In this document: positions 1-64,000 of the stretch, in pieces
Layout: every line of letters starts with the position of its first letter
Numbering within the stretch: the stretch's first letter is position 1
Source: Armatimonadota bacterium
GTDB taxonomy: Bacteria; Armatimonadota; HRBIN16
NCBI GenBank assembly: GCA_963677485.1
Contig: OY781964.1
Location: forward strand, 864,001-928,000
Reading direction: 5' to 3'
Length of the DNA stretch: 64,000 bases
The notes under the pieces: model-generated
Database searches by the model: none
The model's input: only the letters and a program-made list of their open reading frames with translations
What the model was told of the DNA's origin: nothing
Translations under genes and position numbers: made by a program

Positions 1-983
1 TCGACGTGAGCGGCAAACAATACCGCCGATTAGGGTTGTTCTGCTTGCTTCAGTTGGCCGAGTATTCTGAGGGTGTCGTGTTCCCGCATGAAAACACCCA
101 GAGCGGTGCCAAAGCCGACAGGCTGGAGCTGCAGAAGGCCACCAAAGCCAATCTGGAGCCCATCTACCTGCTGGGTGAAGATGCGCAAGGCGAACTGCAG
201 TCGCTGCTGGAGAAATGGGCCGACCAACTGTCGCCCATCGCCGCCACACAGCAGCCCGATGGCTGGCACAAGCTGAGCATCATCAACGATCCGGAGAAGG
301 TGGCCTTGGTCACTAAGGTGGTGGGCCCACAGAGGCTTTGGATCGCCGATGGTCACCATCGCTACGAGACCGCCTTGAACTACCGCCGTGAAGTGGGCGG
401 AGCCAGCACAGAAAACATGATGCTGGTCATCAGCTCCTTCAAGGACCCCGGTTTGGTGATCATGCCGACCCACAGGCTGATTGAAGCGGTGCCGGCTGGT
501 AGTTACGAGAAGATGCTGACCGAATTGGCGGGCAACTTCAACGTGGCCACCTGCACGGCAGACGATGCCTGGGAGAAGCTCAACGCGATTGAGGGCAACC
601 GCTGCTTTGCCTATGTGGGCAAAGATGGCCGCGCCTTCACCGCTGACTTAAAAGCTGAGGCCGGCCTCACGACAATCATGCCCGAAGACACCCCTGTGGA
701 CTTCCACAAGCTGGACACCGCTCTGCTGCAGTTCTGCGCTTTGCAGCCGCTGCTAGGCATATCGGAAGAGCAGTTACGCCAGAAGAAGGGCATCCACTAC
801 ACCCCGAAGGCCTCCGAGGCTCTAGATTCGTTGAAGAACGGCGAAGCCGAGGGTGTATTCCTGCTGAAGGGCATTTCGGTGGAGCAGATGCGGCTGGTCG
901 CTTTGGCCGGCTGTAAGATGCCGCCGAAGTCCACCTACTTCTACCCCAAGCTCATCAGCGGCATCGTGTTCCGTCAGATATAG
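1..983 (+). CDS. DUF1015 family protein (5' end probably outside window)
   Basis: Motifs PHENT, KADRLEL, IADGHHRYETAL, IMPTHR and C-terminal MPPKSTYFYPKLISG typical of DUF1015; the frame is open from the window edge. Confidence 0.85.
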   Translation, partial: DVSGKQYRRLGLFCLLQLAEYSEGVVFPHENTQSGAKADRLELQKATKANLEPIYLLGEDAQGELQSLLEKWADQLSPIAATQQPDGWHKLSIINDPEKVALVTKVVGPQRLWIADGHHRYETALNYRREVGGASTENMMLVISSFKDPGLVIMPTHRLIEAVPAGSYEKMLTELAGNFNVATCTADDAWEKLNAIEGNRCFAYVGKDGRAFTADLKAEAGLTTIMPEDTPVDFHKLDTALLQFCALQPLLGISEEQLRQKKGIHYTPKASEALDSLKNGEAEGVFLLKGISVEQMRLVALAGCKMPPKSTYFYPKLISGIVFRQI

Positions 984-1020
984 CGCTGTTTGGCTGTAAA
1001 AGCCGCGTACAGCATCACCG

Positions 1021-1059
1021 CAGTCCCCTGGCCGTTTCCGGCCAGGGGGCTGTTGTTTT
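1021..1059 (+). terminator. Rho-independent terminator
   Basis: CAGTCCCCTGGCCG-TTTC-CGGCCAGGGGGCTG hairpin followed by TTGTTTT, 38 nt after the DUF1015 stop. Confidence 0.8.
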
Positions 1060-1099
1060 CTGGTGAGATAGGAGAACAGGAGCAAAGGAGGGGCTGCCA

Positions 1100-1174
1100 T
1101 CCTACTCGTCCTACTCGTCCTAGCTGTCCTGTGCTGCAAGGTTGTCTCACGCGAAGCTGCGAAGAGCGCGAAGG
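1100..1174. repeat. Short tandem repeat cluster: (TCCTACTCG)n and CGCGAAG-type repeat
   Basis: TCCTACTCG-TCCTACTCG-TCCTAGCTG-TCCT at 1100-1130; TCTCACGCGAAG-CTGCGAAG-AGCGCGAAGG at 1145-1174, with a second copy at 39530. Confidence 0.65.
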
Positions 1175-2638
1175 CTATTCCGCCTTCATGCACCGGAAGC
1201 CCACGTGGGAATTTCGGTCATAGCCAATGCTGAGGCTCATTCGCAGATAACTGCGCAGGTAGTTGTCGTTGTTGGCGTCGTCCCACGCCCCTCCGCGTAT
1301 GACACCATAATCACCGTTCACAGCACCCGGAGGGTTGATATTGGGTGCCGATTGGTAGTAAGTCGCATCCCATCCATCCGAAACCCATTCATCCACGTTG
1401 CCTGCCATGTCCATGCACCCGTAGGGGCTGGCGCCATCGGCGAAACTACCCACTGGCTCAGGGCTGATGAGTGCGGTCACAAAGCTGTTCGCGCATTTCG
1501 ATGCGTCCCATGTGTTACCCCATGGAAACACGCGTCCGTCGGTGCCTCTAGCCGCTTTTTCCCACTGGGCCTCCGTGGGAAGGGCACCCCCAGCCCACGC
1601 ACAATAAGCGGCGGCGTCCGCTTTACCCACATACACGATCGGGTAGTCATCGACCCATCCCCAAACTGGCTTAGTCGGTATCCCATGACCAGTTGCGGTA
1701 CAGAACTGGCGATACTGGGCCACAGTGACCTCATTCTTGTAGATCCAGAACCCATCAATCGCAACCGACCTCAGGGGTTTTTCGTTCGCCATACCGGTGG
1801 CATTAGTTCCCATTAGGAACGAGCCAGCGGGCACCCACACCATTGCTGCGCCGTCGGTGGGGTTGAGTTTAGTCACGGGTTGTGGGCCGATGTCACCCAA
1901 GGCTCCAAAGGTGCGGTCGACCATCGTGTAGTCGAACAAGTTGACCTGTCCATCACCGTTGAGATCAGCCATCCTGTCTGCCGTACCCCACTTGGTATCG
2001 AGCACCACAAAGTCAAACAGGTTGATACTGTTTCCGCCATCCGCATCGCCGTTGGTTAATGAGGTGTTGACACCGCCCACGCCATCCACAGTGACATCCT
2101 TAACGATTCTGTTTAGCCAGTGACTGCCAAAAAGGCTGAACGCATAACTTCCTGGCTGTATCCCGTTGACAGTCGATTCACCGCTGTCGTTGAGGATCGA
2201 CTGTCCTGTGTAAGGTTGGGGACCATCCAGGCTGTAGTTCACCGAGATGCCACTCAGGCTCCCCAGATATCCAACACCTGGGTCGACCTTAACACTCAGT
2301 GAGGAGAGCTCATAAACCGTAAAGTCCGTCTCGCTTGTCGCCTCTCCATCGGGAGTGGTGACAGTCACCTTTCCCGTGACAGCCCCTACTGGCACCGTCG
2401 CTGTGATGTAGTTGTCATTGATGACGGTGAAGGCTGCTGTATGGCCGCTATAAGCCACAGCCGTGGCCGATGATAGGCCGCTGCCCATGATGGTGATGGT
2501 ATGCCCTACCTGACCGCTGGCTGGCGTTAGGCTGACGATAACGGGTAGTAGACTACCGGAATACGCAGGATATGCTAATGTAAGACAGATCAGCAATATA
2601 CCCCACACGCGTGACACCTTACCGATTGATCTTCGCAT
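1175..2638 (-). CDS. Secreted FGE-sulfatase (SUMF1/C-type lectin fold) domain protein with IPT/TIG and dockerin-like domains
   Basis: Signal peptide; IPT repeat (ITATVPVGAVTGKVTVTT); paired EF-hand-like GDADGGNSINLFD/ADLNGDGQVNLFD; LPTEAQWEKAARG, DMAGNVDEW, RGGAW and GFRC motifs. Confidence 0.85.
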   Translation of the reverse strand: MRRSIGKVSRVWGILLICLTLAYPAYSGSLLPVIVSLTPASGQVGHTITIMGSGLSSATAVAYSGHTAAFTVINDNYITATVPVGAVTGKVTVTTPDGEATSETDFTVYELSSLSVKVDPGVGYLGSLSGISVNYSLDGPQPYTGQSILNDSGESTVNGIQPGSYAFSLFGSHWLNRIVKDVTVDGVGGVNTSLTNGDADGGNSINLFDFVVLDTKWGTADRMADLNGDGQVNLFDYTMVDRTFGALGDIGPQPVTKLNPTDGAAMVWVPAGSFLMGTNATGMANEKPLRSVAIDGFWIYKNEVTVAQYRQFCTATGHGIPTKPVWGWVDDYPIVYVGKADAAAYCAWAGGALPTEAQWEKAARGTDGRVFPWGNTWDASKCANSFVTALISPEPVGSFADGASPYGCMDMAGNVDEWVSDGWDATYYQSAPNINPPGAVNGDYGVIRGGAWDDANNDNYLRSYLRMSLSIGYDRNSHVGFRCMKAE

Positions 2639-2787
2639 CTGAACACTCCCTCATGGGTTGGCCCATGGCACTCTATTCAGGTCACCGGTGGTTCACACGC
2701 GCTATCCTGGGTGAACCGTTAATCACATTATGCGCGTTCACATCGGATACCACAACCACTGACGGTGCTTTCGGGTGAGGCGTTGAT

Positions 2788-2930
2788 ATTCCTGTGCATT
2801 CGTGGTTAAGGTGGCCTTAGTCTGAACCACGGATTACGCGGATTGGGAGGATGACACGGATGGGAAGCAGAGGGCCAATCGGGAGATTGGCGTTCCCAGG
2901 GCAGATAAGGGGCGACCGGTTGGTCGCCCC
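2788..2930. repeat. Composite intergenic repeat block, copy A
   Basis: GTCTGAACCACGGATTACGCGGAT (2820-2843) and GCCAATCGGGAGATTGGCGTTCCCAGG (2874-2900) are identical to 36161-36184 and 36217-36243; GGGGCGACC-GGTT-GGTCGCCCC hairpin at 2909-2930. Confidence 0.85.
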
Positions 2931-2951
2931 GCATGGCAAGGCGTGCCTTGT

Positions 2952-6101
<3,150 letters not shown>

Positions 6102-6120
6102 TTAATAACACTATATATTG

Positions 6121-7782
6121 TTACGACAGACCGGTGATAATCCCCTGCCCATCAATGTCGATTTTCTCAGCAGATGGTATAGTAGGCAGGCCAGGCATAG
6201 TCATGATGTCTCCGGCATAAACCACTACAAACCCCGCCCCAGCGCATAGTTTCGCATCCCGGATGGTGATTTTGAAGCCGCTGGGTCGATTCGTCAGTTT
6301 GGCATTGTCAGACAAGGAGTATTGCGTTTTTGCGATGCAGACCGGCAGATTCCCAAAACCACTCTGCTCCATCTCGCGAAGCTTCTTGCGTGCCGAGGGG
6401 TGTACCACAGCACCTTCAGCTCCATAAAAGTTCATGGCAATACTTTCAATCTTCTCTTCTAGACCAAGATGCTCACTATAGCTGTGATGGAACTGGCTGG
6501 GCTGCTGTAACTGCTCCATGACCAGCGTTGCGAGCTCGATACCGCCTTCGCCGCCCTTTTCCCAAACCTCACTCAGGGCCACCGCTACGCCCATCTTCTT
6601 GCAGCCTGATTTGACCGCACGCACCTCTTCGTCAGTATCTGAAGGGAAGCGGTTGATCGCCACTACGGGCTCAAGGCCCACACAACGCACATTTTCGCAG
6701 TGCTTCTTCAGGTTAGCCAGTCCACGTATCACGGCTTTGCTGTCACTCGTCAGCAAGTCGGCATGTGCCACACCACCGTGCATCTTGAGCGCGCGGATGG
6801 TGGCCACCACAACCACGGCGTCGGGTTTCAGTTTTGCGACTCGGCATTTAATATCAAAAAACTTCTCTGCACCAAGGTCGCTTCCGAAACCAGCTTCAGT
6901 CACCACGACATCACAGAGGTTCAAGGCCATTTTTGTGGCGGTGATGCTGTTGCAGCCATGAGCGATATTCCCAAATGGCCCGCCGTGTATGAAAGCCGGC
7001 GTTCCTTCCAATGTCTGCACAAGGTTCGGCTTGATGGCATCCTTAAGCAGCACTGCCATGGCACCGGCGGCTCCCAGTTGCTCAGCGGTGACCACATGCC
7101 CATTTTGGTTTCGTCCGATGATGATGCGCCCCAGACGTGCTCTCAGATCTTGAAGATCGGCTGCGAGACACAAGGTGGCCATCACTTCGCTGGCTGGGGT
7201 GATATCGAACCCAGCTTCACGCGGCACGCCGTTGTTCTGTCCGCCCAATCCCACGACGATACTGCGCAGTGCGCGGTCATTCATGTCCATGACCCTGGTC
7301 CAGCTGATGCGGAAGGGGTCGATATGCAGGTGGTTGCCATGATGAAGGTGGTTATCAATCATCGCGGCCAGCAGATTATGCGCGGTGGTGATGGCATGGA
7401 AGTCACCGGTGAAGTGCAGGTTGATGTCCTCCATCGGGATCACCTGCGCGTAACCACCTCCCGCCGCCCCGCCTTTGACGCCAAAACAAGGACCTAATGA
7501 TGGTTCACGAAGTGCGATTCCCACATTCACACCCAGTTTCGCGAGTGCATCTCCCAACCCCACTGAAGTGGTGGTCTTCCCCTCACCTGCGGGTGTGGGC
7601 GTGATAGCGGTCACCAGCACCAGCTTACCCGGTTCCCTCTGGTTATTGGCAGCCTCCAAGGCCACTTTCGCTTTGGTGTGCCCGTATCGCTCAAGATGCT
7701 CATCTGCGATACCAAGCTTTTCGGCTACTTCATGAATAGGGATAGGTCGTGCCTTTTGGGCTATCTCAACGTCTGTCAGCAT
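6121..7782 (-). CDS. fhs: Formate--tetrahydrofolate ligase
   Basis: [33 protein letters not shown] and [15 protein letters not shown] signatures. Confidence 0.97.
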
Positions 7783-7822
7783 ATTATGTCCTTGTATCTG
7801 TGATGGTGGTCAACAATATAGT

Positions 7823-8971
7823 TTATACGCTATCGAGCGCGGTCAGAAGGTCTTCCAGCAGGTCATCAACATCCTCGATGCCCACGGACAGTCGAACCAA
7901 ACCCGGCTCCGCCCCTGCGGCCATCCGAGCTGCTTCATCCATCGGCCGGTGTGATGACGATGGAGGATATCCAATCAGCGACTCCACTCCGCCCAGGCTC
8001 ACGGCCAGGCTGAATAGTTTGGTCGATTCTACGAACTTCCTGGCTTCCGCGGCTCCGCCCTTCATCACCACAGAAAACATACCGCCATACCCGCCTGTCA
8101 TCTGCCGTGATGCCAGTTCATGTCCGGGGTGTTCAGGAAGGCCTGGATACAAGACCCTCTCAATCTTGGGATGGCCGACCAGTGCCTGTGCGACCTGCAT
8201 CGCGTTTTCGCAGTGCGCCTTCATTCTGACCTTGAGTGTTCGAATGCCTCGAAGTACCAGCCAGCTATCAAAAGGCCCCGCAACGTTACCCGTCACCACC
8301 TGATGATGGTATATTTTGTGTGCAATGGCCTTATCATTGGCAATGACGGCCCCTAATATCACATCGCTATGCCCGCCAAGGTATTTTGTGCAACTGTGCA
8401 TCACGATATCCACGCCCATATTCAACGGGTTCTGCAGATAAGGTGAGGCGAAAGTGTTGTCAGCGGCCACCAGTGCGCCGTATTGATGCGCCAGATCACA
8501 AACAGCTTTTATGTCTATGATGGTGAGAGAGGGGTTGGATGGTGTTTCAATCCAAAGAAGACGCGCACCCAGCTTGAGGGATGCCTCCAGTAGTTCATGG
8601 TCGGTGCAGTCTACAAAATCAACTGTGACGCCTCTTGAGGGAAGTATAGTGGTGAAATACTCATAGGCTCCGCCATACACAGCATTCGCACAAACCAGAC
8701 GGTCGCCACACGACAGCACCGCACAAGCGGCGTCCACAGCCGCCATTCCGCTGGCGAAGGCGTAGGCATACTCTCCACACTCGATTACGGCGAGAGAGAC
8801 TTCCAGGGCATTACGTGTGGGGTTCCCTCCCCTGCCGTAGAACCATTGGCCTACAGGATGTCCCACTGAAGTCTGCTCAAAGGTAGAGGCCTGGTAAATG
8901 GGCACAGACAAAGCACCGAAAGCTGGATCAGGCTCGCATCCGGCGTGTACGATAGAAGTGGCTTTTCTCAT
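7823..8971 (-). CDS. Cystathionine gamma-synthase/lyase family PLP enzyme (Cys/Met metabolism)
   Basis: YGRGGNPT, ASGMAA, ETPSNP, DNTFASP, HSCTKYLGGHSD (PLP lysine) and SLGGVESL motifs; specificity (metB/metC/mgl) cannot be resolved. Confidence 0.9.
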   Translation of the reverse strand: MRKATSIVHAGCEPDPAFGALSVPIYQASTFEQTSVGHPVGQWFYGRGGNPTRNALEVSLAVIECGEYAYAFASGMAAVDAACAVLSCGDRLVCANAVYGGAYEYFTTILPSRGVTVDFVDCTDHELLEASLKLGARLLWIETPSNPSLTIIDIKAVCDLAHQYGALVAADNTFASPYLQNPLNMGVDIVMHSCTKYLGGHSDVILGAVIANDKAIAHKIYHHQVVTGNVAGPFDSWLVLRGIRTLKVRMKAHCENAMQVAQALVGHPKIERVLYPGLPEHPGHELASRQMTGGYGGMFSVVMKGGAAEARKFVESTKLFSLAVSLGGVESLIGYPPSSSHRPMDEAARMAAGAEPGLVRLSVGIEDVDDLLEDLLTALDSV

Positions 8972-9002
8972 ATCGTTCTTTCCTATATATAAAATGGCAA
9001 GA

Positions 9003-9030
9003 GGGGGGCCGGAAATACATCCGACCCCCC
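9003..9030 (-). terminator. Probable terminator ending the ribosomal protein cluster
   Basis: GGGGGGTCGGA-TGTATT-TCCGGCCCCCC hairpin on the minus strand just after the rpsI stop, followed by a pyrimidine-rich tail. Confidence 0.65.
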
Positions 9031-9052
9031 TGTGAATTCCGCAGAACGGAAT

Positions 9053-9445
9053 TTAGCGCTTCGACCACTGGAAGGCGCGTCGAGCACGCTTGCGGCCGTA
9101 CTTCTTACGTTCCTTCACGCGGCTATCGCGCGTCACCATACCGCTGCGTCTCAGCGCGGTGTGCAGATCAGGATTGGCGAGGGTTAGAGCGCGGCTGATG
9201 CCGTGCCTAAGGGCTCCGGCATGACCGGAAATCCCGCCGCCGGTTGTGGTTGCCCATACATCGAACTGACCGGTTGTTCCGGTAAGCACGAAGGGCTGCA
9301 TCACCAGCATCTCAAGGGTTTTACGCCCTACATAAGATGCAAGCTCGTGTCCGTTCACTTTGACATTACCGTTACCGGGTGTCAGCCATACACGCGCCAC
9401 TGCCGTTTTACGTCGGCCGGTGGCATAATATTTCACTTGAGCCAT
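9053..9445 (-). CDS. rpsI: 30S ribosomal protein S9
   Basis: [12 protein letters not shown] and KERKKYG...QWSKR. Confidence 0.98.
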
Positions 9446-9460
9446 TCAGCTATACCTCTT

Positions 9461-9910
9461 CTACTTGACCAGTTCCAGCACTTTGGGCTGTTGGGCCTGG
9501 TGCGGGTGAGTATCGCCAGCATAGACCTTCAGCTTACAAAGCATGTCGGCACCAATTTTATTATGAGGGAGCATACCCTTTACTACACGCATGAATGCCT
9601 TTTCGGGCTTCTTCGCAATCTCTTCAGAACGAGAGATTGACTTGATGCCACCAGGCCACAGAGTGTGGTGGTAAACTTTCTCACTGCCTTTGGTTCCGGT
9701 CAAACGAACCTTGTCAGCATTGATGATAATCACGAAGTCTCCGCAGTCCAAGTGCGGTACAAAGTAGGGCTTGTTCTTACCCCGAAGGATAGCAGCCACA
9801 GCCGATGCCAGACGACCCATTGGGATGTTGGCGGCGTCTACGACGTACCATTCCCTTTGAATGTCTGAAGGCTTGGTCGAAAAGGTCTTCATATTCAGCA
9901 TATTCTGCAC
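9461..9910 (-). CDS. rplM: 50S ribosomal protein L13 (start may be 9901 or 9892)
   Basis: WYVVDA, GRLAS, LRGKNKP, PHLDCGD and HPHQAQQP. Confidence 0.97.
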   Translation of the reverse strand: MQNMLNMKTFSTKPSDIQREWYVVDAANIPMGRLASAVAAILRGKNKPYFVPHLDCGDFVIIINADKVRLTGTKGSEKVYHHTLWPGGIKSISRSEEIAKKPEKAFMRVVKGMLPHNKIGADMLCKLKVYAGDTHPHQAQQPKVLELVK

Positions 9911-9939
9911 TCGTCCTCAGCTTGTTTCCTGATCCATTG

Positions 9940-10707
9940 TTATATGGCCACGCCACGGTTACCAGGGTAGTTCACCCTGTAGAGACACAGCCCCTTGGCT
10001 GGCACGCAATCACCTGCATCATCCCGGCATCCACTATTTAGGAGTTGCTTGATCTGTTCAGGGTGTTGTTTACCAATCCCTACTTGAATCAAGGTTCCCA
10101 TGATCGCCCGGATCATACCTTGAAGGAAGCCGTTCGCCTCAATTCTGAGGTAAACCCAGTCTCCCTTTTTTCTAACTCGGGCCGACATTACCTGCCGGAC
10201 CGTGCTGTGGTAGCGTTCCACGTTACTAGCAAAACACTTAAAGTCGTGTTTTCCCACCAACTCATGGGCCGCCTCGTTCATCGCCACGGCATTTAGCCTG
10301 TGCCCCACGCGGTAACTGTATCTTTCAAGAAGTGCATTCCGGACGGGCCGGTTAAGCACTACGTAATAATACACCCGCGATCGGGCTGCGAACCGTGCGT
10401 GAAACTCTTGTTCCACTTCTGTGGCTTGCACCACGGAAATATCTCTCGGTAGAGCTGTATTGATCGCCAGCGGAATTCGATCCACCGGTATCGGACACTC
10501 TATTCGGAACTGGATGACCTGTCCCAGAGCATGAGCCCCGGCGTCCGTCCTGCTTGCACCGGTGATCCCGGTACACCTACCAAATACCTTGGTAATGGCC
10601 ATTTCAAGACAGGCTTGAATTGATGGCCCGTTGACCTGCCTCTGGAAACCGCAGTATTCCGTACCATCATATTGTACGACAGCAAGTATACTGCGAGTTT
10701 CAGACAA
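9940..10707 (-). CDS. truA: tRNA pseudouridine(38-40) synthase
   Basis: YDGTEYCGFQRQ, ASRTDAGAHALGQ, FHARF and ANGFLQGMIR; TTG start at 10707 inferred to avoid overlap with rplQ. Confidence 0.93.
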   Translation of the reverse strand: MSETRSILAVVQYDGTEYCGFQRQVNGPSIQACLEMAITKVFGRCTGITGASRTDAGAHALGQVIQFRIECPIPVDRIPLAINTALPRDISVVQATEVEQEFHARFAARSRVYYYVVLNRPVRNALLERYSYRVGHRLNAVAMNEAAHELVGKHDFKCFASNVERYHSTVRQVMSARVRKKGDWVYLRIEANGFLQGMIRAIMGTLIQVGIGKQHPEQIKQLLNSGCRDDAGDCVPAKGLCLYRVNYPGNRGVAI

Positions 10708-10715
10708 GCGGCTTT

Positions 10716-11069
10716 CTACTGGAGAAGCTCCAGCCAAGCCATTTGAGCATTATCACCGCGACGGGTGCCCAGTCGAACGATGCGGGTATATCCGCCGTTC
10801 CGGCTGGCAAAGCGCGGAGCAATTTCATTGAACACACGGTTCACAAGGGTCTCATCGCGCAGAACGCGGCGAGCCAGCCTTTTGCTGTGAAGGTCGTTAC
10901 GCTTGGCAAGAGTAATAATCTTCTCAGCCATCGGGCTAACTTCCTTAGCGCGGCATACTGTTGTGCGGATCCCCTCATGCTCGAAAAGGGCCTTCACTAA
11001 ACCATGAAGTAATGCCCGACGCTGATCGCTGGGTAGACCCAGTTTTCGCTGTGCTACTAGATGTCGCAT
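10716..11069 (-). CDS. rplQ: 50S ribosomal protein L17
   Basis: MRHLVAQRKLG, EKIITLAK and RNGGYTRI. Confidence 0.97.
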   Translation of the reverse strand: MRHLVAQRKLGLPSDQRRALLHGLVKALFEHEGIRTTVCRAKEVSPMAEKIITLAKRNDLHSKRLARRVLRDETLVNRVFNEIAPRFASRNGGYTRIVRLGTRRGDNAQMAWLELLQ

Positions 11070-11124
11070 GTTTCTCTAAACCTCGATAGCTATCTCAGGC
11101 GGAGTATAGGCTCCGCTAATGTGT

Positions 11125-12405
11125 CTATTCAGCAGCCGGTATTTCGTCGGCCTCTTCTGGTGCATCTGTGGAGTGATCCTCACTGCCATCCATGACAGCA
11201 GATGGGATACCCGCCACTTTGATGTCTTCGCGATCTTCACCGCTTAAAGTCCAGTTGAATTGCTTCAGTGCTTTTCGGATCATCTGCAGGGTCTCTTCAT
11301 CCATCTGAAGATCCTCAGCAGACTTCTGAACAAGTGACCTTAAGTTCGTAAATCCTAACCCTTGCAGGGCATTCTTCACAGACTCGTCAACATCAAGATC
11401 AGAAATTGGCTTCTTCAACGCTTCCACCAGTTTGAGGTCGGATTCCGAAGGATCCTTCAACATCAGTGGAGTATCGACTAAAGCCAGTTGCCGTTTGACT
11501 TCCCGCAGGCTCTTCTGTCCGAAGTTTCGGATGCCCAGCAAGCCGGAATCAGATTGGTCTACCAGGATGCTCAGCATACTGACGCTGGCTTTGTTTAGGC
11601 AGTTCAGCGTTCGCTGTGAAAAGCCCAAATCCTGAACAGCACGATCATCAACACCATCAGGAAGCTGACTTCCTTCGCCAATCTGCGGTAAACCCTCTTC
11701 ATGAGCGGTGCAGAACGGATCGATGAACTTGCGCATTATCAATGCAGCCTGCCGTAAGGCATCCTGCGGAAGTATGGTTCCGTTGGTGGTTATTTCCAAT
11801 GTCAGACGCTCTAAGTCTGTTCGGAAACCCACACGCGTAGATTCTACGATGTGGTTCACTTTTCGGACTGGAGAGAAGTATCCGCCTATGGGTATAACTC
11901 CGATGGTGTTCTGCCTGTTACCAGGGAGCACAACCTTGTCAGGAGCAACGTAAGCCGTTCCCATTTGAACGAACAGCTCCATACTTAAGGAGGTCTGCTC
12001 GTCGTTAAGAGTAGCCAGATAGACTTCCGGGTTGACTATTTCCACATCAGCCGGGCATTGAATGTCAGCAGCGGTCACGATGCCAGGTCCGTTCTTCACC
12101 AGTCGCAAGGTGATAGCCTCGCTGGGGTCAAGCTCGGAAAGACAGTGAACCGCGATGTCCTTCAGGTTCAGAATCAACTGAGTAGCGTCTTCACGAACAC
12201 CAGGTATAGTGGCGAACTCGTGTTGGATCCCGTCTAAAAGAATAGCTGTGATGGCCGCCCCAGGAACGCTGGAAAGAAGTATCCGACGGAGGGCGTTACC
12301 GACCGTGGTCCCGTATCCACGAAGAAGGGGGTTAACCACGAACTTTCCGTAGGTGGCTTCCGATACGATATGTTCAATGCGAAAATTCGCAGGTGTTTGA
12401 GCCAT
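11125..12405 (-). CDS. rpoA: RNA polymerase alpha subunit with an extra C-terminal domain (426 aa)
   Basis: PLLRGYGTTVGNALRRILLSS, HEFATIPGVRED and RNFGQKSLREV; canonical position between rpsD and rplQ. Confidence 0.95.
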   Translation of the reverse strand: MAQTPANFRIEHIVSEATYGKFVVNPLLRGYGTTVGNALRRILLSSVPGAAITAILLDGIQHEFATIPGVREDATQLILNLKDIAVHCLSELDPSEAITLRLVKNGPGIVTAADIQCPADVEIVNPEVYLATLNDEQTSLSMELFVQMGTAYVAPDKVVLPGNRQNTIGVIPIGGYFSPVRKVNHIVESTRVGFRTDLERLTLEITTNGTILPQDALRQAALIMRKFIDPFCTAHEEGLPQIGEGSQLPDGVDDRAVQDLGFSQRTLNCLNKASVSMLSILVDQSDSGLLGIRNFGQKSLREVKRQLALVDTPLMLKDPSESDLKLVEALKKPISDLDVDESVKNALQGLGFTNLRSLVQKSAEDLQMDEETLQMIRKALKQFNWTLSGEDREDIKVAGIPSAVMDGSEDHSTDAPEEADEIPAAE

Positions 12406-12518
12406 TGTGCGGGTGTCGCCTCCTCAGGCCATACCGGTTGTCTTCTTGCGAAGATAACCGGATGATCTCAATTTCCATCGGCCAGCGCATTCTTATACTG
12501 GCCGAGTATGATTTGCTA

Positions 12519-13154
12519 TTAGCGCGAGTAGAACTCGATGATAACTTGCTCTTCCACAACCGTGTCAATTTGATCACGGGTAGGCAGTGCAAGCACTTTG
12601 CCAGACATGGTGTTGTCATCCCAGCTCAGCCACTCCGGCGAACCGGAAACGCCGCGGCTGGCAATCAACCCCTTGACAAAATCATATCCGCGCTTAGATT
12701 CAAACACAGATACTTCGTCGCCAACGCGAAGACGAATGGAAGGAACATCCACACGGCCTCCGTTCACTTTGAAGAAGCCATGACTTACCATCTGACGTGC
12801 CTGGCCTCGGCTCTTGGCGATGCCAAGACGATAAACCACGTTGTCCAGACGGCGCTCAAACAGCTCCATCATCAATTCACCGGAAACGCCTGTTCGGCGC
12901 TCCGCTTCAGCTACATATCGACGGGTGATCCCCTCTTCGACCATGTAGATTCTTTTCAGCTTTTGCTTCTCTCGAAGCTGTGTGCCGTAGCCCGTCATTT
13001 TCTTCTGAGCCGCTCGCTCTCCGTGCTGCCCCGGTGGCTTCTGTCTGCCTTCACGATCCATGGCGCAAGCCTTCGTGTAGCATCGGTCGCCCTTCAGGAA
13101 CAACTTCTGGTTCTCTCGGCGGCACTGACGGCATTTCGGTTGTGCAATACCCAT
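12519..13154 (-). CDS. rpsD: 30S ribosomal protein S4 (Zn-ribbon form)
   Basis: CRQCRRE, PPGQHG, QLREKQK and ERRLDNVVYRLG. Confidence 0.97.
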   Translation of the reverse strand: MGIAQPKCRQCRRENQKLFLKGDRCYTKACAMDREGRQKPPGQHGERAAQKKMTGYGTQLREKQKLKRIYMVEEGITRRYVAEAERRTGVSGELMMELFERRLDNVVYRLGIAKSRGQARQMVSHGFFKVNGGRVDVPSIRLRVGDEVSVFESKRGYDFVKGLIASRGVSGSPEWLSWDDNTMSGKVLALPTRDQIDTVVEEQVIIEFYSR

Positions 13155-13178
13155 ATCTTCAGAAATGCTCCTTCTAGA

Positions 13179-13577
13179 TTACACCCGGCGGCTTTTGGAA
13201 GCCCGGCAACCGTTGTGTGGCACGGGTGTGACGTCTCTAATCGTCATCACTTCTATGCCTGTGGTTTGGATCGCTCGGATGGCAGTTTCGCGGCCAGGGC
13301 CTGGGCCCTTGACCTGAACATCAACCTTGCGCACGCCATGCTCGATCGCCTTCTTAGCGGCGTCTTCGGCAGCCTGGCTGGCAGCAAAGGGAGTACTCTT
13401 GCGAGAACCCTTAAATCCCACGTGTCCAGCGGTACTCCAGCTAATCACGCCACCCTTTACGTCTGTGATACAGACGATGGTGTTGTTAAACGTGCTCTGT
13501 ATATGAACCACGCCTTGGGCGATATTCTTCTTCGGCTTTGTTTTCTGCCGAACGTTCGTTGCCTTTTTTGTAGCCAT
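13179..13577 (-). CDS. rpsK: 30S ribosomal protein S11
   Basis: [17 protein letters not shown] and [11 protein letters not shown]. Confidence 0.98.
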
Positions 13578-13600
13578 GAATTATCCTTGTCTCCGCAACA

Positions 13601-13975
13601 CTATCGAACTTTCTTCTTGTTGCCGACAGTATGCTTTTTGCCCTTGCGTGTTCTGGCGTTGGTACGTGTACGCTGACCGTGAACCGGGAGTCCACGGCGA
13701 TGGCGCAGGCCGCGGTAACAACCAATTTCCATCAAGCGGCGCACGTTGCCTGCCACTTCGCGGCGCAGTTCACCTTCGACCGTGTATTCGTTCTCGATGA
13801 CATCCCGCAACCGCGCGATTTCTGATTCTGTCAAGTTTTTCGTTCGTGTCGAGTAATCTATTCCACACTGCACCAAAATCTTTCGTGATGCAGATAGTCC
13901 TATGCCATAGATATACGGCAGGGCATACTCGACTCGCTTGTCGCGCGGTAAATCCACACCCGCTATGCGTGCCAA
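13601..13975 (-). CDS. rpsM: 30S ribosomal protein S13
   Basis: [10 protein letters not shown] and [26 protein letters not shown]. Confidence 0.98.
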
Positions 13976-13986
13976 ATGTCGCCTCC

Positions 13987-14103
13987 TTAGCCTTGTCGCT
14001 GCTTATGCTTGGGGTTCTTTTTGCAAATCACCCTCACGACGCCTTCGCGTCGGATGATTTTGCATTTCTCGCACATCTTTTTTACGGACGCTCTAACCTT
14101 CAT
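13987..14103 (-). CDS. rpmJ: 50S ribosomal protein L36 (38 aa, not in the ORF track)
   Basis: Manual translation gives [38 protein letters not shown]. Confidence 0.97.
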
Positions 14104-14173
14104 CCTGTGACCTCACGTGTTCGCTTGCACCCCGTTTTTAGGGGTTGTAATATCTTCCGACACGCAAACATGT

Positions 14174-14202
14174 ATTGTACCATGTCTATGTGGCAGATGC
14201 AA
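14174..14202 (-). promoter_or_regulatory. Sigma70-type promoter for the rpmJ-rpsM-rpsK-rpsD-rpoA block
   Basis: TTGCAT-17 nt-TACAAT with an extended -10 TG on the minus strand, in the infA-rpmJ spacer. Confidence 0.7.
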
Positions 14203-14222
14203 CCCGAATGGGTGCCTACGAT

Positions 14223-14465
14223 TTACTTGTATCGATAGATGATCCGACCGCGGGTCAAATCATAGGGAGATAACTCGAGCAGCACACGGTCACCAGGCAG
14301 TATGCGAATAAAGTGCATGCGCATTTTGCCGGATACGTGAGCCAGAACAATGTGACCTTCAGCTACCTCAACACGAAACATCGCGTTTGGAAGTGTCTCA
14401 GCCACTATGCCTTCGAGTTGTAATCCCTTTTCCTTGTCCTGCTGCGGATCTTGCTTCTTAGCCAT
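14223..14465 (-). CDS. infA: Translation initiation factor IF-1
   Basis: [25 protein letters not shown] and [10 protein letters not shown]. Confidence 0.97.
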
Positions 14466-14485
14466 ATGGTTTGCTTATTGTCCCT

Positions 14486-15238
14486 CTACTCTTCCAGAGT
14501 GAGTATATCCGCACCCTCTGCGGTTACTGCCACAGTGTGCTCGTAATGTGCTGAGGGCAGCGAATCTTCCGTGACAATAGTCCATCTGTCAGAAAGAGTC
14601 CGAACCCTCCAGGTGCCGGTGTTCACCATCGGCTCTATCGCCAGTGTCATTCCCTCACGTAGAAGGAGGCCCTGACCGCTTTTGCCATAATTCGGAACCG
14701 CTGGGTCTTCGTGAAGCTTCTGCCCCACGCCGTGCCCAACCAGATCTCGAACAACTGCAAATCCGTTTTGCTCGCAATGCTTTTGGATGGCGCTGCCAAT
14801 ATCGCCCAGCCTATGGCCGGGTTTGACCTGCTCTATCCCAATCATTAACGATTGTCTGGTGATATCCATCAGCTTCTGCTTTTCCTCAGACACTTCACCT
14901 ACCGCCACAGAAATGGCCGAGTCGGTGAACAGCCCTTCAAGCTCCACTCCGAAATCCAGACTCAAAATATCTCCAGTGCATAGCACTGTGTTATCTGGGA
15001 TACCGTGAACAACCTGTTCATTTATTGATGTACAGACCGCCCCAGGATACCCGTGATAATCCAAAAACGCTGGCTTAACAGCATAAAATGAGCACAACTC
15101 ACGTGCCACTTCGTCCAAATCAAGTGTCGTAGTGACATCTGCACGTATACACTCAGTCAACTGTCGCAGAATACTGGCCAAAATCCGGCCACCCCGGCGC
15201 ATTGTTTCAATCTGCTCCGGCGTCTTGATGACTACCAA
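14486..15238 (-). CDS. map: Methionine aminopeptidase type I
   Basis: SINEQVVHGIP, GHGVG, LAIEPM and SAHYEHT. Confidence 0.96.
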   Translation of the reverse strand: MVVIKTPEQIETMRRGGRILASILRQLTECIRADVTTTLDLDEVARELCSFYAVKPAFLDYHGYPGAVCTSINEQVVHGIPDNTVLCTGDILSLDFGVELEGLFTDSAISVAVGEVSEEKQKLMDITRQSLMIGIEQVKPGHRLGDIGSAIQKHCEQNGFAVVRDLVGHGVGQKLHEDPAVPNYGKSGQGLLLREGMTLAIEPMVNTGTWRVRTLSDRWTIVTEDSLPSAHYEHTVAVTAEGADILTLEE

Positions 15239-15251
15239 TACAAGATTACCC

Positions 15252-15896
15252 CTAAAGCCCGATAACGGCTTTCACTTTCGCAAACACCTGGTCGGCGTTG
15301 CCAGAGGCATCAATGTTTTTCAATGCTCCCTGCTGTTGGTAATATGCAACCAGCGGCTCTGTAGACTCTGCATATACCCTTAAGCGGTTCTGTATGGCTT
15401 CAGGAGTGTCGTCTTTACGTGTGATGAGCTCTGCACCGCACTTGTCGCATATACCGGCCTGTACGGGCGGCATAGAGGTTGCATGGTAACCTGCTCCACA
15501 GCCCGGGCAGCTTAGTCGTCCGCCCAGCCGTTGCAGGATCACTTCTTCTTCTGTATCAAAATAGAGAACACCGCTCAGCGTCCATCCATTTTTCTTCATC
15601 ATGTTGTCCAAAAGCTGTGCCTGGGGAAGCGTCCTTGGGAAGCCATCCAGCAGAACTCCGGATCCGATGCCGTCCTGCTCAAGGCGAGCCGCCAGCACGT
15701 TGGCTATGAGCTCATCGGGAACAAGCCCTCCCGATTCCATGAAGCTCTTCACTTGCGATCCAAGCTCGCTGCCTTCGGCTACCGCTTTACGAAGCATCTC
15801 ACCCGTGCTATAGCTCTTCATATCGCTCTGAGCCATCAGCATATTCGCCTGTGTGCCTTTACCGCAGCCAGGAGCACCTAGTAATACCCAAACCAT
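15252..15896 (-). CDS. adk: Adenylate kinase (Zn-lid form)
   Basis: GAPGCGKGTQA, LLDGFPRT, CPGC/CDKC lid and RKDD. Confidence 0.96.
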   Translation of the reverse strand: MVWVLLGAPGCGKGTQANMLMAQSDMKSYSTGEMLRKAVAEGSELGSQVKSFMESGGLVPDELIANVLAARLEQDGIGSGVLLDGFPRTLPQAQLLDNMMKKNGWTLSGVLYFDTEEEVILQRLGGRLSCPGCGAGYHATSMPPVQAGICDKCGAELITRKDDTPEAIQNRLRVYAESTEPLVAYYQQQGALKNIDASGNADQVFAKVKAVIGL

Positions 15897-15902
15897 TCTC
15901 AA

Positions 15903-17207
15903 TTACTCCTTCAGAAAGCCCTGGTAGTTTCGCATCATCAACTGAGCTTCAATCGCTTGCATGGTCTCAAGAGCCACACCTACGATGATCAGCAGTGAGG
16001 TTCCGCCCACCAGACTGAAGCTGCTTCCTGCTACTCCCGTGATTGCCGGGGCTATATATTGTACCACGGCGACAAGGGTAAGGAATACTGCACCTGCGGT
16101 GGTGATGCGTGTAATCACTCTATCCAGGTAGTCTGCCGTCGGTTTACCGGGGCGGATACCGGGGATGTAAGCACCAGACTTCTTGAGGTTGTCGGCGATG
16201 TCATTCACATCAAACTGCACCGCGGTGTAGAAGTATGTGAAGCCCATGATCAAAATTCCGAAAAGGATCAGTGCCCACCAATGCTCCACGCTGGGAACCA
16301 AACCGTTGGCGATTTTGATAAACCAGCCGACAAACCCAGTCTGCTGCTCCTGCAGGTCGCGGGGGAGCGCCGTGGCCAGGGTGGCCGGTAACATCTGTAA
16401 TGAAATTGCGAAGATGATGGGGATAACACCCGCCATCGCAATTTTGAATGGCATGTAGCTGGTGTGCCCACCCACCTGGCGCATACCAACCACACGTCTA
16501 GCGTGCTGAACCGGAATGCGTCGATTAGCCTGGGTGACAAACACGATAGCGACCACACTGGCAAGGAAGAGAACGAGCAGCATGATGAGGCCCATCCACT
16601 GCTGGTTTGCCTTTACCAGTTCCCATGTCTTACCCAACTGCCAGGGAAGACCTGCACAGATCGAGCAGAAGATGATCATACTGATGCCGTTGCCAATCCC
16701 GTTCTCGGTGATTTGCTCACCCAGCCACATCAGGAACATGGTTCCCGCTGTCAGAATGACACAGGTCGCCAGGATCTGGATGATGGTGGCATCAAGGATA
16801 TGACTCTTCTGAAGTGTCAGGCTGATACCAAAACTTTGCATGAAGGCGAGCAAGATCGTAAAGTAGCGAACATACTTGTTAATCTGCTTGCGGCCCGACT
16901 CGCCTTCCTTCTGGAGCTCTTTCAACTGAGGCACTGCTGCAGTCAGCAGTTGGAAGATGATGGAGGCGTTGATATAGGGAATAATTCCCATGGCGAGTAT
17001 GGTGAACTTGCGCATCGCACCGCCCGAGAACACATCCACCAAACCAAACATGCCGCCATTAGAAAACAGAGCTTCCATCTTCGCATGGTCGATATTTGGC
17101 AGGGGTATATGAAGCCCAATGGCGTAGACACCGAACGCCGCAAATACGAATAAGATTCGCTTGCGAAGCTCCGGTAGTTTCCACGCAGCTATCAACGACT
17201 CCAACAT
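15903..17207 (-). CDS. secY: Preprotein translocase subunit SecY
   Basis: MGIIPYINASII, WLGEQITENGIGNGIS, IPGIRPG and GGTSLLIIVGV. Confidence 0.97.
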   Translation of the reverse strand: MLESLIAAWKLPELRKRILFVFAAFGVYAIGLHIPLPNIDHAKMEALFSNGGMFGLVDVFSGGAMRKFTILAMGIIPYINASIIFQLLTAAVPQLKELQKEGESGRKQINKYVRYFTILLAFMQSFGISLTLQKSHILDATIIQILATCVILTAGTMFLMWLGEQITENGIGNGISMIIFCSICAGLPWQLGKTWELVKANQQWMGLIMLLVLFLASVVAIVFVTQANRRIPVQHARRVVGMRQVGGHTSYMPFKIAMAGVIPIIFAISLQMLPATLATALPRDLQEQQTGFVGWFIKIANGLVPSVEHWWALILFGILIMGFTYFYTAVQFDVNDIADNLKKSGAYIPGIRPGKPTADYLDRVITRITTAGAVFLTLVAVVQYIAPAITGVAGSSFSLVGGTSLLIIVGVALETMQAIEAQLMMRNYQGFLKE

Positions 17208-17209
17208 AA

Positions 17210-17653
17210 CTACATTGCCTCCGTAGTGCCACCGGCAGCTGCAATTTTCTCAACAGCCGATTTGCTGAACTTGTGTGCTTTAACTGTGAAGGCCTTAGTC
17301 AACTCGCCATCGGCAAGAATCTTAATACCATCCTTCTCAACTTTGCGAATCGTACCGGTGCTCAGAAGCATTTCCGGATTGATCTCGGTGCCTGCATCGA
17401 ACATATCCTCTAACACGCAAAGGTTAAGCACAGTGAACTCTTTGGCGTTAGGGTTACGGAAGCCGCGCTTCACAGGAAGTCGGCGATGCAACGGGGTCTG
17501 TCCACCCTCGAACTGAGCGCGAACTTTACTGCGTGCCTTCTGGCCTTTATGGCCTTTGGTGGCGGTATGGCCATGGCCGGAGCCGGGGCCGCGTCCGATT
17601 CGCTTTTTCTTTTTGGTGGCGCCTTCGTTTGGCTTCAGGTCATGAATAAACAT
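17210..17653 (-). CDS. rplO: 50S ribosomal protein L15
   Basis: RIGRGPGSG and [13 protein letters not shown]. Confidence 0.97.
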
Positions 17654-17857
17654 TTACGCCTCCTGGGTGGCGTCTTCTGCCACCTCTTGTACGGTCACCA
17701 AGTGCTTCACCTTGAAGATCATACCTCGTACTGAGGCGTTATCCGGCAAACGCACGGTGTGATATCGCTTGCTAAGACCCAGGGCCCTTACGGTGTCCTT
17801 CTGGTCTTGCTTATAGCCGATGGCACTTTTGGTTAGTGTGACGTATAGCTCACTCAT
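17654..17857 (-). CDS. rpmD: 50S ribosomal protein L30
   Basis: MSELYVTLTKSAIG...RGMIFKVKHLV; ATG at 17857. Confidence 0.95.
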   Translation of the reverse strand: MSELYVTLTKSAIGYKQDQKDTVRALGLSKRYHTVRLPDNASVRGMIFKVKHLVTVQEVAEDATQEA

Positions 17858-18413
17858 TGTCGGCCTCCGTGCTTTCAGTAACCACAGGTGCGGTAGTGTC
17901 AAACTTCCGTGCCCATGGGATAAGCTTCTTGGCATCTTTGCCGCGCATCGCTGCGGTACCTTCAATGGTCTTCAGAGCCTGAAGAGCCTTGATGGTAGCC
18001 CAGGCGACGTTAATGGCATTGGTAGAACCAAGGCACTTGGCGAGGACGTCCTTCACCCCTGCGGCAACTAGGATACTGCGGCAGGAGGTACCAGCCACGA
18101 CTCCCGTTCCCGGGGCGGCCGGCTTCAGAAGAACGATGGAGCTGCCGTGGTGCGCTGTGATCTCATGAGGGATGGTGTGTCCAATGATGGGCACTTCAAT
18201 CATCCGCTTTTTGGCATCTTCTGCACCTTTGCGAATGGCATCAGGAACAGCGCGGGCCTTGCCCACACCTGCGCCCACATGCCCTTCGCCGTCACCAACC
18301 ACTACCAGGCTGTTAAAGCTCATGGTACGTCCACCCTTATGGGTCTTCTGAACACGGTTGGTCTTGACAACCACTTCTTGAAGGTTCATGATATCAGGGT
18401 TGATATGTGCCAT
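17850..18413 (-). CDS. rpsE: 30S ribosomal protein S5
   Basis: NRVQKTHKGGR, VVVGDGEG and PAAPGTGV; ATG at 18413. Confidence 0.96.
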   Translation of the reverse strand: MAHINPDIMNLQEVVVKTNRVQKTHKGGRTMSFNSLVVVGDGEGHVGAGVGKARAVPDAIRKGAEDAKKRMIEVPIIGHTIPHEITAHHGSSIVLLKPAAPGTGVVAGTSCRSILVAAGVKDVLAKCLGSTNAINVAWATIKALQALKTIEGTAAMRGKDAKKLIPWARKFDTTAPVVTESTEADNE

Positions 18414-18414
18414 C

Positions 18415-18792
18415 TTAGAACTGTAGCCCTCCTTCACGAGCGCCATCGGCAAGAGCTTTCACGCGGCCATGGTACTGGTAACCGCCGCGGTCAAAGACCA
18501 CGAGGCCGATACCAGCCTGCTTGGCTCGGTCGGCTACTAGCTTCCCAACCGCGGTTGCGGCCTCCTGGTTGCCAGTTTTTGCCACACTCTGCTTCACTTC
18601 AGGCTCTAGACTAGATGCGCTGCACAGAGTGACACCCTGCACGTCGTCAATCAACTGAGCATAGATATATTTCAAGCTGCGGAATACACACAGCCGAGGA
18701 CACTCGGCGGTTCCGCGGATTTTCTTGCGTACCCGATCGTGTCGCAACTTACGCGCACGTTCGGAGGCTGCCATGTTACGGTATTTTATCAT
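18415..18792 (-). CDS. rplR: 50S ribosomal protein L18
   Basis: PRLCVFRS and [22 protein letters not shown]. Confidence 0.97.
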
Positions 18793-18795
18793 GGT

Positions 18796-19368
18796 CTATT
18801 TCTTCCCTTTACCGCCGGCCTTACCGCTCTTACCAGCCTTGCGGCGTATCACTTCTCCGCGATAGCGGACTCCCTTACCTTTGTAAGGTTCCGGTGAGCG
18901 CAGGCTACGGATCTGAGCGGCCTGCTGACCCACGTTCTCTTTGTTAATCCCGTTGACAACCACGAAGGGCATACGGGTAGCGTTGTCCATACCAGTTTCA
19001 AAGCTGATCCCCTCAAGAGGGGTCACATCAATGGTATGAGAATAGCCCAGGCTCATGACGAGTTTTCCGTCTTTGGCCTCAGCACGGTACCCAACGCCGA
19101 CGATGTCAAGAATTCGCTTGTATCCGACAGAAACTCCAACAATCATATTGTTAAGCAACGCGCGGGTCAAGCCATGAAAAGCTCGGTGTAAGCGCTGATC
19201 GGTGGGGCGCTCAACCATTACCTTATTATCTTCGATACGGACTAGCATATCCGGATTGATACTCCGGCTCAGCTCGCCCTTCGGTCCCATTACCTTGACG
19301 AAACCTGGTTGAATTTCCAAGGTTACGCCGGCAGGGATCGGGATGGGTAGTTTTCCAATACGAGACAT
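18796..19368 (-). CDS. rplF: 50S ribosomal protein L6
   Basis: MSRIGKLPI, GVGYRA and PEPYKGKGVRY. Confidence 0.98.
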   Translation of the reverse strand: MSRIGKLPIPIPAGVTLEIQPGFVKVMGPKGELSRSINPDMLVRIEDNKVMVERPTDQRLHRAFHGLTRALLNNMIVGVSVGYKRILDIVGVGYRAEAKDGKLVMSLGYSHTIDVTPLEGISFETGMDNATRMPFVVVNGINKENVGQQAAQIRSLRSPEPYKGKGVRYRGEVIRRKAGKSGKAGGKGKK

Positions 19369-19400
19369 TTACAGTATCCTCCTCACCTGCTCTGTTCGGC

Positions 19401-19811
19401 TTACCAGACCTCGCAAAGCACTTCTCCGCCCACGCCTAGGCGCTTGGCTACTCGCTCAGTCATACAGCCGTGTGATGTGCTGACAATGGCAATGCCAAAG
19501 CCCTTCATCACGGGTTGCATGTCTTTCGCTTTGATGTAGAGGCGCAAGCCGGGTTTTGAGATGCGCTTGAGGTTGGTAATAGCGCGATCACGAACAGGTC
19601 CGCGTCGCAGGCCGTACTTCATGTACAGGCGCAAGCGGTTCTGGGGTTTAGCTTCGATGACTTCGTAGCCCTTGATGAAGCCTTCCTCTTTGAGGATACG
19701 GGCAATCTCTACCTTTATCTTGGAAGAGTCCATTTCCAAAGAGTCATGATAGACCACATTCGCGTTGCGGATGCGTGTAAGCATATCCGCAATGGGATCT
19801 GTGACAGGCAT
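19401..19811 (-). CDS. rpsH: 30S ribosomal protein S8
   Basis: TDPIADMLTRIRNA, RISKPGLR and GGEVLC. Confidence 0.98.
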   Translation of the reverse strand: MPVTDPIADMLTRIRNANVVYHDSLEMDSSKIKVEIARILKEEGFIKGYEVIEAKPQNRLRLYMKYGLRRGPVRDRAITNLKRISKPGLRLYIKAKDMQPVMKGFGIAIVSTSHGCMTERVAKRLGVGGEVLCEVW

Positions 19812-19932
19812 GTTGTTCTCCTAGTCTCATGCAGTGACGGTACTGGGACGGTCAGTTGCGCGCCTGTCGGCACGGCTGAGGTATCCCATACCTCCAAGGT
19901 TCGAACGGGTTTAACCCGTTAACAAGGGCGCT

Positions 19933-20118
19933 CTACCAGGATGCTTTATGCACACCGGGAAGCTGCCCGCGATGAGCGAGTTCGCGCAGGCATATTCGGC
20001 ATAGGCCAAATTTGCGATGGTATCCGTGAGCTCGTCCGCAGACACTGCAGCGATTGTACTCACGTACCTTAAACTTCGGTTTCCGCGCCGCCTTTAGAAT
20101 CAGGCAATGCTTAGCCAA
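19933..20118 (-). CDS. rpsN: 30S ribosomal protein S14, type Z (61 aa, Zn-binding)
   Basis: TTG start after GGAGG; RCSVCGR...LCRICLRE...PGVHKASW. Confidence 0.95.
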
Positions 20119-20226
20119 TTTTAGTCCTCCGTATTCAGGGCTTATCAAGCCATACCTTCTCGTCATACGTAGATACGCAGTACGACAAAGGCACGACTCA
20201 TATTCTACAACATTTCCGGGTACATT

Positions 20227-20250
20227 GAAAGGCGGCCGAAGCCGCCTTTC
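20227..20250 (-). terminator. Hairpin after the EF-G paralog (probable terminator)
   Basis: GAAAGGCGGC-TTCG-GCCGCCTTTC perfect 10-bp stem; U-tract is weak. Confidence 0.55.
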
Positions 20251-20282
20251 TCTCATTTTTCAGATTCACCTTAAAGTCCAGG

Positions 20283-22361
20283 CTACTCAGCCTGTGCTTT
20301 TTCCCGTTCCTTCTTATAAACCTCAATGATTTTTGAGGCTACCATGTTGGGAACTTCGTCATAATGGTCTACCGTTGCGGTAAATACACCCATTCCACGG
20401 GTGATGGCGCGCAGATCGACCGCATATTTCAGCATTTCGGACTGAGGCACCATAGCGGTGACCTTCTGTTTGCCACCCTCCATGCTCTCCATCCCAAGTA
20501 CCCGGCCCCGTTTGCCATTGAAGTCACTCATCACTTCACCCATGTTGGCTTTGGGTATGGTGACCTCTACCTTCATCACGGGCTCAAGCAGCACGGGATT
20601 CGCCAGGTTCACCACGTTGTTGAACCCAATCACGCCAGCTTGCTGGAAAGCCGCATCCGAGCTGTCGACTGCATGAACGGAGCCGTCATCAACGGTCACC
20701 TTACAGTCCACCACCGGATAACCGGCCAGAACGCCTCGGTCCATCGCGGTACGGACGCCCTTCTCTACGGACGGGATATAGTTCTTAGGAATGGATCCAC
20801 CAAATATCTCATCCACGAACATAAATCCTTCACCTCGCGGTAAAGGCTCTATACGCAGCCAACAGTCGCCAAACTGTCCACGACCGCCTGTTTGCTTCTT
20901 GTGGCGGCCCTGAGCACGTGCTTTACCGGTGATGGTCTCCTTGTAGGGGATGCGAATCTCTTCGCTCTCCACTGCGGTGCCAAACTTGCGCTTCATACGG
21001 GCTACGATCACGTCCAGATGGGTGTCGCCCAAGCCACTGATGATCGTCTGACCAGTGATCGGATCGCGATGGTGCCCAAATGTGGGATCTTCTTCTGCGA
21101 TCTTTTGAATGGCACTACTCAGTCGGTCTTCGTCAGCCTTTGTGGTCGCCTTAACCGCCAGGTGGTAACAGTCCGCCGGGAATTCAGTCGGCGGATAGAT
21201 AATCGGCTTGGCCTTATCGCTAAGGGTGTCACTGGTATGGGTGAACTGGAGTTTGGCAAGCGCTGCGATATCGCCAGGCCCCACAGAAGGGGTGTTAGCT
21301 TGAACCTTGCCCCGCACATAAAACACCGATCCTACCCGTTCATCTTTTCCACTGTTGGCATTCAGAACATGAGAATCACTTTTCATCGTTCCACTCATCA
21401 CTTTGAAGTAAGTGATTTTGCCCACGAATGGGTCAGAAGTGGTTTTGAACACAAATGCTGATAATGGCTCAGACTCTAAGGCCTTGCGGGATTCGGCGGC
21501 TTGAGTCACGGGGTTGATGCCCTCGGCCACTGGGTTCACATTTGGTGAAGGCAGCAGCTCGAATATCAAATCAATAAACGCCTGCATACCGACGCCGGTG
21601 GTCGATGAGCCGCAAGCGATGGGATAGACCTTACCAGCGGTGATACTTGCGGCAAGCCCCTGCTCCACCTCTTCGGTCGAGAGCTCGCCAGTGTCCAGGT
21701 ATTTTTCCATTAACTCGTCGCTGCCCTCGGCAGCGGCTTCTGTAATCCATTCACGGTAGGTGGCGATATCAGGATCGATATCTTCACTGACGTCAGATAC
21801 ACCCTCTTTAGTGTAGGATTTCATGGTAAGAATATTGATGACACCACTGAATGATGATTCTTGGCCTATTGGAATAATGACGGGGACCATGCCGGAACCG
21901 CACAATGCGCGATATTCCTTCACACGAGCTGAAAAATCAGCGTTTTCGCGATCCATCTTGTTCACAAAGATGATACCTGGCAGCGCACGGCTCTTGATGC
22001 GGTCCCAGCCGATCTCAAAACCGACTTCTGGTGCCACTGAAGCACGGGAAACCAAAATCGCACTGTCGACAACGCGGAGTGCGCCGTAGACATCGCCGGA
22101 GAAGTCGAGGAAACCTGGGGTGTCCAGGATGTTGATTTTACCCGATGGTGTGACCACCGGTAACACTGAAGTATTAATACTAATTTTGCGCTTTTTTTCG
22201 TCTTCGTCAAAGTCAGACAATGTCGAACCATCATCTACCCTGCCTAGCCGTTCTATATTACCGGCAGCGAACAAAAGAGCCTCGGCAAGACTGGTTTTAC
22301 CAGCTCCACCGTGACCGAGAAATGCCACGTTACGAATCGCATCGATACCAACCTGTTTCAT
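20283..22361 (-). CDS. Elongation factor G paralog (EF-G2/EF-G-like)
   Basis: 692 aa with full EF-G architecture but divergent G motifs GHGGAGKT, RKISI, DTPGFLDF; also NKMD and [12 protein letters not shown]. Confidence 0.92.
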   Translation of the reverse strand: MKQVGIDAIRNVAFLGHGGAGKTSLAEALLFAAGNIERLGRVDDGSTLSDFDEDEKKRKISINTSVLPVVTPSGKINILDTPGFLDFSGDVYGALRVVDSAILVSRASVAPEVGFEIGWDRIKSRALPGIIFVNKMDRENADFSARVKEYRALCGSGMVPVIIPIGQESSFSGVINILTMKSYTKEGVSDVSEDIDPDIATYREWITEAAAEGSDELMEKYLDTGELSTEEVEQGLAASITAGKVYPIACGSSTTGVGMQAFIDLIFELLPSPNVNPVAEGINPVTQAAESRKALESEPLSAFVFKTTSDPFVGKITYFKVMSGTMKSDSHVLNANSGKDERVGSVFYVRGKVQANTPSVGPGDIAALAKLQFTHTSDTLSDKAKPIIYPPTEFPADCYHLAVKATTKADEDRLSSAIQKIAEEDPTFGHHRDPITGQTIISGLGDTHLDVIVARMKRKFGTAVESEEIRIPYKETITGKARAQGRHKKQTGGRGQFGDCWLRIEPLPRGEGFMFVDEIFGGSIPKNYIPSVEKGVRTAMDRGVLAGYPVVDCKVTVDDGSVHAVDSSDAAFQQAGVIGFNNVVNLANPVLLEPVMKVEVTIPKANMGEVMSDFNGKRGRVLGMESMEGGKQKVTAMVPQSEMLKYAVDLRAITRGMGVFTATVDHYDEVPNMVASKIIEVYKKEREKAQAE

Positions 22362-22485
22362 GATCCGCCTCCAAAAACAGAATATAGTGCTGGTGACTGC
22401 GAAACCCTCAATACCGTCTCACCCGACCGCGCTAAGCGCGGCCGGGCGATAAAGTTTTGAGATTGTCAAGGTATGACATTATACG

Positions 22486-22519
22486 AAAAACCCGATCAGG
22501 ATTGTTCCCGATCGGGTTT
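22486..22519 (-). terminator. Rho-independent terminator after rplE
   Basis: AAACCCGATCGGGA-ACAA-TCCTGATCGGGTTTTT on the minus strand directly after the rplE stop. Confidence 0.8.
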
Positions 22520-22523
22520 AGCT

Positions 22524-23078
22524 TTACTTCTTCTCGAATGGAACCCCCATGGCGCGGAGCAGCTCCCTGGCCTCTTCGTCCGTCTTCGCGGAGGTAACAA
22601 CACAGATATCTAAACCGCGGACGCGGTCTACTGTATCGTAACTGATCTCCGGGAACACGGTTTGGTCCTTCATACCGGTAGAGAAGTTCCCACGGCCGTC
22701 GAAAGATTTCAACGACAAGCCCTGGAAGTCTCTAACTCGGGCGAGGGCCACGGTCATCCACTTATCAAGGAAATCATACATAGCATTTCCTCGCAGGGTG
22801 ACCTTGGTACCAATTTTATGGCCTTCACGGATTTTGAAGTTCGAAATTGCTTTGCGAGCCACGCACACCACCGGCTTTTGGCCGGAAATCGCGGTAAGGT
22901 CTCGCACAGCACCTTCAATTGTCTTCGGATCAGAGTCGCCCGTACCCACGCCCATGTTAATAACCACTTTAAGCAGTCTAGGCACTTCCATTTTACTGGA
23001 GTAGTTGAACTTCTCTTGCAGCTTTGCAGCTACTTCCGTTTCGAGCTTGGTTCTAAGTCTCGGGATATATTCACCCAT
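22524..23078 (-). CDS. rplE: 50S ribosomal protein L5
   Basis: KVVINMGVG, ISGQKP, KVTLRG and RVRDFQG. Confidence 0.97.
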   Translation of the reverse strand: MGEYIPRLRTKLETEVAAKLQEKFNYSSKMEVPRLLKVVINMGVGTGDSDPKTIEGAVRDLTAISGQKPVVCVARKAISNFKIREGHKIGTKVTLRGNAMYDFLDKWMTVALARVRDFQGLSLKSFDGRGNFSTGMKDQTVFPEISYDTVDRVRGLDICVVTSAKTDEEARELLRAMGVPFEKK

Positions 23079-23081
23079 TTG

Positions 23082-23441
23082 TTACACCGACCCAATGAAC
23101 TCGTTGCACTTTTTGCATCGGCGGACGCGTTTCTCGCCCACCAAACCCATCTCGACCCGGGTAGCTTTGCTGCAGTGCGGGCATACAAGCATCACGTTAG
23201 ACACGTGAAGTGGTGCTGGCTTGCTAATACGGCCCGTCTGGCTTTCTGGCATCGCACGGTTCTGGTTCGTGGACTTCTGGTGACGGATCACCATATTACA
23301 GCCCTCGATCATAACCCTGGTCTGCTTGGGCATAGCATGGATGATCTTCCCACGCTTGCCCTTATCTTTTCCTGCGATGATCTCCACTGTGTCGCCTTTG
23401 CGAACTTTCATGGGTTTCACTGCTGTATTGTTCTTGTTCAC
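23082..23441 (-). CDS. rplX: 50S ribosomal protein L24
   Basis: KGDTVEIIAGKDKGKRG and APLHVSNV; GTG at 23441 follows AGGAGG. Confidence 0.95.
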   Translation of the reverse strand: MNKNNTAVKPMKVRKGDTVEIIAGKDKGKRGKIIHAMPKQTRVMIEGCNMVIRHQKSTNQNRAMPESQTGRISKPAPLHVSNVMLVCPHCSKATRVEMGLVGEKRVRRCKKCNEFIGSV

Positions 23442-23457
23442 GGCCTCAGCTTCCTCC

Positions 23458-23826
23458 TTACAGAACCTCTGGAGCCAGAGAGATGACACGCATATACGCT
23501 CGTTCGCGCAGTTCGCGTGCTACCGGCCCAAAGATACGGGTTCCGCGGGGTTCCCTGTTGTTGTTAATGACAACGGCCGCGTTTTCGTCGAAACGGAGCA
23601 TAGAGCCGTCTTTGCGCTTGATGGGCTGACGAGTACGAACCACTACCGCTTTGACTACTTCGCTCTTCTTGACGAGCATACCAGGAGTAGCACTTTTTAC
23701 AACTGCCACAATGATATCCCCGACACGAGCGTAGCGTGTGCTGGAACCCTTCAGAACCCGAATGCACATTAGCTCTTTTGCACCGCTATTATCGGCGGCA
23801 CGCAGCCTCGTGTAAATCTGGATCAT
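23458..23826 (-). CDS. rplN: 50S ribosomal protein L14
   Basis: [15 protein letters not shown] and [12 protein letters not shown]. Confidence 0.98.
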
Positions 23827-23840
23827 TTATCAGCCCTCCC

Positions 23841-24116
23841 TTACTTGGCCTTCTCAACGACCCGGGCGACGCGCCAGCACTTAGTTTTGCTAAGAGGCCT
23901 CGTCTCCATGATCTCCACGATGTCACCCACACCACACGAGTTTAGTTCGTCGTGAGCGTGGAATCGGACGGTCTTCTTGACCGTCTTTCCGTATAGCGGG
24001 TGTCGAAAGCGATTTTCGACCACCACGACCACGGTCTTGTCCATCTTATCGCTGACAACTCGGCCCTGGCGCAGTTTGCGTCGGGCACGGGTCAGTTCGT
24101 TGGTAACCTCGGTCAT
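23841..24116 (-). CDS. rpsQ: 30S ribosomal protein S17
   Basis: [17 protein letters not shown] and ETRPLSKTK. Confidence 0.98.
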
Positions 24117-24134
24117 CTATATCTCCTCTACGCT

Positions 24135-24338
24135 TTACGCGCCGGCAGACTTCTCGGTGATGATAGTCATAATCCGCGCCACGTTGTTTCGTGTCACAGC
24201 AATGCTGGCGGTATCGGTGAGCTTACGAAGCGCTGCGTTCTGCCTAAGCGTAAACATGCGCTCTTGCTGCTCTTTAAGCGTCTGCTGCAGTTCCTGATGG
24301 TTCAGTTTCCGCAACTCCGCTGGCTTCAGTGATTTCAT
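24135..24338 (-). CDS. rpmC: 50S ribosomal protein L29
   Basis: Position and size; ELRKL...[11 protein letters not shown]. Confidence 0.88.
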
Positions 24339-24759
24339 TGTTCACCTCGAAGTCACGTCGTGTGACGAACTTTGTCTTGATGGGCAGTTTGTACTGCGCC
24401 AGTCTCATAGCGGCCTTGGCCACGTCTTCTGTAACTCCAGACATCTCAAAGAGAATTCGGTCTGGCTTCACGACGGCCACCCAGCCTTCGGGAGCACCCT
24501 TACCGGAACCCATACGGGTTTCGGCAGGTTTTTTGGTGTAGCTCTTATCCGGGAAAATCCGGATCCAAATCTGTCCACCACGCTTGATATGCCTGGTCAT
24601 GGCGATACGGGCGGCTTCGATCTGGTTATTAGTCATCCAGCAGCTCTCCACTGCCTGTAATGCGTAATCGCCAAATGCGATGTAGTTACCGGAGGTCGCT
24701 CGTCCCCTTCGGTGACCGCGATGTACTTTTCGGTGTTTGACCCTTTTAGGCATCAACAT
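24274..24759 (-). CDS. rplP: 50S ribosomal protein L16
   Basis: [19 protein letters not shown] and ETRMGSGKG; ATG at 24759. Confidence 0.97.
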
Positions 24760-25627
24760 TGCCAGTACGCCTCCTTCCAGTATTCTGATCGCCTCTGCGA
24801 GCACCACCAGCACCACCACCACGGTTTGCGCTGTTGTTGTTACGCGGGCGACGATCACCACGACGTTCACGTCGGTCGCCATCTCTGCCTTTTTCATTAG
24901 CAGGAACGCCAACCATCTTCACACGTTCGCCCGGCATCACATCTCCGCGATAAACCCATACCTTAACGCCAATATTGCCGTATGTGGTAGGAGCCTCGCT
25001 CAATGCGTAATCCACGTCTGCACGAATTGTCTGCAGCGGGATCTTACCGTCTTTCATCACTTCGGTTCGCGCCATTTCACTGCCGCCTAAACGGCCTGCG
25101 CAGCGAATTTTCACGCCTTGAACACCAGCGCGGTTACAGCGCATGATGCCCTGACGCATCGCTCGCTTGAAGCTGACACGGCGGGTGATCTGCTGAGCCA
25201 CGTTGTCCGCAACCAGTTGAGCGTGACGATCGGGGTTACCAATCTCTTCAACATGAACGCGCACATCGGTAAGTGGCCTGACATCCTTGGCATGAGATGC
25301 ACGATGCGGGAATGCAGGGTCAAGCAACAGAGTCAGAGCTCTGCGCAAGTCTTCAATTCCCTTGCTCTGGCGGCCGATGACCATACCGGGCTTCGCGGAG
25401 AAGATCGTCACGTCCACGCGGTTAGGCATGGGGCGGCTGATCTCCACACAGGCGATACCGGCATTAGCCAGCTCCGCTCGCTTCTTAGGCAGCGTCTTTA
25501 GGATGAATTTACGGATACTATGATCCTCTTTCACCCACTGAGCGTAGCCCTTTGCGGAAAACCAGTGGCTGGTGTAGTCACGAATAATGCCTACACGAAA
25601 GCCGATCGGATTGATTTTCTGTCCCAA
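24746..25627 (-). CDS. rpsC: 30S ribosomal protein S3
   Basis: [34 protein letters not shown]; Arg/Gly-rich tail. Confidence 0.97.
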
Positions 25628-25649
25628 ACTGAACCTCCCTCAGGCCGCT

Positions 25650-26063
25650 CTACTCTGTAGTTTCGGCGGGCTGAGCCGCTTGTGCGGTGCGTGTTTTACG
25701 ATTGACCCTCTTAGCGCGGGGAACCTCGTTCACCTCGACCGTGATATGCACCATCGGTTTGATAATCGGATAAGCGCGCCCCATGCTGCGTGGGTGAATC
25801 CGCTTCAAGCGGGGACCTTCATCCACGGTGCATCTGGTTATCATCAACGCGCTTTCATCTATTGCTTCACCTTTGGTTACAGCCTGATCCATGGTGTTCG
25901 CAGCGGCGCTGTGAACAACCTTGTAAATCACGGCAGCAGAACGCTGCGGGCTGAACTTCAGGAATTGAAGTGCTTCTTCTACGTACTTACCCCGTACCGC
26001 ATCAATCACTAGACGCGATTTCTTAGGGGACAGTCGTACAAACTTTGCGATTGCCTGAGCCAT
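25650..26063 (-). CDS. rplV: 50S ribosomal protein L22
   Basis: SPKKSRLVIDAVRG and VDEGPRLKR. Confidence 0.96.
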   Translation of the reverse strand: MAQAIAKFVRLSPKKSRLVIDAVRGKYVEEALQFLKFSPQRSAAVIYKVVHSAAANTMDQAVTKGEAIDESALMITRCTVDEGPRLKRIHPRSMGRAYPIIKPMVHITVEVNEVPRAKRVNRKTRTAQAAQPAETTE

Positions 26064-26075
26064 TTGCGTCCTCCC

Positions 26076-26360
26076 CTATTTCTTGCGCGTCGTACGGTCG
26101 TTTTGGCCGGCGTGACCCCTGAACATGCGTGTTGGCGCAAATTCACCGAGTTTGTGACCGACCATGTTTTCCGTGACGAACACAGGTATATGCTTGCGCC
26201 CATCATGCACAGCCAGGGTATGCCCCAGCATTAACGGCAGGATGGTGCTCCGGCGAGACCAGGTCTTTATGATCTTCTTCTCGCCAGCGCTGTTCATCGC
26301 TTCTATCTTGGTGACAAGTGTGGCCTCTGCGTATGGGCCTTTCTTGATCGAACGTGCCAT
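26076..26360 (-). CDS. rpsS: 30S ribosomal protein S19
   Basis: KTWSRRSTI and [13 protein letters not shown]. Confidence 0.98.
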
Positions 26361-26437
26361 GAGTGTTACTCCTATAGGATACTAACCCAGCTCTGGGGGC
26401 GAGTAAACTCGCCCCACACTCCATTTCGGAGTCTGGC

Positions 26438-27271
26438 CTACTTCTTGTTTCGTCCTCGGACGATATACTTGTCGGTAGACTTATTGTTACGGGTCTTTTT
26501 GCCCAAAGCCGGTTTACCCCAAGGAGTGACAGGGCCACCCTTGCGACCTACCGGTGCCTTACCCTCACCACCACCATGTGGGTGGTCACAGGGGTTCATA
26601 GCCGAACCACGTACATGTGGTCGGCGTCCCAGGTAGCGAGTCTTACCCGCTTTACCCAGTGATTCATTCTCGTGCTCGATATGGCCAACTTGACCAATCG
26701 ATGCTCGACAGTTTATGTGAACCATGCGCACTTCGCCGGATGGAAGGCGAATTTGGCTATAGGAGCCTTCTTTCGCTACCAACTGAGCCGACACGCCTGC
26801 ACCACGCACAAGCTGAGCTCCACGGTTGGGCTGAAGTTCAATACAGTGAATAACTGTACCTACAGGAATACACCTGATGGGTAAGCTGTTGCCAGGACGG
26901 ATATCCGCCTCATCACTATTATAAACTTTATCGTCAACCTTAAGACCAACGGGGCTGATGATGTATCTCTTCTCGCCGTCTTCGAACTGGATAAGGGCGA
27001 TACGCGCGCTTCGGTTTGGATCGTACTCTACCGATAATACGGTGGCCGCCATATCTAATTTATTCCGCATGAAGTCAATGATACGGTACCGTCGCTTGGC
27101 ACCACCGCCACGGTGGCGGCAGGTGATTTTTCCCTGGTTGTTACGTCCACCAGTTCTTTTTACTGTACCAAGCAACGACTTCTCGGGCTTAGATGTGGTG
27201 ATTTCCACGAAATCGGCCACAGCCATATGACGTAATGATGGCGTCGTCGGCTTATACTGTTTGATAGGCAT
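26438..27271 (-). CDS. rplB: 50S ribosomal protein L2
   Basis: [15 protein letters not shown] and [13 protein letters not shown]. Confidence 0.98.
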
Positions 27272-27316
27272 TTGTAGCCTCCTGTTTTTTCCAGCTACAC
27301 CTGAAGACCTGTCAGC

Positions 27317-27610
27317 TTACGATATCTCGAAGATATCGATCTGCTGTCCAGCCTTCACGCGTATGATGGCCTTTTTGAATTTCGGGGTCATCCCCAGCGG
27401 ACCTCGGCCTGTCCGTTTGGCTCGTCCGTGGTCGACGAGTGTGTTTACACTCACTACGTCTACCTTGTAAAGAGCCTTTATTGCTTGGGCGATCTCTATT
27501 TTATTGGCATGAAGCGACACCACGAAGGTGTAGCTGTTGCAGCTCTGAATAAGGTCTGTCGACTGTTCAGTAACTACAGGTGCCAGAATGATGTCGTGTG
27601 GGCTTTTCAT
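27317..27610 (-). CDS. rplW: 50S ribosomal protein L23
   Basis: PVVTEQS, ANKIEI and KKAII; canonical position. Confidence 0.95.
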   Translation of the reverse strand: MKSPHDIILAPVVTEQSTDLIQSCNSYTFVVSLHANKIEIAQAIKALYKVDVVSVNTLVDHGRAKRTGRGPLGMTPKFKKAIIRVKAGQQIDIFEIS

Positions 27611-28242
27611 TACTTAGCACAAACCCCCTGCATTGTCTCCAATGCACTCACGGTGGCCACGATGGTTCCGGCCAGCACGATATCTCGCACCGACACGTTT
27701 GGAGCGTGGCGAACCTGCACACCAGGAATATTGCGGAATGACTTGTAAGCCACGACATCATATTCCGGCAGCAAAATCAGAACGCGCTTTGTGGTCGCAC
27801 CAAGTGCAGCAAGCATCTGGATGGCATCCTTCGTCCTGGGGGCATCAAACTTAATTTGATCCACTGCAACGAAAGAACCGGACTCAAGCTTGGCACTCAA
27901 TACAGACCGCAGCGCAGCATGCCGCATCTTGCGGGGCATATCCTTGCCGTAATCTCTATTATGAGGGCCAAACGTGACGCCACCATGATACCAGTGCGGT
28001 GCACGAGTCGATCCCTGTCGGGCCCGACCAGTACCCTTCTGTCGCCATGGCTTTTTGCCACCACCACTCACTTCGCCGCGAGTTTTGGTTTCGTGCGTAC
28101 CCTGCCGTCTGTTGGCTTCTTCCACCACGACGGCCATATGCGCCAGGTCGGGGCGAGCAGGTACGGAGTAAACCGCATCATTCAGCTCGGCATCGGTGTT
28201 AACCGGCTGCCCAGCCATGTTCATTACTTTGATAGTTGCCAT
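27610..28242 (-). CDS. rplD: 50S ribosomal protein L4
   Basis: [33 protein letters not shown]. Confidence 0.98.
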
Positions 28243-28248
28243 CGCGCC

Positions 28249-28881
28249 CTAACCTCTCTTCTCCAAAGCGATCACGATAAGACCGCCGTTTGCGCCGGGA
28301 ACACCGCCCCGTACCAGGATGAGGTTGCGCTCTGCATCCACACGTTCAACGGTCATGCCGCTCTGAGTGACGGTGTCGTTACCCATTCGGCCTGGTTTAC
28401 GGGTACCCTTGAAGGTGCGTGCGGCATCAGTAGCACCGCTGGATTGCGGTTTGCGCTCTGCATTACCACCGTGAGTTTTGTCGCCACCACGGAAGTGGTA
28501 GCGCTTCACTACACCGGCGTAACCGCGGCCTTTGCTGGTTCCGGTAACCTTAACTTGATCGCCTGCCTGAAAAACATCCATCACGCCAATCTGCGTACCG
28601 CAGCTTAGCCCTTCGATAGAGTCTACAGCGAGCTCACGCAACACGCGTTGTGCGGCCACTCCAGCCTTACCGAAATGCCCTTTCATGGGCTTGGTTGCCT
28701 TCCGTGCCGGTATCTCTTCGTATCCGAGTTGAACGGCTGTATAGCCGTCTTTGTCGTCAGTCTTAATCTGCGTAATAACGCAGGGTCCCGCCTCTATGAC
28801 GGAGACCGGAACGGCCCGACCCTTATCGTCGAAGATTTGGGTCATGCCGACCTTTCTTCCCATAATCGCCTGCACTGCCAT
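28249..28881 (-). CDS. rplC: 50S ribosomal protein L3
   Basis: GRKVGMTQIF, DGYTAVQLG, SKGRGYAG and GGVPGA. Confidence 0.97.
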   Translation of the reverse strand: MAVQAIMGRKVGMTQIFDDKGRAVPVSVIEAGPCVITQIKTDDKDGYTAVQLGYEEIPARKATKPMKGHFGKAGVAAQRVLRELAVDSIEGLSCGTQIGVMDVFQAGDQVKVTGTSKGRGYAGVVKRYHFRGGDKTHGGNAERKPQSSGATDAARTFKGTRKPGRMGNDTVTQSGMTVERVDAERNLILVRGGVPGANGGLIVIALEKRG

Positions 28882-28892
28882 TGCCGTACTCC

Positions 28893-29213
28893 CTACTTGA
28901 TCTCAATGTATACGCCGCTCGGCAGATCAAGGCGCATTAGCGCGTCAATCGTCTTAGTACCGGCCTCATAGAGGTCGATCAACCGTTTGTGCGTGAGCAG
29001 CTCGAAATGCTCCATGGAGGTCTTGTCAATATGTGGACCGCGGATGACGCAGAAGCGATTTCGCTCCGTGGGCAGCAGCACTGGTCCGGAAATCCGGGCA
29101 CCGGTATCCCGAACAGTCTTCACGATCTTCAGTACTGACTGGTCCAGAATACGATGATCATACGCTCGAAGCCGGATACGAACCCGGTTTTGAGCTGTAT
29201 CTCGTCGTGCCAT
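28893..29213 (-). CDS. rpsJ: 30S ribosomal protein S10
   Basis: [27 protein letters not shown] and LDLPSGV. Confidence 0.96.
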
Positions 29214-29233
29214 AATAGCTAGCCTCCTCGATG

Positions 29234-30433
29234 TTAAGCGATAACCTTGGTAACTACGCCAGCACCCACAGTGTGTCCACCTTCGCGTACTGCGAAGCGG
29301 AGACCCTCTTCCATAGCGATGGGTTGGATGAGGTCTGCAGTGATCGTCACGCGATCACCAGGCATAATCATCTCAACACCTTCTGGAAGCTTCATGTTGC
29401 CAGTTACGTCCGTGGTGCGGAAATAGAACTGCGGGCGATACCCGTCAAAGAACGGGGTATGGCGGCCGCCTTCCTCTTTTGTAAGCACGTAGATTTCACC
29501 CTGGAACTGGGTGTGCGGCTTAATGGAACCGGGCTTGGCGCAAACCATGCCACGCTCCACAGATTCACGACCGATGCCTCGCAGCAGGATACCGGCGTTG
29601 TCGCCGCTCTCTACTCGCTCAAGGATCTTGCGGAACATCTCGAGGCTGGTGGCAACAGTTGTGATGCTCTTCTCTTTAATACCAACGATCTCGATCTGCT
29701 CGCCGGCCTTCAGCACACCGCGCTCCACACGTCCGGTCACGACAGTGCCGCGGCCAGTGATGGTGAAGACATCTTCGATGGGCATCAGGAACGGCTTCTC
29801 CGTATCGCGCTCAGGGGTCGGAATATAGTCGTCAATTGCTTCAATCAACTTCCATATTTTGTCAGCCCATGGGTCGCCTTGCTCGCCGCTTCCCTCAAGT
29901 ACCTTCACGGCGGATCCCACGATTACGGGGATGTCGTCGCCGGGGAAGTCATACTTGGTAAGAAGTTCGCGAACTTCCATCTCTACCAGCTCTGTCAGCT
30001 CGGGGTCGTCCACCAGGTCTTCTTTGTTCAAGAAGACGACGATGTAAGGAACTCCTACCTGACGGGCGAGCAGGATGTGCTCACGAGTCTGAGGCATAGG
30101 GCCGTCAGCGGCAGACACAACCAACACGGCTCCGTCCATCTGGGCGGCACCGGTGATCATGTTCTTAATATAGTCCGCGTGTCCCGGGCAGTCTACGTGA
30201 GCGTAGTGCCGTTTGTCGGTCTCATATTCCGCATGATAGATATTGATGGTTACACCGCGCTCTCGCTCTTCCGGGGCGCAGTCGATGGCGTCGTAGGCCT
30301 GGTATTTTGCAAAGCCCTTCGTGGCCAGGCACTTTGTGATGGCCGCGGTTAGGCTGGTTTTGCCATGATCCACGTGACCGATGGTGCCGATATTCATGTG
30401 CGGCTTATTGCGCTCAAATTTCTGCTTAGCCAT
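29234..30433 (-). CDS. tuf: Elongation factor Tu
   Basis: [16 protein letters not shown] and GGRHTPFF. Confidence 0.99.
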
Positions 30434-30478
30434 GATTTCAATCCTCTCTTGAGAGTATTGGGTGGCGGATTATTCCGC

Positions 30479-32557
30479 CTACCCGTTCGCCTTCGATGTC
30501 AGCTCGGAGAGCATGAAGGAAGGTACTTCCTCGTAATGCGAAGGCTCCATGCTGTATGACGCTCGGCCCTGTGAAAGCGACCTTACTGTCGTAGCGTATC
30601 CAAACATTTCGCCGAGCGGTACATGGGCTTTGATGGATTGGGTACCACCTGGTCCAGGCTCGAGGCCTTCTATCCGTCCACGTCGGCTGTTTAAGTCACC
30701 AATCACTTCACCCATGAACTCTTCAGGGGTAACGACTTCCACTTTCATGATTGGTTCCATCACTGTGGGGCTTGCCTTCGCCATGGCACTTCTCATGGAC
30801 ATAGACCCGGCAATTTTGAATGCCATTTCGTTGGAGTCAACATCGTGATAACTACCATGAACTAAGCGGACTTTGACGTCCACTACCGGGTAGCCACCCA
30901 ATACGCCAGATTGCAGCGCTTCTTTAACTCCCTGTTCGATAGGCCCAATGTATTCTCGAGGAATAACACCGCCCACGGTCGCATTTATAAACTCGAAACC
31001 TCCGCCAGCTTCCATGGGTTCGATTTCCAACACGGCATGACCGTATTGACCACGTCCACCAGTCTGCTTGGCATACTTTACATCGCCACGGGCAGGTTTG
31101 CGGATAGCTTCACGGTAGGCAACTTGAGGTCGTCCACTGTTAGCTTCCACACGGAACTCGCGCAAAAGGCGATCCACGATGATTTCGAGATGAAGTTCGC
31201 CCATTCCTCTAATAATGGTTTGACCGGTCTCTGGATCGGTGTTCACCTTAAAGGTGGGGTCTTCCTGGGCCAGACGTGCAAGTGCCACGCCAAGCTTGTC
31301 TTGGTCAGCCTTGGTTTTCGGCTCGATAGCCACCGAAATAACAGGCTCCGGGAAGATGATATTCTCCAGGCACAACGGAGATTTCTCCGCAGTGAGGGTA
31401 TCACCAGTTACAGTGTCTTGTAGACCCACAGCCGCTGCGATTTCGCCAGCATATACTACGTCTACGTCTTCTCTGTGGTTAGCATGCATTCTCAGAATGC
31501 GTCCCACACGCTCTTTTTTGCCACGAGTGGCGTTCAGAATATAAGAGCCTTTATTCATAGAACCGCTGTATACCCGGAAGAATGTCAGTCGTCCCACGAA
31601 GGGGTCAGACATAATCTTAAAGGCCAGAGCGGTAAATGGCTCCTCATCGCTTGGTTGGCGTACTTCTTCTTCTTCCGTCTTAGGGTTAACGCCAGTGACG
31701 CTGCCTTTTTCGATGGGGCTAGGAAGGTAGTCAACAATCGCGTCAAGAAGCGGCTGCACACCCTTGTTTTTGAATGAAGACCCGCAGGTGACGGGTACGA
31801 TCTTGTTAGCGATCGTGCCTATGCGCAGGGCATGACGAATTTCTGCTTCGGTGATTGTTTCACCTTCGAGATACTTCATCATCAGCTCATCGTCGCATTC
31901 AACTGCAGATTCCACGAGTGCTTCACGCCATTTCGCCACATCCTCGGCGATATCGGCAGGCACGTCCGTGACGTCGAATTCCTGACCCAGATCGTCGTGA
32001 TAGATACTGGCTTTCAGTGTAATCAAGTCAACCAATCCAGTGAACTCCCCTTCAGCACCGATAGGGTACTGAACAGGCACTGCGTTGGATCCTAACCGCT
32101 CACGGATGCGCTTGACGACTTCAAAGAAGTCAGCACCGAGGCGGTCCATCTTATTGACATACACTATGCGTGGAACATTATATTTAGTAGCTTGTCGCCA
32201 AACTGTTTCCGACTGAGGTTGCACACCACCGACTGCACAGAAGGTGGCGACGACTCCGTCAAGCACGCGCATACTGCGCTCCACTTCAACGGTGAAATCC
32301 ACGTGTCCGGGCGTATCGATAATGTTGATCCGGCATCCACCCCAGAAGCATGTGGTGGCAGCGGAGGTAATGGTGATACCACGCTCCTGCTCCTGCTCCA
32401 TCCAGTCCATCGTTGCTGCACCTTCGTGCACTTCACCGATGCGATGTATACGACCAGTATAAAAGAGCATACGCTCTGTAGTGGTCGTTTTACCTGCATC
32501 GATATGGGCTGCGATGCCGATATTTCTAGTATTTTCGAGGGAATACTCCCGTGCCAT
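30479..32557 (-). CDS. fusA: Elongation factor G (canonical)
   Basis: [14 protein letters not shown] and DTPGHVDF; str operon position. Confidence 0.99.
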
Positions 32558-32620
32558 GAACTGCTGATATCCTCCTGCAACCTGCGGTATATTCTACCGA
32601 CAGACCGCCATGTTACTTTT

Positions 32621-33091
32621 CTATACTTTGTAGTGGGCGAAGGCTTTGTTAGCCTCAGCCATGCGGTGAGTGTCCTCACGCTTTTTCACTGCGGCACCGG
32701 CACTATTAGCTGCATCCACTATTTCGGCTGCAAGTTTTTCGGCCATGGTGCGTCCACCGCGCTTGCGGGCGGCGGAGATCATCCAGCGGATACCCAGAGC
32801 GGTTTTTCGCTCAGGACGGACTTCTACTGGAACCTGGTAGGTGGCACCGCCTACGCGCCGAGGTTTGACCTCTAGCAGCGGCATCACATTCTTGAGAGCG
32901 GACTGGAACATGTCCAATGCGGCTCTTTCGCTCTTCGCTTCCACTACAGACATGGCACTGTAAAATATCTTCTCGGCAACTGCTTTTTTACCACCCAGCA
33001 TCAGCCGGTTGATAAATCGCTGTACCAATATGTCATTGTAAATAGGGTCGGGAAGAATCTGTCGGCGCTCGGCCGGACCTTTTCTAGGCAT
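32621..33091 (-). CDS. rpsG: 30S ribosomal protein S7
   Basis: [11 protein letters not shown] and [13 protein letters not shown]. Confidence 0.98.
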
Positions 33092-33111
33092 TGTTGTTCA
33101 AATCCTCCAGC

Positions 33112-33483
33112 TTATTTCGGGCGCTTCGTGCCGTATTTACTGCGGCTCTGTTTGCGGTTATTGGTGCCGCCGGTATCCAACGTGCCACGCACGATGTGAT
33201 AGCGGACACCAGGCAGGTCCTTCACGCGTCCACCGCGAACAAGAACCACAGAGTGTTCCTGAAGGTTGTGTCCGACACCAGGGATGTAAGCCGTAACCTC
33301 CACACCGTTGGTCAGGCGAACACGAGCCACTTTTCGAAGAGCCGAATTCGGCTTCTTCGGGGTTACCGTACGCACTACCAGGCACACGCCGCGTTTCTGC
33401 GGGCAGGACCTTAGTGCAGGGCTTTTGCTTTTCTTATGAATAGCTACGCGGCCCTTTCGGACTAACTGGTTGACTGTCGGCAT
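33112..33483 (-). CDS. rpsL: 30S ribosomal protein S12
   Basis: [19 protein letters not shown] and [12 protein letters not shown]; ATG at 33483 follows TAAGGAG. Confidence 0.98.
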
Positions 33484-33803
33484 ACTCTGATACTCCTTAG
33501 TAAAAAACCAAAACCCCCTTGCCGAAAGGCACGGGGGCACAGTGATCGTGAGTCTACATCCGCAGTTTTAGACCGCATATGATTGACACAATTGATCATT
33601 CGAGACTAATCCGCCGAGGCGGGTTATATCCCGGATGTGCCCTCTTGCCGTGAGGCTCACCGAAGTGAGCCGAGGGAGAGTGAACTTCTCTCCCGGGATA
33701 CACCAAATTGATGTCATCCCCTGGCAGCGGAGGAGCTACCGATCGGCTTTTGCTTTGCCCGATTGGGGCGACTGCGCGGTTACGCACAAAGACGCCAAGG
33801 AGT
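33484..33803 (-). ncRNA. Long structured leader or unannotated ncRNA upstream of rpsL
   Basis: Nested stems including a C(UUCG)G tetraloop hairpin, ending in a terminator-like hairpin plus U-tract at 33502-33537; TATACT -10-like hexamer at 33804-33809. Confidence 0.5.
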
Positions 33804-34305
33804 AGTATACACCAATAATCTGCCAGTGTGCCAGTTTTGGGAAATATTCGCGAAATTGCCCCACATTGGCACCCTGAGCTAGGAATATTCGGCCCGTGAC
33901 GGTCTGTGGGGTATACCTATTGTATATGTTGTCAGTGGTGGCGGGAAGTGAACCGAATGGCTCCCCGTGTAGGAAGTCATAGCCGGAGCCCGTTAATTCC
34001 GCGACATAAATGGGTCGGCTATTGATCATCAAGTCCGTTGAAACGGACTACGGCATTTCGTGCCGAAGTTGATAATGACATGGAAGACTGCTTCAGCAGG
34101 CTTGTTGTTCAAGAGCCGAGACATTTATGTCGCGGAATCGGGCCGGTTGAATGTCGGGTGCTAGTCCGAACCACCTATTATATATGGGTCAGTTGTGATT
34201 ATCTGCGCAGCACCGCATAATAGGGCTGTGGCGATGCATTATCGCCATCAAACCCTGTTAAGTATGTATCACACGATATGCACCTGAAAGGAGACCAACG
34301 AATAT

Positions 34306-36135
34306 ATGTGGAGGGCAGCAATCATGTTTACTGCGGTTCTATCGGCGACAGCCGCTTCGGCAGGTGCCGGAATCGAGCTCATCAACAGCAGAAAGAGCGA
34401 CTACCAGATCGTGATCTCCTCATCCGCCAGCGCGGTGGAGGAGCACGCAGCGGCGGAGTTCCAGTCACTGCTCAAGCAGTTGACCGGCGTCAAGCTGCCG
34501 ATCGTCAAAGACATCACCGCCGGTAAGGGTCCGGCGATCTACATCGGAGCCAGCCGAAAGGTGCGCGGTTTAAAGCTCCAGCAGCAAGCAGCTCAGCTTG
34601 GTGCCGACGGCGTGCTGATCAAAACGGTCGGATCCGACCTGGTGCTGCTGGGCCAAAATGGCAGAGGGCAGCTTTATGCGGTATACGAGCTGTTCGAGCG
34701 ATACCTTGGAGTGGAGTTTCTAGCCTGGGACTGCACCTTTATTCCCAAAAAGAACTCTGTGTCCCTGCCTAGTATTAACTACAGCTATGCCCCGCCGTTT
34801 GAATACAGGCACATCTGGGCATACGACTACATGAACTCCAGCGATAAGGGCAGCACTGCCCCACCAATCGCTCAGAGGATGCGGCTGGGTGGCACGCTGC
34901 AGATGGCCGACGAGGCCTCAGGCGGTAATATCTGGACCAAGCCCTTCTCACACTCCTTTAATGAGATGATGCCGGCATCGAAATACTACGCGGAACATCC
35001 CGAATACTACGCGCTGGTCAACGGCAAGCGGGTGCAGGGCGTGGTCGACGCGCAGTTCTGTCTCGGCAACCCCGAAGTGCTGCGGATCTGCACCGAAAAG
35101 GTGCTGGAGTGGTGTAAGGAGTATCCCAGTCCTGACGTGATGATCAGCATCTGTCCCAACGACGGTGCTGGCTGGTGCGAATGTCCACAATGCGCCGCCG
35201 TGTTGGCTGAAGAGGGATCGCAGATGGGCTCCGTACTGCGTTTCGCGAACGCCATGGCTGAAACAGCCGAGCGCCGGTATCCTGGCAAAAAGCTCTGTGT
35301 GTTCCCGTATGCTGGCGCACGGATCGCCCCGGCGGTGACCAAACCGCGCGCGAACGTACTCGCCTACTTCTGCCATGAAGGCTGCTACTTCCATGGGTTC
35401 GAGCAGTGCGACCTCAACTCACAGTCCGTTAACCGCATGGAGCGGTGGCGTGAGCTCTCTGATGGTCGGCTTTACTACCATGAGTATATGACCAACTTCT
35501 CCCACTACCTGGCCCCTAACCAGAACCTGCTGGGTTTAGTGAAGGACATTCGGTTCATCGCCCAACATGGTGTGAAAGGCGTGTCCGTGCAGGGGCAGTG
35601 GAACAGCCCCGGCGGCGAACTGGTGGAGCTGCGCACCTTCCTCGTGGCGAAACTGCTGTGGGATCCCAGCCTTGATGACATCACGCTCAGGCGGGAGTTC
35701 TGCAAGGGGTATTACGGCAAGTCGAGTGGCGACATTCTGCGCTACCTCGATCTGCTGGATATAGCGGCAGAGGACCAGACCATCCACGGATATGGGGCCT
35801 GGGACGCCGCACGCACCGTCTCACCCGAGTTCGTGGCTGAAGGGCTGAAGGTCCTCAAGTCCGCCCGGGCCAATGCCAACGATGAGGCTGTCCGCAAACG
35901 GGTAGAGAAGCTGCAGCTATCCTTATGGTACATGCAGCTCCAGTGGCCAGATCGGTATGCGCTTGATGCGGCTGATGCCCCGAAGATCATCGCTGAGTTC
36001 CGCCGGATCGCCGCCGAGAACGACATCACGCATATCCATGAGGCCATTGACTACACGTTCCACGATCTGCGCCCAGCACCGAACCTAGTCCCGTGGCTGG
36101 ACCAGTTGAGCGCGAAGTATCCCGAGGCGCAGTAG
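34306..36135 (+). CDS. Secreted DUF4838 domain protein (GH-like)
   Basis: Signal peptide; EEHAAAEFQ, GQLYAVYELFERYLGV, HPEYYAL, CPND...CECPQC and AKLLWDP pattern. Confidence 0.8.
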   Translation: MWRAAIMFTAVLSATAASAGAGIELINSRKSDYQIVISSSASAVEEHAAAEFQSLLKQLTGVKLPIVKDITAGKGPAIYIGASRKVRGLKLQQQAAQLGADGVLIKTVGSDLVLLGQNGRGQLYAVYELFERYLGVEFLAWDCTFIPKKNSVSLPSINYSYAPPFEYRHIWAYDYMNSSDKGSTAPPIAQRMRLGGTLQMADEASGGNIWTKPFSHSFNEMMPASKYYAEHPEYYALVNGKRVQGVVDAQFCLGNPEVLRICTEKVLEWCKEYPSPDVMISICPNDGAGWCECPQCAAVLAEEGSQMGSVLRFANAMAETAERRYPGKKLCVFPYAGARIAPAVTKPRANVLAYFCHEGCYFHGFEQCDLNSQSVNRMERWRELSDGRLYYHEYMTNFSHYLAPNQNLLGLVKDIRFIAQHGVKGVSVQGQWNSPGGELVELRTFLVAKLLWDPSLDDITLRREFCKGYYGKSSGDILRYLDLLDIAAEDQTIHGYGAWDAARTVSPEFVAEGLKVLKSARANANDEAVRKRVEKLQLSLWYMQLQWPDRYALDAADAPKIIAEFRRIAAENDITHIHEAIDYTFHDLRPAPNLVPWLDQLSAKYPEAQ

Positions 36136-36305
36136 GGGCATCGCGTGCGGTGCCCGGATTGTCTGAACCACGGATTACGCGGATAGCACGGATAGGTTCG
36201 GATCGAAACGGGGAATGCCAATCGGGAGATTGGCGTTCCCAGGCAGCGTGCATTAACCCATGCCCACCCTTTGCGCCCTTGCATCCTTGCGCCATTGCGT
36301 TGAAA
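36132..36305. repeat. Composite intergenic repeat block, copy B
   Basis: GTAGGGGCATCGC-GT-GCGGTGCCC hairpin; 24-nt and 27-nt blocks identical to 2820-2843 and 2874-2900; tandem (C/A)TTGCGCC-like 8-mers at 36269-36305. Confidence 0.85.
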
Positions 36306-36329
36306 ATCCCCAGCCCTCACGCCCCCTTG

Positions 36330-36359
36330 CTGACGAATCAGCGCATTTCTGGCTATAAT
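36330..36359 (+). promoter_or_regulatory. Sigma70-type promoter for nadB
   Basis: CTGACG-18 nt-TATAAT, about 110 nt upstream of the nadB ATG. Confidence 0.55.
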
Positions 36360-36471
36360 ACCCATGACGTACAGAATACGGTGCCTCGGTGTTGCGGGAC
36401 TTGACGCACGTGCAAACGTGCATTCTGTGTGCCGGTACACAATACTTGAGAGCAGAGGTCTGCTTGCTTTT

Positions 36472-38037
36472 ATGGAAACCATCCATCGTTCCGATTCATT
36501 GGTGATAGGTAGCGGCATGGCCGGGCTGTCGTTTGCCCTGCGTATGTCTGACTTCGGTTCCGTCACGGTGATCACGAAGAAGGATCGCAAAGAGTCCAAC
36601 ACCAACTACGCCCAGGGCGGTATCGCCGCCGTGATGGGCCCAGAGGACGATGTCGAGCTGCACTACCAGGACACCCTCGTCGCGGGTGCCGGGCTGTGCC
36701 ACCACGATGCCGTCAAGCTGCTGGTTCAGGAAGGCCCGAAGCAAATCCGCCGGCTGGAGTCTATCGGTGCCCGCTTCGATGCGGATGCCAAGGGGCAACT
36801 GAGGCTGGGCCGCGAAGGTGGCCATCACCTGAACCGCATTGTCCACTTCGCCGACCGGACCGGCTGGGAAGCGGAGCGCGCTCTGCTGGAAGCCGTCAAG
36901 GGTAAGCCCAACATCACAGTCTACGAACACTATTTTGCACTCGATCTCATCGTAGACGACCACGGCGAATGTATCGGCGTGATGGCGCTCAACCGCCTGA
37001 CTGATGAGGTAGAACACTTCTGTGCACCGACCACGCTGCTGGCCACCGGTGGAGCCGGTATGATCTACCCACATACCACCAACCCGGGCATCGCCACCGG
37101 TGATGGCGTCGCTTTGGCCTGGCGAGCTGGTGCGCAGGTCGCCAATCTGGAGTTCATGCAGTTCCACCCCACCACGCTTTACCATCCAGAGGCCCGCGCT
37201 TTCCTTATCTCCGAAGCGGTGCGCGGTGACGGGGCGATCCTGCGTCTGCCCGACGGCACAGCCTTCATGGAAAACTACCATGAGATGAAGGACCTGGCCC
37301 CACGCGATGTGGTCGCAAGGGCCATCGACGCGGAGACCAAGAAGCTGGGTATCCCCTGCGTCTTCCTGGATATCACCCACCGCGATGCAGAATATCTGCA
37401 CACACGCTTCCCTGGCATCACCGAAAAGTTGGCTCCGCTGGGGCTGGACCTGGCCCGCGACTTGATCCCGGTACTTCCCGCCGCGCACTACATGTGCGGT
37501 GGCGTGGTGACGGACCTGGATGGCCGGACCAACATCCCGCGACTATTGGCCGCCGGTGAGGTCACCTGCACTGGTGTGCATGGTGCCAACCGCCTCGCCA
37601 GCAACAGCCTGCTGGAAGCGCTCGTCTATGGCTTCCGCGCGGCCGAATACGCCTCCACCGCTCATACCACACAGATTAATCTGACCGAAGCGCCATCCCA
37701 TCCACCGGTCAACACCGGCGTGGAGCGCGGCGATATCCGCGAGCGTATGCACGCTATCATGCGACAGCATGTGGGCATCGTGCGCAACCTCAAGTCACTG
37801 CAACTGGCCGACGCCGGTCTTCGCGAACTGCTCGCTCAGTCACAGCAGATGACCAGCGGAACCATACGCGCAGGTTTATGGGAGGACGCCAACCTGGTGC
37901 TGGTCGCCTCATTGATGGTCCGATGCGCTCTGGCCCGGCATGAAAGCCGTGGGCTTCATCAGTTGGAGGAGTTCCCACTGACCGATGACGTGAACTTCAG
38001 CAAGGACACCCTGCTCATCCCTGAGGCGCATTCATGA
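36472..38037 (+). CDS. nadB: L-aspartate oxidase
   Basis: GSGMAGL, NTNYAQGGIA, REGGH, QFHPT, LAPRDVVARAI, AAHYMCGG, GVHGANRLASNSLLE and ESRGLH. Confidence 0.95.
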   Translation: METIHRSDSLVIGSGMAGLSFALRMSDFGSVTVITKKDRKESNTNYAQGGIAAVMGPEDDVELHYQDTLVAGAGLCHHDAVKLLVQEGPKQIRRLESIGARFDADAKGQLRLGREGGHHLNRIVHFADRTGWEAERALLEAVKGKPNITVYEHYFALDLIVDDHGECIGVMALNRLTDEVEHFCAPTTLLATGGAGMIYPHTTNPGIATGDGVALAWRAGAQVANLEFMQFHPTTLYHPEARAFLISEAVRGDGAILRLPDGTAFMENYHEMKDLAPRDVVARAIDAETKKLGIPCVFLDITHRDAEYLHTRFPGITEKLAPLGLDLARDLIPVLPAAHYMCGGVVTDLDGRTNIPRLLAAGEVTCTGVHGANRLASNSLLEALVYGFRAAEYASTAHTTQINLTEAPSHPPVNTGVERGDIRERMHAIMRQHVGIVRNLKSLQLADAGLRELLAQSQQMTSGTIRAGLWEDANLVLVASLMVRCALARHESRGLHQLEEFPLTDDVNFSKDTLLIPEAHS

Positions 38038-38915
38038 GCCCACAGCCCTGGAAGTGCAGCCTTCACGGCGGGCACAGTAAAGACTACTGTGAGCACGCCT
38101 ACTCCACGCTGCGCGACATCATAGAGGCCGCCATATCGGCAGGCTACGACACTTTCGGCATCACAGAACACTGCGCCCGCATAGAAGATAAGTATGTGTT
38201 TGTAGGCGAACAGCGCAAGGGGATCACCGTGCAGCAGCTAGTGGATACTTTTGACGCTTACGCGGCTGACAGCATGGAGATCGTGCAGGAATACAGCGGC
38301 CGCATCAACCTTCTGAGGGGCTTCGAGATAGAGATCATGCCTCCCGACCGTTACCCCGAGATGACGGCGCACTGGCGAAAGCAGCACGGGTTCGATTATG
38401 TAGTGGGCAGCGTTCACTGGGTGTATGAGCAGTGTGTGGACGAAGATGAGGAGTATTTCAAGCTGATGATCGATCAGGCGGGAAGCTTGGATGAGCTCTG
38501 CTGCGAATACTACCGTCTGCTGGCGGATATGGTGCAGAGGGTGAAGCCCGAAGTGGTAGGCCATTTCGATCTGGTGCGCTTGTTTGGACAGAAATTCGGC
38601 AACGTAGATACCCCGCAGGTGATTCGCTACGCAGAACAGGCCATGCAGGCGGTGGCGGAAGCGGGTTCTATCCTGGACCTGAACACAGCGGGCATCCGCA
38701 AAGGCGTCGGGCACCCCTACCCCGCGCCGCTTTACATCGAGATGGCCAAACATATGGATATCTCCTTCTGCTTTGGCGACGACAGCCACAGTGTGGGGCA
38801 GGTGGGGTTTGGACTTGATGAGGCAAGGGAGTATCTTCTGAAACATGGCATCACCAGCATCACCACCCTGGTGAAGCATGGCGATGAGCTGGTGAAAGAA
38901 GTCCGGCCGCTGTAG
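38034..38915 (+). CDS. Histidinol-phosphatase, PHP (HisJ/HisK) family
   Basis: SLHGGHS, GITEH, GFEIE, DYVVGSVH, GHFDL and GDDSH; 4-nt overlap with nadB. Confidence 0.85.
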   Translation: MSPQPWKCSLHGGHSKDYCEHAYSTLRDIIEAAISAGYDTFGITEHCARIEDKYVFVGEQRKGITVQQLVDTFDAYAADSMEIVQEYSGRINLLRGFEIEIMPPDRYPEMTAHWRKQHGFDYVVGSVHWVYEQCVDEDEEYFKLMIDQAGSLDELCCEYYRLLADMVQRVKPEVVGHFDLVRLFGQKFGNVDTPQVIRYAEQAMQAVAEAGSILDLNTAGIRKGVGHPYPAPLYIEMAKHMDISFCFGDDSHSVGQVGFGLDEAREYLLKHGITSITTLVKHGDELVKEVRPL

Positions 38916-38956
38916 CATCGACAAAGACCCCGTTTATGATAATAAAGGAGCCATTA

Positions 38957-39508
38957 ATGATCCCTGCCCAGATGCCGTTAGCCCCTCCGGTGAGTGTCAC
39001 ACTCCGCGATGGGGCTGTCTACACCCAGCGGTTGATCACCGAGTACGACGCGCCCGCGCTGGCGGAGTTCTACGCTTCGGTGCCGCGCGATGACTCGCGG
39101 TTCTACATGGGGCCTAGCGCCCTCAATGAAGCCCATGCCGAGGTAGACGCCCAGGAGGCTGTCAGCCCCCTGGTGGTCGCGTTGGTGCTGGAGAGTTCCG
39201 ATGGCCGGATAGTGGCTTTCTCCTGGTATCGATGGGCGGAAGGTGTCGATCAAGTGAGCACCTTCGGCATCTGCGTGCGGCGAGGATTTCAAGGGATCGG
39301 AGCTGGCGAAGCGATGATCACACGCGTCATCAGCGTCGCGGAGCATGTCGGCCCTGATGTCATGTCACTCACCGTCCAAAAGGCCAACCTGCGCGCCCAG
39401 AAGCTGTATCTCAAATCCGGTTTCCAAATCGTGCGTGAGCAGATGATCGGTGAGAGAGATGGCTTCGATGCGGAGCCTGAATATTACATGGAGCGCAGCG
39501 TTCGGTAG
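38957..39508 (+). CDS. GNAT family N-acetyltransferase
   Basis: FQGIGAG (motif A) and NLRAQKLYLKSGF; ATG at 38957 follows AAGGAG. Confidence 0.85.
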   Translation: MIPAQMPLAPPVSVTLRDGAVYTQRLITEYDAPALAEFYASVPRDDSRFYMGPSALNEAHAEVDAQEAVSPLVVALVLESSDGRIVAFSWYRWAEGVDQVSTFGICVRRGFQGIGAGEAMITRVISVAEHVGPDVMSLTVQKANLRAQKLYLKSGFQIVREQMIGERDGFDAEPEYYMERSVR

Positions 39509-39529
39509 ATTCCGCTGATGTGAGGGAAA

Positions 39530-39558
39530 TCTCACGCGAAGACGCGAAGGCGCGAAGG
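39530..39558. repeat. CGCGAAG-type tandem repeat, second copy
   Basis: TCTCACGCGAAG-ACGCGAAG-GCGCGAAGG resembles 1145-1174. Confidence 0.65.
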
Positions 39559-39693
39559 GGTGGTTTACCTTACCGCGCCGAGGTTACCCTGATCTGACTG
39601 ATTAACTCCCGCTCATGACCACTTGGTGGAGCCATTCCGGGCCTCCACTCCCAATCCCCCCTTAAGCTTCGATATAATGTTCAGGGAACAGTT

Positions 39694-41262
39694 ATGAAAC
39701 AAAACAACAAAACTTTCGTGCGCTCCGCCATTATCATGATGGCGGCCGTATTCCTTAGCCGGATTTTGGGGCAGCTACGCGATACGCTCATCGCCTCATG
39801 GTTTGGTCAGGGCAGCGCCACAGACATCTACCGAGCCGCCTTTTCGGTACCGGACCTTCTCTACTTCCTCATCGCCGGCGGGGCTCTCTCCTCAGCCTTC
39901 ATTCCTGTGTTTTCGAGCTATCTCGCACGTGAGGAACACGAAGATGCCTGGACGCTGTTCTCCAACGTCGCCTCATTGATGTTCATCGTCATCACAGCAC
40001 TTATTATCATCTGCGAAATTTTCACTCCACAACTGGCCCGTATCATCGCTCCGGGATTCAACGCTCAGCAGATCGCCGAAACCACTCGCCTGACCCGTAT
40101 CATTCTGCCCGCTCAACTGGCTTTCTTCCTGGGCGGTCTGATGATGGGCAGTCTGCAGTCTGTGGGCAACCCCTGGGGTCAGGCCATTGGTCCGATCATC
40201 TACAATGTTGGAATCATCGCTGGCGGTGTATTCCTGCGGAAAAGCATGGGCACGGAGGGCATGATCTGGGGTGCGTTGGCGGGTGCATTCGCCGGTAACT
40301 TCCTTTTCCAGCTATTCCTCATGAAGCAAACAGACTGCAACTACCGGTGGAGCCTCAACTTCAGGCATCCGGGCGTGGTGCGGGTGGGCAAACTGATGCT
40401 GCCGGTCATCCTAGGGCTGTCGCTGCCGCAAGTTTATGTGCTGGTAAACCGCATGTTCGCCTCTATGCTCGAAAGCGGCATCATCTCAGCCTTAGACAAC
40501 GCCAGTAAGCTGATGCAGGCCCCGCTTGGCATTTTCGCCCAGTCGATTGGCATCGCCATCCTGCCCACGCTGAGCGGATTATCCGCCACTGGCAAGATGG
40601 CTGAGTTCACGCAGACCTTCTACAAGGGGTTGCGCACCCTCTGGTTCCTGGCTTTCATATCAACCGCGTTGATGATCGCGCTCTCACCGGATATCATCTC
40701 GTTAATATACGGATACGGCAAATTCGCCCACACGAAGGGCGCGGCTGAGATCACAGCCACCGCCATGACGCTCTACTGCCTGGGCCTATTCGCCAGCAGC
40801 AGCCAAGCCGTTCTGAACCGGGCTTTCTACGCTGTGCAGGATACCGTCACACCGATCGTGATCGGCACCATCACCACCATCATCTTCTTCCCCATGAACT
40901 ACGCGCTGATGAAGCCGTTTGGATATAAGGGCCTGGCGTTGTCTGGCTCACTAATCGCCATGATACATGTCGGTTGGATGCTGCTGGCCGTCAAAACACG
41001 AATCAAGATCGACATCAAGCCACTGGCTATCCCCTTCTTCAGAATTCTAGGCACCGGGGTGATCACCTGGCTGATATGCGTCGGTTTGCGAATACTCTCT
41101 GCCGAATACCTGTATTCATTCTTCCCCCACCAGAAGCTGTTCAACCTGTTCAACCTGCTGGTGATAGGCAGCCTGGGCAGCGTCATCTTCTTCGGTTGTT
41201 CGAAGATGCTGGGCAGCGATGAGGTGGACCAGGTGAAACAGATGCTGAGGCGACGCAAGTAG
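39694..41262 (+). CDS. murJ: Lipid II flippase MurJ (MviN)
   Basis: SRILGQLRD, AFSVPD, GGALSSAFIPVF and RAFYAVQDTVTP; about 14 TM segments. Confidence 0.93.
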   Translation: MKQNNKTFVRSAIIMMAAVFLSRILGQLRDTLIASWFGQGSATDIYRAAFSVPDLLYFLIAGGALSSAFIPVFSSYLAREEHEDAWTLFSNVASLMFIVITALIIICEIFTPQLARIIAPGFNAQQIAETTRLTRIILPAQLAFFLGGLMMGSLQSVGNPWGQAIGPIIYNVGIIAGGVFLRKSMGTEGMIWGALAGAFAGNFLFQLFLMKQTDCNYRWSLNFRHPGVVRVGKLMLPVILGLSLPQVYVLVNRMFASMLESGIISALDNASKLMQAPLGIFAQSIGIAILPTLSGLSATGKMAEFTQTFYKGLRTLWFLAFISTALMIALSPDIISLIYGYGKFAHTKGAAEITATAMTLYCLGLFASSSQAVLNRAFYAVQDTVTPIVIGTITTIIFFPMNYALMKPFGYKGLALSGSLIAMIHVGWMLLAVKTRIKIDIKPLAIPFFRILGTGVITWLICVGLRILSAEYLYSFFPHQKLFNLFNLLVIGSLGSVIFFGCSKMLGSDEVDQVKQMLRRRK

Positions 41263-41347
41263 GCTGATCCAACGGCCTGCATGGTGAACCTCATCACTGC
41301 CATCACCGTCTTATGGTTGTGTATCTAACTTCCATGGAGGTAATCCT

Positions 41348-42817
41348 ATGCGAAATTTTTATTCTTTGCTCCTTTTCGGGCTGCTGGTGGCCGCATCGGC
41401 CCTCTCAGTCAAAGCTGAGATCATCGGGTCGCTTGATGGTGTGTTTGGAGCTCAGGTATCCGGCTGGGCCTGGGATTCGGCACGTCCTGCCACGAAGCTG
41501 ACCGTTGAGATCAGTTTCGATCAAAAGCCCTCCGCCAAACCGGCAGTCACAGCCATCGCCAACCAACCGCGAGCCGACCTCGACAAGCTACGACAAGCCA
41601 AATCCATGTTCACCGCACTTATCCCCGCCAAATACCGCGATGGAAAACAACACGCTATCTACGCGGCGGTAAGGGACAAGAGCGGCAAGCTGGTGGTTCT
41701 GCCTGGTTCGCCTCGAAAGGCTATAGCCATGAAGATAGTCAGCATACCCAAAATGAAAATCAACAAGTCGCTGCCTCCCATCCCCGCTAAAGCGATGATC
41801 TCTTTCGGAGGGGTGGTGCCGTTTGGTGCTGCCTCAGACAAGGGGCTTCAGTCTATCGCATTCAAGTCAGACCAGATGAAGTGGACACTGGAGAACTCTC
41901 AGATGCTCCACATCCCCATCGGCCTTTTCAGAGATGCACCCATCGCTCAGTTGAAAGCCCTTAAGGAAGTCGTTGACCGGTATCATCTGCAGCTTGTGGT
42001 AGAGATGGCCGGTATCTCCCAGTGGATGCAGGTCAATGGCGACAAAATGGGCACCACCAGTGCTGTGCAGGAACTGGATTGGATGGCGAACTATAGCAAA
42101 CCCGTCGCAGAAGGCGGGGCGGGCGGTAAAGTGGACATCGCGATGTTTGACGATCCCCTCTATCGTTGCATATTCCCGAATGACCGCGATGAAGGCCGGA
42201 CCGTGACATTCGCGGCCAACCAGATCGCAGATGCGATGACCGTCTGGCAGACCCGGTTCCCAGAAATCAAAATCATCCTGGGCACCAACTTCCCCAACTG
42301 GGGCTGGAAAGGTACACCCGCCTATTATGTGATGCCAGAAATGATGGGCAAATACGGACGGGGCGATTATTATCCTGCACTGATTGAGACCTTGAACGTG
42401 TTGATGCAGCGCGGCAAGAGCCTGTATGGTGTGATGGTGGACAACCCAGCCGATTACGCTCAGAAGCTCTACCCGAGCAACCAGCCAGAGGCCATCACGA
42501 ACACCGACTTCATAAAACGAGCACTGGAGCTGGAGAAGGTGGTCAAGCAGAACGGCTTGAAATACGCCATGTGGATCAACACCGACATACAGGACATTGA
42601 GCCCGATGGCACCTTCGATGTTGCCACCCGTGACAAAATGTACTACGACCACATCAGCAAGTATGCCCAGCTCTACCGCACACTGGGCGGCGAGCCGGAC
42701 ATCTGGGTCACTTTTTCATGGATGAAGTCACCAGGCTTGATGGGGCCCGAAACCAAACCATACACCCAGTCCTGGGATAGCAAGCAGCTCATCATGCTGC
42801 TGAGGGGCATCAAGTAG
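41348..42817 (+). CDS. Secreted hypothetical protein (N-terminal beta-rich module plus putative TIM-barrel)
   Basis: Signal peptide and GGAGG RBS; GSLDG-VSGWAWD-ANQPRADL N-terminal module; family not recognised. Confidence 0.6.
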   Translation: MRNFYSLLLFGLLVAASALSVKAEIIGSLDGVFGAQVSGWAWDSARPATKLTVEISFDQKPSAKPAVTAIANQPRADLDKLRQAKSMFTALIPAKYRDGKQHAIYAAVRDKSGKLVVLPGSPRKAIAMKIVSIPKMKINKSLPPIPAKAMISFGGVVPFGAASDKGLQSIAFKSDQMKWTLENSQMLHIPIGLFRDAPIAQLKALKEVVDRYHLQLVVEMAGISQWMQVNGDKMGTTSAVQELDWMANYSKPVAEGGAGGKVDIAMFDDPLYRCIFPNDRDEGRTVTFAANQIADAMTVWQTRFPEIKIILGTNFPNWGWKGTPAYYVMPEMMGKYGRGDYYPALIETLNVLMQRGKSLYGVMVDNPADYAQKLYPSNQPEAITNTDFIKRALELEKVVKQNGLKYAMWINTDIQDIEPDGTFDVATRDKMYYDHISKYAQLYRTLGGEPDIWVTFSWMKSPGLMGPETKPYTQSWDSKQLIMLLRGIK

Positions 42818-42943
42818 ACCTCGCACCCATATGTTACCGATTGATTGAGATCATCCTCATAAAGGATGGTCTCAGTCTTTTTAGTGCGTATAATATGAAC
42901 AGACCGTGCCGGTCATATGTCATGTTATCCAGGGGTGTAGATC

Positions 42944-45900
42944 ATGAATCGTCATGCTGTTTGTATTATTATCGCGGGTATCTGTGGCCTCCTCATCTCC
43001 TCGGGCGTTACAGCACAATCTGGCAGCGTGGCTAGTAGTCCCTACTGGCAGATCAGCCTGGCGAATGGTGCGATCAGCAGCCTACGGTATGATCCCACGG
43101 GCCAGTCGAGATACGGGTCCGATTTGGTCGACAAGCCCCTCTTGGTTCAATCGCAGGGTGCCAACATCACCTTAAGCACCAGCGATCTGGTAATCGGCAA
43201 TGGCTGCAAGTCGCTCACCATCAAGCTGCCCAAAACCGTCAGCAAACCGCTGACCATGATTTGGCCGATACGGCTCAGTGTAGATGGTTATTATGATAGG
43301 TTATCCGGCAAGACATTCAAATCTGCGAGCACAGATGATCCTGCATTGACACGGTTCATCGCCGGCAGCACTGGGCACACCATCATGATCGAATCCTATA
43401 AACGGGTCAATCCCGATGCTCTGAATGCAGACGCTCGGTCGGGCCTCAACCTGGCCAACCAGGACGGCCATACAGTGATTGTCATGACCCGAGACAACAC
43501 ACAGTTCATCCTCAACCACGGCTCAGGGGGTCGCATGAGGTTCACCTTCGTGAATGGTGAGCTGCTCGATACGATCACCTCCCCTGATGGCAGTATCAGC
43601 CTCCAAGCCACCAACATGAACAAAGCGGTCCAACTAGAGCGCGGCGAATTGCTGCCGCATTTCACCTTCGGGAAGGATACGGTTGTCACGAACAGCGTGG
43701 GGGGCAAAACATCGCTGAACCGGCTGTTTAATGATTTCTACCAGCAAGCCGCCTTCTGGTTCCCATACGGTACCGGTCACATGCTTTGGGGTGAGTGGGG
43801 TGCGTTGGGTCATGCGTATGTGAACGGCTCCTACCGCAATGATGTGCGCAATAACCTCTCGAAACAAAACATCGGTGATGACGGATACGGGCATGACGGC
43901 CTGGCCTACGCCTGGGGTGATCAGCACGGCTGGCCATTCCCAGGAGGCTATGATACCCGTCTGTTCTACGTGGGAGCAACCCAGATCAGTGCCATCCGTC
44001 ACTATCTCATGTGGACCGGCGAATACGACCGCCTGAAAACACGCGACTACTCCATCAAAGGCTTCGAGGGCCAGAAAGCTTCATTCGCCCGCACCAAGGC
44101 GGATTCCACCACCAGTCTTCTTGCAGGGAACACATATTACCAGAAGCTGACATCGCCCAAGCCGTTCGACCGCGTCGAGCTGAACCTGATGGTACTGGGC
44201 TCCGACCCTGTGTTGTCGCAGGACGGCATCACTAAGTACGAGGTGCCTGAACAGGGCAGAGGCACCATCGACGCTCAGCCGGTAAAGGATGTCCCGGGCC
44301 AAACCGTCGCCCAAGTCATCAAACCCAGCCGACCGTTCAACGCCATAGGCTTCAAGGTGGCCACCTATGCATCGGCTGGCAATGGCGGACGTCTGCGCGC
44401 CTTCAAGTGGAGCGGAAACTACCAGCAGACACTGCAGCAGAAGCCTCTGTTTGAACGCAGGGTGGTGGAGTTCCAGGACTGCCTGTACGCCTATCTGCTG
44501 ATGCCGCAGATGATGCCCGCCGGCACGGAGATACTGGCGGTTCTTGATGAGCCCACTAAGGCGCAGTCTAGCCAGCCGCCGATGACGGCCTACTTCTTTT
44601 ACAACAAACCCGGTGTCAAAGAGCTCGGGCCCATGTTTGTCGGTGATCAGGTTCGGCCCGACAGATCGATGGATTTAATCTACTGTGTCCGAAACTATCC
44701 GGGTGCGGTCTTCCGGCTACGAAACTCCACTGGCAAACTACTGGTGGAAAAGAGCATTGTGATCCCTGCCATCAACGGTTATTTCAATGTACCGCTGGAC
44801 AAGAGTTATCCAGCCGGGTCATATACCTTCGGCCTGATACCCAATGGGGCACTCATGTATTGGAATGGCGCCACGATGGCCTCGGGCAACCCCGGTGGAG
44901 CCTATGTCAACGGACACAGTTGGGACTGGCTGCAGCGAGCCCGCCGAATGATGGACTACCAGATGGAATACCTCAACGTACGTAAAGAGGGTGTGCCGAA
45001 GTACGATGGTCACGCTGGCGACAAAGACCACTTAGGTCTGGCTGGGAGGTCCGTCGGCAGCAACTACTACGACATTTTACCCTTCGGCTATTATGACGCC
45101 TACGGGGCCACATGGCTGTACCACTCATTGGATGCCATGGTTGAGCTTGAGAAGGCCTACGGTGACCCCGAGAAATCCGCATACTACCGGACGTTCATGC
45201 AGAAAAGCCGCAGCCGATTCAACGAGCTCTACTGGTCAGATAAGGGCTTGAAAGACGGCGCAGCACGCTACATCGGCACAATCGATGTGAATGGCGGCCG
45301 TCACGACTATGGCTTCACCGTGCTAAACACCATGGCAGTGACATATGGCCTGGCACCGAAAGAGCGCGCACTGGCGATTCTGAACCGGCTGGACAACGGC
45401 AAGACACTGGATGGCAAAGGGGTTTGGCACCCGAATGACATCTACAAATGGCAGTTCGCACCGCGCATGACCACCATCGACAACCAGGACTGGTGGGCAG
45501 TCGGCCAAAAGGCCTCCGAGTTCCCCTGGGGTGACCAGATACAAAACGGCGGTGCCGACCTCTACGAGAGCTTTTACGACCTGATGGCGCGGTTGAAGAC
45601 CAAAGGTGCCGATGACGCTTACAAGCGGTTGATGACCATCCTACGCCGCTACTCTGAGCCCGACCGTCTGACGGGATACAGTCCCCTATTCACAGGCGGC
45701 AGCGTGCAAGGTGGCCAGGCGGGCGGAGTGGGTATCATGAGCTCAGAGTTCCCTGAGACTAGCCTGCTCGCCTCTATTGTGCTCTACGGCTTCCTGGGAG
45801 CCGATGCCCGGCCGGACGGTCTGCATCTCGCACCCAAAATCCCGAGCGCTCAGCCGTCTATTCAGGCCCAGAATATCTTCTACCACGGCACCTATTTTGA

Positions 45901-46060
45901 TATCGAGGCCACCCGCAGCACACTCAGCATCAAAACCCGACCTGTGGAGGGTCGGTATGACTTCATCATCAACGGCAAACGGCTTAACCCCCCATTCATC
46001 TGGACGAGCAAGCTGGGCAAATCCGGGGAGTGCGTCGTGAAGCCGATGAAGCGCAAATAG
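42944..46060 (+). CDS. Large secreted putative glycoside hydrolase, (alpha/alpha)6-barrel type
   Basis: Signal peptide; SNYYDILPFGYYDAY, FNELYW, HDYGF, QNGG and a C-terminal YGFLGADARPDGLHLAPKIP sandwich. Confidence 0.6.
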   Translation: MNRHAVCIIIAGICGLLISSGVTAQSGSVASSPYWQISLANGAISSLRYDPTGQSRYGSDLVDKPLLVQSQGANITLSTSDLVIGNGCKSLTIKLPKTVSKPLTMIWPIRLSVDGYYDRLSGKTFKSASTDDPALTRFIAGSTGHTIMIESYKRVNPDALNADARSGLNLANQDGHTVIVMTRDNTQFILNHGSGGRMRFTFVNGELLDTITSPDGSISLQATNMNKAVQLERGELLPHFTFGKDTVVTNSVGGKTSLNRLFNDFYQQAAFWFPYGTGHMLWGEWGALGHAYVNGSYRNDVRNNLSKQNIGDDGYGHDGLAYAWGDQHGWPFPGGYDTRLFYVGATQISAIRHYLMWTGEYDRLKTRDYSIKGFEGQKASFARTKADSTTSLLAGNTYYQKLTSPKPFDRVELNLMVLGSDPVLSQDGITKYEVPEQGRGTIDAQPVKDVPGQTVAQVIKPSRPFNAIGFKVATYASAGNGGRLRAFKWSGNYQQTLQQKPLFERRVVEFQDCLYAYLLMPQMMPAGTEILAVLDEPTKAQSSQPPMTAYFFYNKPGVKELGPMFVGDQVRPDRSMDLIYCVRNYPGAVFRLRNSTGKLLVEKSIVIPAINGYFNVPLDKSYPAGSYTFGLIPNGALMYWNGATMASGNPGGAYVNGHSWDWLQRARRMMDYQMEYLNVRKEGVPKYDGHAGDKDHLGLAGRSVGSNYYDILPFGYYDAYGATWLYHSLDAMVELEKAYGDPEKSAYYRTFMQKSRSRFNELYWSDKGLKDGAARYIGTIDVNGGRHDYGFTVLNTMAVTYGLAPKERALAILNRLDNGKTLDGKGVWHPNDIYKWQFAPRMTTIDNQDWWAVGQKASEFPWGDQIQNGGADLYESFYDLMARLKTKGADDAYKRLMTILRRYSEPDRLTGYSPLFTGGSVQGGQAGGVGIMSSEFPETSLLASIVLYGFLGADARPDGLHLAPKIPSAQPSIQAQNIFYHGTYFDIEATRSTLSIKTRPVEGRYDFIINGKRLNPPFIWTSKLGKSGECVVKPMKRK

Positions 46061-46146
46061 CGGGCTTAGAAGATACGCATTTCTGCAGGTATATTGCACA
46101 GCCCCCGGCTGTTGACGTGGGTTATTAACTGGACCAGAGCGGGCGT

Positions 46147-46372
46147 CCCTCCGGACACCCACGAAGTGGGTAAGATTCTTACAGCCACGGGTAAGCGAAG
46201 CGCAACCCGTGGTATGCTGTGCATCAATCCTACCCCGAAGTGGGTCGCACCTGATGGTCACGGCAAACGACCCACGTTCGTGGGTAGATAATATCGGACT
46301 ACCTCCACGGGTTTCGCTGGCGCTCACCCGTGGCTATAAGAACCGCTACCCACTTCGTGGGTGCCCGGAAGG
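46147..46372. repeat. REPIN/MITE-like nested palindrome (about 226 bp)
   Basis: 46147-46212 is a near-perfect inverted repeat of 46305-46372; each arm contains ACCCAC-GAA-GTGGGT and CCACGGGT...ACCCGTGG hairpins; there is an inner pair of CCCAC/GTGGG hairpins. Confidence 0.85.
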
Positions 46373-46642
46373 TATCTACCGTTCAAAATATACGGGTGAT
46401 GGATTAGGCTTTCAGCCCGCGGTATCGTGGCTGATCACCTGCGTCCACACCGGTGGCGGTTGTGGACTGGTCGGCTATCCACCAGACCGGCGCGGTCTTG
46501 AGCCTTCTGCTATTGTTCGCGTACTGACAGACCGCCCCGGACATAGCCATGCAAATCTCAGTAGATACGAAACACACATAGCATAAAACCACCCCAATGT
46601 GCGACTATACTGTTAGATAATAACCCCGCGAAAGGTGATCCC

Positions 46643-48793
46643 ATGACAAACAACAAGCCATCATCGCAAGACTACATACCGTTCGGTGCCCAATATTACC
46701 GCGCCCCCACACCAAATCGCTCCGAGTGGGCGAAAGACCTCGATCAATTCAAGGCCGCTGGTTTCAACACCCTGAAATACTGGGCGCAGTGGCGCTGGAA
46801 CAACCCAAGGCCGGGTGAGTATGACTTCACCGACCTGGATGAGTTGATGGACCTGGCGGCTGAACGCGGCCTGAAGGTGATCATCAACGTCATCTTTGAT
46901 GTCGCCCCCTCCTGGCTGTTCAAGCAATACCCGGAGTGCCGTATGGTCACCGCTGATGGCCGCATGGTGGGCCCAGCCGTCAACGCCTGCCGACAGATCG
47001 GCGGGGTGCCAGGCCCCTGCTTGAACCACCCAGAATCGCAAGAAGTCAGAATGCAGTTCCTGCAGGCCACCGTCCAGCGATATGCAAGCCACCCGGCACT
47101 CGACATCTGGGATCTGTGGAACGAACCAGAGTTGACCTGCTGCCTGATGCGGGAGCCCTCGGTGGAGAACCAGGTCTGCTACTGCCCCAGTTGTGCCTCG
47201 CAATTCATTGAGTGGCTGCAGAAGAAATTCGGCTCGCTTGAAGCGGTCAATGCGCGCTGGGGACGCAACTATCAGAGCTGGGAAGAGCTGGAGCTGCCGG
47301 TCATGCCCCACGCATTTGGCGATATCATCGACTGGCGCATGTTCCAGGTGAACACCATCACTGCGGAAATGCAGCGGCGGGCCGACGTCACCCGCCAGTG
47401 CGACCATAACCACCAGGTGATGTGCCACACCGTGCCGATGCCGGTGTTCAACCCTGTCACGTGTGCATCCGATGACTGGGCGCTGGCGGAAATCGGTGAC
47501 CTGCACGGCAACAGCCTGGGCAGTGACCCCTTCGCCGCGGACCTGATCCGCTCCGCCGCTCGCGGCAAGAAGGTGATCAACGCCGAAATCCACGCGCTGC
47601 CCGGCTCCAGCCTGGCGCGTGTCCACCCCATCGGGCTGGCTGAAATGCAGCGACACATCTTTATCCCGCTGGGGCACGGCATCAAGGGCTTTGTTTTCTG
47701 GCAGTATCGGCCGGAGCTGCTCGGGCTGGAGTCACCAGCATGGGGCCTGACCAACCCTGACGGCAGCCCTGCCCCATGGCATGAAGACACCGCCAAGATC
47801 AACGCGATGCTTCAGCAGAATGCCGCGTTTTTGAACAACGCGGAGCCGCAGGGTGAGGAGATCGGCATCTTCTACCACCCCGAGAACCATGTCTTTAGCT
47901 GGTGCTGCTACGACTTCGGAATGCACGACCAGGCGGTGCAAGGCGTCTACCAGACGCTGTATAACAACAACTACCGCGTGCGGTTTATCCACCCCAGCGA
48001 TATGCAGCACGGCATCCCAAAAAGCTGCCGCACCATCATCTACCCATTCCCCTATGTGCTCGATAAGCCCACCGCTGACGGCCTGAAATTGTGGGTGGAA
48101 CAGGGGGGCAGCCTCATCGGTGAGGCCTTCTTTGGCAATCTGGTACGTGAAAACAGCATGCACAGCATGACGGTGCCTGGATATGGCTTCGATGAGGTGT
48201 TTGGAGCACGCGAAGGCGTGGTTCAGCCGTTCACCGCCCAAGCCGACCTCTACCGAGGCGGCCGCGAGCTTGGCATGTCGCAGCTTGGCCCCATTATCAC
48301 CACCACGGTTGATATGCCGGGTCTGGCCGCTGGTCACCACGCGCAGGGCTTCCTGGTGCATATCCCGCTGATTACTTCTAGCGCGAAGACCTTGGCCACC
48401 TTCGGTGACGGATCGCCCGCCATCACCCGGAACAACTACGGCAAGGGACAGGCCGTGCTCTGCGGCACGATGCTCTCACGAGCCGCCAAGCAAGACCCGG
48501 AGGCGCTCAAACTGTTGGCCGCGCTGGTGGCCAGCCTCGCGCCCAAGGCGCAGGTCGCCTGCACAGACGGAGCCGTGCGCGTGGATGTCATCACCGATGG
48601 CTCGCGGCACGCGCTGGTGGTACAGAACCTGCACGCCGAACCCAAGCAGATGCTCATACGACCCAACGTAGGCATATCTGCCGTGCCGATTGTCAACGCA
48701 ATGACAGGCCAGCAGACGGAGTGGGACGATCAGGCGGCTGGCTGGAACCTGACATTAGCGCCATCCGCCGTCGAGCTCTACTTCACAAAGTAG
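46643..48793 (+). CDS. Beta-galactosidase family protein, GH42-like
   Basis: FGAQYY, GEYDFTDLD, WDLWNEP, CYCPSC, DWRMF and FWQYR; C-terminal trimerisation-type domain. Confidence 0.85.
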   Translation: MTNNKPSSQDYIPFGAQYYRAPTPNRSEWAKDLDQFKAAGFNTLKYWAQWRWNNPRPGEYDFTDLDELMDLAAERGLKVIINVIFDVAPSWLFKQYPECRMVTADGRMVGPAVNACRQIGGVPGPCLNHPESQEVRMQFLQATVQRYASHPALDIWDLWNEPELTCCLMREPSVENQVCYCPSCASQFIEWLQKKFGSLEAVNARWGRNYQSWEELELPVMPHAFGDIIDWRMFQVNTITAEMQRRADVTRQCDHNHQVMCHTVPMPVFNPVTCASDDWALAEIGDLHGNSLGSDPFAADLIRSAARGKKVINAEIHALPGSSLARVHPIGLAEMQRHIFIPLGHGIKGFVFWQYRPELLGLESPAWGLTNPDGSPAPWHEDTAKINAMLQQNAAFLNNAEPQGEEIGIFYHPENHVFSWCCYDFGMHDQAVQGVYQTLYNNNYRVRFIHPSDMQHGIPKSCRTIIYPFPYVLDKPTADGLKLWVEQGGSLIGEAFFGNLVRENSMHSMTVPGYGFDEVFGAREGVVQPFTAQADLYRGGRELGMSQLGPIITTTVDMPGLAAGHHAQGFLVHIPLITSSAKTLATFGDGSPAITRNNYGKGQAVLCGTMLSRAAKQDPEALKLLAALVASLAPKAQVACTDGAVRVDVITDGSRHALVVQNLHAEPKQMLIRPNVGISAVPIVNAMTGQQTEWDDQAAGWNLTLAPSAVELYFTK

Positions 48794-48806
48794 GGCTCCA
48801 ACCGAA

Positions 48807-51794
48807 ATGAGGACACAGATGAACACGGTGATCAGTCAGATATGCATCCTGGCGTTAGTGGTTATGGCAACCGGATGGTCACACGCGGCTAAAGCCGCTG
48901 ACCCCATCAACACCCCTCTGGTGAAAGACATCGACATCACCGCGAACTGGCTGTCTTCAGACGGAATGCAGCCCGGCCTGCAGGTGAAAGAACCCGCCGT
49001 CAAGCCGGGCAGCCTGAAGAGCTTCAAGCAGAGCCTGCGACTGCCAGCGGGTCAGCACACCATCGAGATTCGCTACGAGCCTGCTCAGGATGTCATCCCA
49101 GACCAGGCACTGGGTGGCGTGCGGAGTCAAGTGAAGGTGCTCAGCATCAACGGTAAACCGCTGCTGCTGAACTTCACCCCTGACGCACAAAATCCCGAGC
49201 TCTTGACGGCCACCGCCAGTTTCACCGCCACGACAGCGCCTTTGCTGCTCCAACTGGACATCTGCGCCACCCGGCCGTTCATCACCATACTCCACCTCGG
49301 CGAGGGGATTGTGAGCAAATCCCGCTTTGCCGGTGTCAACCCAGAGAAAAGCGGTGAGCTGCTGCTGGTGAAGGGTATCCCCTTCATGCTGCGCGGCAAA
49401 CTAACCTGGCAAAACAACCTGATCGAGCCTGATGCTGACCGTCAGGATTTACACCCGTGGACATCCACTGGCCTGCGGTATGAGCTCGGAGGCCAGACCG
49501 CCAAGCGTATCCACTTCCTGGGCATGATCCCCAGCGTCGACATTGCCAACGGCTCATGGTATGCCAAGAAGGGTGATAACGGCTACAACCACTTCGTAGG
49601 CGACAAGCTGGGCAACATCGATGTGGAATTCTCCGACGGCACCAAACAGAGCGTGCCCCTGATCATCGGATTCAACATCTGGTACGGTCGACCTTGGGAC
49701 ATCATCTGGCATTACACCTTCGTGAACCAGATATGCGGATACGCCAACAAAGACGAAGGATCGTTTGATGGTTCCGACACGGTACGGGCACTGTTCCACG
49801 ATGGTGTCTGGCTGCAGGATGCCTACCGCGTGCCAGGCTCGCGAAGCAACAACGCGCGGTACCTGTTCACACTGGATGTCGGTGGCAAAGCAGTTAAGTC
49901 GATCAATATTACAGGGGACAAGCAGTTCTACGCTCATCCGGTGGTCTCCGCTATCACTCTGGAGACCGATACGCCTGTCGTCAGTAGTGCCATGCAGGCT
50001 CTGCCCAGCCCAGCCATCAGTACTCCGCTCACTCGCCCTGTCACGCTGGCTCAAGTAAAAAGCGAGGCATGGCGGAACGGTGTCGAAGCGATGATGCGCA
50101 ACTTGTATACCTATGTGGATGACCTGCCCCTTCTGAAAGAGCCGCAGGTGACGGCTGGGTATTTCGGTCCTGACTATAACTTCCGGGGCACGCAAGAGGC
50201 GGTCTATGCGGCGACTTACCTCTACCGCAACGGCCCCGAGTGCGGCTCGTATATCGCCGATACCGGCATGGGCTGTTCGTCGCCGGTCTCCTCTGGATCT
50301 ATTGCACAATATTGTAGTGGGATGGGTGTGCGCGTATACAACATATTCAACCCCACACCCTACTACGGCAACCTGACCAACTGGTTCACGCAATATCAAA
50401 CCAAGCAGCCTGGGCAGCTTCCTGGAGCCTCCAACGGCTGGACCAGAGGCGTGGGTGAGCTTCTGCGGGAAGGTGTGGCCTTCGGATACGATAAATTCGC
50501 CAACAACTACATCGACTGGCTTGATAAATGCCTGATGACCGAAGCCAACCCTCCCCACTGGAACCGCGTGGCGGGTGCCCCCACCTTCGACACATCGAAG
50601 CGCATGGTGGGCGATACCGAAGAGCGTGGCAACCGCGAGAACGACGGTCACGGCATCTGCATGTGGGGCCGATACATGGTTTGGCACTGGCAGGGTCAGC
50701 CGCGTGAGTGGAACGAGACGCACTGGACCGCCACCAAGGCTGCCGTGGACTGGATCCAGTGGCAGTTAGATACGGACACCACCTTCCCCGGCAAGCGCAA
50801 GGACGTCCTCTACACCGAGAGTGAATGCGCGCATGGCGACTACGAAATCTACTCTACCTACAACTGCCTGCATGGCGTGATGCTGTCCATCCGCATGGCG
50901 AAGCAACTGGGCAAGCAGGATGAGGTTGAAAAGTGGACCACACTCTACAACCGCCTGCGAAAAGGCGTGATTGACAACTTGACCGACCCCAGCGAGTTTG
51001 GCCCCGTCTGGCACACCTACCCCAACACCGACTGGCAGGATCATGCCCACAAACTGGTGCCAATCCAGCTCGCCACCGAGGGTCTGAGCTATAACCCACT
51101 GCAGTATTTAGGTGCATCCGATGAGCTGGATAAGCAGATTCTTGAGATCAGCCGCAACACATACAAGTTCCTAATGAAAGAGAAGAACTACAACTGCCTG
51201 CGCATGTTCGGATATGGCCAGGGCATGATGACACAGTCGGCGTTGCTGCTGGACGAAATGGGTGATGCGGAACAATTCCTGAACACGATGCTGACGCACT
51301 GCTATCTGCCGAAATACTCAGGATGGGCCTCTCCTGAAGGCATCATCCTGCACCGCAGCGGCAAATACTATCTGCCGGTCAACGGCTATCTGGGGCAGGA
51401 CTCGCACGCCGCGGACAGCACCAAAGCGGTCCGGCTCACGATGGGCATCGATGACAACAACCCCGCAGAGCTGCACCTGGTGCCGCGTTATCCCGCCAGT
51501 TGGACTGAGATGTCGATCGCACGCTACCCAGTGCTCACTGGTGACAGCCGACAGCAGATCAGCTATCAATACACGCGGAGTGAATCGAGCCAGAGCTTCC
51601 ACTTCGAGCTAAGCCAGCGGGCTTCGGCCGTGAGCCTCCGAATGGGGCCTATTGCCGCGGGCAAAAAGGTCAAAGGTGTCACTGTTGACGGCAGTACCAC
51701 CCCCTTCGTGCTGGAGCCCTCAGGCGACAGCAACTGGGTATGGATACGCGGCATCACAGCGAAACAAGCCGACATCGTGTTGGCGATGGAATAG
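48807..51794 (+). CDS. Large secreted hypothetical protein, putative six-hairpin glycosidase
   Basis: Signal peptide; WTRGVGE, RENDGHG, KAAVDWI, YTESE and PEG motifs in a helical C-terminal half. Confidence 0.55.
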   Translation: MRTQMNTVISQICILALVVMATGWSHAAKAADPINTPLVKDIDITANWLSSDGMQPGLQVKEPAVKPGSLKSFKQSLRLPAGQHTIEIRYEPAQDVIPDQALGGVRSQVKVLSINGKPLLLNFTPDAQNPELLTATASFTATTAPLLLQLDICATRPFITILHLGEGIVSKSRFAGVNPEKSGELLLVKGIPFMLRGKLTWQNNLIEPDADRQDLHPWTSTGLRYELGGQTAKRIHFLGMIPSVDIANGSWYAKKGDNGYNHFVGDKLGNIDVEFSDGTKQSVPLIIGFNIWYGRPWDIIWHYTFVNQICGYANKDEGSFDGSDTVRALFHDGVWLQDAYRVPGSRSNNARYLFTLDVGGKAVKSINITGDKQFYAHPVVSAITLETDTPVVSSAMQALPSPAISTPLTRPVTLAQVKSEAWRNGVEAMMRNLYTYVDDLPLLKEPQVTAGYFGPDYNFRGTQEAVYAATYLYRNGPECGSYIADTGMGCSSPVSSGSIAQYCSGMGVRVYNIFNPTPYYGNLTNWFTQYQTKQPGQLPGASNGWTRGVGELLREGVAFGYDKFANNYIDWLDKCLMTEANPPHWNRVAGAPTFDTSKRMVGDTEERGNRENDGHGICMWGRYMVWHWQGQPREWNETHWTATKAAVDWIQWQLDTDTTFPGKRKDVLYTESECAHGDYEIYSTYNCLHGVMLSIRMAKQLGKQDEVEKWTTLYNRLRKGVIDNLTDPSEFGPVWHTYPNTDWQDHAHKLVPIQLATEGLSYNPLQYLGASDELDKQILEISRNTYKFLMKEKNYNCLRMFGYGQGMMTQSALLLDEMGDAEQFLNTMLTHCYLPKYSGWASPEGIILHRSGKYYLPVNGYLGQDSHAADSTKAVRLTMGIDDNNPAELHLVPRYPASWTEMSIARYPVLTGDSRQQISYQYTRSESSQSFHFELSQRASAVSLRMGPIAAGKKVKGVTVDGSTTPFVLEPSGDSNWVWIRGITAKQADIVLAME

Positions 51795-51798
51795 TCAC

Positions 51799-52800
51799 AT
51801 GTCAGTACTCAAAATCCACCTTACCTACCACTGTTCGGCGCAGTGTGACCACTGCCACCTGGTAGCCGGAACGGCGCCCTCACGGCTCATCTCACAGAAG
51901 ATGGCGATGGGTGTCATTGAAGAGCTGCAGAGGATCAACAACCTACAGTATGTGGTGATGCTGGGCGGAGAGCCCGGTCTATATCAAAAGCTCACCATCC
52001 AAATGGCGGAGTTCGTCCATGGTCTTGGCATCGGTGTGCGCGTGGAGACGAACACATCCTGGGCCACCGATGACGCGGCCACGCGGACCTTCCTGGAACC
52101 CCTCTGCCGAGTCGGCACGCATATCATGCTCAGCATAGACGCTTGCCATGAACCATTCGTGCCGCTGGAACGCGTAATCCGCGCCATCCGGGTTCTTGAT
52201 GAGCTTCATGGTGAATACACGGTTCAGGTCTCGCTTCTCGATTACCCCGCAGCACGTCAGCCGCTGGACCAGCGCACGATGGTGATGTATGCGGAAGCGA
52301 AGCGGCAGGCAGGTCACTCGTTGTCGGATCACCTCTTCCTGGGGCCAGTGTTCTTCAAGGGGCGCGGAGCCCATGCGCTGGCGCCTCTGGTTTCTGATGG
52401 CCGCGGGGTTCCTGATGCGGTTTGCGACGCCGTGCCGTGGTGGGTCAACGGGGAACAGAACACACTTGAGCTGCTCTCCCTCGACCCGGAGGGCAATATC
52501 GGCAAGGAGTGCGGGATATCATTCGGTAATGTCTACGAGAAGCCAGTGGAGGAGATACTGCATGAGTATAATGCGGAGACTCACCCGGTGATTTCCACAC
52601 TCGTCCATGATGGTCCGCTGGGATTGGCGAAAGAGGCAGTAGAGCTGGGTTACGTGATGAAGGCCGACTACGCCGACAAATGTCAGCTCTGCCAGGAAGC
52701 GCGCGAGTGGCTGGGTGACAAATACCCGCAGTATCTCACCCCGAAACATCATTACCAACTGAGAAACAACCCCAACGAATCTGTAAGAGGTGGGAATTGA
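51799..52800 (+). CDS. Radical SAM protein
   Basis: CSAQCDHC (CxxxCxxC), GGEP, VETN and SIDACH; additional C-terminal Cys residues; ATG at 51799. Confidence 0.85.
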   Translation: MSVLKIHLTYHCSAQCDHCHLVAGTAPSRLISQKMAMGVIEELQRINNLQYVVMLGGEPGLYQKLTIQMAEFVHGLGIGVRVETNTSWATDDAATRTFLEPLCRVGTHIMLSIDACHEPFVPLERVIRAIRVLDELHGEYTVQVSLLDYPAARQPLDQRTMVMYAEAKRQAGHSLSDHLFLGPVFFKGRGAHALAPLVSDGRGVPDAVCDAVPWWVNGEQNTLELLSLDPEGNIGKECGISFGNVYEKPVEEILHEYNAETHPVISTLVHDGPLGLAKEAVELGYVMKADYADKCQLCQEAREWLGDKYPQYLTPKHHYQLRNNPNESVRGGN

Positions 52801-54413
52801 ACATTATCACCCGGTATGCCCTCATCGCAGGCTTGCTGAGCATCAGCTTGCTTGGCGCTACCGCACATGCAGCAAGCCCTAGTCCGTTCATCCGAGTGGC
52901 AAAGGACAAGTTCCACTTCGAGCAAAACGGGCAGGTTTATATGCCCTTCGGAGCTTTCTACTGCGATGAACGCCATTCGGAGCTAGACCCCCTCGCCTAC
53001 TGGAATCACTTCAACAAACAGCATATCGCCGCGGATTTCAAGCTGGCCAAATCGTTGGGATGCAACACGCTGCGCCTGTTGTTCATGGGCACCGTCACCA
53101 CACTGCCCAATGGCCAACGCACGGTGCTGAATGACGATGACCTTGCTAAGATCGACTTCATACTCACCACGGCTAAAGCAAACGATCTGAGGCTGTATGT
53201 GGGGCCTCGAGTCACAGGCTCCACGCCGCAGATCACTCAGGACCAGCAGTTGTGGCTGCAACTCGTCCGCACACTTGGAAAAAGATACAAAAATGACCCC
53301 ACCATCTTTTGCTGGGAGCTGGATGCGGAGCCCACCACGCTGGTCGGTTACCCCGGTGACAAGCAGTTCTGGCAGAAGTGGTTGAAGGCCAAATACCGCA
53401 CGGATGCCGCCGTCGCGAAGGCCTGGGGTCTCGACCCTAAGACGAAGGACTGGCAGGACGCTGTCTGGACGGAGCTCACTAAAGCACTCTGGCACTCTGG
53501 GGAGATGGACACCTCACGCAACAAGAAACCAGAGCTGTGGTATCTGGATAGTCTGAACAAACCGGGTGACCAGATGCTGTTTGACTGGCAGCTCTATCGC
53601 AATGATCTTTACACCGCCAAAATCGGCAAACTATCAAAGACTTTACGTGCGGTCGATCCCAACCACCTTCAGTCCCTGGATTTCACCCTCTACACCTTCC
53701 CGCTGGTACGAAACCCAGGGGCCTGTGGCTGGGGCGGGCCATACGGTTACTCCGGCAGCGACATCAAGGCGCTCAGCAAGCTGGTGGATTTCTTTGGTGT
53801 GCACGCCTACCCATACTATGTGCCTCCGTTCAGCACCGAATGGGCGGAGAGCCTGACCAAAGACCCCAAGATATTCAACAACCAGCTCCGCTTTGTGGAG
53901 ACCTACGTGCGCTATTTCCGCGCCAACAGCGGTCTACCCGTGGTGCTCTCTGAGAACGGCTGGCACGGCGGCGATGGCGACTGGCAGAACAACACACAGC
54001 AGGACCAGCAACGATGGAACCTCGCGCTGGTAGAGGCCACCAAGGACTGCGCGGTGGGCTGGCTGAACTGGACACTGCGTGACATCCCCACGCACGACCG
54101 CGGCATCACCGCGCACAGCGGCTTAGTCGAAGCAGCCATCGCAGTCAAGCCCGACACGCAGGATATCAGCCCGCTCAGCGAGTACCTCTACGACGGGGAG
54201 CTGCCGGCAGAGCAGCAGAACAAAATCAAAGCCTGGGGCATCACCTTCAAGCAGCTCGCACAGAAGGCCGCCACCGACCCCGGCTACCGGTTCATACCGG
54301 GCAAGCAGATCACCTTCAGTAAGCGGCAGCTCTACACAGGAACGTCGACGGAAGTCGACCTGCTGCTGAAGCAGTGCCTGCAGTATGAACGCTGCGATGT
54401 GATTTTGAAATAG
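52797..54413 (+). CDS. Secreted clan GH-A TIM-barrel glycoside hydrolase (GH5/GH42-like)
   Basis: Signal peptide; LGCNTLR, RYKNDPTIFCWELDAEP, RAVDPNHL, GVHAYP and VVLSENG. Confidence 0.7.
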   Translation: MNIITRYALIAGLLSISLLGATAHAASPSPFIRVAKDKFHFEQNGQVYMPFGAFYCDERHSELDPLAYWNHFNKQHIAADFKLAKSLGCNTLRLLFMGTVTTLPNGQRTVLNDDDLAKIDFILTTAKANDLRLYVGPRVTGSTPQITQDQQLWLQLVRTLGKRYKNDPTIFCWELDAEPTTLVGYPGDKQFWQKWLKAKYRTDAAVAKAWGLDPKTKDWQDAVWTELTKALWHSGEMDTSRNKKPELWYLDSLNKPGDQMLFDWQLYRNDLYTAKIGKLSKTLRAVDPNHLQSLDFTLYTFPLVRNPGACGWGGPYGYSGSDIKALSKLVDFFGVHAYPYYVPPFSTEWAESLTKDPKIFNNQLRFVETYVRYFRANSGLPVVLSENGWHGGDGDWQNNTQQDQQRWNLALVEATKDCAVGWLNWTLRDIPTHDRGITAHSGLVEAAIAVKPDTQDISPLSEYLYDGELPAEQQNKIKAWGITFKQLAQKAATDPGYRFIPGKQITFSKRQLYTGTSTEVDLLLKQCLQYERCDVILK

Positions 54414-56253
54414 ACATCCAACGAATCACCCATGCACGGTGCGGTGGATCCAATGCCGCATCATGCATGGGTAAAAATCCCCAGCAAACCACGGCATCAC
54501 CATCGGTAAACAATACAATCCATCAAATCCCATGAGTTTCAGACCGAATGCACCTAATCGTGTAAATAACAAGGTAATATTTATAATAATAAGCACCATC
54601 ATTCGGCCAACCCGCGTTGGGGTTTGATAGAGCGTCTTGAGCGTTACCCGGTATATTTCAACACGACATCCTGGTTTTGGGAGGGTAACAATGGACGGAA
54701 GAGGCAACGACCAACCATCGCACCCTAATGGGTCTGCTCACGAACAAGTATCTCACGCCAAACCATCGGCGTTTATCGAAAATGCATCTCGAAGTGACCT
54801 TAACAAACTCAACCTGTCCCTCAAAGCCATCAGTGAGTGCAACAACGCGCTGATCCACGCGGCAGATGAAGCCGACCTGCTGTATCAGGTCTGCCGAATC
54901 ATCACCGACATCTGCGGCTATAAGCTGGCATGGATCGGCTATGCGATCCACGACGAGATGAAAAGTGTGCAACCGATCGCTCAGGTGGGATTTGACGACG
55001 GCTATCTTGATCAAGCAGGCATCACCTGGGACGACACCGAACAAGGCCGCGGCCCTACTGGCACAGCCATCCGTACGGGGAAACCATGCCTTGCCCGCGA
55101 TATCCTGACAGACCCAAACTATGCGCCATGGCGAAAACAAGCCACGAAACGCGGGTATGCCGCATCAATCGTATTACCGCTTCTCATTGAGGGTCAGGTC
55201 ATCGGAGCACTCAATGTCTACTCCTCACAACCAGACGCCTTCGATTCGGAGGAGATGGTATTGCTGACCGAGTTGGCCAAGTTCCTCTCTTTTGGGATCG
55301 CTGCCATGCGAAGCCGCCTGCAGTTGGCTGAGTCGGAACAGACCACGCGCCTCAGTGAAGAAATGCTTCGGATGCTGGGTGACAACCTTCCAGACAGCTA
55401 CGTCTACCAGTATGACTATAAGCCAGACGGCAGCCCGAGGTTTTTATATATTAGTGCCGGTTTACAGGCTCTTCACGGAGTGTCAGCCGAAGATGCTCTG
55501 CATGATGCCAGTCTGCTTTTTCGCCAAATGAAACCAGAGCAGCTTCCATCTTTCCTATCGGCTGAAGCACACAGCATGGAGACCATGACTGACTTCGAAA
55601 TGGATATGGAGATGCAGCGGACCGACGGGCAATGGCGATGGTTCAGGATGAGATCGCGTCCCCGTCTTGAAACGAGCGGACATGTGGTTTGGGACGGAGT
55701 CGCCACAGATATCACAGATCGTAAACAAGCGGAGGAAGCAAAAAAAGCACTAGAACGAAGGCTTGAGGATATCTTTGAATTCCTTCCCGACGCGACATTT
55801 ATCATTGACCAGAACCACCAGGTGGTCGCCTGGAACCGTGCTTGCGAAGTTCTGACAGGCGTGAGCAAACTGGACATGGTTGGCAAAGGCAACCACGTTT
55901 ATTCGATGCCCTTTGTGGGTGATAATCGGCCACTGCTCATTGACATGCTAGACGACCCTGACGCTGTCAGCGATCATTCTTACTCGTATTTCAAGCGTAG
56001 TGACAATCTCATCACCGCAGAGGACTATAACTACTACCTGCAAGAAGGACGGGGTCTATATCTCATCATTACCGCTGCTCCACTTTTCGACCGTAACGGT
56101 CAGCGTTGTGGAGCCATAGAATCGATCCGCGATATCACGGAACGCAGAGCAGCCGAAGTGGCACTACAGGAAAGCGAACGTAAGTATCGAGAGTTAGTAG
56201 ACAATGCGAACAGCATCATTCTGCGATGGACGCGGGACGGTCGAATATCCTAC

Positions 56254-57913
56254 CTAAGGCGGCTTAGCCGCAACCAAAAAAGGAATGATTGCATTCGCCA
56301 CGTAATATACATTCAAACACCCTTTCGTGAGGTTGCCCAGAATGACATCACTTCAAGAACGCTATGCAAAGCAGATAGCTGGGGTATATTCATGCTTCGA
56401 CCGCATAGTTATCACCGGTACAATCCCAGGCTGGTGTCATAGCGACGGAATGGGCATCTATCTTCATCAACGCAACATCAGGCTATTTGACTTTCCTAAG
56501 GAATTTGCCGAACCTCTACGAGATGAGATCAAAGCCAATGCGGAACGCCTTGCCGTTACCAACAGCATTGAAATTGAGTATATACGCCGTGCCTCTTCAT
56601 TTCGAAAAGAAGACCGCATCAAAGAGATCATTAGTAGTCGAGGGTGTCACCCCGGTCTCGTCCACATATTCTCAGTGTTGGAAAAATGTCCTGCATACAC
56701 CCCGTGGCACGACAAGATTACCCACAAAACCCGGCTGAATATCAAGGAGACCAAGTGTCTTCATTACTACTTCTATTTCATCGATGCAGAGTTTGGACTG
56801 TGCTATCTACGAGTTCCGACCTGGGTGCCCTTCCGTCTGCAATTCTATTGTAATGGACACAATTATCTCGCGCATTGCCTTCAATCCGAGGGAGTAGTTT
56901 TCACTCCACTGGACAACGCCTTTGTAAAAATCGACGACTTTAGCTGTGCTCAGAGGCTGGCAGACGCTTTTCCTGCTGATAAGCTGCACCATGCGCTGGA
57001 TGCATTTGCCAGAATGTATTGCCCCGTGATACGGCTTGCTGACAATTCATATCATTGGTCGCTAATGCAGGTGGAATATGCTACAGACATCGTGTTCAAA
57101 CGCGCCGAAGACCTCAAAGCCATCTACGATAATCTAGTCAAAACAGCGATACATACGGTAACGCCAGAGTCTATCGCGATGTTTCTTGGTAAGAAACTTG
57201 ATGGGCGAACACTCGCTGAGATCGGCACTGACTACAAGTTCGATCGCCGCATACAAGGCACGCGCATCAAACACTACATGGGATGGGCTTCTATCAAAAT
57301 GTATGACAAGCAAGGGATAATCTTGCGTATCGAGACGACTGTGAATGACGTCTCTGAATTTAAACACTACCGTGAGGTAGAACATCATGATGGGACGACT
57401 GAGATTAAATACGCCCCTATGCAAAAGACCATCTACAGCCTTCCTCCATTGAGGGAACTGTTATTATCTGCAAACAACAGATATCTTGACTTTCTTTCCG
57501 CCCTTGATGACAACAGCGATGGTGAACATCAGATCATCAAAATCGCGACCTCGACCACCCGTGATCATCGCTCGTATCGAGGATTCAACCTTTTCCTCAA
57601 GAAGGATTTGGAATGTCTCATTGCACTTGCTCGCGGAGAGGGATGCATCAGCGGGATCACAAACCGTATGCTTCAAAAAGCCTTACCGCAGATGTCCAGC
57701 TCTCAGATATCATACTTCATCAAGCGATGCCGAGTATTCCGGCTCGTTAAAAAATGCGGTAAACGCTACAAATACTACCTCACTGCACTTGGCAAGCGTA
57801 TCATCATGGCAGCACTTGCTATTCGCCAGATCGTTGTGCCTAACGCTTTGTGTGGTGCGTAATATCAGAATATTCTATACACCGTGTTCAAAATATGGTT
57901 GGTAAGATACTAA
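56254..57913 (+). mobile_element. 1656-bp insertion element bounded by two CTAA copies
   Basis: CTAA at 56254-56257 and 57910-57913; deleting 56254-57909 restores the kinase reading frame exactly; single internal ORF; short imperfect subterminal inverted repeat. Confidence 0.9.
56342..57862 (+). CDS. Putative transposase with Rep_trans/MOBT-like motifs and a C-terminal winged helix (506 aa)
   Basis: Only long ORF of the element; QVEYATD, IKMYDK and LRIETT motifs; C-terminal MarR-like wHTH ending KYYLTALG; ATG at 56342 follows GAGG. Confidence 0.7.
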   Translation: MTSLQERYAKQIAGVYSCFDRIVITGTIPGWCHSDGMGIYLHQRNIRLFDFPKEFAEPLRDEIKANAERLAVTNSIEIEYIRRASSFRKEDRIKEIISSRGCHPGLVHIFSVLEKCPAYTPWHDKITHKTRLNIKETKCLHYYFYFIDAEFGLCYLRVPTWVPFRLQFYCNGHNYLAHCLQSEGVVFTPLDNAFVKIDDFSCAQRLADAFPADKLHHALDAFARMYCPVIRLADNSYHWSLMQVEYATDIVFKRAEDLKAIYDNLVKTAIHTVTPESIAMFLGKKLDGRTLAEIGTDYKFDRRIQGTRIKHYMGWASIKMYDKQGIILRIETTVNDVSEFKHYREVEHHDGTTEIKYAPMQKTIYSLPPLRELLLSANNRYLDFLSALDDNSDGEHQIIKIATSTTRDHRSYRGFNLFLKKDLECLIALARGEGCISGITNRMLQKALPQMSSSQISYFIKRCRVFRLVKKCGKRYKYYLTALGKRIIMAALAIRQIVVPNALCGA

Positions 57914-58991
57914 ACGAGTATGGTCAGCGTTTCTTTGGCTACACCGAATCTGAGATCGTCGGCCGGCACGTTCTGGGCACCATTGTGCCCTCTACTGATC
58001 GCAGTGGCCATGATTTACGCCTCTTGATGGAGCAGATATGCGCTGATCCAACAGCGTTTGAGCAAAACATCAATGAGAACATACGTCGAAACGGTGAGCG
58101 TGTATGGATCGCCTGGACGAACAAGATCGTCATGGACCAGGCGGGGCAAGTTCGTGAAATTATGAGCATCGGTCTAGATGTCACTAAACAAAAGCGCATG
58201 GAGGATGATCTCCGGAATATACAAGCGAACCTGGAAAACAGTGTCATGGAACGCACGGCCCAACTTGCAGAAGCACTGAACGACGCCCAAGCCGCCGACC
58301 GCACCAAGTCCGCTTTCCTAGCCACCATGTCTCACGAACTGCGCACACCGTTGAACTCCATCATAGGGTTCACAGGCCTGCTGCTGCAAGGATTGGCGGG
58401 GCCTCTCAACACAGAGCAAACAAAACAGCTCAGTATGGTCAAAAGTAGCGGGCAGCATCTTCTCGACCTTATCAACGATGTGCTCGATATATCCAAAATC
58501 GAAGCTGGACAGGTGGAACTGGCGTGGGCACCCTTCGATCTACAGGAATCCATCATTCAGGTAGTGAAGGCTATGACACCGCAGTCTGAAATCAAACGCT
58601 TACCTATTGTCATGGAGATATCATGTAATGCAGGCCTGCTGAACGGCGATAGAAGACGATTTGAGCAGGTTATGCTGAACCTGTTAAGTAACGCCATAAA
58701 GTTCACTGAGCAGGGGCAGATCACCGTCTCTGCCAGAAAAGTTGTGAACGAGTATCATGTAGCAGTCACCGACACAGGACCCGGTATTAGGCCAGAAGAT
58801 ATGGACAAGCTGTTCATACCATTCCGCCAGCTCGATTCGGGGCTCTCACGCCAGTTCGAGGGCACAGGATTAGGTTTGGCGATCTGCAAGAGGCTTGTTG
58901 AGAAGATGGGTGGTGAAATTACCGTCCAAACGGTACCCGGTCATGGCAGTGCATTCGAATTTACATTGAAGGACACTCTGGGAGCAGCTAA

Positions 58992-59390
58992 ATGAAGCAG
59001 ACAGTTTTATATATCGAAGACAACGAACAGAACCTGTATCTGGTGAAATTCCTGCTAGAGCAGCACGGTTATCTGGTGCTGTCTGCAATGAGCGGGCTTG
59101 ATGGGATAGCGATCGCCGCTGAGGTGGTACCTGATCTGATTCTGCTTGACATACAGTTGCCTCAGATGGACGGCTACGAGGTGGCCCAGGAGTTGCGCGG
59201 GAACCCAGCCTTGAAGGATGTTCCCATCATAGCAGTGACTTCATATGCCATGGTCGGTGACAGGGAACGAACCTTGGCAGCCGGATGCAATGACTATATC
59301 GAAAAGCCTATCAACCCCGATACTTTCCTGAAGCAAGTTGAGACACACCTATCAGACAGGCCCGCAGATGAGGAGGCTCCAATATCATGA
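58992..59390 (+). CDS. Single-domain response regulator (DivK/CheY-like)
   Basis: IEDN, LLDIQLPQMDG, AVTSYA and EKP; 4-nt overlap with the kinase. Confidence 0.92.
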   Translation: MKQTVLYIEDNEQNLYLVKFLLEQHGYLVLSAMSGLDGIAIAAEVVPDLILLDIQLPQMDGYEVAQELRGNPALKDVPIIAVTSYAMVGDRERTLAAGCNDYIEKPINPDTFLKQVETHLSDRPADEEAPIS

Positions 59391-61453
59391 GTATCTTGAT
59401 CGTCGATGACTATGAGGTTAACATTTACCAACTACAGTTTTTACTCAACAGCCACCACTATACAGTTGTCTCGGCGGTGAATGGTGCCGAGGCATTACAG
59501 ATGGCCCAAAAGGACCCGCCGGAGCTCATCATCAGTGACATACTCATGCCGGTCATGGATGGTTTTAGCCTCTGCCGTGAATGGATGAAAGATGCCAGGT
59601 TACGTGAAATACCGTTCATGTTCTATACAGCCACATATACCGATGAACGCGACCGCGAATTCGCACTGAAACTAGGCGCGGTGAGCTTCTTCACGAAACC
59701 AACAGAACCAGACGTAATGATCGAGGCAGTTGAATCTGCTTTGAAGCAGAAGATCGATCCGCATCAACCCGTTTCGGAGGAAACACTTCCCGAAGAGACC
59801 GGTTTCTTGAGAGGATACAACGAAGCACTTATCCGTAAACTTGAGGATAAGATGAACCAGGTAGAACAGATAAATCTGGAACTTCAGAAAGACATCACCG
59901 AGCGTAAAATGATAGAACAAGCCCTTCAGACAAGCCAGAGCCTGCTTGGGCAGACGGAAGAGCTTGGGCGTATCGGTGGTTGGGAGCTTGACATCGCCAC
60001 CTTCAGGCTATCCTGGACCGACACAATCTTCAATATCTATGAAATTGATACTCGGTTTACACCCACTTTGGATCAAAGCCTGGAATACTACACATCCGAA
60101 TCCAGACCAGTCATAGAGTCTGCTGTGAAACGCGCTATAGCTCCAGGTGAGTCGTTCGATGTGGTTGTCAACATCAATACGGCCAAGAACAACCTGCGCA
60201 CCATTCACGTTATTGGAAGAGCTGATCATGAGCAAGGCAAGGTCGTAGGATTCTACCAGGACATCACAGATTACAAACGCGCAGAGGACGAACGTGCCAA
60301 GCTGGAAGCGCAGTTGCAACAAATGCAGCGTATGGAGTCTGTCGGACGATTGGCGGGAGGTGTAGCGCATGATTTCAACAACATGCTGGGAGTGATATTA
60401 GGGCATACCGAAATCGTCCTCGAGCAGCTGGATCCATCAGAGCCACTCTATGAAGATATCGAAGAAATACAAAAGGCCGCTACTCGGTCTGCGGAGCTCA
60501 CAAGACAGCTATTGACCTTCGCCCGTAAGCAGACAGTAGCACCCAAAGTAATGAGCTTGAATGACACCATCACAGGAATGTTAAAAATGCTGAACCGCAT
60601 GATTGGTGAAAATATCAATCTGGTGTGGCATCCCAAGCTAGACGTGTGGCCGTTGTACATGGACCCCTCGCAGATCGACCAACTGCTGGCTAACCTGTGC
60701 GTCAATGCCCGTGATGCCATCGATGACACGGGAGTCATCACTATCGAAACAGGGAACCGAACGTTCGATGACGAGTTTTGCGCATCGAATCCAGAATTCA
60801 ACATCGGCCAATTTGTCAAAATCTCCGTCAATGATACAGGCTGCGGTATGAGCAGGGAGGTGCAGGCTCACATCTTCGAGCCGTTTTTTACCACGAAAGC
60901 TGTCGGGCAAGGAACCGGCCTTGGTCTCGCCACCGTATATGGCATTGTCAAACAGAACAACGGATTTATCAATGTATATAGTGAGCCGCATCATGGTACC
61001 ACATTCAGTATCTACATACCCCGGTATGCAGGTGCTACTGGCTCCGATTCCAAGTGTGATGCGGCGAAACCTGTCGTTCCTGGTCAGGAGACAGTTCTGA
61101 TTGTCGAAGATGAGATGGCGATACTCCGGCTCGTAACAAAGATGCTTCAGCAGTTAGGATACCACGTTCTGATGGCTGGCACGCCTGGTGATGCCATACG
61201 CATAGCTGAAGAACACGCTAACGAGATAGATCTGTTGATTACTGATGTCATCATGCCGGAAATGAATGGGTGTGAACTCTCGAAGCTGCTGTCAGCGAAA
61301 TACAATAACATGAAGTGCCTGTATATGTCAGGATATACCGCCGATGTCATCACCAACCGTGGCGAGCTGTATGATGGCGTCCATTTCGTACAAAAACCCT
61401 TCACTGTGGCGGAACTGGCCGCAAAACTGCGGGTTGCACTCACGTCTGACTAA
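59387..61453 (+). CDS. Hybrid sensor kinase REC-PAS-HisKA-HATPase-REC (CckA-like)
   Basis: N-terminal REC; GGVAHDFNN, NLCVNARDA, FEPFFTTK and GTGLGL; C-terminal REC (TDVIMP, QKPF). Confidence 0.92.
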   Translation: MSILIVDDYEVNIYQLQFLLNSHHYTVVSAVNGAEALQMAQKDPPELIISDILMPVMDGFSLCREWMKDARLREIPFMFYTATYTDERDREFALKLGAVSFFTKPTEPDVMIEAVESALKQKIDPHQPVSEETLPEETGFLRGYNEALIRKLEDKMNQVEQINLELQKDITERKMIEQALQTSQSLLGQTEELGRIGGWELDIATFRLSWTDTIFNIYEIDTRFTPTLDQSLEYYTSESRPVIESAVKRAIAPGESFDVVVNINTAKNNLRTIHVIGRADHEQGKVVGFYQDITDYKRAEDERAKLEAQLQQMQRMESVGRLAGGVAHDFNNMLGVILGHTEIVLEQLDPSEPLYEDIEEIQKAATRSAELTRQLLTFARKQTVAPKVMSLNDTITGMLKMLNRMIGENINLVWHPKLDVWPLYMDPSQIDQLLANLCVNARDAIDDTGVITIETGNRTFDDEFCASNPEFNIGQFVKISVNDTGCGMSREVQAHIFEPFFTTKAVGQGTGLGLATVYGIVKQNNGFINVYSEPHHGTTFSIYIPRYAGATGSDSKCDAAKPVVPGQETVLIVEDEMAILRLVTKMLQQLGYHVLMAGTPGDAIRIAEEHANEIDLLITDVIMPEMNGCELSKLLSAKYNNMKCLYMSGYTADVITNRGELYDGVHFVQKPFTVAELAAKLRVALTSD

Positions 61454-61492
61454 CCCAACGCTCATAGTTGTACGCAGAAATGAGGCAGAGCG

Positions 61493-63211
61493 ATGCATAG
61501 AAGCCACATAATAATGGGCAGGCGTATTTTCGTCACAATCTGTGTATTTCTCATGTATGTGCTGCTGTGTCAGTCAACCTGGAGTGCAAGGCTAGTGCGT
61601 GTCGGCACATACCAAAATCCACCTAAAGTGTCGATGTCAGAATCGGGAAAAGCGGAAGGCATTTTTATCGACGTGCTTGAGGCGATTGCCGCCGATGAAG
61701 GCTGGAAGCTGGAGTATGTACCAGGAACCTGGGCACAAGGACTCGACCGGCTTTCGGCAGGCAAGATCGACCTCATGCCGGATGTGGCATTTACCGAACC
61801 ACGCAAAATACTATATACGTTCCACAAAGAGCCTGTGCTGTCTGACTGGTTCCAAATATATGCCCGCCCCAAAAGCGGAATACGGTCCATTCTAGATCTA
61901 AAGGGAAAACGGGTATCGGTGTTGAACCGGTCGATACAGCAAGAGGCCTTCGATAAGTCATTCTCTGCGTTTGACCTTGATATTAAGCTAAAATCCTACC
62001 CCACTCTAGATTCGGCTTTTTCTGCTGTGAAACGTGGCGATGTAGATGCTGTGGTGGCGAACAGGTTCTACGGAGTATCACACCTGCGTGCATCAGGCCT
62101 GGAGGACACAGCCGTGATCTTCTACCCCACCCGTCTCTTTTTCGCATCACCCAAATCTGGAGACCCCACAATACTATATGCAATCGACAATCGGCTAAGT
62201 TCGATGAAAAAGGATAGGAATTCGGTATACTACCATTCGATAGAGCATTGGACATCGGAGGAGATTGAGTATGCCATGCCCCTCTGGCTGAAGCTCACGG
62301 CTCTAATAGCGGTGCTTCTGATGCTTTTTACGGCCTATTTCAATATCGCGTTGCGGCATCAGGTTTCGATACAAACTCATGAGTTACGCAAAAGTTTGAA
62401 AGTAAACGAACAGCTCTATGACGAACTCCACCAGCGGGCCATCATGCTAGAAGACCGTGTACATGAACGAACTGTTGAGCTAGAGGCCGCCCGTGACCGT
62501 GCGGAGGCGGCTGACCGAACAAAGTCCGCCTTTCTAGCCACCATGTCACATGAACTGCGTACCCCGTTGAACTCAATTATCGGATTCACAGGCCTGCTAT
62601 TGCAAGGGCTAGCGGGTCCCATGAACGTTGAGCAGTGTAAACAAATGGGCATGATTAGGGCGAGTGGGCAGCATCTTCTTGACCTCATCAACGATGTGCT
62701 GGATATCTCAAAAATCGAAGCTGGTCAAATAGAGATCACGTGTGTATCCTACAACCTGCCCGCATCAATCATGAAGGTTGTGAACACCATTACTCCGTTG
62801 GCAGACAAGAAATCATTGCTTCTAAATGTCCATATCGCACCAGATGTCACCGACACCAAGGGCGATTCGCGCCGTGTAGAGCAGGTATTACTTAACCTGT
62901 TAAGCAATGCCGTGAAGTTCACCGATCATGGTGATGTTACTGTGAGAGTCACAGTGGATGCAGGGTATTATTCCATCGCGGTTACCGACACCGGCCCTGG
63001 GATCCACCAGGACGACATTCGCAAGTTGTTCCAACCCTTCAAGCAAATAGACACTGGCCTGACGCGCCAGTACGAAGGCACAGGCCTGGGTTTGGCCATC
63101 AGTAAGCGGCTGGTTGAAAAAATGGGTGGTCAGATATCGGTGGTAAGCACACCAGGCGTCGGTAGTACATTCATGTTTACCCTTATAAATGAACAGACGA
63201 TCATTTCGTAG
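61493..63211 (+). CDS. Sensor histidine kinase with a periplasmic solute-binding (family 3) domain
   Basis: Signal/TM segment; GTYQNPP, GKIDLM and LKGKRV binding-protein fold; TM; SHELRTPL; NAVKFT. Confidence 0.9.
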   Translation: MHRSHIIMGRRIFVTICVFLMYVLLCQSTWSARLVRVGTYQNPPKVSMSESGKAEGIFIDVLEAIAADEGWKLEYVPGTWAQGLDRLSAGKIDLMPDVAFTEPRKILYTFHKEPVLSDWFQIYARPKSGIRSILDLKGKRVSVLNRSIQQEAFDKSFSAFDLDIKLKSYPTLDSAFSAVKRGDVDAVVANRFYGVSHLRASGLEDTAVIFYPTRLFFASPKSGDPTILYAIDNRLSSMKKDRNSVYYHSIEHWTSEEIEYAMPLWLKLTALIAVLLMLFTAYFNIALRHQVSIQTHELRKSLKVNEQLYDELHQRAIMLEDRVHERTVELEAARDRAEAADRTKSAFLATMSHELRTPLNSIIGFTGLLLQGLAGPMNVEQCKQMGMIRASGQHLLDLINDVLDISKIEAGQIEITCVSYNLPASIMKVVNTITPLADKKSLLLNVHIAPDVTDTKGDSRRVEQVLLNLLSNAVKFTDHGDVTVRVTVDAGYYSIAVTDTGPGIHQDDIRKLFQPFKQIDTGLTRQYEGTGLGLAISKRLVEKMGGQISVVSTPGVGSTFMFTLINEQTIIS

Positions 63212-63376
63212 ATACCACAAATCCTCCTCTACGATATTCGGAACACAAGCATTACTACTAGGTAATAGCCCACGCTGGGTTTCCATGCAACGCCTCCAGG
63301 AACCTCAATTTCAGCTTGTATGTCAAAATGTATATAGAGTTACAAATTCACGATCGACTTTCCTGGAGTAATACAA

Positions 63377-64000
63377 ATGACCAAACGCCTTTTGGCCTTC
63401 CTGACATTCGTGTTCATGGTTGCGTCTGCCATGGCCGCACCAATCGATGGTGTGATTGTGGCGAAACTCCGCCTTTCCGCCAAACCCAGCACGGTCTTCG
63501 CGACCATTCCTACACGTGGCGGCGACCTGCTTCAGCCAGGATACAAATCGCTGAGCTTCAACAACTGGTATCGAATCAAGGTGCCCATTGGCCAGGAAGA
63601 TCAGTGCATCGCCACGCTCAAACGGCAGTCGGGAGTGCTGCTTGCAGAGCGGTCATACAGCGTGAAGACACTAGCAGTCACCCCGAATGACCCGTATCTG
63701 ACCACGAACTTTACATACGAAGCCATCCCCGAGATCAACTACCCGTACATGTGGAGTTGGGATAAGGTCGAGGCGAAAGCGGGCTGGAACATCTACCCTA
63801 ATGCGCTGTATTCAGCCGCCACGCGCCCGAAAAATGCCATCCGTGTGGCGGTGATTGACACGGGCATCGATGAGACCCATGAAGACTTTGTCAATGCCGG
63901 CGGCAGCATCACCAATGTGGAGTCCGGTGGGCAAATCGACTTCACCAAGGGTTGCAGCATATTCGACGGTGTGGTGACCCATGGTGCAGAAGCGTTCCAT
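63377..64000 (+). CDS. Subtilisin-like S8 serine peptidase (3' end outside window; not in the ORF track)
   Basis: Manual translation MTKRLLAFLTFVFMVASAMAAP...TPNDPY...IRVAVIDTGIDETHEDF contains the catalytic Asp motif; GGAG RBS. Confidence 0.85.
   Translation, partial: MTKRLLAFLTFVFMVASAMAAPIDGVIVAKLRLSAKPSTVFATIPTRGGDLLQPGYKSLSFNNWYRIKVPIGQEDQCIATLKRQSGVLLAERSYSVKTLAVTPNDPYLTTNFTYEAIPEINYPYMWSWDKVEAKAGWNIYPNALYSAATRPKNAIRVAVIDTGIDETHEDFVNAGGSITNVESGGQIDFTKGCSIFDGVVTHGAEAFH

Follow-up and report, generated by a model that had tools for sequence, protein, structure and literature searches.

A 1.66-kb Insertion Element in an Armatimonadota Genome That Appears to Be Moved by a Plasmid-Type DNA-Nicking Enzyme

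In an Armatimonadota genome, a sensor histidine-kinase gene is interrupted by 1.66 kb of DNA that carries a single gene and has the tetranucleotide CTAA at both of its ends (56254-56257 and 57910-57913), which raises the questions of how this DNA moves and what its CTAA sequences represent. Positions are those of the window, that is, the whole 64,000-nucleotide stretch that was analyzed (contig OY781964.1, 864,001 to 928,000). A sequence-only reading of the window had described both end sequences as we find them and had taken CTAA for a nick site of the kind used by Rep_trans plasmid initiators and MOBT relaxases. Here, copy number, ends, lack of duplication, target preference, hairpin conservation, fold and motifs were demonstrated. 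We propose, with a probability of roughly 0.7, that the DNA is an active insertion sequence from a large family missed by annotation, whose protein joins a Rep_trans/MOBT-like domain of the TATA-binding protein (TBP) fold to a MarR-like winged helix; the element appears to be moved by a DNA-nicking enzyme of the type with which small plasmids begin rolling-circle replication.

Copies, empty sites and flanking tetranucleotides

The features of the insertion are as follows.
54637..56253, + strand: 5' part of the interrupted PAS/GAF sensor histidine-kinase gene (from the open reading frame list; the frame continues over the rebuilt empty site)
56254..57909, + strand: insertion element of 1656 bp, consisting of the element-borne CTAA and a 1652-bp core
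56254..56257, + strand: left CTAA, an inherited part of the element, the same whatever the right flank
57910..57913, + strand: right tetranucleotide CTAA, the target's own and outside the element, variable among copies and kept in empty sites
57910..58995, + strand: 3' part of the interrupted sensor histidine-kinase gene (from the open reading frame list)

The boundaries were set from flanks, empty sites and the contigs of public sequencing runs, in which depth stepped about 20-fold at 56253/57909. Deletion of the element with one CTAA restored the PAS/histidine-kinase frame (...ISYL|NEYG...), which then ran for 861 amino acids without a stop through the reconstructed empty site (1500 bases of flank taken per side). 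The 1652-bp core is present in 22 copies in the genome, 20 of them fully identical (100%) and the other two at 99.94% and 99.21%, and with so many near-identical copies the pattern of CTAA and ends is more than chance. By a mechanical count, 13 of the 22 insertion sites lie within stop-free frames of at least 150 amino acids. The element was not found in 39 of the 40 relatives' genomes that were searched, including both genomes of the same genus, and the sole other match was weak (24% identity). No terminal inverted repeats were found in the element, and promoter and terminator scans of it stayed at chance level. A circle or excision joint was found in none of the assembled contigs of four of the 23 listed public runs, although such contigs say nothing about absence. 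Relative to replichores derived from GC skew, 15 of the 22 copies were oriented the same way (P = 0.13, not significant); thus, there was no clear sign of targeting to single-stranded DNA of the lagging-strand template.

The alignment of all copies separated the two flanks. A check of whether every copy sits at CTAA (or CTAG) had been suggested. The right flank was CTAA in 17 of the 22 copies; the other five read CTAT (four copies) and TTAA (one copy). The left tetranucleotide was CTAA in 22 of 22 copies. The base directly before the insertion point, C at 56253, belongs to the target, being C in all 22 copies and present in empty sites, and this C plus the tetranucleotide is all that the flanks of the copies have in common. 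For one of the four CTAT copies, which has CTAA at its left end and CTAT at its right, a paralog search within the same genome gave the empty-site answer: two unoccupied paralogous sites, both 100% identical, read ...C-CTAT-... there. In the same-genus ortholog of the TTAA copy's site, the tetranucleotide is TTAG, which begins with T. In the search for empty sites of the other CTAT copies, the flanks of L014, L020, L021 and L022 failed to align up to the junction in two same-genus genomes because they consist of poorly conserved, repeat-rich intergenic DNA.

The same asymmetry was observed in three other genomes. In genome G041, the left tetranucleotide was CTAA in seven of seven copies, and the right one was CTAA in three, CTTA in two and CTCA in two. 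In genome G403, the full copies had CCAA on the left (3/3) and CTAA on the right (both copies examined), and the two sides were equal in just 3 of 22 miniature copies; in a tight clade of five miniatures, a left TTAA was combined with a right CTAA. In particular, the left tetranucleotide of the G403 elements was clade-specific (CCAA, TTAA or CTAA), and the right flank was mostly CTAA. Left and right were thus unequal in 5 of 22 copies in this genome, 4 of 7 in G041 and 19 of 22 G403 miniatures. When this genome and G041 were pooled, left variants numbered 0 of 29 and right variants 9 of 29 (Fisher P = 0.0019). These unequal flanks, with the CTAT empty sites, support the earlier view that CTAA does not represent a classical target duplication: the element takes its left CTAA along, and the right tetranucleotide is the target's.

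Two familiar modes of transposition bear on these flanks. IS5 and IS701 families are DDE elements that make a 4-bp duplication at YTAR, and the CTAA-like tetranucleotides on both sides of most copies here, with CTAA itself on both sides of 17 of 22, resemble them. Nevertheless, it is extremely unlikely that this is a conventional DDE cut-and-paste element duplicating 2-4 bp of YTAR-like targets, since the flanks form no duplication in the three sets of unequal copies, an empty site reads CTAT beside a left CTAA, inverted repeats and a DDE family or domain are lacking, and the protein fold is TBP-like and not RNase H-like. Alternatively, a double-stranded circle could undergo conservative site-specific recombination with CTAA-like targets in the style of IS110/IS1111 or IS607, with CTAA as the crossover core. 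The absence of inverted repeats and duplication, the short core common to both junctions, and the head-to-tail pairs of different family members at L066 and L131 would fit such an exchange; however, a staggered core exchange predicts target letters equally on the left and right, which the pooled counts contradict, and no DEDD, serine-recombinase or tyrosine-recombinase family or fold was observed. A guide RNA would need a longer and less degenerate target, and no Rfam family matched 56150-58000 at E <= 1; these features likewise separate the element from IS110/IS1111 with its DEDD enzyme and bridge RNA. We consider this recombination unlikely.

An exchange at CT^AA, as had been proposed, is not supported: in the TTAA copy and the G403 clades, the boundary between inherited and target sequence falls 5' of the tetranucleotide. 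On these sequences, the point of cleavage and joining is probably immediately 5' of the left CTAA; the exact placement before position 1 rests on the one TTAA copy and the G403 clades. Taken alone, the CTAT, CTTA and CTCA cases also allow an exchange after CT.

A conserved hairpin beside CTAA

Three features mark the ends of the element.
56259..56271, no strand assigned: left-end hairpin GCGGC-TTA-GCCGC, with a 5-bp stem and a 3-base loop, one base after CTAA
56272..56283, + strand: box AACCAAAAAAGG, following the hairpin (family consensus AACCAAA[C/A]AGG)
57901..57909, + strand: right end GGTAAGATA (family consensus roughly GTAAGRNA, or TAGGTA in one subgroup)

The left end (56254-56276) reads CTAA-G-GCGGC-TTA-GCCGC-AACCA, and the GCGGC/GCCGC fold noticed in it from the letters proved real: the left end, folded as DNA, gave -8.9 kcal/mol (z = -3.07), and the hairpin covaries across the family. 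The hairpin occurred at the same place in 59 of 59 aligned left ends; pairs 1 and 2 covaried (CG/UA/GC) with 12 double changes and no broken pair, a score that 0 of 500 shuffles reached. In most family members the stem is CCGGC/GCCGG. The following AACCA was invariant in all 59 left ends, and the box is retained in miniature derivatives; we infer that AACCAAAAAAGG is likely the binding site of the winged-helix domain. The right end (57896-57909) reads TGGTTGGTAAGATA and forms no hairpin (folding z = +0.55). Right ends in the family were defined from multi-copy sets and by reading downstream of the stop codon by eye, at 52 loci.

The sequence-only reading had placed CTAA elsewhere, in the loop of a stem spanning the joined ends of a circle (TGGTTG/CAACCA with TAAG/CTTA), where a Rep_trans/MOBT-type enzyme would nick CT^AA. 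The nicking rule itself agrees with PMC9371924, according to which the conserved CT'AA nicked by MOBT and Rep_trans enzymes lies in a GC-rich hairpin's loop; in the pT181 record, a CCGGCTA/TAGCCGG palindrome encloses CTCTAA in its loop. In the present element, pairing of TGGTTG with CAACCA around the small hairpin is feasible (junction minimum free energy -7.5 kcal/mol), and the right CTAT, CTTA and CTCA beside a left CTAA fit an exchange after CT. However, the junction stem, while it can be drawn, is weak and unconserved: the junction stem-loop reached -2.3 kcal/mol compared with -5.9 for the left-end hairpin alone, and it partly excludes that conserved hairpin, with which the TAAG/CTTA pairing competes. 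A 6-base complement between the two ends was reached in 245 of 5000 shuffles, and end-to-end complementarity was no better than in shuffles in six of the eight other family members examined. The flanks also speak against an exchange after CT, which for the TTAA copy (left CTAA, right TTAA, T at position 1 in the ortholog) predicts the reverse of what is seen; in G403, the left tetranucleotide opens with CC, TT or CT according to clade, beside a right flank of mostly CTAA. Nicking of CT^AA within a junction loop is therefore improbable. The conserved cis feature is the covarying 5-bp hairpin one base past CTAA, not a stem spanning the junction.

A search for non-autonomous derivatives, as had been suggested, succeeded in two other genomes, where miniature derivatives had just the two ends in common with full elements, the pattern predicted by action of the protein in trans on these ends. 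None were present in this genome: the left-end pattern occurred solely at the 22 full copies, and the right-end 14-mer, allowing up to two mismatches, occurred 42 times, about the chance number of 33 estimated by hand.

The encoded protein and a proposed mechanism

The coding features are as follows.
56342..57862, + strand: sole gene of the element, 506 amino acids from ATG, stop included (511 amino acids from GTG at 56327)
Residues 1-395 (from GTG): TBP-like, Rep_trans-like catalytic domain, from models and fold matches
57302-57304, + strand: codon of Tyr326, the proposed nucleophile
Residues 396-511 (from GTG): MarR-like winged helix, from models and fold matches

Sequence searches placed the protein in no known family, although an identical 506-aa protein is present in the database. 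Pfam gave no family at E <= 1 and NCBIfam gave none; Y1 HUH, HUH/Y2, helicase, DDE, DEDD, and serine- or tyrosine-recombinase families were not matched in either. Searches of PDB sequences (single sequence and profile) and of the ESM Atlas likewise returned no known family, and the sole signal was a weak profile match of the C-terminus to a MarR protein (E = 0.014). PF02486 was absent for 70 family members at E <= 10, among the matches listed, and had no match genome-wide at E <= 1, with a Bacillus subtilis control genome matching. PF25227 had no match in the genome at E <= 1, with a Haloferax volcanii control matching, and was also absent for the 70 members among the matches listed.

Structure was more informative. 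Models of the protein had pLDDT values of 93.4 and 95.7 (catalytic-domain model: pLDDT 95.7, pTM 0.92). Residues 1-395 were modeled alone because the winged helix of the full-length model filled the VIA-align lists and hid the Rep_trans rows. The best six of 350,542 PDB chains in Foldseek were RepSTK1 (4cij, four chains) and RepDE (4cwe, 4cwc), with probabilities of 0.95-0.99 and E-values of 5.5e-4 to 3.9e-3, and with low TM-scores of 0.29-0.33 normalized to the target. In VIA-align, TBPs scored Z 8.6-7.1, RepDE Z 7.1 over 178 aligned residues (rmsd 5.6) and RepSTK1 Z 7.0 over 193 (rmsd 4.9), compared with 6.7 for the next unrelated row. A search of BFVD matched an Inoviridae protein (E = 6.7e-5, probability 1.0) that PMC13107129 names a Rep_trans protein. 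Residues 396-511 matched winged helices of the MarR, HxlR and ArsR types (Z 9-10). A homodimer prediction, run without controls, scored 0.01 against a mark of 0.42. Because the TM-scores are low and TBPs score as high as Rep_trans proteins in VIA-align, the fold alone is no proof of a nuclease.

The conserved residues add to the fold. Across 70 diverse sequences, D25, E250, K324, Y326, R334 and E336 were invariant, and D254 and K328 were conserved at 90% or more. In the model, strands cover 321-328 and 332-339, and Y326 lies on a beta strand. According to a review (PMC5714925), the catalytic Tyr of Rep_trans proteins is on a beta strand, with motif III as Y-x-K and motif IV as (W/L)-x-R-x-E. 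Y326-x-K328 matches motif III and R334-x-E336 matches motif IV, the first position of which here is V/I-L and not W/L-x. Comparison by hhalign with a 14-sequence Rep_trans alignment gave one scoring stretch (KMYDK..LRIE with RIYDK..IRVE; P = 0.0044, probability 7.8%), and outside these 14 columns there was no alignment confidence. Candidate metal ligands are D25, invariant and on the first strand, and E250/D254, on the first strand of the second half. In that comparison D25 was not aligned to the N-terminal Asp of Rep_trans; an extended hhalign run also left it unaligned, and placed D254 on the motif-I Asp (R-x-D), without confidence. A thin alignment of RepC alone gave nothing (probability 0.12%, E = 0.46). 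Kinship with Rep_trans/MOBT enzymes, which the sequence-only reading had proposed from the DNA site, is thus supported by the modeled fold together with the Tyr-x-Lys and Arg-x-Glu motifs, for a protein without sequence-profile membership.

The family to which this protein belongs is very large, with 6552 clusters at 50% identity in many phyla; the hosts are mostly bacterial, with some archaeal-labeled bins, and its members are annotated only as "hypothetical" or "regulator". Related loci were gathered with an alignment of 26 closer sequences. The protein could be merely a DNA-binding factor, a TBP-like saddle with a winged helix, for a mover encoded elsewhere, in line with the equal TBP and Rep_trans scores in VIA-align and with source annotations that name relatives MarR or ArsR regulators. 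We regard this as very unlikely, because the same arrangement of ends accompanies the gene in many phyla and in a 22%-identical relative on a Mycobacterium plasmid, because the invariant Tyr, Lys, Arg and acidic residues follow the Rep_trans pattern, and because no other gene lies within the 1656 bp.

For the element as an insertion sequence with its own nicking enzyme, we infer the chemistry, the strand that is cut and the form of the intermediate as follows. The protein would bind the left end through the hairpin and the AACCAAA box, and Tyr326 would cut one strand immediately 5' of the element's CTAA, becoming linked to the 5' phosphate with the aid of a metal bound by acidic side chains (D25, E250/D254 and E336 being the candidates). 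A second cut would fall past the right end, on the 5' side of the adjoining CTAA-like sequence, and the freed strand would be rejoined and inserted elsewhere between C and a CTAA-like tetranucleotide (C^YTNW), through a single-stranded circle or by a direct rolling-circle route. Such a route would leave no target duplication, with the left CTAA moving along with the element and the right tetranucleotide coming from the target.

Relation to known mobile elements

We compared the element with RepC/RepD of the pT181 family and RepSTK1 among Rep_trans proteins, and with NicK (ICEBs1), RelSt3 and Orf20 (Tn916) among MOBT relaxases. Shared features are the TBP-like catalytic fold, the Tyr-x-Lys of a beta strand with Arg-x-Glu after it, an additional helix-turn-helix domain for DNA binding, and a DNA site of CTAA with a short GC-rich hairpin; the CCGGC/GCCGG stem of most family members is also the core of the pT181 palindrome. 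In contrast to these systems, the protein has no PF02486 match and a catalytic core of about 390 amino acids (about 200 there), it is encoded on a 1.66-kb insertion sequence without replication or conjugation genes, its CTAA lies beside the hairpin and not in the loop, and the break would fall 5' of CTAA, two bases from the CT'AA nick.

Rep-Arvir proteins of archaeal viruses and plasmids (DUF7845, RepSNJ2) are also similar, according to PMC13107129: they have a TBP-like domain of about 300-400 amino acids recognized by structure only, followed by a MarR-like winged helix, with structural matches of the same type (viral TBPs and the Inoviridae Rep_trans protein) and a DNA hairpin as the cis site. 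However, the protein described here has no PF25227 match and a Tyr motif of KMYDK (KHYYM in Rep-Arvir; PMC13107129), and it belongs to a transposable element, not a replicon, in mostly bacterial hosts.

In transposition behavior, the element resembles two groups of HUH elements. The first of these resemblances concerns insertion beside a fixed short sequence. IS200/IS605 elements (IS608, ISDra2; HUH Y1) lack inverted repeats and duplication, insert beside a specific tetra- or pentanucleotide, take one junction sequence from the target and the other from the element, have a subterminal hairpin near the cleavage site, and give rise to miniature derivatives. All of these traits recur here, although the enzyme fold is unrelated (no HUH or Y1 match), the hairpin is at one end alone, and the orientation of the copies gave no clear lagging-strand-template bias (15/22). 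In IS91/ISCR elements and Helitrons (HUH Y2, rolling-circle), a conserved target tetranucleotide abuts one end, duplication is absent, and the ends are asymmetric with a hairpin near one terminus. The element shares with them the conserved tetranucleotide at one end, the lack of duplication, the asymmetric ends, the hairpin near one terminus and a high copy number consistent with copy-out; it differs in having another fold, with no HUH/Y2 or helicase domain, and neither one-ended transposition nor the capture of neighboring genes was in evidence here.

Insertion sequences are classed by transposase chemistry as DDE, DEDD, HUH, and serine and tyrosine recombinases, and we know of no Rep_trans/TBP-fold enzyme in that list. 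To our knowledge, the fold is otherwise restricted to plasmid and phage replication initiators and the relaxases of integrative and conjugative elements. Since 2026, archaeal Rep-Arvir proteins have been added to these (PMC13107129). Our full-text literature searches found no paper in which a transposon or insertion sequence was described as using an enzyme of the Rep_trans type, and an unclassified ISfinder entry may exist. The balance tips slightly toward this being the first transposable-element family with a Rep_trans/TBP-fold tyrosine-nuclease transposase, a new chemical class of prokaryotic transposase and a further case of a rolling-circle initiator recruited for transposition, independently of the HUH lines of IS200/IS605, IS91/ISCR and Helitron/Replitron.

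If this is true, a very large family labeled "hypothetical" or "regulator" would consist of mobile-element enzymes, and genome annotation would be overlooking such elements together with the genes they disrupt, here a sensor kinase and, by the mechanical count, 13 of 22 sites. The element, a compact system of one protein that inserts at a 5-base site and leaves no duplication, would be a new subject for mechanistic and tool-oriented work. More broadly, the site of CTAA and a GC-rich hairpin would tie transposition, plasmid replication and conjugative nicking to one enzyme lineage.

Insertion and copy number of the element

The letters on which the sequence-only reading relied were all present, with CTAA at 56254-56257 and a second CTAA at 57910-57913, and the host of the insertion is a long PAS/GAF histidine-kinase frame. 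When 56254-57909 was removed in silico, a single CTAA remained and the frame read without interruption from ...RISYL into NEYGQRFFGY.... The features of the element, in window coordinates, are as follows.

Left end, from 56254: CTAA-G-GCGGC-TTA-GCCGC-AACCA
Sole gene, 56342-57862: 506 aa from ATG, or 511 aa from an upstream GTG, from which residues are numbered here
Right end, up to 57909: TGGTTGGTAAGATA

The genes directly downstream of the interrupted kinase (58992-61453) encode a lone receiver domain and a receiver/PAS/histidine-kinase/receiver hybrid, so the insertion may knock out the first gene in a cluster for a multi-step phosphorelay.

The copies record a burst of a mobile element: G000, the genome to which the window belongs (5.22 Mb, one contig), carries 22 full copies of the 1652-bp core, 20 of them at 100% identity and the others at 99.94% and 99.21%, and the depth of contigs from public runs was about 20-fold higher exactly between 56253 and 57909 (187.6 versus 8.56 in one run, 263.8 versus 13.8 in another). 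A search with the element protein found no match in 39 of 40 related genomes, among them both of the same genus, and a weak one at 24% identity in the remaining genome. By a mechanical count after in-silico removal of the element, 13 of the 22 insertion sites fell within a stop-free frame of >=150 aa. In some contigs of one public run, which bears a related strain label, the A-run after the hairpin (56276) was one A short in AACCAAAAAAGG. Contigs of another public run broke inside the element at 56670, 57224 and 57829 and then continued into unrelated sequence, which suggests that copies are interrupted or truncated in the strain of that run.

Flanking words and structured ends

In G000, the four bases left of the core were CTAA, preceded by C, in all 22 copies, and the four bases to the right were CTAA in 17, CTAT in four and TTAA in one. 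For the CTAT copy at genome position 824520, the same genome has two paralogous empty sites that match its flanks at 100% identity over 100 bases per side, and each of them reads C-CTAT; therefore, the target held CTAT and the left CTAA arrived with the element. At the position of the TTAA copy, the orthologous uninterrupted gene of a same-genus genome (87% identity) has TTAG, so that T was ancestral at the first position and the C of the left CTAA was not derived from the target. The seven full copies in a second genome (G041) had CTAA on the left throughout and CTAA (3), CTTA (2) or CTCA (2) on the right; pooled with G000, left variants numbered 0/29 versus 9/29 on the right (Fisher p = 0.0019). 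CTAA stood on both sides of the five full copies in G042. In G403, the left word was CCAA in all three full copies, with CTAA on the right in the two whose right flank was read.

The sequence-only reading had also proposed a search of the genome for non-autonomous derivatives, and such miniatures were found in G042 (loci L151-L153) and G403 (L182-L203), although not in G000. They are about 190-230 bp long and non-coding, and retain just the two ends of the element, with the hairpin region on the left and the motif on the right. G403 holds at least 22 copies in several clades that differ in the left tetranucleotide: the left words of 22 copies were CCAA (9), CTAA (6), TTAA (5), CCGA (1) and CCAG (1), and the right words were CTAA (15) and seven others, two of them at degraded ends. 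Left and right words agreed in only 3/22, and the five miniatures with left TTAA formed one tight sequence clade, all with CTAA on the right.

From these counts, the left word travels with the element and the right word belongs to the target; therefore, element and target letters meet directly 5' of the tetranucleotide. With CTAA counted together with the core, the element measures 1656 bp and is placed between C and a CTAA-like word, and the target word is C^YTAW in G000, with position 3 variable too in other genomes. The unequal flanks and the empty sites reading CTAT bear out the proposal that CTAA is not a classical target duplication. Exchange within the word, after CT, as the proposed CT^AA core implied, fits the CTAT, CTTA and CTCA cases, but it does not agree with the TTAA copy or with the clade-specific left CC and TT in G403.

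Several right flanks had features of their own. At locus L095, about 1600-1730 bases past the left end, an 8-base unit is repeated in tandem at least nine times; it starts with CTAA and ends with C, so that each unit recreates a C^CTAA target. The array could have been left by repeated, abortive or slipped events, or may simply be a preferred place of insertion. Several Acidobacteria-labelled genomes (L059, L079, L101, and L137, L139 and L143 of G041) shared nearly the same right flank, CTNA followed by a common GC-rich 9-10-mer, and in these genomes the target seems to be a repeat in its own right. Outside the window, near 824000 and 2509000 in G000 (L021 and L022), the flanks of two CTAT copies contained short repeats of about 60-160 bases that are present dozens of times in G001, a genome of the same genus (88 and 106 matches); these are a separate small repeat family, unrelated to the element.

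Across the family, relatives were scanned in one genome per species, which gave 407 encoding stretches, and 80 loci were retained from these. In 73/80 loci, a pattern search recovered a left end built in the same way, the exceptions being L056, L089, L104, L109, L117, L120 and L127, most of which start near a contig end. This build consists of C, CTAA, N, a 5-bp stem, a 3-base loop, the 5-bp return strand and AACCAAA(C/A)AGG. In an alignment of the window with 58 of the 73 loci (15 further copies from already represented genomes were omitted), the C, the inner stem pairs and AACCA were invariant. The outer pairs covaried (pair 1: CG 44, UA 4, GC 3; pair 2: CG 46, UA 5), with 12 double changes, no broken pair and a score reached by 0/500 shuffles, and all slid controls collapsed. 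The right end is short and showed no hairpin in this element (folding z = +0.55); in 52 downstream stretches read by eye, its approximate sequence was GTAAGRNA (TAGGTA in an acidobacterial subgroup), and the target word after it was mostly CTAA, but also CTAT, CTAC, CTAG, CTTA, CTGA or TTAA.

The conserved structure is the left-end hairpin, not a stem spanning the joined ends. Of the junction stem-loop proposed from the sequence, the TGGTTG/CAACCA pairing is compatible with the small left-end hairpin here (junction MFE -7.5 kcal/mol), but the full structure reached -2.3 versus -5.9 for the hairpin alone. The 6-base complement between the ends was equalled in 245/5000 shuffles, and complementarity between ends was at chance level in 6/8 other elements. 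A Mycobacterium riyadhense plasmid carries two copies of a relative at about 22% protein identity, each starting with CTAC and a long GC-rich hairpin and followed by CTAG; such a distant relative with the same architecture indicates that the architecture is old.

A predicted Rep_trans-like fold in the element protein

The protein matched no Pfam family at E <= 1, had only a chance-level NCBIfam match (E 0.11, 12 bits versus a cut-off of 311) and had no relative among PDB sequences, where the sole profile match was of MarR type at the C-terminus (E 0.014). Its own family is large: 7998/8000 scored candidate relatives passed (90% clustering), and the 50%-identity representatives numbered 6552 at E <= 1e-3 and 658 at E <= 1e-30. 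Most relatives lie on contigs of 1.6-2.5 kb, like collapsed repeats, and are annotated as hypothetical, MarR or ArsR proteins.

Residues D25, R26, G110, Y148, Y150, G157, P168, N176, N197, E250, F257, K324, Y326, R334 and E336 were invariant among 70 diverse full-length sequences, in which D254 and K328 were conserved at >=90%. Rep_trans motifs are described as an N-terminal Asp, RxD, T/SxY/ExG, YxKxxE and W/LxRxE, with the catalytic Tyr on a beta strand (PMC5714925). In the predicted model, strand 321-328 carries Y326-D-K328 and strand 332-339 carries L-R334-I-E336; RepC of pT181 and 13 Rep_trans proteins from the window's phylum read RIYNK or R(I/C)YDK, then (W/I)R(V/F)E. In a profile-profile comparison with Rep_trans, the only scoring stretch was this Tyr/Arg-Glu region (14 columns, P = 0.0044, probability 7.8%). 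Since the alignment beyond it carries no confidence, we infer D25 and E250/D254 only as a candidate metal site.

AlphaFold2 models were confident (full length, pLDDT 93.4; residues 1-395, pLDDT 95.7, pTM 0.92), with residues 396-511 predicted as a MarR-like winged helix (Z about 9-10). When the catalytic domain alone was compared with 350,542 PDB chains by Foldseek, the best six matches were all Rep_trans initiators, RepSTK1 (4cij chains C, A, B, D) and RepDE (4cwe_A, 4cwc_A), with probabilities of 0.95-0.99 and E of 5.5e-4 to 3.9e-3, at low TM-scores (0.29-0.33). An independent all-against-all aligner placed TATA-binding proteins (Z 8.6-7.1), RepDE (Z 7.1, 178 aligned) and RepSTK1 (Z 7.0, 193 aligned) on top, followed by one row at Z 6.7 and later rows all below 6. 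Among viral models, 15 matched at E <= 1e-3, one being an Inoviridae protein named Rep_trans in PMC13107129. The same source describes archaeal Rep-Arvir as a DUF7845 domain plus a MarR-like winged helix, tied to Rep_trans via the same kinds of structural matches. Neither PF02486 (Rep_trans) nor PF25227 (Rep-Arvir) matched in G000 at E <= 1, and by sequence criteria the protein is a member of neither family. The suspected Rep_trans connection was nevertheless upheld by the predicted fold and the Tyr motif, and we conclude that the protein probably works like a Rep_trans-type tyrosine nuclease.

Proposed mechanism and relation to known systems

Taken together, we put the probability at roughly 0.7 that this is an insertion sequence moved by a Rep_trans-like nuclease, with an inherited left CTAA and no duplication. 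The proposed mechanism draws on the single gene, the asymmetric ends, the structured left end starting with the inherited CTAA, the right end abutting a CTAA-like target word, the conserved C before the insertion point, the lack of duplication and the miniatures with ends alone. The winged helix and the saddle would bind the left end, and Tyr326 would cut C^CTAA and remain linked to the 5' phosphate in the manner of Rep_trans enzymes (reviews including PMC5714925). After a second cut behind the right end, its 3'-OH would resolve the adduct, giving a single-strand circle or direct transfer; the same chemistry at a C^CTAA-like target would paste the strand, and the host would complete the second strand. 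This mechanism would explain why the left word is constant and the right word varies, and would make a resident left junction itself a target. As expected from the latter, head-to-tail pairs of different family members were observed in L066 (about 2745-2800) and L131 (about 2300-2350), where the right end of one is immediately followed by C-CTAA and the left end of another with a different hairpin loop. The many identical copies fit a copy-out mode without proving one. The cut may instead lie on the other strand, where the junction reads TTAG^G and is preceded on its 5' side by the hairpin, an arrangement found at relaxase sites; the orientation of the 22 G000 copies relative to replication was only 15:7 (p = 0.13).

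The premise that Rep_trans and MOBT enzymes nick at CT^AA is correct according to PMC9371924, which places the ICEBs1 nic site, a conserved CT'AA, in a GC-rich hairpin's loop and states that Rep_trans origins are nicked at an identical sequence; the pT181 record likewise contains a GC-rich hairpin palindrome with the nick sequence. The element resembles these systems in predicted fold, Tyr motif and a CTAA plus GC-hairpin site, but differs in site geometry, breakpoint, size and, above all, lifestyle. In behaviour, it is closest to IS200/IS605 and IS91/Helitron (HUH) elements, although its enzyme is of an unrelated fold. Full-text searches, with ISfinder and subscription journals outside their scope, found no transposon or insertion sequence with a Rep_trans-type enzyme, and a 2026 source (PMC13107129) still assigns Rep_trans to plasmids, filamentous phages and conjugative transposons. 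Because no prior description was found, we rated the element as nick-and-join transposition by a different, known nuclease superfamily, with a fair chance that specialists would call its enzyme a new transposase class. Two of the 80 related loci come from archaea-labelled bins, one with a Bathyarchaeia-type name and one named plainly 'archaeon' (L061 and L094); if this binning is right, the family crosses domains.
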